NCBI GenBank assembly: GCA_002104945.1
Contig: MCFH01000005.1
Location: forward strand, 124,001-188,000
Direction of reading: 5' to 3'
Length of the DNA stretch: 64,000 nt
Source of the DNA: Piromyces finnis finn
Taxonomy: Eukaryota; Fungi; Neocallimastigomycota
The notes under the pieces were generated by a model. The model did not search any database. It worked only from the letters and a program-made list of their open reading frames with translations, and was not told the DNA's origin. Position 1 is the first letter of the stretch; each line of letters opens with the position of its first letter. This document shows, one piece after another, positions 1 through 64,000 of this stretch. Made by a program: the position numbers and the translations under genes.

Positions 1-3000
1 TTAATTCATTTACTGATTGATTATTTTCACTCTCTAATTTATTTACTTTATTATATTGGTTATGTCTAAATATAATTTCTTGCTCAAGTTTAATTCTATC
101 ATTTTCAAATGTTTCTAATTTCGAATTGCAATGATCAATCATACTCATCTTTATTGAATTTTCTTTATTATACTTCAAAATACAATTATTTATTTCATTA
201 TATAATTTATATAATTTTTCATATGAAATTTCATTATATTTAATTAAATTAATATAGTCATTCTCAATATTCCATTTTTTTTCATAATTTTCTATTAAAT
301 TAACATAAACTTCATTTTCTAAATTTTTATTTATTATAGAGTATATTTCATCTGGAATTTTCTCTAATTTGTCATTTTCTTTTATATTTTCATATTTCAA
401 TTTCTTTAAATTTTCCAAAAAAGTTTTATATTCAGTAACATAATCATGTATTTCTTTACTTTTATTATGCTCATTAATTAAATTAATACTATATTCTTCA
501 TTACTTTTAATATTTCTTAAGTATTCGTTATAATAAAATAGCCATGATTCATAGCTTTCTTTGTTTAATCTTTTTTCTAATATATTGATTTCATTACTAA
601 TATCATTATTACTTTTTAAAGATATTGATAACAATATCTTTTTCAGATTATTATATTGGTGCTTTCTTTTTTCATATTTAGTTTTTAATGAATCTACAAA
701 TATTTTTTCAATAAATAATTTATCCAATTCATCAGAAGATTTAATACTAATCTTTTTTATTTTATATAATGGAAATTTAGTCTTACATGTACATAATCTC
801 TCTATGTTCTGAATTTCATCCAACCAATTATTTAATGAATCATTAATATAATTAATTATTTTATTAATATATAACTCACTAAAACTGTTGTTGTTATCTT
901 CTCCTGATATATTATTAATCAAATTTGAACAATGAATAATATCATTATTTAAATTTTCTTTTCTTTCTTCTAATGTATTAAAATTATTTATCCATTCAGT
1001 ACTATTAAAAACGATATCAACATATTCTTTTAAATTATTTTTCTTATTATATAAATCTTTTAATATCTCTTTATAATTATTAAGTTTATTAAATAATACA
1101 TTAGAGATAGACTGTATTAAATCACTTTCTGATTGTATATCATTTAAGAAATTAATATGTTCATCTATCTCACTACTACACTTTTCCATTTCTTCATTAA
1201 TACAATTTAATTCTTTATAGCATTGTTCATAGCATGATAATAAATCATTCAAAACATGTTTATCATTTATTTTATCAACGATAACTTGGATATTATATAG
1301 AATATCATTTATTCCACTCGTTACATTATTATCAATCTTTGTTAAATTATTTTGGATTTTATTTATTCCTTCAATGTTTATTAAAGAAATTATCTAATAT
1401 GTAATATAATATAATATAATATAATATAATATAATATAATATAATATAATATAATATAATATAATATAATATAATATAATATAATATAATATAATATAAT
1501 ATAATATAATATAATAAGATTAAATGAATTATATAAATATTAAATTAAGTATAAAATTTACCTTTAATTCTCTATTAATTCTTTTCCAAGCATTTTTATC
1601 CTTTTCTATTTCTATACTAATATTTTTAAAATTTTCATTAATTATTTTTTGGTAGTTTTTTATAAATTTATTCTGTGATTGTATCAAATTTTTTATATTA
1701 TGTTCTGATGTTTCTAATAATGTATCATTAATTGTAAAGGTATTCTCGATTTTATTAATAATATTTTCTTTTATTTCTTCTTCTTTTTCTTTTTTTGGAT
1801 TTTTAAATATATTTATATTTAAATAATTTTTTAAATACTCAATTTGATTTTTATTATTTATGTTATTTTTTTGAATATCTCTTAAATTTTTTGATATGAA
1901 TGAATTATTAATAAAATATTTTATAAAATTTTCACTTAGGTTAATAAATTCATAGTATTCAACTAGCTTTCTTGAAATATTTTGAATTAAGTTGTCAACG
2001 CTTTTATAATTCTTACAAATATGTTTATAACTTTTTAAATTTATAAAAATATTTGTTATATATTCTGAATTATAAAATTTCTTAATATTTTCTACTTTAT
2101 TTTTAATTTTTTTAATGTAATTTATTTCTTCTATATTAACATTATATTCTAATTCTTCATTTTGAATATCTATAAGCATTTGATCAAAATTTTTAATCAA
2201 TTCTTTAACATTATTATTGTAATCTGCATACCCATTAACACATTTATTTACTATTATCTCTGTTTCTTCCAATTTGTTTTTAACTTCATTATAATAATTG
2301 TTAAGAAATAAATTTATATCTCTGAATTTTAATAGATATAATTGTTTATTTTCATTTGATTCGCCATTATAACTGAGTCCTCTTTGAATTGATTTAACAT
2401 TATTATTTAATTCTTTTTGAATATTTTTTAAATTTTTTATTTGATTATAAAAATCACAATTTGGTAAATTATCTTGTTCTTCCTGAGTTTCATTTAATTC
2501 ATTTATTATATTCTTTAATTCATCCATTTTATTATTAAATTCATCATTAAATATTCCATTTCTTATTAAATTCATCTTTTCTTTTAATTTATTATTATCT
2601 ATACTCTCTACATCGTTATATATAGTATTATAACAAAATTTTAAAATATGTTCAGAATACTGAATTGAGAATAATAAATTAATTGCAACTCTATATGTTT
2701 TTAACATTTTCAATGTAAAGAAATATCTATTATTGAATGATAAAACTTGTGTTTCTATATTTTCAATGTCATTTAAATTGTCATTTAATTGATTTATCGA
2801 TTTTTGAAATTCGATATTTCCATTATATTTATTTATTTTATTATTAATTAGCATTTTTTTATGATTTAGAATAAAATCAATTTCATCGACTTCATATTTT
2901 TTACTTTTTATTTCTTTTATTGAATACTTTACTATATCCTCTTCACAAATATTGATAAAGTCTTTAACAATATTATAATCATTATTATTTTTTGAATATT

Positions 3001-6000
3001 TAATAGTTGCCAGTTCATTTATTGGTATTTTAATTATATGAAGAAAAAAATTATTTGTAATAGAATTTAAATTTTCTTTGGCTTTATTACACCAATCATT
3101 AATGTCATCACTTAACTTATACATTGAAGCATTAATTAAGTTTGTATCTTCAATAATCTTCTTAATTTTTAATTCTGACTCATGTATCATATCTTGACTT
3201 TTTTCATCCAACACTTCAATTAATCTTAAAATTTCTTTTGATGGTGTATCCTTAATTCCTTCATACTTTTCTTTTATTTTAGCAATATTAATTTGATATT
3301 GTGATAATTTCTCATTATAATTTTTTTCAAATTGAGAGAAACTTAACGAATTTGAAAAAATATTTTCTTTTACATTTTCTAGATTTTTAAATAATTGCTT
3401 ATAATTCAAAATAACATTATATATATCATTTTCTATCTCCCATAAATTATTTAAATACTTTAAACTCCAAATATTATTATTTAAATTGAAGTAATCTAAT
3501 AATTTTTCTTTAATATATAATGGTATTTCATTCATTTGATCATCACAATCTAATATTTCTTTCTTATTCATTATACTTGAAATTATTTTCTTCAAATATT
3601 TATTGTTTTTTCTTTCATGATTATTACAAATTTTATTATATTGAGATTCATATAACGAATGATCATCAATTATTCCTTGAAGAACATCATAATTAATTCT
3701 ATCATTAATTGTAAAAAGTTTCAAATTTATGATATTTTCTTTTGAAATATGATGTTCAAGTATATATATCAATGAATTAATACATATTTGATATTTATCA
3801 TAATATTTATTAATATTATCAAATAATTCACTAATTTGATTTAAACGTTTATCATAATTATTAATAATAATATCAATTTGAATTTTTTCTCTTATAGTAT
3901 CAATAAACTCATCAAATTTTGTTTGTTCCTCAATATTACATTGTAAAGTTTTAATTAATTTTGTTGATTTTTTCTTATAACATTGAATATTTTCTCTCCA
4001 AATTTTGAAATTATTTTTTGAGCATTCTTTTATATCTGAATATGTACATTCATTATTGCCAATTAAGTTTTCTAATGAATTGTAAATTGGTATACAAGTT
4101 CTAAATTCTTCAATTAAATTTTCTTTTGTTTTCTTTAAACTAATTATTTCATTTAATATTTCTTTATAATTATTAATAAAATTAAATATTGAACCAATTT
4201 CTTGATAACTCTTTTCAATTTTTATACATAAATATTCACAATGGCTTGTATTTGATAAATAATTGTTGTCAATATTATTTTTAGTTTCTTTAATATTCTC
4301 TTTAGATATATAATCAATATAATCATCTTTTAAATCTATCCATTCTAATTGCAATTGCTTTATAACATTTTTAAATATATCATTCACCTCAGAAAATTTT
4401 TCATAAATACTTTCAGAAGCATTATATCTTTCTAATATTTCTTTATATTCTTCTACTGTTGTTTCAATTATTATATCTATTTCTTCTTTATGTTTTTCCA
4501 TATTCATACTCAAATTATTAATATTATTACATTTATTATCTTCATCTTTATTATTCATTTGAGAGTAAATGATTAACTTTTTTATTTTACTAAATTTTTC
4601 TAATAAATCAGTTGGATAATGATGAAAGTACATTGAATTTTCATATTTTTTATATATTTCAGATTGGAAAATTTTTTTCAAGATTTGACAATTTTCATCT
4701 ATTGATTTTATTAAGTATAATTTACCATTATGTTGTTCTATGGCACATTTTGGATCTTCTTCAATTCTACTTAAAATATTATATATTTCATTTATTTTCT
4801 TATTTATTCTTACCAACTTTTCTTTACCATTTCTTAATTCGTTTATATGGTCCTTTAATTTAAGTATTTTTTCGTTATAGTTATCTTTATAATCTTTATA
4901 AGAAATATCTTTTTTAGATATTTCTTCAAATGCTTTTTCGACATTGCTACATTTTAATAAATTATTATTTTTACTTAATATATCTTTAATTCGATATTTA
5001 TTTTTACTATATTTTTCAATATTATCATAATTATCATCAGTAATCTTACATATATTACTATATATATCTTCAATCTCATCTGTATATATCTCAAATATAT
5101 ACCCTTGTTCATATTCTTTATCCAACTTTTGTATATTTTTTTCAATATAATCAGATATTAAATTGCATTCATATATTAATCTTAACGCATTTTCTTTTGT
5201 AATTGAATTTTTAATATATATATCAATATCATTTATTTCTTTTTTAACTATTTTCATATATTTTGAAATACCATGATTATTCAAAAATGATTTTTCTGAT
5301 TCATTATTTATCATTTCATTATATATTAATAAACATTCATCAATATCATTCTTACATTGAATTTGATTATCTTTTGACATACTATCATTGAAACATAATA
5401 AGGATTCATCATTTAAAATTAATTTTCTCCTTTCTTTTACACCTTTAAGTATATTTATAATTCTTTTACCACCTTCATAATAATAAGAAGCTTTTTTATA
5501 ATTACCTTCTATTTTATTTAGGTACATTTTCAAATTATTATATTTTTCTGATATATTTTTATATAATAAATTTAAATCCCTATAAATATATTCTTTATTT
5601 TTGAAATTTATTAATTTACTATGCTCTATTGTATTTCTTTTTATTTCAAAATTAAATTGAGAGATTTTATTTTTAATATTGATTATTTTTAACTCGGCAG
5701 AATGAAAAGACGCATAATTATTAAAAGAATTTTCAAGCAAATCATGTAACATATCTAATTTCTTATCAGTTAAATTGATAAAAAATAAAATATTTAGCAT
5801 GTATTCCTTACAATCACAAGCCATTTCAAAATCAGAAATGATTATTTTCCATTCTTGAAGATCTTCTTTTAATTTATTATATTTTTCTATTATTGTTTGC
5901 CTTTTTTCAATACAAAAATCATTTATTAATAATGTACTAAAAAACTTTTCAAATTCTAATTTTTTCTCTGATATTATTTCATAATTTTCATTAAATGATA

Positions 6001-8701
6001 TGTTTTGGTTTTTGAGTATTAAATTATCATTTCTCATAAAATATTTTACTAAACATGATAAAGATACTTCATAATCTTCGCACTTACTGAAATTGTTTTC
6101 AAAATTACAATTATACATTTCATATATTGGATTTAAATCAATTGCTCTTATGGAATATTTGTAATCATTTATTTCATTTAATTTTTTATAACACCAATCT
6201 TGATTATTTTTCAAAAAATTTTCTGTTGTTTCATTTTTAATATTTGCAGAAGACACTTTAATACATTTATTATTAATAATTAAAATGTTCTTTTTAAAAG
6301 TTTCAAATTTTTCTATCATCGTATCTTGTACATCAATAATTGCACTAGTATTTTTATCACTTATACATGCATAAGAAGCTGTTAATATTTCTGACAAACG
6401 TTTAAACTTAATTTCTGTATTGGTAATTTTTAAACAATTATCTTTAAGTTCATTAATTTCATTCTCATTTAATTTTTCCCATTTATTATTGTTTTTATAA
6501 TTATCTACTTTTTCTTTATACTCAACTAAAATATTCCACTTTTCAATAAATATATTAATAAAATTATTAAATTCATTTTCTATTTTCATACACAACTCCA
6601 TTTCTTCGAGATCTTTTGATGTTGGTATATTCAAGTAACACCAATGTTTAATTTCTTTTGGAATAGTTTTTAATTCTGATATTAGCATACAATTATCAGT
6701 GCAACAATTTTTCCATTTTTCATCTAATTCAGATTTAACTTTCTTATTAATCTCATCTAAATTTTTCTTTAGTTCATTATATTTCTCGTTAATTTCTTGG
6801 TGATATATTTGATATTCTTCTTTTTCTTTGTCTATTTTCATTGATTCATCAATTGTTTTTATAAATACTTTATTTTCATTGGTAAACATATAATTAAATT
6901 TATTTTTAATATCATTACTTTTTTTATCAACTTGTGTATTATAAAATTTTAGTTTTTCAAAAATGCTCTCAAATTGTAATTTCCGAACTGTTAATAATTT
7001 TTTTAAAGTATTAATTTCTTCATTTAAAAATATTTTTTTTACTTTAATTTTATAATTTTCTGAAGAAAATTCTAAAAATTTTATATTTTCATTATTAGAA
7101 AATTGAATAAATTGTTCATACATATTACTAGCTTCATTTTTAATATCATTATATTTTCTTTCTATTGTTGAAAATAATTTATCTATTTTTTTATCACATT
7201 TAACTATATTAGTTAAAATAAATGTTGATGTTATTCCGTCGGAATTTAATATCTTAATAAATTCTTCACAACATTTTAGTTGTGTTATATATATACTTAT
7301 ATAATCATTATTCTTAATTTTTTGTTTGATCAAATTGCTAATTTTTAATAAATATGTATTAATATATTCAAGTTTTTTAATATTATTTTCGTACTCTTTC
7401 TTATAATTTTCAATAACATTTTTCCACTCTATAATATTATTATATTCAAGTTTTAGATTTTCTTTATCAAAATTTTGATTTATGTCACGATAATATTCAC
7501 ACCATTGATTTAATAATACAACATCTTGCTGATATTCTTGATAATATAAATTATATTTTAAATACATTTCTTTCTGGAAATTATTAATATTTTTATTAAC
7601 ATTCTTAAGGTGTTCTGTTGAACCAATCGTATCTTCAATATAATTTAATGAATACTTAAATAAGTCTTTTAATTTATTGTTTTTTGATTTTATAAGATCA
7701 ATATGTTCCATGTAACTTTCTTTATATAATTTAAATTCATTAGAAATATCCTTTAAATTGTTTATCTTTTCTTTAATATTGTTTAATATTGTATTCATTA
7801 AATCAATATCTGTACTAAAACGTTTTTTATATATTCCTTCATTGTCTGCCTTAATCAAAATATCAATATATTTACATTTATTAGCAATTAATTTATAATC
7901 TTTTTCTATTTCTTGTAAATTATCTAATTTTACTTCAAAATTTAATTGTTTTTGTAATTTTTCTTCATTTTGAATGGTATATCTAAATGATTCTTTTAAA
8001 TCATTATTCCATTCATTTTCTTTTAAATGCTTTCTAAATAAATTTATACGATCAGGTATATCTTTTTCAATAATATATATTTCATTGATTAAATTTTCAT
8101 TTAATCTTAAATATTTGCTTTCTAATAAATATTTTAATTCCTTTAATTTCTTATTATTTGAGAATTTATTTGTAAAATATTTTAAACTTTTATTTCCATT
8201 ATCTTCAAATATTAATTGCTTTTTTATATCTTCTAACTCATCATTTGAAAATAAAATAGTTTCAATAACTTTAATAATAAATATTTTAAATTCCTCATAA
8301 GAATTAAAACCAATATTTTCATTACATTTCTTTTTTAAATCTTGTATTTTTTCATTTATATCATATATTTTCCTACTCATAAATTTCCAACCATCAATTA
8401 TTTCTTTTAAAAAAATAATATCACTATGATATTCATTATTCTTTAGGTTAATAAATGATAATGTATTTTCATCTTTTTTATATTTTTCATCAATAAAACT
8501 ATTATAAAATTCTTTAATACATTCTTCCATACTATTTATATTTCCTGAATCAAATCCTTGATTTTCATAGTAGATATTTTCTTTTACTTTATTATAATAG
8601 AACTCTATTAAATTGTTTAGTTTTTTGTCTATTATCTCACTTTTTTTTTGAACATCTTTATTGATATTTTTTGAATTATTAATTTTTACTTCTTCAGTCA
8701 T
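1..8701 (-). CDS. Giant (>2,800 aa, 3' end beyond window) alpha-helical, spectrin-repeat-like/coiled-coil protein; exon 1 ~8701-1562, intron 1561-1394, exon 2 1393 to <1
   Basis: The 2392-aa ORF starts at TTG 8707; the first ATG (MTEE) is at 8701. A phase-0 GT donor follows NRELK, the intron holds an (AATAT)n tract, and the AG acceptor is at 1394-1395. Exon 2 reads open in frame (IISLINIEGINKIQNNLTKIDNNV...YINDSLNNWLDEIQNIERLC). Spaced Trp motifs (LNQWCEYY, DINDWCNKAKE, LNNWLDEIQ) resemble spectrin helix A. The family call is an inference. Confidence 0.75.
1403..1515. repeat. (AATAT)n pentanucleotide tandem repeat, ~22 copies, making up most of an intron
   Basis: Directly visible perfect repeat between the donor and acceptor of the giant gene's intron. 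Confidence 0.95.
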
Positions 8702-11058
8702 TTTCAATTATATTGGATATATTAAAAAAAAAAACTCACTAATATTAAATACAATAATTTTCTAATATAACTTCCTAATATGGTTTTTATAATTTTATAT
8801 TATGATTATTTTCACTATAATAAATGCATAATAGCTAATATTTATTTCTTTATGTTAATTTATTAATATTTATAATAAATGTTTTCTTTATGTATAACAA
8901 ATTGCAATTTAAAATATACTAAACTAATGATATAAAATATTAAAGAGAAAATGAAATAAAATGATGATTTATATACAAATACAAATGATAAAGTATAAGG
9001 AATAATAAAAAATAATAAAATAAATTTAACAACTAAAATAAAAAATTATTGAATATATATATATAACTATTGAATGAAAAAAAAAAAATGAAATGAAAAA
9101 AAAAATGCTATTTTATAATCTAATATCTATTAGTATCGAAAATATGTGATTATACCATTATATATATTTTTCAATTAAAAAATATACCATATAATTTATA
9201 TAATATTACCTTTTTCTATTTCTCTATTTTCAATTCTCTTTTTATTTACAATATTAATTTTTATCTTAATTCTTAATTCTTAATTGATATATTAGTTCAA
9301 AACTAATACAGAATTAAAAATTCTTGAAAAGATAAATTAATATACTATTAATTTTAAAATATTAAGTTATAATAGCTCTAAACTTTATAATAAATTATTT
9401 TTATTATATTTGATAAAATATTTATTTACATTTTCTAAATACTGTTTATTTCAAACACATAAACAATTAAAATTAAAACTTTAAAAATTTAATTTAAAAA
9501 CTTAAATAATATTAATTAAAAAATAAATAAAAATAGCTTTAATACTAACCTTTGATAAAATTTCAGTTACTCGTTTTATCTACTCCTTATTTTTTTTTTT
9601 TTTTTTATTTTCTAACTTTTAATAAAATTCAATATTTATTTTATAATAATTGTAAAAAAAAGTAAACATATATATAATTACTTATTGAATATTTTTAAAT
9701 GATAATTATTTAAATTTTCCAATAATTTTTAATAGAAATACCAAAGTAATTTAGTTTTTAAAGTTTTTTTTTAAAAAAAGTCTAAATTGTGAATATTTTA
9801 ATTATATTGAAATAAATTAATATATAACTACTTTAAATATATGTATATATGTATATATGTAAATTTAATTATTTCAGTATTAAAATTAATTGTATTATAT
9901 TCAAAATATACTTAAAAATTATTATAGTATTATAATTATTTCACAAATAGTATTTTAAAAATTCATAAATATTTCTATTTTTCATAAATACATAAATATT
10001 TATGAAATGGAAAAATATTTATTAGATGTATAACCTTGATGTATGATTATAATTACTAATTATAGTTAAATAAATACATTATTGTATAAATTTATATTTA
10101 TAATGTGGCGTATATATTCAATTTATTATATGTTTCAATATATTTTACACTATACATTTTATATATTTTGACATTCACCCTAACCTAATTATTCTGAGAA
10201 ATACTTGATTTGGTATTGAATATGAATATGAATATAAATATTAAATATATAAGCTATTAAATATAACTATATTTTAAATAATTTTTTAAATTTAATTTAC
10301 ATTTTTAACTATTAATTCAAATATATATTTTTGATTATTGGTATGTTATCTCATTTTATATTTATGTTATTACATATTTTTCATGATTAATAATTTAAAA
10401 TAAATATTTATTGTATAATGAATTGGATATATATTTGGCTCAATGCCATCCAATTATATAATAATTTAGGAGTAAAAACTCGTCTGGTTTATTTTTATCC
10501 TTTTATTAACTAATATTCTATATTTAATTCAAATTTACAGCTATTCTTTTAGATTTTACACTGTAATGATTTAAAAATAGGTACTAAATTAATTTGGCAT
10601 AATGTTTTTTAATAATGTATGTAATATGTATTTATTTTACACTAGTAAATAGTAGTTAAAGTAATTCTTGGATTAGTAATCCACATATTATCAAAAGATA
10701 ACATAAATACAAACATATCTATTCACAAATAATTTCATCATGAATTCTAAAAGGATTCATAAATATAAAAGAATTATTATGTTTAAAATGTGGCTTATAT
10801 GTTTAATTTATTACAATATGTTTTAGTAAATTTTGACACTAATTTATTTATTTATTTATTTATATATTTATACTAAATAAAACATTTAATTACTAAACTA
10901 ATAATTGTAAATAATGTAATAATAATAAAAGAAAAAAAAATTGAATGAACTATAAAAACAAATAAAACAAATAAAACAAATAAAACAAATAATAATAATA
11001 ATAATAATAATAATATGAAATATTAAAAGTAATAATTATTAACATATACTTAAAAAAA

Positions 11059-13802
11059 CTATTTAATTAAGCGTAATTTTTCATATTTATATAATGATAG
11101 TACTTCATTAACTTTATCCACAAATTCCTATTTTTTAATAATTATATTTTTAAGATTCTTCATTAGTATTTTTAAATATATTTTATATATTATTATCAAT
11201 TTACTTACTAAAGCATTCTTGTAATCTTTAATATAATCTTTTCTATCAAATAATTGTGGATTGTTCTTTTTATGATATTTTATAATTATTATATTAATGG
11301 TAAGTTCAGCAGAAATCAATTCTAAAATATATAAATATAAATATTTAGTAATTATAATTATAAATTCAAATATTTATTAATTATTAAAAAATTACCATCT
11401 AATGAAATTTCACAAAGTAATTTATTATAATCGGTATTAATATAAAGTAATCTTTGTTCAGTTTGAAGTAATATTTGACTACTTTCGCTTAGTTCTATTT
11501 AATAGCATTTATGACATTATTATTATTATTTGATTAATTAATTAATATAATTTATATAATATAAATTTAAATAAATTACCAATATGAGTCACATAATCTT
11601 CATTAGCATATTTCCCGTTATATAAATGATTCTTTATATATTGACCTTTTGCTTCTTTTTCATTATAAGCCTATTGTATACAATTATTTATATTTAATTT
11701 AAACTTCGTTTTAACATTTATATATTTTATTCTACCTTTAATATTTTATTATTTGCAATATGTCTTGGATATCTTATTCTAGAAAATTCTAGCTCATCAA
11801 TACTAGTTGTATTCTTTAAACCCTCTGTTACATTGGACGCTAAATCAAATACTCCTGCCACTGGCTTTGTAAATGCTCTATTTTATTTTAAATTATTAAA
11901 ATTTTATTATTTTAACTTAAAAATTTAATTATTATTTTCATTATTCATATAAAATATTTACCCTACTAATCCTTTTCCAACACCTTTAATAAAACCGCCT
12001 AAGCCATCTTTTTGAAGTCCATTGACTGGTTGTTCCTTTTTATTATATATATATTCGATATATTCATTAATCATTTTCAATTATTCATTTATTAATTAAT
12101 TTATTTTTAGCACTTCGTTACTTACAACTACTCCACTAATTGCACTTCCTACACTTTTTCCAAGCTGTGTTACTCCATTAGAAATGCCCCCAAGTGCATG
12201 TTTTGGTTTATTTCTAATTTATTAATAATCAACAATTAATAATTAATTGCTTTTTTTGAAAATTACATTAATATTTTATCTATACCTCACAGACATTTGC
12301 CTTTGATAATAAAACTAAGTTTTTATTTAATTATTAAAATTAATATTTTATAACTTTATATAATATTTTATTCATTTAATTTTACCTTTTGATCCATTGA
12401 AGCCAACGACAAACCTTTTCCTATACTTCCCGATATTTGAGAAACTGATGAACTAAATCCTGAAATGGTTTTCAATACAAACTTCCCTGTACCCTATTTT
12501 TTAAGTAATAATTATTTATAAAATATTTTATAAATCAATATATATTATTATTTTTGTTATTGTTATTACTATAATTATAATTTTATTTACCGTTGCTAAT
12601 CCTATTCCTATATCTTGAGGACGATCACTTATAAATCCTTGAATTGGTTCATAAAAAATATCATATACTCCTGAACTGATACTATTAAATAAACTTACTG
12701 GATTACCAATTAAATCTGCAGAACCAAGAATTTTATGTAATTGACCCATAACTTCTTGAGAATAATGCGTTTTAATTAATTCAAATAAAAGATTAGAATC
12801 TACAGTTGGGTGTTCTAAAATTAAAGCATGTAAATCTAGTGGAGCATTGTGAATGTTTCCAAGAGTCATTGTTAAAACATCAGCAATATATGTGAAAATA
12901 TTATTACTATTTCTACTATATTCAGAGTTTTCTACCTCTGAATCAATATGTTCAATTCTTGCAAATGAAATATTTGCCTTTATAGGTTGTAGTTGAAAAA
13001 CTTCAAAATATAGCTTATTACTTTCAAGAATTGTTTCATTAATATTATAATTTTCTTTTATCAATAAATCATTATCTTCGTTATTATTTTGCAATGAACT
13101 GAAATTCATAAATTCAATTAATGAGTGAAGCAACTCCTCATCAAGCTTCAATGAAAACTCCTGAATTAGAGAATCAAAATATTCAAAATAATTTACACCA
13201 TACTTTAAACTTTTATTTTTTGAGAAAGATATTTGAATAATAGGCTGAGTTTCATTTTTATTTTCAAAGTGAGATATTGTTGTTGGATAAAGAATTACTT
13301 CTTCTAAAGCATTATACAGTTGGTTATCAATTTGTAAATATTTGACTTGTAATTTTACTTTTTGTACTTTTTCATCTTCATTAAAATTAATTGTTATTTG
13401 TTTTAGTGTTATATATAGAAACTCTTTAACATCTTTATTTATAACAGATATACCAATATCAGGAAAATCAATAGAAAAATTGAATTTTTGATTATTTTTA
13501 GCATTTTCAATTCTAGTTGATTTTCTATTTAAAGTATTTAATTCCTGAATCTTGATTATTAAAATTGGACCTTCATAATTTTTTTGAACAATAATATTAT
13601 AAGATCTATTACCAGCATTTACTTCAAGAGGTGTTATTTGCCTAATATCCAACACATTAATTTCAAATTTAGAATTAAATATCTCCATAATTATAATTTT
13701 TGATGGATCACATGGATTATCTAAAGCATAAGATATAGAATAGCTTGGCAATACTTTATATTTTCTCTTAGGATTCTATTATATTATATATTATATATTA
13801 TA

Positions 13803-13846
<44 letters not shown>

Positions 13847-13869
13847 TATTATTATTATTATTATTATTA

Positions 13870-13931
<62 letters not shown>

Positions 13932-16343
13932 TACCTTTTGATATATAATTATATCATTTTTTGATTCATTAATGATTCTTATTGGCCATATTACAGATTT
14001 TATTAATGATATATAAACTGTAGCATTATTCAAAACAATACTTACTTTTATCAGATCTTCATGATTGCTATTCTTTTTTGTTAATTTTAAATAAAATGTT
14101 CCTATATTGTCAATATTTATAGGAGCTGTCCATTCATCATTATCTGAATTAGTTAAACGGAAACAAATATTCTTTTCTGAAACATCTTTAAATTTATCTA
14201 AACTGATAATAGAATTTTGATTAAGTTCACTTTCAATTTCACTTTCTACTTGTTTTATTCTTAATTTTTCATCTAGTTTATTTATAATAATATATCGAGG
14301 TGATATAGTAACCACTTTAATATTATGGTATTTTCCTTGACCTTCAGTAACATTAATTCCTAATTCAATTTTTCTATTGTTATTCATTGGAATATTAATA
14401 TCGTAAGAACTTCCAACTGCTTCAAAACTTATTGGCTTACTCAATTCTGAATCTGGAACTTTTAAAAGTACTCTATTAGATAAAGGATTAAATTGATTAT
14501 TAAATGAAAATAGATTTGGAATTAATTTTTTTATTGATTTTTTTAAAACAAGATTATTGGTATTAATTATTTTTCTTGTATTAACAATAATATCCAAATC
14601 TGTTTTATTATAAATAATATATGGGCACATTATTGAAACTTTCTTAGTTCCTGTTGTAAGCTTTGAATAGCAAATTTGAAGTTTCAATTCAAAACCATCC
14701 GAATTATATAATGTTATATATTTATCTATTGATCCAAATTTACTATCATTAATTATACTTATTTCCTTTTGTTGAAAATCAATATCAAAGATATTTATAC
14801 TTAATCCAAGAATACTATTTGTATTTAATTCATATATAGAATATGATTTTCCTGGATATATATATGATTTACAAATATCATTTTTACTCTTATCTTCTAA
14901 AACACAAAATTTTATTGAATATGGTAATAAATTTTCAATTTCTAGTGGAGGAACAATTGAATAAGTCATATTTAAATGCTCTTGTAATTTATTTTTACTA
15001 GTTTCGTTATATATTTTGAAATAAAACAAATTTTTAGTGCTACTACAATTTAGATATACAGTATTTGATGTTCTAAAATCATTCCAAATAAATGCTTCAT
15101 CACTCCAACTATATAGTTTATCTTTTTCGTCCTTTGGTTTAATTTTAATTTTTCCATTGTATGTATCCATAATTGGAATATAGAAATCTTCCATTGGTCC
15201 AATACTATATTGGGTTATTTTATTACCCATAATCAATATATCTAAATGCAAATTTGTTCTATTTTTTAAAATTGATGATGATCTAAAAGTTACATATTTA
15301 ACATTGTCAATTACTTTTATATCAACTACAAGTATATATATAATATCATTAACCATAGGTCTTAATAAATAAGATATCGTTTTTTCTTGATCAACTGGTA
15401 TTGATTTTATTGTTTCCCACATACTTGTATTAATTTGAATATTTAATTTATTTTCTATCACTTTTTCTCTTTCACGCATATTTCTCCAATCAGTAAATTT
15501 CAATTTCAATTCACCATTATTTGGAATTTCATTTAATGATATATCCAAATCCGCCTCTTTACTTTCTGTCCAAACTACAATATTACTACCTGTTCTATTT
15601 CTTAAAATATATGGATAAGTTTCTATCCTACGACTTTGAAGATCACGGTTCTTTTGATTATTTAATTTTGAATATGTATTAATTAAACTATTAATTGTAT
15701 CATGGCATAAATTAATATTTAATTTATCTTTAGCATTTAAATCACAATTTAGCTCTGAGTTAGAATCTTCTTTATATATATTAACATTAAATTTCCATGG
15801 TTCAACTAAAGGTTCCCAATGCGAACTTTTTATATTAAAAAAATTTAATTCAATGGGTAAGCACGTTTTAGCAATTAATGATGTTGACCAATTTTGGACA
15901 TTTAATTTAAATTCATCAATTTTCCCATCTATTGTTTGTATGTGAAGACCTTTTAAATCATCAATTAAAATAATATGAATACCCTTACAATATAGTTCTA
16001 ATTCTTCATGTTTCATTATTAGATTTGATGATATATTATTGTTTTCTATTTTTTTTGCATTAATCATTAAAATATTATCATTCACTGAAGAATCGTTTAA
16101 ATATGTTTTTGTTTTTTCGTATATTTTATTAAACAAAAGGAAATCCCAATAAGATATTCTTAATTCTAAAAAACTAAAATCCAATATTAGCTTTTTAAAT
16201 AAATGATCAGGTGATGGATTTTGAATATCAATAGTAACATTAATATTGAAATTTGATATTAATCTTAACGATGTAGATTCTTTTTCTTCAAATATACATA
16301 AAAAGGCGCCTTTAGTATAATAATAAATAAGAAAAAATAAGTA

Positions 16344-16431
<88 letters not shown>

Positions 16432-19400
16432 TATTTCTTCAACATATAATTTTGTAATTTCACTATCATCAATAATAATTTTTTTTGCAGATAAAACAAC
16501 AGCTTCAGTATCTCGTAACTCGTGATTTTCTAATAATGTTATTTCTGGATTATTTATTGAAACTATTAATTTTAATTTATCTTTTGTCTTAACATTACAA
16601 AAAATAAAATCATCTTCAAAAGTATTTTTATCAGAATCATTAATTTTATTTTTAATTCCAAATGGGATTTCATTCAATACATTTTCATGAATACTATCAA
16701 TTGAAACACCTAATGGATTAAAAAAGAAGCTTTTTAATTCAAATAATGTGTTTAAAGCAAATATAATTTTTGGATTATTGATTTCAACATTCAAATATGA
16801 GTTTTTACTGCTATCTCTTTTGAAATAAACATTTGCAAAAGGTTCATCTGATGATCGATCTGGTATTATCTCACGAAATACGCATTTATGGCTTAAACAT
16901 ATATCATTCATTGTAAAGGAAGTTATACCAATTTTAATATCTATATTATCATTACTTGACATAACTACATTAACTTGAGATTCACAAATTTGTAATGATG
17001 TATGACCAATATTTTTTAAATCTTCAATTCCATTACCATCACCTAAAAATATTTCTAGTTTAATTAATGGGACATTTAACTCCATATGAAACGTTTTTTT
17101 ATATGATAAATCAAAATTACTATTAGAAAAATCCGAACTTTTGGTCTTTAATATTTCGCAATTTATTGTTGGATTTAAATTTAAATTACTATGAGAAATT
17201 GATCTAATTAAATTATCTTCATTTTTAATATATGAATTATTTGTATTTAAACCATTAACTTTGGTAGTATTTTCGTCTGATTTGAATATTGTATGATAGA
17301 TTTCAAGTATGTGTAAATATTGTTTTTCTGTTAATTGGATTTTGATATCTGTTAAATTACTTATAATCTATTTATTATCAATTTTAAATTATATAATAAA
17401 AATTATTAATTTTATAATAATTATTATTTAATAATTAAGATCTATATAATAATCAAAATGCGTACCATGATTCTAGGAATATCATCATCTCTAATCAAAT
17501 CTCCAAGAGTGAAATTCAAATTAATATTGAAATCTTTTAATATCTGTAATACTTGCTCTTTATCACCAAAATAATAATAAGAAACTGCTTTCATTGAATT
17601 AATATCAACTGTGAATTTATTAGGTATTAATTTCAGATTTTCCATATTTTTACTATTATCAATGTTTTGAGTTGAAGAATCTAGTGATTCATTCCTCATA
17701 TTTATTTCACCTAAATATACAATTAAATGATCTTTTGATTGTAATGAACCCTTTGGAAATTCAATTATTGGTGTTTGAATGTCAATATCTACTACTATTT
17801 TACTTGTATTTTCTTTAATTTGAGATGCCGATTGTATTGCTTTATCTTTAGCAGCTTCATAAAGTTCCCTCATTTCATTAAAAAATTCACAAATATCATT
17901 AATTAAAGGATTTAAATGAGTATAATGAACAGAATCAGCTCTTAAATACAAGCTCATATCATATCCTGGATAATTTTCTTTATCATATGGGTCGTATTTT
18001 ATATATTTAAAATCTAAAGCTTTATTACCTTTTGTACTTAATAATTGATAATAGTGTCTACCATTTTCAACTCTTTTAACATTATCTACTATTAATATAT
18101 CTTCTAATTGACCAGTAACATATAATTTCCTTTGTTGAGTATATATCATAATTTCTCCTGTATGTATATTACATGTTAATATTCTAAATTTCCCATTATT
18201 AGCAATTAAATTAACACCTTTCATATTTATTCCAATAAGAATTGTATTGATATCATCATCCTTTGAATTAGTATTTGAATTAAAAACAATTTCACTTTGA
18301 TTATTATTATCATCATTATTATTATTAACAAAAGTTTTCATTATAAAATCATATATTTCCATTACATTACTATTTGATATAAATAAATCTAATGCAGCTA
18401 AATTAAAGTCAATTCTTCTTCCAATACCACGGTATTCTGGAGAATTTTTATTTACATCGAAATATTCAATTAATATTAATGACTTTTCTCTACTTTTTGG
18501 TGAATTACTTTTAGGTTCAGATGCCACTAAAATTTTTCTAAATTCAGAATTTAATTCTTGAGCATTATCTTCAACAAAAATATTTTCTATTTTAGTAATA
18601 ATTTTTGTATCAAATAAACGTTTTATTAAAACAAAGTTTGTATTTAAAAGGACCATATTTGCTATAATTTTATCCATATTTGTATTTTTTTCGTATTTCC
18701 CAACTTTTGCAATAATTTCTTTTATATTAAAATTAAATTCTAAATCAGATATTGAAAAAAGTTCTATTTCATTTTTTAAATTTTCATTGTTTTCTTCTTT
18801 TGCATCAAAAAATTCATCATCATCAGTTATTTTTGAATATATATCGTCTGAAAGAATATCAAGAAAAGATGGTTTTACTAATGAATGATTTTCTATAGTT
18901 GTAATATCATCTCTACTAAATAATGATATTACATTCGATATTGTATTCTATTTTAATTTATTTACATTATAAAATATTTATTGTTAATTTTTATTAATTT
19001 TATATAATTAATTTGATTATAAAATAAAATAATTACCATAAAAATTAAATACTTTTCATCAGTAAAATTTAATACTAATTTAGGTAATGTTCCATTGATT
19101 TTACATTGAGGAGAATCTGTATTGTTTTTTGGTAAAATACAATTTTCAAAAAGTAAAGAAATATTTGTTTTTTCAATGATATCATATTTTGATAATGTAG
19201 AATTTGATAAAATATCTTGTTCATAGTTATCAAGAGAACTACCTGCAAGAATCTATAATTAATTAAATCATTTATAATTTATTACTTTTTTACAATTATA
19301 TAAATATATATATTTAAAGTTTACTTGAACAGAATTTAAATCTATTGAAAATTTATCATATAACAATGAATTCAACGTTCTTTCCTCTTCAATAGTTAAT

Positions 19401-22400
19401 CTTTGACCTATTTTATTTTGTAAATATTCCTTTTTTTCTTTATCTATCATTTCGCTTTTAATAATTAATTTACCAGCATCAACAATTAAAAATTCTGTAG
19501 TATTTCTATTAATTATATTTAAATAATTTAAATTAAATAAGGATAAATTATTATTATTACTATTATTATTATTATAAATAATAAAATAAATAATAAATGT
19601 CATACCTTTGCCTAAATAAAAAAATAGGAGCTTCAGCATCAATTTTTAGATCAAATATTTTTCGTGTCATTAATAAATAATCTAAACCGGCTCTTGTTTG
19701 AGATTTGATTTTTTCAAATGTGGTTTCTGCAGCATTCTATTATATACCAATAATAATAAGTAATCAATCAATCAATTATTAATTTTTATTACTTACCTTA
19801 ACTGAAATCAACGTTTCTGGTTGAATTGTTGGTCTTGTAACAAATTTAATAAGATTATCAATTATTTCATAATTATAATTTACTTCTAATGGTTTCATCT
19901 GAATATCTAATGAATAATCTATATTTTTATCAATTGGGTTGTTTTCAAAAGTAACATTTAAGAATGGCTTTATAATTTCATCGTTTTTATTTCTATAATA
20001 AATGACAATATATATAATTTAATAAATTAATAACTTAATTATCACATATATATACTATATGATAATTTTAATATTACTCTTCAATAATATTTTTTGTATT
20101 TTGAGCCTTTATTAATTCCGAGAATTTTGAATTATTATCAATTTCATCTTTTAATATAAAATCACTAATTTTAATATTAGCTTTTAAAGATGTTGGTCTT
20201 TTAATAAAATCTAATATGCAATTATCAATATTTGAATATAAAATTGAAATAGGATTTTTGCTATGTGGTTGCTGAATAAATGTTAATGAACCTCTTTTTA
20301 GGTTAAATATAAGATTGAACATAATAAACTATTTTATTTAAAAATAATAAATTTAATAATTAATATATTTAAGTTTTTTTTAAAAAAAAATTTATATTAC
20401 TATTAATAATAAATATATATAATGGATTTACATCTAATGGCAAGTCTTCTTTTCTTAACTCAAAATTTGGATCAAAATCAATAGCTTTATATATCATTCT
20501 AAGATCTTCATCAGTAACAATTTGATTTTCCTATTATTTAACAACAATAATAAAAACATAAATTTATGTATATTTTATATAAAAATATAAAATAAAAATA
20601 TTTCACTTACCTCATGAGAACCATTCTCTTCTTTATTCCACCAGCTTTTTAACCAGCTTTTTCTTTGTATATTCTCTTGTTGTGACTTTGGCTTAACTAG
20701 ATAATTATTATTATTATGATTATTATATTTTATATTATTATTGAAGTTAAATTTTTTACTTTTTTTATCATTGAATATATAAGAAAAAAACTTTCAAAAA
20801 TATGTATACCTATATTATTTGTTTTGAGGATACTTTTGGTCAGATTTCTATAATATTTAATATCTTCAAATGGCAATTTTTTTTCTAATTCTTTTAATTC
20901 ATCTTGTATCTTTTTATTGTTTTAATATATTAATGTTTAATCATAGAAATATATATACATAATGTTTTTGTCATATATATTATACTATATTTACATTTTG
21001 GTTTGTAGTCCCTAATAATATTTGCTGATATAATTTTATATATAAATGTCTATTATCTCTTCTTTTTTTAAAAAACTCCCAAGATGATTTATAATTTTTT
21101 TCATGTATTTCATAAAGTACACACTTTCCTTTTAATTTTAAATAAAATGGTTTAAAATTATATAATTATTAATTATTTTATTAAATATAAATAAAGATAT
21201 TTTTAAAAAGACTATACCAAAATATTGAAACCATTGACGAGGATGTGTTTTAGGGGTCATTGATTGTGGAGGTCTAAATTTACGATACTACATTTTATAA
21301 ATATAATAAATAGTAAATAAATGATTATAATAAATTTATTACAATAATATATATATATATACTTTTTCAGACTTTTTAAAATTTGAAAAATTATCAATCA
21401 ATAGCCAAATATTTTGATACTGTTCTTCGTCAATAATCAAACCAAATTCATCAAGAACAATGTCAATTTTTGTCATTAATCGTTTTACATTTGTATTTTT
21501 ATTCATAATAAGCTTTATATTATATAGACATAAAAATTAATAATTATAATAATAATAAATAAATATCTAATATTATGTTTGAATATAAATAATGAAATAC
21601 CTTTCCTGTTCCAGAAACCGGTTTTAAGATAAATTGAATTGGAGAACTTAAATCGATTTTCTTTTACAAACAAATATATTATAACAATGATATTTATTAA
21701 TTGTTTAAATCTATATTCTAAAATAAATATATATAGTTACCATCATTTCAAAGAAATCGTATGAGGATTTATTTGAAAACAATTCTGAATTTGTATTCCA
21801 ATAGATAGATAATCCCTCTAAGTTTAATAACTTTATATATTGAAATATTTTATAAGAATTAATACTTTATTATCACTTAAAAATAAAAAATTGAAAAAAG
21901 ATTTTTTTTTTTTTTTTTTTTTTTTTTCAGTTTATTAATAAAAAATAGTTATATTTTAAAACTTACTTTATATGTTGTATTACTCTCTTTAACAAACTCT
22001 TTCTCCCATTCTTCATTACTTGAACAAGCTGTAAGTTGGGAAATTGTTACACCAATAGAAAATGGTGACTAATTAAAAATGATATTAATATTATTACTAT
22101 TTTATATATAATTAAAATATATAATCTTTATAATTAAATTCTTTTACTTTTGGATTGCTTTTTTGATCTTCATATCTAATGTGTATATTATTTATAGAGA
22201 TTTGTAAATTATCAATAATCTTTGCCATTAATTGTGTCATATATGTTTCTTGTTTATCTAGTTAATTAACATCATTTTACAATTTAAATTTTGCTTAATT
22301 TATGAAATGAAATATTAAGCAAATCTAAATTTAAGTTTATCTTTACCATTATCATTTAATTCTATTTCTTCCAATTCCATTTTTTGTATTTTTTGCAATT

Positions 22401-23006
22401 TATTATGAATGAGTTCTTTTTCTTCTAATTCCTTATTATACTATATAAAAATATTATTAATACTTATAAAGTTAAGTTATAAATTATTTGTTTTAAAATA
22501 ATTTACATCATTTTCTGCCTTTGGAATTGCTAATAGTAAGACATTCTTAATATTTAGATTTACTGGGGTATTCTTGAAATCAGACCATGAAAAATTAAGT
22601 ACTAATTCACCAAGATATCCTTTATTAAATAATAATTTCAATATTAATTATTACTATTGTTAATTTATTTACTATATATTAAATGTTAATATATAACAAT
22701 ACAACCTTCAAGAACATCTATTGGTAAATTCAATTGCCTTAATGCATCCTTCCTTAATTTTAAATTTTGTAAAACGACGTCACCTTATTGTTTTAATAAT
22801 ATAAACATTAAATTGATATTCATAAAAATAATAATATTAATAGATTTAATTTAATTTAATATCCTTTTAAATTACATTTATTCTGTATTAAATAATTTTA
22901 AAAAGAAACCTTTCCAAACTGATATTGATAATTGATTTGTATCAAGATTATCGACATATTTTCCGAGTAATTTATTTAATAATGAAATAACTATTCCCTC
23001 AAACAT
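11059..23006 (-). CDS. VPS13: Vacuolar protein sorting 13 (VPS13/chorein) bridge-like lipid transfer protein, roughly 30 exons, ~3,000 aa
   Basis: Starts MFEGIVISLLNKLLGKYVDNLDTNQLSISVWKG (Chorein-N). Internal NWSTSL...INFFNIKSSHWEPLVEPW and YPYILRNRTG segments; C-terminal VKYLQIDNQL...[31 protein letters not shown] and GVFDLASNVTEG. Terminal exon ends EKLRLIK-TAG at 11059. Confidence 0.95.
13804..13930. repeat. (TTA/AAT)n microsatellite in a VPS13 intron
   Basis: Lies between the donor after IYQK (~13934) and the acceptor at ~13776. Explains the spurious poly-N/poly-I tail of the ORF-track entry. Confidence 0.9.
16344..16429. repeat. (TTA/AAT)n microsatellite in a VPS13 intron
   Basis: Begins at the donor after VEEIG; the frame resumes as GAFLCIFEEK after the acceptor at ~16310. 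Confidence 0.9.
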
Positions 23007-23848
23007 TAAATCAATTTTTATACAAATTTTAAATATTGAAGTTACTAATATATAATTTTAATGTAATTATTATATATATTAACCATTAATATGATAAAAT
23101 ATATATATTTGACATTAATTTCTAAGATTATAAAATATGCGATGAAAGTAATTAATAGTTTTTAATTATAAAAAAAAAAAAAAAAATAAAAAAAAAGAGA
23201 GAGAGAGAGAAAGTAATTTAATTAAATTTATAAAGAAGTAATTTATTAAGTTATAATATCTTTCTCTATATTTAATATTTTTAATTTGAATACATAAAAT
23301 TTTTGAAATTATAAATGTGATAGTTTTTTAATTAGTACATATATTATTAAATGAATTATTTAATAATATATATCTTTGATTTATGCTTCACCAAATTATT
23401 TAAAAATGAATGAATAATAAATGTGGATTAATTGTAATTAATAAGTTTTGCTTTATATTAAAATATGAATATAATTATTTCTGAAACCATACTACTTTAA
23501 AATAATATATTTAAAATTTAAAACTGTTGATAATATAATTTTATTCAATATTTTTTATGTTTAGAAGTTTAAATATTAAATATATTTAATTACCAATGAA
23601 TAAATTCTTTTAATTATATTGTTTTACATTATTGAATATTATTTAATATTTTATTAAAATCTTTGAAAAGAGATTTTATAATTCTAATTAAAACTAACCT
23701 TTAATTTTAGTTTATCGGAGTAAAATATAAAAAATAAAAAATTTTTCAAAGTATAAAAGGTTAATATTGATATTTATCTTTCTTAAATTTTAAAAGCAAA
23801 AAGGATTAATATATATATATATAAAAGAAAAGAAAGAAAAAAAGCACA

Positions 23849-24853
23849 ATGCCACCAAAAATTGCGAAAACAAAAACAACCAAAAAAAAAAAGGGCTCGA
23901 AGAAAAAAAAAAGCCTAAAACAAAAATCACCAGAAGAATTAGATTGCTTTGAACAATTAACTAAAGCCAATGTGACAAATAAAACTTTATTACTCGAGCT
24001 TGGTAATTTTTTTTTTAATTTTATAATATTTAATTTATTTAAAAATTTTAACACTGTATAAATTAGGTGATAAAAAAAACCAAAATGTAAAATTGATTGA
24101 TAAATGCAAACTTCAAGATGCTGAAATGAATGAATTAAAACAACAACTTATTAATAATGATATTGATAAGTATTCCATTACTTCAGGTATTAATTTTATT
24201 TATTCAACTATCCAAACAATGTTAATTTCTTTATGTTTATTTCTCTATTTAAAATTGCTGATATGAAACCAAATTAATAATAATAAAAATAATAATCTTA
24301 TAATCATTAAAGATATGAACAAACAATATAGGCAATTACAAAATGATATGATTTTGAAAATAAAAATGCTTGAAGCCAAAGTTTGTGAATTACAAAACCA
24401 ATTAAGTATATATTAAAATTAATTTCATTAAACAAATTAAATGTATTATAATAATAATCACTAATATTATATTATATTAGATATTACAAAGCTGGCTTTA
24501 CAAGAATCAGCAAAAGAACATGCAAGAATTATTGCTGAAAAAGATAGTCTTATTGAAGATCAAAATGTAAAAATGACATATTTATCTTCTGAATTTGAAA
24601 CAATGTTAAATGTAATAAATTAAATATTTATTTTATGCTTAATTAGTGAATAATATAAAAATATATATATTTTAATTTTTATAAAAAATTCTAAATTTTT
24701 CAATATTTTATTTATTTATTTTTAAAGGAAACTGTTACAAGAATGACCAATAAATTAGAAATAGTAACAAGTAAATGGAAAGACGATATTCATTTATCTG
24801 AAATTAATCAAAGACGACTTGCTGATTTCCATATTACAACAGATAAAATATAA
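23849..24853 (+). CDS. CCDC153: Coiled-coil domain protein 153 / dynein regulatory complex subunit 12-like, 5 exons
   Basis: Spliced product: MPPKIAKTKTTKKKKGSKKKK...DMNKQYRQLQNDMILKIKMLEAKV...AEKDSLIEDQNVKMTYLSSEFETMLNETVTRMTNKL...KWKDDIHLSEINQRRLADF. This matches the MPPK/K-rich start and the 'MSRQY..Q', 'Y..IL...L' and 'W' pattern I recall for CCDC153/DRC12. Confidence 0.7.
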
Positions 24854-25160
24854 TTTATTTTTATATTAATATTAATTTTATATATAATTATTAATTCTAT
24901 TAAAATTTTAAAATTATTGTTAATTAACTTTAATAAATAAAAAATAATAAGATTTTTATATATTAGTTAAATATTATTACTACTATTATTCCATGCTGCT
25001 TTTATTAATATTATTTTTATTATATTTATCTTAAATATTTATACTTTATTAATATACTATTTTTAAATTAACAAAATATATATTATTTTTGATATTTGTA
25101 TTAAAAAGAAAAATATATATTCTTAAATTTTTAAAAACTAAAATAAAAAACTTATTAATT

Positions 25161-26951
25161 TTATTTTGTTTTTTGTTTTTTTGCTGTATTTCCTTCTTCT
25201 TGTTGAGCTTTTTTTGCATCTAAAACATCTTTTCTTAAATTTTCATTTGTCATATATTTACTAATATCGACATTTTCACCTATTTATTAAATATATTTAT
25301 TATACGCTTATTAATGCTTTATTTCATTTTGTTAATATATTTGAATTATAATTATATTTACAATCTTCAGTATTTTCAAAGAATTTCAATTCTTCTTTAT
25401 CAACGTATTCAATTGGTGATAACTAATTATTTATATTATAAATATATATATATATTAGAATGGGAATTATAATAGTATTAATATTTCTTTATGTATATAT
25501 AATATTTACTCTTGAAATAATTGTAATTAAATCTTTTGTATTTTCATCAACAAAGTTAGTAATCCATAATCTTCCTTTATTATCGAAAGCAATATCTAAT
25601 ATCAAGTTTTCAGTAATAATTGTACTTTTAATATTTAGTTTATTATCTTTAATATCAAAGAAAAAAACTGCTGGTAATCTATTTTAAAATTATATTATGT
25701 ATATAATTATACATATTAATATAAATTTATTTTATCATTTTAAATTTAGTTATTAATTTTTTTATACTTTTCAAAACAAACAGCTATTAGATTTTCTTCT
25801 GAATAACTAGTAATTTCTTTTACATTATAAGTTTCAATTGAATTTAAATTATTATTCTATAATAATGAATATATAAGAGAAATTTATCAATTATTAAAAT
25901 TATTAATTATAATTTTTAAAATTTTTACTTTTTTTTACCTTTATTGTATCTTCTATTAAAGTTTTAATATCAATTTTTTGAATAACTTTAGCATTAACAT
26001 AATCCCATAAAAATAAATAATCATCACCTCCACCAGATAATAATAAGGATTCATTATTTGGTATAAAACACATTTTTGAAATGTATCTAATTAAATTTTT
26101 ATAATATTTTTATTTTATTATATAAATTTATGTTATAAAGTATAATATTTATAATATCAAATTTACTCTTTATGGCCAAAACAGAAATTTTTAATAATGT
26201 AAGTTTTAGGATATTTAGTAACTCTAATCTTTTCATCTCTATCCGAAGTTAAAATATATTTTTCATCTCTTGACAATAAAATATCAGTTAACATTGATAC
26301 ATGTCCCATCATTAATTTACCATTTTCTTCGGAATCAATAATGGAATAACTATATATATATTTATATCATTTATTTATTATTTTAAATTAATATTTACTT
26401 TTATATAAAGGAAAATTATGGTATTCATTTTTAAAATTTACCGATATACATCTCCAAAACCATCGGCAACCAAAACATTTTTTCCATTGTTTTCAAAAAC
26501 AAGTGAATTAACTTTTTTTGGTGTATTTCTTTTATGAAAATTAAATATTAAATATAATTATTAAATATTATTTATTACATTAAATTATAACAACAAGAGT
26601 AAAAAAGATATTTCTTATGTACTTTGCTAATAAACATTTTCCAGTATTTACATCCCAAAATTTCAAATTTTTATCATCCGATGCTACTGCTAAAATTGAG
26701 GCATCGTTATTAAAATTAATTGATCTTATACTTGTTTTCTTAACCTCATCTTGGTTTATTTCTATAGTTTTATCAGTACTATTAATTAAATAAAAACCAT
26801 AATATTAATATTTAATTATTAATTTAATTTTCTTAAAAACATATTTAAAAAATAAATATAATTACTTTAAATTTTTTATTTTAATTTTGTTTTTATATGC
26901 AGCTGCTATGCAACCATTTGTACTTTTAATTAAGTGATATGGAGCTTTCAT
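25161..26951 (-). CDS. TRM82: tRNA (guanine-N7)-methyltransferase non-catalytic WD40 subunit (Trm82/WDR4)
   Basis: Signature [54 protein letters not shown]...LLSGGGDDYLFLWD. ATG at 26951 (MKAPYH); stop at 25161. Confidence 0.92.
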
Positions 26952-27346
26952 TTTTAATAGATTTATAGTAATATTAATCTTTTAAAATGCTTCATAAATA
27001 TATTTTATTTTTTTTTTTAAATATTAATATGATGTTAGTTAAAACCAATCATAATAATGGTGAATATAAATTAATGTATTAATAGTTACATTGTTATTAC
27101 AATACATTTTATATTTTGTATGTAATTAAAATTTATAAAGTTTAAAAATTAGTTTCAATTTTTTATTTAAAAGAATGAAATTCAAATTTTAGGTAGGAAA
27201 ATTACATTTATTTCTATAAATTAAATAAAATGTTTAATAATTATATTTATAATATTTAAATTATATAGTCTAACTAAATTTATTAATATTTTAATTAATA
27301 TTAACAAAAATTAAAGGATTGAATTATCATTAAAAATCTTTTTCTA

Positions 27347-33392
<6,046 letters not shown>

Positions 33393-33706
33393 AAACTATA
33401 TTATAAATATTTATTATTTTATTTATTATTTGATAATTAAGATAATAAATATGATTTAATTTATAATAAATATTCTCTAATTAAAACCTATTAAAACATT
33501 GGAAGTTTAATTATAATAGTTATTTTAATAATAATAATAACAAAAATAATAATAAAAATTTTTAATAACTCTTAAAATAATGATATATGAATTTTAATTT
33601 TTGTATAATATAAATTTTTATATTATTTTATAAGACATTATCATATATATATATATGATAAATAATATTTAATGGTTTATTATTTTATATATTAATTAAA
33701 ACTAGA

Positions 33707-36700
33707 TTATTCCATATTTTCATCAGTGAATCCTGCTTCGAAATCTTCACTATAATCTTGGTCTCTAAATTCAAAATCATCATTATTAAAAGAGTCTAAT
33801 GATTCTGTATCTCCAATGAGATCTAAGATATTTTCACTGTCATCGTCATTACTAAATTTATTTGTAGTTGGTATATTATTAATACTTTTTTTTTGAAATA
33901 AACTGGAATTATTATTATTTATATTATTAGTATCATCAATGTTATTGAATTTATTACTAGTAACTAAATTATTAAGGTTTGGAATAATTGAATCTATTCC
34001 TTCATTCATTGATTGATATTCAATTGAACTACCTATATTTATATTCTTAATTTCAATATCAACATCTTCTTCTATTTTATCTATACTGCTAAATTTATGT
34101 TGCTCTAATATATTTTCATTTAAAGAATTTTTGATATTATTATAATTATTATTTGTATTATTATTATTATTATTATAGTTATTATTATTACCATCATCAT
34201 CATCTTCTTCCTCAACAACGATATCATTATCATCAACAAAAACATCATCATCATTATCATCATCATCATCATCATCATCACCATCATTGTCGTTTCCATT
34301 TTCTTTATTAAGAGATAATTGCTTTATCCAATTTATACTTTCAGATTTTTTAGATTTATCAATGTTTAAAGCAACATTACTTCCAGATAAATTTTCCATT
34401 TTTAAAAATGAAAAAGAGTCATCCTGTAATGTTTTTTTCTGAGGATGAATAAATATTTTATTGTAATTAGGTTCATTATTAAAATATTCTTTTTCTTCAA
34501 TTTGCTCTAATTTTTTATTTAAAGATAAATTTTCATCTATTTCACTTTCATAACTATTATCAATAATTTCCTTGTCATTTATTTCTTTTAACCCACTTTC
34601 ATTATTATAATTATCAAATTTTGATATATTTTCTTGAGACTTTTTAATAATATTTATTGTATTTCTTTGATTATTTATAAACTTCGGGGGATCTACTTTA
34701 AAATCAGAATAATCTTCATTTGAACTTTTTAATGAAATATCTTCTGATATACTATCACTTTCACTCTCATCATCATCATCATCTTCATTATCATCAACAT
34801 CATCATCATCATCATAATTATTTACAATTTTATTATTTATAATCTGGTTAATAGAAGTTAATGCAGTTTTATTAATTGGGTTATCAATATCTACTTTATT
34901 CCATTTTTTCATTTCGGTATCTCTATCAACTAATTCAAGAATACTATTATTATCATTAATTCCAGAACTATCATCTTCTCTTTCTTCTTTTATATTATTA
35001 GTCAATTTATCACTAATTGACTCAGAGCTTTCATCCCAATCAGCCTCTGCATCTTCATCTATTGAAAACGATTTCTAATATTATATATAAAATAATCAAT
35101 ATAAGAGTAACGTAATATTATAATATAATAAATTATATTAAATATAAAGTTACATATTTACTTGGACATCATATTGATAATTAGGATCTCCAGGTTTGAT
35201 TTGGTTTTTCATGAATAAGATATCCATATGCTTTTTCCTAGCTATTAACTCAGATTCACTATTAATTAATTTAATGGAAGTTTTCAATTAGAGTCGTTCA
35301 GTATTAGTAATAAAGAATATTATTTGTTAATACGATTATTACCTCACTTTATTTAAATCTTCATTTATAATTTTATTATTTTCTATACTTAAATTGTCAC
35401 ATATACTTTCACTTATATTTTTATGTTCATTTATAATAAAATCATTTTTAGATATGTCACTAATTAAAATATCATCGAAATCATCTTCTTTTCCTGATTC
35501 TTCTTTCTTTTTTATTTTTGAATCGTTTTCATTTTCTTCTTTTTTCACTTCCTCAACTACTTCATTAACTTCATTTATATATTCATCATCTTCATCTTCA
35601 CTTTCATTTGGTGTAATTGCTTTTGGTATTTCGTCATTACTTTCAATTAAGATTTCTTCTTTTTGATCTTCACTAGGATCACTATTTTCAGTATTTAATT
35701 CACTTTCAGATATTTCTTCAAAATCCTCTTCAATACTTTCAAAGTCTTGCTCAAATGATTTTTCATAATTATCATTATCTATTAAATATCCTTTTGAATT
35801 ATTATTACTTAATTCTTCCTTCTTACTTATGCTATCATTTTCAAAACTATTCATACTATAATCATTTTCTCCATGATTCTCAATATTATCTTCTATTTCA
35901 GTATTTGAGTTTCCATCATATAATTTATCATCTTTCAGTAAATTAACATGATCTATTTCCTTTTTATCCTCATTATTATTTAACATACTTAAAATTTGAT
36001 TTTCATTATTATCATCATCTAATATATCATTTAGAGATAATGATGATCCTAAAAGTTTATTATTACTTTGAGATGATATTTTAGATATATTTGGTTCTGA
36101 TTTAGACATATTATCACGAAGAAACGATGGTGGTTGTAATGAATTAAGCGATAATAAACTTCGAGTCGGTGTTGAAAAATTGTAAATATTATCTTCATCG
36201 TCATTTAATACAAAACTTTGATTATTATTAAAATCAAGCGACCTTCCTTTATTATTATCATTTTCAATTCTCATATACTTTTTTGTAATAACTTCCTTAT
36301 TTTTAATTAATTTCACAATTCTTTCGATCTATAAGCATACATTAATAAACATTATTATTCATTTAATCTTTAAAGAAATTTTGTTTTTAAAATTTACAGT
36401 AATTAACTAATAAAACTTTACTTGATTTATAGCTATTTTTTCAAGGTAACGATTATACTGTTTATTAAGTTGTATGGCTATTTCATGTGGCGAGAGATTA
36501 TTTTCATTATTCTTTAAAGCTCTTATTGGTATACGAACTCTACGATGCTTAACTTTATTATTAAAATTCATTATTAATTAATAAAATATGTATACAATAT
36601 ATATTAATATAATTATTTAAAACCTTTCTGATTATCTTTAATGTTATATTCAATATAAATTTGGGGTTCATTTTGCTTTACTCCTATTACTGTTGGATTA

Positions 36701-36738
36701 ATATTCCAATTTGATGGAATTACATCTAACTTCGGCAT
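33707..36738 (-). CDS. CEP19: CEP19-family centriole/basal-body protein, greatly expanded by acidic low-complexity regions (~950 aa)
   Basis: N-terminus GVKQNEPQIYIEY...KHRRVRIPIR...EIAIQLNKQYNRYLEKIAINQIERIVKLI matches the CEP19 N-half. Downstream EDLNKVSESELIARKKHMDILFMKNQIKPGDPNYQYDVQKSF...DWD matches the CEP19 C-half (DLNKLD..EL...K..MD.LFEKNQ...DPNFVYD). Confidence 0.8.
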
Positions 36739-36843
36739 TTTATATCTTATTTATTATTATAATAATAGAATTTTTTTTTTTAAAAAAAAATAAAGAATCC
36801 TTTTTCAATTATTATAGTAGAAATATATTTATTAAGAATTAAG

Positions 36844-36874
<31 letters not shown>

Positions 36875-37156
36875 TAAATTAAAACAATATATCATAAAAA
36901 TTTAATTAACTCCGAATTAAATAATTATTGATGTTATACTTATTTATAATAAATCTTTATTATGAATCTTTATTTCATTTTTTATCATTAACAGTAACTT
37001 CGAATAATGTATTATTGTATTACATTTAATATATTTTTTTTATCTAATAAATTTTTATTTTTAATTTTTTTTTTTTAAAAAAAAAAAATTTATAAATATA
37101 TAAAACAATATTTATTTATTTTTCACTATTTTTATTTAATTTTTAAATATATCTAA

Positions 37157-37159
37157 TTA

Positions 37160-37228
<69 letters not shown>
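37157..37228. repeat. (ATT)n microsatellite just downstream of the CRD1 stop
   Basis: Directly visible. Confidence 0.9.
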
Positions 37229-37229
<1 letters not shown>

Positions 37230-37274
37230 TTTATATAATATTAAATCAATTTCTTATAATCTTGGATTAGTATT

Positions 37275-39240
37275 TTACTTTTCGTTTTTATTGATATTAT
37301 CAAATGAAATATCAATTGCGTTTCTATTAATAATATATTCCATACCAGAAAACATCGTTGTTGAGAATACAACACCTTGTAAATATTTAATTATACTTAA
37401 TCCCGGTGATAAGATAGTCAAAGCTAATAAAATAATTTGTAAAGTTGTGTTGATCTATAATTATAAAAGTTTAAAATTTCTATTATTAACCTATTTTTAA
37501 TAAAAAAAAATTAAAGTTAGTGTTTATACCTTACTTATGTAAGATGGTTTAACTCTCATTTTAAAATGCTTTATTTGTGAAAGCGTACTTCTCTATATAA
37601 GATATAAGTTTGAATATTAGCTATATTTATATATTATTTTTATTAAATTATTATTATTATTATGTAATATTTACAGTATCAATAAATTTTTTTACAACTA
37701 AATAGATAGACCCTAATAATAAAAAAATATCTCTTCCTAATATAGCAATAGCAATGTATTCTAAAAATTAATATAAATATAAATAAAAAAAAAAAAAAGT
37801 TAATCAATATTTATTCTTTTTATTATTATTAATTATTAAATATAATTTTGTGTTACTTGGCAATAATTTTCCAATTGAAAGTGATATTGTTGAAATCATC
37901 ATTAATATTTTATCTGCTAAAGGGTCAATAACAGAGCCCAATTTACTTGTCCAATTAAATTTTCTAGCTAAATAACCGTCGAACTAGAGAATTATTAAAA
38001 ATGAAATAATAATATTATTAATATTAATTTTCAAAATAACCAAATAATAAATAATATGTTAATATTAAATAATTTATATACAAAATCCGTAATCCCTGAA
38101 ATAGCATATAAAAAGCAAGCTTTTTTCATTTTATGGTTTACAATCAAATAACCAATTATTGGTGAAGTTAATATTCTACTTATACATAGTATATTTGGTA
38201 AATGTTTCAATAGACACTAACAATTTATTTTGTTAATTTCTTTGTTAATTCGAATATATGTATTTTATTATAAATTTATATACCTCAGAATTACTTTTTG
38301 AAAAAGTTTTTTGTTTCAATTTATTTAATTCATTATTTTCTTTTTCATTTGTTTTGATTATTGTTTCATTTTTTTGCAATTCTAAAAAATTTTCTTTATT
38401 ACAATGAACGCTAGTTTTAATTACATTAGCATTGCTTTCTTCAAGATTTTGTAAAATTTCATCTGAATTGCCTTTTTTATCAATAAGAGAATGAAAAAAT
38501 TTTCTTTCCTCTATTCTTTTCTGTATAATACTTTTATTATCTAAAATGAAAATATTTTTACAATGTATTTCATTATTAAAATATCCAGTATTCTTATTAT
38601 TATTTGATAAACTTAATTTTAGAGTTGAATTAGGTAAACTTTCTTTCTTTAAATATAAATTTCTATAATATATATAAATAATTTATTAAAATCAAATATT
38701 TTTTTTTAATTATATATATATATAAAAGAAAATCTATAATTACTTACGCTGAAACTCCTTGAAATTTTACATTTGATATACTATGGTAATTAATTTTATT
38801 TATTTTTATATTCAATGCATTTTTAAACAATCCAGCTAAATTTGTTATTATACTATTGATTTTTATTAGATAATAATTATAAGAAAAGTTTATAGTTAAA
38901 TTTAATTATTTATTAATTATAGAATAAAGTATAAATATCAAATATAATATATATTTATTTAATTTACCATTCATTTGACTTTGTTTTTAAAAAAAAATTG
39001 AATGTATTTAATGAATTCATCTTTGCTATTTATTAATCCAATTATTAATAGTTATCTTTTATAAAATTAATATGAATGAAAAAAAAAAAAAAAGATTTTC
39101 TATATAAGTAATATAAAATATTTATAAATTAAAAGAATAATGTTTTAATGTTTTTCATTAATTTGCTTCTACTATATTTTATAAAAATTAATTTTTTACT
39201 TACTTATTTTCTTTTTATTCCAATATTTATGTAAAAAGCA
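37275..39240 (-). CDS. CRD1: Cardiolipin synthase (CDP-alcohol phosphatidyltransferase) with a long N-terminal extension; 5' end uncertain
   Basis: HLPNILCISRILTSPIIGYLI...YAISGITD/FDGYLARKFNWTSKLGSVIDPLADKILM carries the CDP-alcohol phosphotransferase motif D-G-x2-A-R-x8-G-x3-D-x3-D, followed by ILGRDIFLLLG and SYISKINTTLQ typical of CRD1. Stop at 37275. The start codon could not be fixed. Confidence 0.85.
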
Positions 39241-40038
39241 TTTCTTTCTTTTTTTTTTATTATTTAAATAAATATTAGTATTTTTTAAAATGTGCTTCAG
39301 CAAAAAATAAATTTTTAAAGGTAATACAAAATTATTATTTTTTAATCTATATACATAATATATACTATTAATAAAATAAGTTTAAAAATTAATAATGAAA
39401 TTCTATAATAATTATAATTATTATACTTTTACAAAATTTATGAAATATATATGGATGATGAATAATATTTATTACAAATAAATTAAAAAATATATATAAC
39501 TCGAGAACTAAAAAAATTTTAAAAAAATAAATTTTTAAATTTTTAATTTAATGCGAATAAAATTGCTGTGATGAAAAATTTAATTTTGCTTTTTTTGTTT
39601 ATTTTTTAAGAATTATAAAGTTAAATATTAAAAAATATTGAAATATTATTCTAATACTCTCAAATAATTTATTAAAAAATATTAATCAAAATTTTAATAA
39701 TTATTAATTTTTATTTTTTTTTTTGTTTTGTTTTTTTTTTTTAGTTTACTTATTTATTTGTTTGTTATTTAAATAGATATTTTTATTCATATTGAATATA
39801 AAAAAAATATAAATATTGAAAATAATATATATATTTTATTAAGAATAATTATAAAAAATTTGTTTCTCAAATTTTAATTTTTTTTTTTTAAATTTCGAGT
39901 AATAATATACTTCAATAACATGAATATTAATTAGAATATAACTATAACTATCAGTAAAATAGAAAGAGGTTATTTATGAAATTATTTTTAAAAATAAATT
40001 AAATTTAATAATAAATAAAAAATAATACAAATATTAAA

Positions 40039-43000
40039 ATGTCAATTGCAGCAATATCATATTGGTAAATTATGTTTTAACAATAAATAATATATTGTAT
40101 ATATAATATTTCTTTAAACTAAACTATAAATTAATAATATTATAATCATAGTCATTCATTTGGTTTAAAATCAAGTACAAAAAATTGCTTAATTTTTGTG
40201 GATGATTCAAATTTAATATATCCTGTTGGATCTAATACTATTTTATATAATATTGAAACAAAAATACAAAAATTTATATCATCAAGTTCAAAAAGTGAAG
40301 AAATAATATGTTACGCTATATCAAATAATCATAAATATTTTGCTATATCTGAACGATCCGAAAAACCTGTAGCAACAATATTTGATATGTTTTCATTAAG
40401 AAGAAAAAAAGTTATTACATTACCTGATACTGAATCAAAAGTATAAAATAATAATAATAATAATAATATATTATGATCATAATTAATATATAATTATTAA
40501 TGAAAGAATAGTTATATGTATTTTTAATAAATGAATGAATAAAGAAAAATAGTTAGAAATCGGAACTAATTAATTTGATATTTAATTTTTTAGGAATTTA
40601 TATCTATGGGATTTTCTTATGATGCTAAGATGATTGCAACTTTAACTGGAACTCCAGATTGGACAGCATATCTTTGGATATGGGATAAAACAAAAATAGT
40701 GGCATCGGTTAAATGTATAATTAATATTCCAACACAAATGAAGTTAAAAAAAGATCTAACAAATACTAATGCCCAAACTACAGTATCTCAAGATAGTAAA
40801 GTTTTAATAGCAAATAATATGCATTCAATATCATCAGCATCATATATAAATAATAGTTCTTTGAATGATAATAAATTTAAATCATCCAAAAGTACATATG
40901 AGAAATCCAAATCAGATTATAATCAAAATATATTAAATGCTCAAATAAATGAAATAAGTATTAACCCGATAGATCAATTTCAGATATTAGTTATAGGAAA
41001 TCAAATTTTTAGACTATATAAATATCTTGAAGGTACCTTAAAACAAGTTCCTTTACCTAAAATTGAAAATAGGGTATATAAAAATAAGATTTTTTATTTT
41101 AAAAAATTAAAATTGAACTTTAAATAATTTTTCAAGAATTTTGTAAATTAATTTATCATATATAATTATAATTTTACATACAATTTGTGTTTTAGAATTA
41201 TTTAAGTCATGTATGGACATGTCATGGTCAAATTATTGTTGGTACAGATGATGGACATATATTAATATTTGAAAATAATGGCGATTTAAAACAAGATATT
41301 AATAATACAGTTGGTCCCGAAAATACAGTAGTAGGCGTTTCATCATTAATGCTATTTAAAAATTCATTAATGGCTGGTTGTACAAATTCATCAATTGTAT
41401 TATATGAAAGAACTTCTATTACAACAAATATAAATAATAAAAATATAAATCTACAAAATTGTGAACAATTTGAAAAGGTTAAAGAATTTACATTGAATAC
41501 AGAGATACCAACAAGTGTTATCAGTTTATCTATTAATCCAAGTGAAGATACTATAGTATGTGCAACAAGTAATAATCAAATATTTTCTGTCATGTCAGTA
41601 AATTCTGAATTTAAAAGCGATGAAACCAGATTTGAATTATTATCTCAACCATTTCATTATGGAAAAATATATAGGTATATATCTTTTAAGAAAGGTTATA
41701 TATATATATATATGCATTTAACGCAACAAAAAAAATGAAATTTACTAATAATATTTTCATTTATCTAAAAATTAGTTTAGATACATGTATAAGGAAGCCA
41801 TTATTGGTAACATGTGGTTCAGATAAAAGTATTCGTATTTGGAATTATTTAGAAAATACAAATGAAATTACAAAATTCTTCAATGATGATATATATAGTG
41901 TTTCCTTACATCCTAGTGGTTTAAATATTTTAGCTGGATTTAGTGATAAATTAAGGTTAATGAATATTTTAATTGATGATTTGAAGCCATACAAAGAATT
42001 TAATATTCGTGGATGTAAAGAAGTATGATAATATATATAAATATATAAATATTATATTAAAAGAAAATACTAATAAATTATAAAAACAGTGTAAATTTAG
42101 TAACGGAGGACAATATTTTGCAGCAGCGTATAGAAATTGTGTTCATATATTTTCAACATGGAGTTTTGAGAACTTATGTAGTTTGAAAGGTCATTCATCA
42201 AAAATTCAATCTATATATTGGTCATTAGATGATAATTATATCATTACCTCAGGTATTGATGGTGCAGTTTATCAATGGTCTCTAAAAGATATGATTAGAG
42301 GTGAATGTAAAAGAGGTTCTGAAAGCTTTTTAAAATCATGTTTATATACCTCAGCTATATGCTCAAATGATTGTAAAAAGAATTATGCAGTTGGATCAGA
42401 TAAAACTTTGAAGGTGATAAAATGTTTAAAATATATATATATATATATTTTAATATATATTAAATAAAATATTGTAAACTGTTAAACATTCTTTTAGGAA
42501 ATTCAAGATTCACAGATTACAAAAGAATTAATATCAGATGTTGTCTATACAAAAGTAATAATATAAAATAAAATATGATTGTAATAAAGAAATAACTTTA
42601 TTATTAATTTATAAATTTATATTATAAATAACAGTTAGCAATATCAAATTCAGGAACAATGTTATTTGTTGGTATGATAAAATCATATAACTTTTATTTA
42701 TTAGTAGTAGTTGCTTATATCGTTATTTTATTAAATCATCAGCTTATTTACTATAATATATTACATTATAGGTACAATAACAGGTGCTTTACGTGTTGTT
42801 AAATTCCCGTTAATGGAAACAAAAGTATGTGAATATCAAGAACATAAAGCTCATTCAGATGCAATAACAGCATTATGTACATCGGCAGATGATAAATATT
42901 TATTTTCGGCTGGGATGGATGGATCAATTTATATGTATAAAGTTTATGATAGAGAAACAAAAATTACCCAAAGAAAAAAAGAAGAAATATTATCAGATGA

Positions 43001-45162
43001 AGTATATTTTATTTTTATAAAAATAAATTATTATGGATTAAAATTAATATTATATTAAAATTATATATATAAAATAAAAAGATATTGGTTTCAAGAACAG
43101 ATGCCGAAGAGCAAGTTATTATGCTCTCAGATTTACGTAAAAAAGTTGAGGATTTAAAAATGGAAAATGAATATCAATTACGTTTAAAAGATATGAATTG
43201 TAATGAAAAAATTAAAGAAGTTACAGGGAAACTATTGCAAGAAATTGATTCATTAAAAATGGCTACTGCTCTTATTAAAAGTGAAAAAGAAAAAGAAGAA
43301 AATAAATTTACTGAGGATATTAATCAGGAAAAAATAAAACACTTGAATGAAATAAATGTAATCCTCCTCAAATATTTAATAAATTTCCAAAATATATTAA
43401 TAGTTTTTATTCATTATAATTATAAAATACTCAAAATAAATTAATTTTAGGAATTAGAAAATATTCATAGAGAAAAAATTGTTGCTGAATTTGATAAATA
43501 TAAAGCGTTAGAATTGAAAACATCTGAATTACAAGAAGGATGGAAAAATCAAATTTCATTATTGAATGAAGAAAAGAATAATACCCTGAAAGAATTAACA
43601 ACACAATATGATATAAAGTTGAAATCAAAACAGGACGAAATATTAAAAGTATTTATATTTTATATTCATTTAAAATATAATAAATAATAACAAAATATAA
43701 ATATATATATATATATTTAAATAACTATTATTATAAAAACAAAGCTACAATCAGATATAAAAAAATTGCATGATGAATTTGAAGAAACAATAAAAGAAAC
43801 AGAAGAGGACGCTGATATAGAAATCCTTGAATTGAAGCATATGTATGAAAAGCGTTTGAAAGATGAAAAAGAAATTGGTTTGAAATTGAAAAGTGAAAAT
43901 GGAATTATGAAGAAAATGTTCAATTCCCTTCAAAATGAGATAGATTCCCACAAAATTGATATTTCTAAAATGAATGTAGAAGAAACAAAATTGCATAATA
44001 TAATTAAAAATTTAGAAAAGGATATATCTAGTTTTAAAAAAGAAGTAATTATTATTTTGTTATGTTTTATTTTTTAATTTTCAAAAAAAATTAGTAAAAT
44101 AATAATAATTATTATTAAATAAAGATTCAAGAAAGAGATGAGACTATTAGGGATAAAGAAAAAAGAATATATGATCTAAAAAAGAAAAATCAAGAATTAG
44201 AAAAATTTAAGTTCGTATTGGATTATAAAATCAGAGAATTAAAAAATCAAATCGAACCAAGAGAAAGAGAAATTGAGTCTATGACTGATCAAATTAAAGT
44301 AAATTTAATTACTATTAATTAAATTATTAATAAATAAAATTTGTATTATTATTAAAGTTTTATTATAATTTATATAGGAAATGGATAATGAATTAGAACA
44401 TTATAATAAGATAAATTCTAATTTGGAATTAGTAATTGACGATTATAAATTAAAATTAAATGCATCGGAAAAAGAAGTTAATTTAGAAAAGGAAAATGTC
44501 CTAGCTATTGCCTCAACTATAAAAAGATTTAAAATAGAATTAAGTGAATGTATGCAATATATTATGGAGCCAAAATTATTAAAAGTAAAATTAAATATTT
44601 AATAATATATTTTATATAGCCAAGAAATCAAAAAAGAATTAATAAAAACATTCTCTTTAACATTAATAATTAGCAACATATAAAAAGATTATATCATAAA
44701 TATTGTACTGAATCTGAAAAAATTGAAACAATTCAAGCTGATATTCAACAAGAATACTTTAGACAACGTGATTATCTTGAAAAAACTATATCATCTCTAC
44801 GGAAAAAGGTTAAAAAAGATAAAGAATTTAATAGAACAAGTAATTATAACTTTATGAAAGAAAATATTACATTAGTTAGGTAATTATTTAATACATATAT
44901 ATTTAAAATTCCAATGTTTAAAAATATTATACTAATAAACTCTATTTAGAGAAATTAATTATCTTAGACGTGCAGCCAAGAAAAACCAATTTATGAATAA
45001 TAATAAAAATAATAGTTAGTAATCAATATTTTAAATAATTATTAATATACAATTTTTTATTAATATACTTTTTTCTACATTAATACACATTTTTTAAAAG
45101 TTACATTACCTAAATGTTTACCAACAGTTCAGCAAACGATATCTGTGGAAAATACATCATAA
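40039..45162 (+). CDS. CFAP57: Cilia- and flagella-associated protein 57 (WDR65): WD40 repeats plus C-terminal coiled coil, multi-exon
   Basis: [15 protein letters not shown]...[13 protein letters not shown]; [10 protein letters not shown]; LRRKK; LTGTPDW; [24 protein letters not shown]; SLHPSG...[16 protein letters not shown]; [12 protein letters not shown]; [20 protein letters not shown]. The last small exon is inferred from a GTTAGT donor. Confidence 0.93.
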
Positions 45163-45745
45163 AAAAAAAAATCTTGCTATTTAACCAAACTTATTAATAT
45201 GCATATACAAAAAATTAAATCAATGTATAACATCTATTATTAAAGTTTAAAAATCTTTTTTTTTTTTTTTTTAAAATAATATCAATAATTTTACAATAGT
45301 TATTTTAAATATAAATAATCGATTTTAAATTTAATAGATAATACTATTTATATTAATAAATTAATATAATAAAATAACAATATAGATGATTAAATACAAT
45401 TATAAATTACCAGAAACATACACTATAATACAAGTTTATTATAATTGATGATTAGAATTTTTATTTTTATAGTTTTTCTTTTTTATTATGTTTAATAAAT
45501 TATCTAAAATTAAAAATTATGATATTAAAAATTACAAATGGTTTATTACTATCACTGTATTTTATATATGTATTAAAGAGAGATAAAATACTTTTTTTTT
45601 ATTACTTCTTTTTAATATATACTGTTAAAAAATAAACATTTGTTTATCTAAAGTTTGTGATTATTTTTTAATGACATTAAGTGGAATACAAAAGAAATAA
45701 CTAATATTAAATTAACTTTTTCTATTACATAAGAAACTTTACAGT

Positions 45746-47345
45746 TTAATAATTTTCGTCAATATTTTTTCTCCACCAACTTTTAATACATGGATAATAT
45801 TCCGGATGAATACATGTATCATTATGATGAACACCATCGAATCGATACCAATAAACATTATATTGTTCATGAGGTAATACTTGTTCAGGTGTATCTGGTT
45901 CAATATTACTGTTTTCTTCTATTTCTCTTTCTTTTTGAGTACTTGCTTCACGTCTTACGTTTCTTAAAATTTTACAAAACTCTTCAAACTGTTTATTTGG
46001 AACAATTTCATCTAATTCACTATTTAACATTAATACAGGAATAAATTTTTCAGTTCCATTAATTTTTTTTTTATACGTAAATTTAAGTAATTCTTTTTCT
46101 GATTCCCATTTCTCATGACAAAGAAATGACAAAGGACCTAACCATGGAAGAAGATTTGGGATTAATTTTCTCTATTATAAATATTATTCATAAAAATATT
46201 AGCTTTTACATTAATTTTTACATCATATTTTATTATTAAATTCTTGTTTTATTATATTCATTAATATTATATAATTTCTTATTACCATTGTTAAAAAAGT
46301 ATTCTCTAAAATAACACCTTGGACACTATCCTGATTTTCTGCTGCTAAAAATGTGGCAACAGCTCCTCCAATTGATTGACCAAAAAATACAAGCTTTGAA
46401 TCTTTCAAATCTGGACGTTGTAAAATATATTCGAGAGTGCTCTTTTATATCAATGATAAATATGTTAAGCACATTAATATATTATCATCAATATTAATGA
46501 TAAATAGAATTATTTATACCTGTGCATCAATTTTAATTCCTTCTTCTGTAGCTTCCCCTTCACTAAAACCATAACTAATATAATTATTGATAATATATAA
46601 AATAAAATAAAAAGAAATAAATTAATAAATAATACTAATTAACTATCTAAAATATGAATTTTTAAACCTATATTTTTTTAGTCAAATTAAAACTTTTTTT
46701 TTATTGCCACTTAAATATTTATTACAAAATATATTATATTTAATTACCCTCGATATGAAATAATTAAAACATTACAACCACATTCTTCAACAAAAGATTT
46801 TACGATAGGTAAACGATGGCCCTTATTCATTTAATATTTATTAAATATAAATATATATAATAAGTTAATAAATAAAATATTGAAATTAATAATTAAATCA
46901 AAACAAAAAAAAAAAAAAAGAATTTATATTTTTATCTTTTCAAATAAAAATTAAAATATTTTTTATATATTATTTAAATCTAGATATATATATATATTGC
47001 ATAAATATACGGATAAGTATATTCAAATTCCAAATTTACCATATTTCCAGCATTTGCATGGAAATAAACTAACATCGATTTTGCTAATTTTGTTTTTTCC
47101 ATATCTAAATATTTTTTAACTAAAAAGGCTTTAATTTTTACTCCATCTTTCGTATTAATTTCTAAATCTTCATAATCGTCCATTTCGAAATCTTTTGGTG
47201 TATAAGTTACTTTTCGTGAATCAATAGGACAATTTGCAGCATAAATTATTTTATTTTGTAACTTATAAATAATAAATCCTGATAATCCAACTATAAACGA
47301 AAGAATAAATGTTGAATACTGTATTATATCATAATTTACTTTCAT
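45746..47345 (-). CDS. BEM46: BEM46/ABHD13-family alpha/beta hydrolase (depalmitoylase-like) with an N-terminal membrane anchor
   Basis: N-terminal hydrophobic segment then YKLQNKIIY; YFHANAGNMGHRLP; ISYRGYGFSEG; nucleophile elbow FGQSIGGAVA; ILENTF; catalytic D (DEIVP) and H (VHHNDT). Confidence 0.9.
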
Positions 47346-47781
47346 TTTGGCTAATATTATTATTTCTTATTAGATTTTTAGTTAATAATCTTTTTTCTTT
47401 TAATTTTTCAATATTTTAATATAAAAAAAAGGTTTTTATTTATTTTAAAATTTTTAATTTTTATCTTTTAATATATTTTTATAATTTAACCTTCAAATTT
47501 ACTTCATTTGCTTTATATCACTTTCCCATTAACAAGTGTTTTTTTTTTAAAAAAATTTATTTCAATTTTTAATATATTTTAATTACATTTATTAAATATA
47601 TTATTTAATTTACTTTTTAATTAAATTACTATATTAATATTAAATTATAAATAGATTATATAATTAAAAAATAAAAAAATATTATTACACATTAAGTTGA
47701 AAATTACATGTTTTTATGTACAATAAATAAATGTCAATAAAATTAATAATTATCTTATAAAATTTTCTTATATTTATATTA

Positions 47782-49475
47782 TTAACGAAAATGATTCTTT
47801 TTATTTTTAATTGTTTTATAAATAGCATTATTAGATGATTCTGAATTAAAAGCAGAACTAAATGATCTTTTTGATTGTTGATTAAATACAGACCAAAACT
47901 TTAAGGTTTCATCACTTGCTACTGTTGCTACTGTTTGACCATCAGGACTTAATGCTATTTTCATTAAATGAAAAATTAATATAATATTTAAATTTTTTAA
48001 AATATTAATTAATAAATATAATTTACCAGAATATAATATACGTGAATCATGACCTTTAATATTAGATATTCGATCCATTGTTGGAAATTTCCAAATATTA
48101 ATGTCATTAGTTGAATAACCATGTGTTGTTAACAATTCCGTATAATGATTTGACCATATAATCGAAGTAATTTGAGATTCCGTTTTAATATTTTTTAAAT
48201 TTGCTTGTGTAGTAATATTCCATAAACGCAATGTTTTATCTGATATACCACCGCCAGTTGCTAAAAGATTTAATTGCCATGGACACCATGCCATTGCCTA
48301 TCATATTAAATTATATTAATACTAATTATTTAATTATATTAAAACACTATATGTATAATCAATATTAATTTTTTTACTTTTACAGCAGCATTATGATCTG
48401 CTTTTTCCATATAAGGTTTTGAAGATTTAAGATCCCACAATTTTACTAAATTATCATTTCCTCCACTTGCTAAATATTCACCATCACTTCTCCATTTTAA
48501 ACCACATATATTTGAATTATGAGCTTGAAATATGCTTATAAATGAATTTTTAATACGAACATCATTATGGTGTATAAAACCATCATTATAAGCTGATGTC
48601 AATATATTTTTATTCCATGATAAACAACCTACACGCGGTTCAATATTATTTATATTTTTACTTTTTAAATTTTCTTCCTCTTCATTTTTTGATTTTATCT
48701 TATAATCAAGTTTAGAAGTATTGTCTTGCTTTCTTTTTATTGTTCTTAATTTCCTATTATTTACAGTATCCCATATTTGAGTTTCACCCTCTGATGTTCC
48801 TATTCCTAAATAACTTCCATCATTACTCCATTTTAATGAGCATATACTACCAATTTCTTTACTATTGCCAATTGTATTAATAGTTCCATAAGTTGCATCC
48901 CATATATAAATGATAGAATCTAATGATATTGCAATTTGATTATTCAAAGACCAATCAAAAAGTTCACTATAATAATCATCGCCTATTTTTGGTGCATCTA
49001 ACACACGTTCTGGTTTGTTTGGTATAAAACGATTTATTTTTTTTATACTAATTGACTTTGAATTTATCCAAGTTGAACGAAAAATATCCTTTTCGTTGGT
49101 TGGTGGTTGACAATTATATGTAATAATTCTACTGTTTTTATCTTTATCCTCATTAGAATATATTATCTTTTCGGATTGTGCATTTATTTTATCATTTTCA
49201 ATATTCTTTATAAATAGTTTAAATTTCAATTTATTTTAATATAATTAATAATAATTAATATTGGAAGGAAAATAAAAGCAAAAAAAAAAAAAAAAAATTG
49301 TAATATAAAAAATAAATAAATAATTCACCTTATTTACTTCCTTTTTTTCATTTATCTCCTTAACTTTTGTAATTTTATATTCATTGTCTTTAACAAAAAG
49401 GTCAGAGTCATGTTTTTTTATTTTTTGTTGGGGTATTTGATTATATAAAGTTAAAGGTTTTCTTTTATATTCCAT
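47782..49475 (-). CDS. CDC20: Cdc20/Fizzy-family WD40 APC/C co-activator, divergent
   Basis: [117 protein letters not shown]. The family is secure; the specific paralog (Cdc20 vs a meiotic Fzr/Ama1 type) is not. Confidence 0.85.
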
Positions 49476-50028
49476 TATTAATATTCATTTATATATAAAT
49501 GCATAAAATATAAAAATATTGATACTACGTTATTTTCACTTTAAAATATATATATATTTTTTTAAATTTCTTTTTTATAAAATATATCATAAACCATAAA
49601 TTATTTGTTTTTTTTAAAAAAAAAAAAAAAAAAAATTATATAAATATTCTTATAGATAAACATAACATTTGAAATAAAAAATTTTTTTTCTTGTCCTTTT
49701 TTAAATTCTATATTTATTTATGACTATCACGTGTATATATTTAAATTTTTTTAAATATAATTAAAATATAAAATAAAATAAATTATATTGAAATATTGAA
49801 ATATTATATTGAAATAAATTTTTGAATAATTTTGAAACTCACTGTTTTTATTGAATAATATTTCCAAACGAAGAAATAAATAAATATACCAAAAAAAATG
49901 CATTGTTTTAAATAATATAAGTTTTTGTTAATTTTAATTATATAATACATATCATGTAAATTTTTATTTCCATTTAAGACATAATATGATACAATTATAA
50001 ATATGAAATGAAATGGGTAATATATAAA

Positions 50029-51494
50029 TTACTTTTTTTCTTTGACAATAAATGGCTCATGAAAAGCATTAACTAGACGATTTGCTTTCTGATCACCAAA
50101 TCCAGAACAGCTTACAATAGATGTAGGTGCAGCTTGAACTATGCGTTTAACAGTCTTATTATATTTCATATACATAAAAATAGATAAATAGTTATAAACA
50201 AATAAATAAATGCAATATCATATCAAAATTATATGCTAAAAATAATAAATATTGAAAGCTTTGTTTTTTTTTTGCAATACTTACTCCATAATTAGATATT
50301 AAAGTTAAAACATCAGTCTTGTTAACAGATTTGACTTGTGTAAGAAAATCTGATAACTTTAGATTACAATAATTAATATTATAAAAAAAATTTTTTTATG
50401 ATAATATATAATATACCTTTGAATAATAATCATTATCAACTTTTTCCTTAATTAAATCTGGTGGTTTATTTTCATATGATTTAAATGTTTCTAAATATCT
50501 ACCGGATTCTTCAATACTAATTTTAATATATTTTAATTTTCCAATATTTTAAAAAATAAATATTGGAAAATTAATTTATATTTTCATTATAAATATTAAT
50601 ATATATTTAATTATTCAATTACCTCCAAGAAATAACAATTGTTATATTATTATCCATAGTTAATTTTGTTAATTCTCTTATAAATAATTGATTATCTGTC
50701 TATAATACATAATATAGAAAAATTAATGTTTATTATTTTTTTTTTTTTAATTTTACTAAAGCAAAACACTAACAACATCAACGAATATTAGAAGAATCCT
50801 CAATAAGTAACGATTCCCTAATTCTTCTATTCTTCTAAAAATATACTCCGGATGTAGTCTATGATACTTTAAACTATATTAGGTTATATTTAATTTAATT
50901 ATTAATTATATTACTACTATATTTAGTTATAATTTTTATTATTATTATTATATTTTAAAAAATACCTAAGATAAAGAACACAACTTGTTTCTCCAACTTG
51001 AAAATCTGGTATAATATTACTATATTCCCAAGCTATATTTCTAATATTAAGTAATACGGGATTTCCTTTCTTTTTTTTTTTTTAAATTTTTAAAAATTGT
51101 TTTTTAAATACATATTAAAAATATGAAGGTTAAATTAAGTTTATTTTATTTTTTCTAAAAAAAATGTATATTCAAAAATAATTAAAATGAATAATAATCA
51201 ACCTGACATCGATTTACTAAAATTCTATTTGTTCTATAATTAATTTTCTTTTGAATCGGAAATGTTGGTTCATTTTGTTTTTTTGTTGTATCACTTTGTT
51301 CATTAATTTGGCTATATAAGTAAATAATATGAAAATTATTTCAAATTAATAAAAAAAAAAAAAAAATGTATTTATTATTTTAATAATTTAAATTCAAATA
51401 CTTTTATTTTTATTCTTTTATACCTAAAAGACCTTTTCTTATCCTCTGGAAATTCAAAATCAATTTCTTCAAACAAATACTCATTATCTGACAT
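50029..51494 (-). CDS. ERCC1: ERCC1/Rad10/Swi10 DNA-repair endonuclease subunit, multi-exon
   Basis: [23 protein letters not shown]...[31 protein letters not shown]...LRILLILVD...[20 protein letters not shown]...[23 protein letters not shown]...Hh[17 protein letters not shown]. Confidence 0.95.
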
Positions 51495-51643
51495 CTTTCA
51501 CTTTTTTTTAATTATAATGAAAATGATAAAAAATATATATATGAATTTAATTTAGTTATCCTAATTATTGCTATTATTATTATAATTATATTGTATTTTA
51601 TTACTACTTCAAAATAAATAAAAAAGTTTTAATAAATTAACAA

Positions 51644-51645
51644 AT

Positions 51646-51692
<47 letters not shown>

Positions 51693-51693
51693 T
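51644..51693. repeat. (TTTA)n tetranucleotide repeat
   Basis: Directly visible, upstream of ERCC1. Confidence 0.9.
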
Positions 51694-52269
51694 TATTAGT
51701 ATAAAATAAAATACTTTTACAATGTGGCTTATGTATTTAATTAATTACAATATTTCATATATTGTATACATTTTGATAAATAATAAATAGCTTAATTAAG
51801 GTTGATTGATATGGCAAATTTGATAAATTGTTATTTTAATGATAAAAGAGCTAATTTATTCAGATTTCATGTATCATATTTTCAAAGTGAATATTACTAT
51901 ATAATATCCTCTTTTATTTCTATTATTTATTTATGAAGAAGTTAATATTTCTATGATTTTTTAAAACTCGAGTTCTAGGACTTAATAAAAATTTTTTATT
52001 CATCATTAGATAATATTAAATTAAATAATCTATATATATAATGATAAGAATTCCCAATAGTTTTCTCCTTTAATATAATTTAATGTCCTTAAGATGACTA
52101 TTTTTTTAGAGAATCGATTTAGAGTCATTTGAGGCTTTTAATCTGTTAGATATAACCTTGACTAGGGTTAATGATTATTACAGCTTTATTAATAAGTATG
52201 TTATTAAGAATTAAATTATTAAGCTACTAATTTACTAATTCATGTATTTATTTATTTATATATATATAT

Positions 52270-52295
52270 ATTTATTTATTTATTTATTTATTTGT

Positions 52296-52354
<59 letters not shown>
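52270..52354. repeat. (TTTA)n tetranucleotide repeat, ~21 copies
   Basis: Directly visible, downstream of the SAM synthetase stop. Confidence 0.9.
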
Positions 52355-52552
52355 CTAATTTTAAAATTTATTGTTCTATAATAATTTTTATTTTTTATAA
52401 TTCCATTTTTATTTCTAGAATTTTTTATTAAAACTTCAATTATTTATACAATATTTCTATATATATGCTTTTTTTTTTATTTTTTTTATTTTATTTTAAT
52501 ACAATTTTATCTTTAAATATTATAAAATTTATTAAATATATTTCACGTGAAT

Positions 52553-54759
52553 CTAATATATTAATTTCTTTGGTTTTTCCCATGGGAATGAACTTCTACC
52601 GAAGTGACCATAACAAGCAGTTTTTTCATAAATAGGATTCATTAAATCTAGTTCTTTTACGATAATACCTGGTCTTAAATCGAAATTAGATTCTATAATA
52701 TTTAAAAGATCTGCTTCAGTTTTACCTTTCATGCAGGTTCCGTATGTGTCAATAAATATAGATAATGGCTCAGATATACCAATTGCATACGATAGCTGTA
52801 CTAGAGCTCGTTTACATAATCCTTCATTAACTAATGACTTAGCTATCCAACGAGCTGCATATGCACCAGAACGATCGACTTTTGACCAATCTTTACCTGA
52901 AAAGGCACCACCACCATGTGCACCCCAACCACCATAACTATATATAAAAATATTATTGTATATATTAATATCTTAAAAAAACAGTATTTTTTTTTTTTTT
53001 TTTTTTGTTTTAATAACATACGTGTCAACTATTATTTTTCTTCCAGTTAAACCGGCATCTCCTTGTGGACCACCAATAACAAATTTTCCGGATGGTTGTA
53101 AATGATAAATTGTTTCTTCATCTAAATATTTTTCTGGGATTACAGGCTAATTGTTATTTTTTTTTTTTTTTTTTTAATTAAGAAAAAAAAATTTTTTTAT
53201 GAATTAATATGCATTATTAATTATTATTTATAAATTATTGTTATCATTTATTAATATTCAATAAAAATTACTTTTATATATTTTTTTAAATAAGCTTATA
53301 CCTTTATAACATTTTCAAGTAATTGTTTTTTTATTTCATTTAACTTTATTGATTCAGAGTGTTGAGCTGAAATAACAACAGTATGAACACGTCTTGGAAT
53401 AGTGACACCGTCTTTAATTTTATATTCAATAGTTACCTTAAAAAGTTATTTAATAAATAATATTATTAATAATAAACATAATTTTTATCAAGTAAAAAAT
53501 TAAATATATTGTAAATATATATATATATAACATACTTGAGTTTTAGTGTCAGGTCTTAACCACGATAATTCACCATTTCTTCTTAATTTGCTCATTCTAT
53601 AATTTAATTTATGAGCTAAAAGTATTGATAATGGCATACACTCTTTGGTTTCATTTGTTGCATAACCAAACATAATACCCTGTAATAATTGAAAAATATA
53701 TTAATATTAATGATAATAAATGTTAATATTTTGTTAATTTATTTTTATATTACAAAAATGAAAATATAACATACCTGATCTCCTGCACCAATATTTTCAA
53801 TATTACCGCCATTTTGAACTAAACCTTGAGAGATATCTGAAGACTGTTGTTCAATAGCTACTAATACATTACATGTTTTATAATCAAATCCTATATTATA
53901 AAAAATAGTTTTATATAAATAATTTGTAATATAATAATTTAATAAATAATTAATTCTAACATACCTTTTGATGAATCATCATATCCAATTCTTTTAATAG
54001 TTCTACGAACAATTGATTGATAGTCAAGCTTTGCCTTTGATGAAATTTCTCCAAATACAAGAATCATTCCAGTTTTTGTTGCAGTTTCACATGCAACCTT
54101 TGAAAATGGATCTTGACTAAGACATTCATCAAGAATAGCATCTGAGATTTGATCTGCAATTTTATCTATGTAAATTATAAAATTCATTAATATATATTAT
54201 ATTTTTATTTCTAAAAATATTTTTGTATTATATCAACACTTTTAACTTTAAAAATTATTTTTATACTTTTATATACATCAATTAATAATATAATATCCCT
54301 AAATCTAAACATTTAAATTTATATTTTTTAATAATATAGAAATTACATTATACCTGGATGACCTTCTCCAACTGATTCTGAAGTAAATAATATAGAATCA
54401 GGATATTTACATTTTATAGGTTTTTTCTTATAACTACTATTACTGAAGTATCTTTTTGATAAATTTATTTTAGTATTTATAAATTTTGGTACTATTTGGG
54501 ATGGAGATACTGTTTTATAACTAAATAACTGTTTTTCAAATAAACAATTCGAATTTTTTATACGCTGTTCCCTTACTTTTTTGGAATTTAGGAATAATAA
54601 GCTACTAGAAGTAGTATAACTTCTTTCTTCATTATGTGATATATTATTATTTCTAAAAGAATTAATTTTTGTTAAGGAAATAGGAGAAATAACATTTGAT
54701 AATAAATTACTAGTATAATTTGTGCCTTTACTTAAAAAGGTTTGAATATATAATGACAT
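52553..54759 (-). CDS. MAT: S-adenosylmethionine synthetase (methionine adenosyltransferase) with a ~115-aa N-terminal extension
   Basis: [25 protein letters not shown]...[20 protein letters not shown]; [16 protein letters not shown]; LRPD.KTQVT; [13 protein letters not shown]; [35 protein letters not shown]; FDLRPG; YGHFGR...FPWE. Stop at 52553. Confidence 0.97.
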
Positions 54760-56322
54760 ATTAAGATTCTATTTTTTTTTTTTTTTTCTTTGAAAATAAA
54801 AGTATTAATAATAATATTTATGTAATATTTATAACAATTATATTTCAAAGTAATTAATAAAATTTAAATTTAATCAAATATAATTTTAGATTAATTTCTT
54901 AATTAACAATATTATTTTCATAAATTAAAAATTGTTAGTAATAATATGTTGTGTATTTTTTCTTCAATGATTATTTAAATTTAAATCCAATGTATTGAAT
55001 TATTTCATATTATAGTAGAATTTTTATATATTTAACAGTCAAAATGTTTTTAATTTTATATTATATATAATAATAATAATAATAATAATAAAAATATATA
55101 TATTAATTTTAGAGATGATAGGTAAAATTAAATAAATACGATTTAAAAATCAAATATTTCTCTTAAATGTAGAATACCGAGGCCATTACGTAATATTAGA
55201 TTAATATAAATAATTGTAATATAAACTTTAATATATATAAATAAATAAATTTTTCTTTTTAAAAAAAAATCATTTTAAAAAGAGAAATTATATATAAACA
55301 TTTATTTTATTTTAAATATTCAATTATTAATGTTTTTTATTTGCTAATATTTACTATAATTGATGTTTATTTTTTTGAAATTGTTCATTAATTATAATAT
55401 ATTAATTTATATCATAAATTCATTAATTAGTAATATTATTTATTAAAAAGAAATATTAATTGGTATAATGGTATTACTATTAAGACGATATTTATGTTTA
55501 ATATATTTATTTTTTAATATAATATTATCTAAAAATTAATATTTTATATTACATATTATGAACAAAAAAAAATACATTACACAAATTTGTAAAAGTGTAT
55601 ACATCATTAAGAATTTGTATTATCTAAATTAAAAATGATCAATACTACATTTAATAAAAAATTAATTATAATTGTTAAAGCTTTACATTTTCTTTTTAAA
55701 CAAATATAAAATTTTAATTTAAAAGTTTAAATATACATTTTTGTAGTTAATAAATCATTTTATCATATATTAATTTTTATTATCTTCACATTAATTAATT
55801 TTATTTATTTTCAATAATATTAAATAAATAATAAATATTTGAGCTTTTCAATTTTAAAAATTTATAAAAATTTAAATTTTTATTTCCTTTAAAAATTAGC
55901 ATCAATATAAAAAAGAATAAGATTGTAAAAAAGAGTATATAATTTATTACGATCAATTCTAAAAGAAAGAAAAAATAATAATATTCATAATAAATTTATA
56001 TTATATTTTATTATATTATACAAGTACTATTATTATATAAAGTTTTCTATTATTTTGGTGTAAATTTTATATAAAAGAATACATCAATTAGTTTTAAAAA
56101 AACTAATTAAATAAATTTTAATCTTTTTTTTTTCTAAGAATTAATTTGTTATACACTATTTAAATAATATATATATAAGAATAAAAATCAAAAAAAAAAA
56201 AAAAAAATATTTACAAAATTTGTATGAGAAAAAATATTCAGTGGTGACATTAATAATCAGAATAATTGATCAAAAAATAAAAAAAAATAAAAAAAAAAAA
56301 AGCCACAAGATTATTTAACTAT

Positions 56323-56367
<45 letters not shown>

Positions 56368-57056
56368 ATTAATTTTATTCTAAGGAATAAAGAAAAAATT
56401 TTCCTAAATATTCATATATATATTTAATCCACTTTATTCAATTTAGTTTATTAAAATTAAGATTGAATTTTTCGCCTACCTTTTTTTTTTCTGTATTTAT
56501 ATTTATTCCACATAAGAAGAAGATAGATAATAACTCTGTAAATATCAAGATAAAAATATCTTTAAAGGTAAATTCTTTTTTTCCTATCAAAGGAATAGAA
56601 AATTATTTTTATAATAGTTTCTTATGTTTTATTAAATCCATCTTATAATTACTAAAATAAAAAAAAAAAAAATCCTTAAATATGAAGAAACTTAAAGCAT
56701 TATATTTTAAAAATTAAAAATTATATAGTATTATTGTTGTATTTTAATATACTTATGATATATATTAATATAATATATTTTCTTAAAGAAAATAATAAAA
56801 AAAAAAAAAAAAAAAAAAAAAAGAAGATATTTATTCTGTTTTTATATAAAATTTCAATAAAATTTCAATGAAATTAAATAATATATATTTATTTTATTTT
56901 TATATAAAGATTTATTATTAAATATTAATAAAAATCATTTATTTTATTAATTACTTCATTTCCATAGCTCAAGTATTCTCTAAAGTTCTTGAACAATATT
57001 TTTGTCCATACATCTCATATATATTAAATTTATCATATATACTTAAAGGTAAAAAT

Positions 57057-60000
57057 ATGTATTACAACAATTCGGCAGGTGCTAATATTAGCAATGCCAA
57101 TTCAAATGGAGGTAGTGCAAGTTCTAATAACTCTAATAACAATACTAATAATGGACATGGTTTGATAAATAATAAAAGTTCTTATTTAAGAAACCAATCG
57201 TCAATCTCTAATATAAATAATTCACAAAATTCCAATTATATAAACTCACATAGTTCTTCAAATCCAGCTATGAGAAATAACTCAAATAATAATTTAAATA
57301 TGTACCAAAGTTTAGGTGGAATGACTGGAATGTTAAATAATGTGAATATGAACATGAACATGAACATGAACCATGGCATTCCAATGAATATTGGAATGTT
57401 AGGCCATGGAAATAATAATAGTGGAAATTCTAACAACAACAACAACAATAATAATAATAATGAAAGTAATGGCGGCAGTAATACTGGTAATGGTATAAAT
57501 CCTTTGGGAATTAATTCAATGAATATGATGAATTCGATGAATTCTATGATGATGAACATGATAAATAATAATCAGAACATAAACAATATAAATGGTATGA
57601 TGCCAATGAATGGAATGTCAATGAATAATATAAATATGAACATACCAAATATGAAAATGAATATGATGCCTAATATGCAAAATATGAATGTAAATTCAAT
57701 GATGGGTATTAAAAACAAAGTATTTTATAATTCTAATTCATCTGTAATTAATGGTCTTCCAAGAGATTCACGTTTATTTATTGGTAATCTTGCTAGTGAG
57801 AAAACAACAAAAGCTGGTTTAGCACAGATTTTCAGCCGTTATGGTAATATTTATGAAATTGTTATTAAAAATAGTTATGGTTTTATCCAGTTTGATAATC
57901 GTGATAGTTGTCAAAAAGCTATTAACAATGAAAACAGAAGAAATATTGGTGGTTTACCAATTGGTAATTTTATGTTTCTAGTTTTTAATATGAATTATAT
58001 TATTATAAAAACACTATATAAAATTATATGTTTTCTAATTATATAAAAATAAAATATTATATATTATATAATATTTATATAAATATTCATTAAATAATAA
58101 AGATTTAAAAGTTTCAAAAAGTCGTCAAAATAATCAAAGAAATAATAGAAATAATGAAAGAGATAGAAATAGAATGAGAGACAGAAGTCGTAGTAGAAGT
58201 CGTGATCGTGATAGAGAAAGAAGTAGAAGAAGCAGAAGCAGAAGTAGAAGTAGAAGTAGAATAAGAGACCGTGACAGAAACAGAGATAGAAATAGAGATA
58301 GAAGCAGAAGCAGAAGCAGAAGCAGAGAAAGAGAAAGAGATAAAAATAGAGAAAGAAGAAGAGATCGTAGCCGTAGTAGAAATAGAGATAGAAATAAAAG
58401 TCGTAGTAGGGATAGAGATAGAAGCACTAAAAATAAAGATAAAGGAAAGGATAGATTGTCATTAAAAGAAAAGGAAACAAAAAATGATGAAAGCAAAAAA
58501 ATAGAAAAAAATGCTAAAAATAGCAATAAGAGTGAAACACGAGATGAAGAAGAAAGTAAAGATGAAGTTAAAAAAGAAAATGATGATGAATATAAAACAA
58601 AAGAAGATATTAACGAGAAGGAAAAGGAACAATCGAGTAATCAAATGGAAATTGACAAAGAAATAAATAAAAATGATGAAGCTAAAAATGATGAAATTAA
58701 AAATGATGATAAAGAAAATGATGAAAATAAAAATGATGAAATTAAAAATGATGAAATTAAAAATGATGAAATTAAAAATGATGAAATTAAAAACGATGAA
58801 ATTAAAAATGATGAGATTAAAAATGATGATATAAAAAATAAGGAAAATAAAAAGAAAGATAAAAAAAATGATGGAGCTGAAATAACATCATTTAATAATA
58901 AAGAAAAAGATATTATCAATTCAAAAAAAGAGGATAATAGAGAAATTGAAAGTGATAGGGAAGATATTGATATTAAGAATGATGATAATGAAAATGATAA
59001 TAAAAGAGATAATAATGAAAATAAAAAAGATGATAGTGAAATTGAAATTAAAAACATTAAAAAAGACGATGATGAATGTAAGAAAAATAATGAAATTGAT
59101 AATAAGAAGGATAATAATGTAAAGGAAGAAACATCAATATCTAAAGACAAATCCAAAAATGAAAATTCAAAAGAATCTCTTGATTCTAAAAAAGATAAAG
59201 ACAAAAAAGAAAAAAGCAATAGAAATGATCGCGATCATAAAAATGATAAAAACAAATCTAATAGCAAGAAATCATCAAAAAGAGAAAAAAATAAAAGTAA
59301 TAATAGTAATAACAAAAAAAGTAAAACTGATAATGATAATTCAGAAGAGAGTGGTTCTACTGAATCAAATTCAGATAATCGCGATTCAAGTAGACATGAT
59401 AAAAATTCAAGATCCAGCAGAGATCATCATCGCCATGATCATGATTATCATCCATATAGTAGAGACCATCATCGTCGTAACAGATCATCAAGTAGAAATA
59501 GAAAAGATGAACGTCAAAGAAGATCGCGTTCAAGAAGTAATTCCAGAAGAAGTAGTAGCATCAATAGAAATAGAGAAGATAGATATCAAAGAAATAGAAG
59601 AAATAATAATAATAATAAAAGAGTTCATGTTGAAAAGCATTCAAATACCGACTTTACACCTCCAAAAAGAAATGGGCCAATTCCAATTTGTCAAATGGTA
59701 GTCATTGGTGATGTTGAAAAGTAAGGAATTTAAAATAATATTTATATTATATTTTTATTACATTAAGGTTTTAATTTAATAAAAATGATTATAACTTAAA
59801 ATACTTTCTAATATAATTAATAAGGGATATTATTAATGAAATTGAAAATGGAGCAAAAAAAGGTAATATTAGAATGGAAACATTATACATCAGTCCAAAG
59901 TATTCTATCCCAGTTGTTATTGAGCAATTTAAACTTGAAGGTGTTAAAGCTGTTATTGTAATTGAACGTGAAACAAAAACAATTATATTACGTATATTTG

Positions 60001-61394
60001 ATAGTAATGGCAACGAAAATGGTAAAAATACTATATAAAACTTATTAAAATAAATATTTTGAATAACTTTATACTTTTAATATATTTATTATCATTTATG
60101 TATTAATTTTTTTGTTGCTATTTTTATTTTAATTATTACATATCATAATTTTTGTTTATATATAGAATATAATAATATTAATCCAATAGAATGTGTAAGA
60201 ATATTAAATGAAAGTCCCGTTATTAAGAGCGCTATTCACGGCTTTATATATCCAAATAATTATAATAGTATGAATAATATGGGGATTAATTCAATGAATT
60301 ACATGAATAATATTTATGGAATGATGAATAATATTAATAATATGAATAATATGAATAATATGAATAATATAAATAATATAAATAATATAAATAATATGAA
60401 TAACATGAATAACATGAATATAATGAATATGACACATAATATGAATAATAATAATATGAATAAGAATATGATGAATATGAATAGTAATAATAATAGTAAT
60501 AATAATAACAATAATAATAATTTTTCCATGATGTCTTCCTTCCAACAAAATTCTAATATATCAAATAACATGAATCAAAATATGATGATGAATAATATGA
60601 CACACTTATCAAATATGAATTTTTCTAATAACGGTGTTCCAATGACCTCCTCTCCTTCCTCAAATAATACTTCTAATAATAGTAACAATAGTAACAACAA
60701 CAATGGAAATAGTAATATCAATAATAATAGAAATGTAATGTATAATCCCTACCGTCCTACTGGTAATATTAATCTACCATCTTCTAATTCTTCATCGTCG
60801 ACCATTCCTACTTCTTCTAACCCAAGTTACAATACTCTAACCAATATTCTTTCCACTTTTAATGATAATAACTCTACTAAATCCTCTCTTCTTCCAAATT
60901 TAAATAATAACTCCTCCTTTAATAACTCTTCATCTAATAATAGCTATTCTAATAAGAATAATAATTATAATATGCAAAATAATTTAAATAAGAATAAGTC
61001 CATAATGAATCAAAAGTCACCTATAAGAAATTCAGTAAATAATAGCAATGGTAATAATCATTCTAATTCTAATTCACTTTCTGATATATTACAAAAATTA
61101 AAGTCTATTCCTCAAAATAATCTCAATTCCAATGGTGTTATAAATTCTTTACCATCCTTGGGTACTCCAATGAATAATTCTATTCATCATAATTCTACTA
61201 ATAACAACAATAACAACAGTTCTTCAAGTAAGACTAATAGCATGAGCCATCTAAATTCAATTAATTCTAATTATGAGAGCATGCCCAATTCAATAAATTA
61301 TCATGACTCTACTTATCATAACTCAAAACCTGGCAATAATAATAAGAACATGAATTCAAATATGTATGGACAAAATAATTATATGTCTTATTAA
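57057..61394 (+). CDS. Nab3/NCOA5-like RRM RNA-binding protein with RS/RD-rich, charged and Asn/Met-rich low-complexity regions; 4 exons, ~1,300 aa
   Basis: RRM DSRLFIGNLASEK...IFSRYGNIYEIVIKNSYGFIQFDN resembles the Nab3 RRM (SRLFIGNL...KNAFGFIQFDN). After the RS/RD region comes PICQMVVIGD...EGVKAVIVI, resembling the anticodon-binding-like domain of NCOA5-type proteins. Exon frames join correctly (57963/58103; 59720/59828). Confidence 0.8.
58729..58833 (+). repeat. Coding 15-bp minisatellite (AAAAATGATGAAATT) x7 encoding KNDEI repeats
   Basis: Visible in the DNA and in the translation KNDEIKNDEIKNDEI... Confidence 0.9.
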
Positions 61395-61929
61395 AACATA
61401 AATATAAAAATTAATAATAGAAATAATAATTATTATTTTTGTTATTAAAATCATAAATTCCATCTTTTTTTTTTTTTTTTTAATTATAAAATTTTAATAT
61501 ACAAAATATATTTTAATATATACTATAAATAATTATTTATTATCATAATTCTCAATATCCTTTATATATATATATATATATACAATATATTTAATGCTTA
61601 TAATAAATAAATAATAAATAAATAAAATAAAATAAAATCTATATTATTTTTACTATTATTTAATGGTGTTGTTGTATAAGCAAATATATAAATAGAAAAA
61701 AAATTAAAAAAAAAACTACTATGGTTTAATTTCACGATTTTACAAAAATCAATGAAAACTATTTTCTTATCATTTTAAATATGAAATTTTTATTATAGTG
61801 ATTATTTAATTGCTTCTTTTTTGTTAATTTTATTTTTTTCTTACTTTGTAAAGTTTCAATATAAAATTTTAGGGTTTATATATTCTATATATTTTTTATA
61901 TTTTTATAATATATTAATAATTAATATAA

Positions 61930-62260
61930 GCAATATTTTTAAAATTTGTATTAGTTTCGATTCTTTACTAATATGTATCTTTCTTCAAAGATACGTAAAA
62001 CTTTCAATGATAAACTTTCAAAAAAAAGTTCTCAGATTATTATAATATTTATTGACATTAATATTATTAGACTTTGTTATCAATTATACTTTTTAAATTT
62101 GTCAATGATATTCTTGATAAATTCGAAAAATATAGTGTTAATGCTAAAGAAAAAAAAATTGTGGTCGATTCTTTACTGATGATATTATGCTTATCACTCC
62201 TCAATAAATTATTAAGGTGAGAGTCTGTAAATAGAGAGTTAAGAATCAAAGGACCTTTGA
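61930..62260 (+). mobile_element. Degenerate non-LTR (LINE) reverse-transcriptase fragment
   Basis: Translation LSIILFKFVNDILDKFEKYSV...(frameshift in A-run)...CGRFFTDDIMLITP parallels LINE RT 'LSP.LFN.FINDIL...LFADDIVL'. Stops and frameshifts are present. Confidence 0.55.
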
Positions 62261-64000
62261 TATTAATATATTATATTTATTACATTAACTCTTAATATAA
62301 TTAATTTTGTTATACCACCATCTAACTATATTACATCCTCTATTTAGTATTCATACCTTTTCAGAAACCAATTAATATATTAATACATCAATGAAACCAT
62401 TTAATTAAAATCAATTATCTCTATGATAAAATAACTCCAAAATTAAATCATTCTTTTTATTTTTATGTAATTGTAGTATATATATCTATATCTATATCAA
62501 AAGGTGTATCTTAATATTACCTGTTCTTAGTACAGTTCTCTTTGAACCCAATAAAGCTGGTATAAAAGAGAGTAGCAAATTAGAAAGGATAAAGTAAAGA
62601 AGAAGTTTTAATACAGATTATTTTATCTTTTTATATTTAACTTTTATTAAATTATAATATTAATAAATAAAATTGCATGTTACAAATGGCTAAAATAAAA
62701 ATATATATATATAAAATTGTACTACATTTTAAAATTAATATCTTGAGTGTATGACAAAAAAACAAAAAATTTATTTTCAAATTAAATCTTAATATTAAAT
62801 AATATATATAATTTATTATATATACATTTTATTTTTGTTAAAGTAATTTATCATTAATAATGCTATATTATATTAATAAAGAAGAAATAAAAAAAAATTT
62901 AACATGAATTAGGAAACATTTAAAATAAATTATAATAATAATTAAAATAGCTATAATTTTTTAATCCTAAAAAAGGTTTTTGCTACCTATCGTAGGGATA
63001 ATTTTGATATTTTCAGCCATAAATAAACCATTATTAAAATTTTTTTCTACTATCTTATATTAAGAGGATAGGTTAATTTTATATTAATTGTTAATATTAA
63101 TTCAACATAATTTTAATTTATATACAATATATTATAATGTACTCCACATATATGTATTAGAAATTTAATAAATAGAAATTAATTATGAATAAAATATGTT
63201 AATATAATTATAATATATTGAATTAGTATTAATTTGTGATAAATTTATGAAACCTTATTATAATTAATTTTTAACACTTCCATATTTTTTTTTGTAGTTT
63301 TTTTATTCATATAATAATTTTATAATTGAATATTTAAAGCTATTTATACATTTTATTTTATTCTATTATATTTTACAATTAAAATAGATTTTATATTATC
63401 TTTTAATTATATTAATAAAAAATAATTAATTGCTGTAATTAAAAGATAAATTGGGTATAAAAAATAAAAAAAAAAATAATTAAAATAATAAAAATATAAA
63501 GAAATACAAGTAAAAAGTAGATGAAATTTTAATGTTAATATACATTTATACATAGAATTAAAAAAAAAAAAAATTGTTGTTTAATAAATAAAATTTTTAT
63601 ATTTGATGCATACTAATTTCAAAAATAATTGCTTTTTATTATATCTACAGTACTAATATTTTATCCATAAATATATTCATTATTTTTTTATTATATATAT
63701 ATATATACAAATATCTATATAAAGCATAAAAGATATAAATAATAAGATTATTTATTTGTTCATAAACAAATAAAATTATTTTATTAAAAAAAAAATAAAT
63801 AATTATTATATATAAATACATTGTTTCATAAAATAGCAAAACCGCTTTATTATCTTAAAAATATAATTAAATGAAAATTAAATAAACAATATTTGTTTAT
63901 TATATGCTATTTAATTTTTAAGAGCATATTAATAATAAAAAAAAAGAAAAAAGTAAGAATAATTCTTATAAATTGTTGAAAATTATATAAATTACTAAAG

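Follow-up and report, generated by a model that had tools for sequence, protein, structure and literature searches.

Why does a SAM synthetase (methionine adenosyltransferase, MAT; EC 2.5.1.6) of the gut fungus Piromyces finnis reach its catalytic core only after more than a hundred extra N-terminal residues, and where in the cell would such an enzyme act? The gene lies in a stretch of 64 kb that we analyzed as a whole (hereafter, the window) and that has a GC content of 18.6%, and no further MAT copy was found within these 64 kb. An earlier note on this DNA had suggested that the extension directs the enzyme to the hydrogenosome, the only mitochondrion-type organelle of gut fungi. Our splice model is a seven-exon gene on the minus strand that encodes a protein of 503 aa, with GT-AG borders at six of six introns, and its spliced translation matches ORX57713.1 (P0135; "methionine adenosyltransferase [Piromyces finnis]") residue for residue; both the long gene model and the protein sequence are already public. 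The elements of the gene are as follows:

52553..54759, minus strand: coding region of the long-form MAT, stop included (splice model, spliced contigs and identity to ORX57713.1)
54759-54354, minus strand: MAT exon 1 (splice model)
54165-53965, minus strand: MAT exon 2 (splice model)
53890-53775, minus strand: MAT exon 3 (splice model)
53679-53536, minus strand: MAT exon 4 (splice model)
53436-53302, minus strand: MAT exon 5 (splice model)
53146-53022, minus strand: MAT exon 6 (splice model)
52937-52553, minus strand: MAT exon 7, to the stop (splice model)
54391..54759, minus strand: N-terminal extension, codons 1-123, MSLYIQ...KYPDSI (open frame, orthologue alignment, AlphaFold and dN/dS)

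Exon 1 sits within an open reading frame of 138 aa (54343-54759, minus strand) that opens with the ATG at 54759, three codons downstream of an in-frame stop; the exon ends at 54354 and the GT donor occupies 54353-54352 on the minus strand. Elsewhere in the window, two adjoining open frames at 47782-49229 on the minus strand look WD-repeat-like by eye and are probably exons of a single gene. On the plus strand, positions 57057-61394 hold several long open frames full of Asn, Met and Ser runs and Arg-Ser or Asp-Lys repeats, apparently coding for one or more proteins of RNA-binding type, and they illustrate how common low-complexity coding sequence is in the P. finnis genome.

Spliced transcript contigs from four public runs in three studies lack all six introns and match the model with no mismatches. 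Exon 1 is continuous in the four contigs, from 54354 to 54698, 54743, 54759 and 55005, respectively, and a splice joint inside the extension was seen in none of the four runs. The extension is therefore kept unspliced in these mRNAs, and the worry raised with the original proposal, that splicing might remove it, is not borne out. The longest contig also covers the region upstream of the start codon:

54760..55005, minus strand: 5' UTR of 246 nt in the longest contig (contig unbroken from 54354 to 55005)
54772-54787, minus strand: run of 16 A residues just before the start codon (inside the 5' UTR of the longest contig)
54886-54921, minus strand: upstream ORF of 11 codons, MKIILLIKKLI, with its ATG at 54921 (inside the 5' UTR)

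Three of the four contigs end at or short of the A16 run. Intronless full-length transcript contigs with the same architecture are available from five further taxa or paralogs (L003, L005, L006, L008 and L010), and transcript contigs from five taxa or paralogs besides P. finnis carry 190-290 nt of 5' UTR above the corresponding ATG. On L008 and L009 (JGI 3300010980 and 3300010976), an intronless 497-aa long MAT lies 357 nt downstream of another ORF on the same strand, which runs off the end of the locus; read-through or a chimeric contig is possible there.

These transcripts bear on the suspicion that the extension is an artefact of annotation or assembly, with the true start lying elsewhere or a minor transcript skipping the extension to give a product of normal length. 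Rare isoforms are lost from transcript contigs, which also do not reveal where a transcript begins, and the GenBank model of one Neocallimastix paralog (ORY28658.1, 419 aa) does begin at an internal Met, both of which would suit an artefact. Yet the absence of any exon-1 joint in the four runs and the 5' UTRs above the orthologous start codons speak against it, and so does the reading frame itself. The sole Met of the extension is residue 1, which lies 123 residues before the LFTSESV start of the catalytic region, and the next is residue 169, within the core, which agrees with the earlier observation that the only Met stands ~120 codons ahead of the catalytic motif. Because internal Met codons are absent, a minor shorter transcript would not be able to give a normal MAT. 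When the bases of the extension were shuffled 100,000 times, a frame this long without a stop came up once, so that chance openness has a probability of ~1e-5 for the P. finnis sequence, and the ~120 codons are open in 8 sequences from genomes of ~20% GC or less. The GC content of the extension (21.7%) compares with 8-11% in introns and upstream DNA and 27-35% in the core exons, and dN/dS in the leader is below 1. We regard an artefact as largely refuted and very improbable. As for the Neocallimastix model that starts at an internal Met (P0006), a genomic contig and a 506-aa JGI protein carry the full leader upstream of it (P0128, P0002, L002), and that model is probably truncated.

The extension is shared among gut fungi. 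A word search with exon 1 returned two orthologous exon-1 ORFs from genomic contigs (P0001 and P0002, at 45% and 38% identity) in which the intron position is the same, and a metagenome scan with the leader alignment added a single locus (L003), an intronless Neocallimastix transcript that encodes a 501-aa MAT of the same architecture. With the L003 contig as a full-length query for the long-form homology search, long forms of 497-506 aa were found in P. finnis, as two paralogs in Neocallimastix californiae/lanati (ORY73036.1, 501 aa; and ORY28658.1, the 419-aa model of which 506-aa versions exist), in an Anaeromyces-like taxon (P0138, 501 aa) and in three further taxa. In Anaeromyces robustus, ORX72588.1 is a partial long-form model that lacks exon 1. 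The leader is present in all 8 long forms, where it measures 117-126 residues, and is absent in more than 110 other fungal MATs. Loss of the extension in close relatives, which would have spoken against the original proposal, was thus not seen in any sampled relative. Among the best 120 matches, the fungal MATs from outside the gut fungi are all 381-399 aa long and begin near the catalytic motif, as the earlier note had supposed, with the exception of a 641-aa Chytriomyces protein that carries extra Pfam domains of leucine-rich-repeat type.

Downstream of the leader, the long form belongs to the MAT family. PF02773 matches in exon 7 (E=2.4e-52), and precomputed annotation places the N-terminal, central and C-terminal MAT domains (PF00438, PF02772 and PF02773) in the long-form proteins that the homology search retrieved, including P0007, the representative of the cluster at at least 90% identity that contains the P. 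finnis protein. Catalytic and substrate-binding motif residues are invariant among the 25 long, short and outgroup MATs that we aligned (alignment A3), and dN/dS in the long-form core is 0.05-0.07. Because the core is strongly constrained and every family-invariant residue is kept, the long-form enzyme is probably active. Six replacements are fixed in the long clade at sites whose conservation outside it is 90% or more (C139A, A149E, P220S, A223S, D250N and A400G).

Gut fungi also possess MATs of normal length, and these came to light by following P0140, which begins MVETFLFTSESV. P. finnis has canonical 383-aa MATs (ORX39517.1 and ORX56703.1), as do Neocallimastix (ORY54798.1 and ORY36615.1) and Pecoramyces ruminantium among the short forms, and a partial short MAT is recorded for A. 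robustus (ORX80667.1). The short P. finnis protein begins canonically (MAETFLFTSESV), and the long form has ~118 residues more before the core; the two P. finnis cores are 74% identical. The earlier note had called for a search for such a short paralog, which is thus present, and had also argued from the missing internal Met that the locus could give no normal-length cytosolic form. The missing Met stands, but the argument built on it is moot, given the separate genes for 383-aa MATs. The record behind P0140 is itself a mosaic (L004, JGI 3300018087; 1158 nt, exactly one ORF of 385 aa): the opening ~120 codons correspond to the short Anaeromyces MAT (ORX80667.1, 99%), and over the last ~260 codons a comparison with L005 shows 88-97% DNA identity to the long Anaeromyces-like form, which points to an assembly chimera or to gene conversion between long and short paralogs.

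In a maximum-likelihood tree built on the cores, with the leader removed, the long forms group together with strong support (100/100), their stem measuring 0.35 changes per site, and the short gut-fungal forms make up a separate clade (100/100) nested among chytrids. A tree that unites the long and short gut-fungal forms was not rejected (AU p = 0.255), and a duplication within the gut-fungal lineage is for that reason compatible with the data. On these sequences the long and short forms look like an isozyme pair of the kind typical of cytosol/organelle splits, and the existence of separate canonical 383-aa MATs makes an organelle-specific isoform more plausible.

What, then, is the leader? 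Its composition is dominated by Ser (22), Lys (15), Asn (14), Leu (11) and Ile (11), with 5 Arg and 5 acidic residues, giving a net charge of +15; the description of the frame in the earlier note as rich in Ser, Asn and Lys and poor in acidic residues was accurate. Across the 8 long-form leaders the net charge is +10 to +16 in every case, the first 40 residues hold 0-1 acidic and 2-6 basic residues, and the first acidic residue comes at position 30-61. AlphaFold, run with a 25-sequence alignment, gives pLDDT of ~25 for residues 1-113, in coil with no secondary structure, and the leader is predicted to be unstructured. A Pfam scan of the leader matched no family, HMMER with exon 1 against 1.84 billion cluster representatives returned nothing but P0001, P0002 and a single protein of low complexity, and an ESM Atlas search with residues 1-122 gave no usable feature match and structural matches with TM of at most 0.42. 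With no homolog found elsewhere in these searches, the leader belongs, as far as sequence comparison reaches, to gut fungi alone and is neither a known nor a borrowed domain.

Signals for other compartments were sought as well. The hydrophobic core of a signal peptide is absent from the leader (mean hydrophobicity does not exceed 0.53 in any 11-residue window, and each stretch is interrupted by polar residues), a PTS2 pattern ([RK][LVIQ]xx[LVIHQ][LSGAK]x[HQ][LAF]) near the N-terminus occurs in none of the 8 long-form leaders, and the C-terminus of the long P. finnis MAT (...KKLIY) is not PTS1-like.

Aligning the P. finnis leader with its 7 orthologs (alignment A4) divides it into conserved ends and a variable, indel-rich middle:

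54685..54759, minus strand: semi-conserved first 25 residues (MSL..QTFLS....LLSNV.S), acid-free, with M1 and N22 invariant (alignment A4)
54613..54624, minus strand: first R-3-like motif, R46-S-Y-T49; [RK]-x-Y-[STV] in orthologs, with Y48 invariant (alignment A4)
54442..54456, minus strand: K102-R103-Y-F-S106, conserved as [KR]-R-[YH]-[FY]-S, candidate site for the matrix processing peptidase (MPP) (alignment A4)
54391..54441, minus strand: conserved basic block N107-I123 (N.S.KK..[IV]KCK[YF]PDS[IV]) (alignment A4)

Within the first 25 residues a hydrophobic-polar pattern, [ILV][LF][SP]N[ATV][LVI], is conserved. The R-Y-F-S motif that the earlier note had pointed out at the end of the leader is present, and in the form R-x-[FY]-S it proved to be the best-conserved leader element: all 8 long forms have R103 and S106, and in each ortholog the motif precedes LFTSESV by 17-18 residues, just where the variable leader gives way to the conserved block. 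In the R-3 pattern, MPP cuts two residues after Arg, and Icp55-type trimming then takes off the aromatic residue. Judged by its residues, [KR]-R-[YH]-[FY]-S fits a candidate cleavage site of MPP, either of R-2 type or of R-3 type with Icp55-type trimming. An R-10/Oct1 octapeptide site was considered and rejected, since it fits P. finnis alone and is not conserved in alignment A4. The basic block that follows, with K112, K116, C117, K118, P120, D121 and S122 invariant, is not found in canonical MATs.

Other explanations of the leader were weighed. The lysine-rich block might send the isozyme to the nucleus, or to nucleus and cytosol, and so provide SAM for the methylation of chromatin or RNA; the string KR...KKKPIK does resemble classical nuclear localisation signals, and part of mammalian MAT2A resides in the nucleus. 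Conservation does not extend to the lysine run, however: two orthologs read MKHAIKCK there, and only K112, K116 and K118 are invariant. Moreover, a nuclear signal would need neither ~100 further N-terminal residues nor an invariant start. We consider a nuclear role unlikely.

A more serious alternative is that the long form is a cytosolic isozyme whose disordered, lineage-specific leader is regulatory, scaffolding or stabilising (for example, through partner binding by the basic block) and carries no import signal. The leader evolves faster than the core (dN/dS 0.35-0.79, thus up to ~0.8), and a region that is predicted to be fully disordered, weakly constrained and longer than normal presequences would be at home in such an enzyme; low-complexity regions rich in Asn, Ser and Lys are plentiful in the neighbouring genes; and the strong conservation of the 17-18 residues before the core is what one would expect of a working part of the mature protein. 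The conserved length of the leader, like the basic block, could reflect another function than import. A cytosolic role would leave unexplained the conserved MSL start, the acid-free first 40 residues, the two R-x-Y/F-S motifs, the variability of the middle and the strictly N-terminal position of the region in every case, and on this evidence we hold it to be a real but rather improbable alternative.

Import into the hydrogenosome is in our judgement the best reading of the long-form leader, and we place it midway between doubt and acceptance. It draws together the existence of a dedicated paralog beside a canonical one; the burst of change on the paralog stem, followed by strong constraint; a leader that is strictly N-terminal, basic, poor in acidic residues, disordered and fast-evolving, with a conserved start; and a processing-type motif that is conserved where the variable part meets the conserved part. 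Several properties count against import. The leader comprises ~105-123 residues, compared with ~15-70 in a typical presequence; a cut at the distal motif would shorten the orthologs by ~100-108 residues, and a presequence of typical length would result only from the proximal motif (~48). Arginines are few (5 Arg versus 15 Lys), and the helical hydrophobic moment is modest, with peaks of 0.46-0.52 in 11-residue windows at 100 degrees, the AlphaFold coil being uninformative for induced helices. The Asn/Ser/Lys-rich composition is by itself weak evidence, because disordered stretches of that kind are common in the proteins of this AT-rich genome.

Two enzymes of the hydrogenosome depend on radical-SAM partners: [FeFe]-hydrogenase on its maturases HydE and HydG, and pyruvate formate-lyase (PFL) on its activase; HydE, HydG and PFL activase split SAM into 5'-deoxyadenosine and methionine. 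Against this background we infer a route of import, a cleavage site and a metabolic role for the long MAT. The leader would act as a mitochondrial-type presequence that takes the long isozyme into the hydrogenosome matrix, and the canonical 383-aa MAT would serve the cytosol. The matrix processing peptidase would cut at [KR]-R-[YH]|[FY]|S, and possibly at the upstream [RK]-x-Y-[ST] as well, leaving a mature enzyme that keeps the conserved basic N-terminus of 17-18 residues. Inside the organelle, the long MAT would convert methionine to SAM with ATP produced on the spot and pass the SAM to HydE and HydG, and to PFL activase if that enzyme is organellar; the methionine that they release could return to SAM, and a small closed Met/SAM cycle may result. 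The full proposal, which we put forward tentatively and with a little less than even confidence, is that the hydrogenosomes of gut fungi make their own SAM through a dedicated imported MAT paralog, older than or as old as the radiation of the sampled genera, in a self-contained Met/SAM cycle fed by organellar ATP and by methionine from radical-SAM enzymes (HydE, HydG and possibly PFL activase).

Our literature search found no paper that places a MAT in a hydrogenosome or in any related organelle, no description of the long-form MAT clade in gut fungi and no paper on gut-fungal SAM carriers. The text of a proteomics paper on hydrogenosomes of C. churrovis (PMC13556243), which names the hydrogenosome-enriched and whole-cell data sets PXD073882 / MSV000100685, does not mention MAT, and an entry for MAT is absent from the supplements of the N. 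lanati metabolic model. The one paper on mitochondrion-related organelles that mentions SAM synthetase puts the enzyme in the cytosolic methionine cycle.

Comparison with known systems sets the proposal in relief. With the canonical cytosolic SAM synthetases of fungi, represented by yeast Sam1/Sam2 and by ORX39517.1 in P. finnis, the long form shares the three-domain family (PF00438, PF02772 and PF02773) and all invariant residues, and it differs from them in its ~118 extra N-terminal residues, in its separate, long-stemmed clade and in its six clade-specific replacements. Presequences of R-2 and R-3 type that are cleaved by MPP likewise are N-terminal, positive, Ser/Thr-rich, disordered and fast-evolving, with an acid-poor start and an R-x-[FY]-S end, whereas the leader is 3-5 times longer than these, rich in Lys and Asn instead of Arg and Ala, and apparently only weakly amphipathic; the hydrogenosomal malic enzyme of gut fungi has a cleaved presequence of ~27 residues. 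Yeast Sam5/Pet8, human SLC25A26 and plant SAMT1 answer the same need for SAM within an organelle that houses SAM-dependent enzymes, but these carriers import cytosolic SAM, whereas the long form would synthesize it on site. Carriers are generally held to be the only source of SAM for mitochondria and plastids. Mammalian MAT-alpha1 has been reported in liver mitochondria, where it is the cytosolic gene product itself and has no cleavable N-terminal leader; it resembles the present proposal in placing a MAT in a mitochondrion-type organelle, and differs in that gut fungi have a dedicated paralog with a leader.

If the proposal is true, gut-fungal hydrogenosomes would become the first known organelles of mitochondrial descent to produce SAM with a presequence-bearing isozyme instead of importing it. 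A resident MAT would change the metabolic map of the organelle and would explain how SAM is supplied to the radical-SAM enzymes of hydrogenase maturation and perhaps of glycyl-radical activation, and it would offer a clear case in which, once its gene had been duplicated, an enzyme moved to another compartment as the lineage adapted to anaerobic life. The pair of long and short isozymes is a simple test system for localisation. Should the leader be no import signal, the conserved long-form clade would still show that a central housekeeping enzyme has become specialised, for reasons yet unexplained, throughout an entire fungal phylum.
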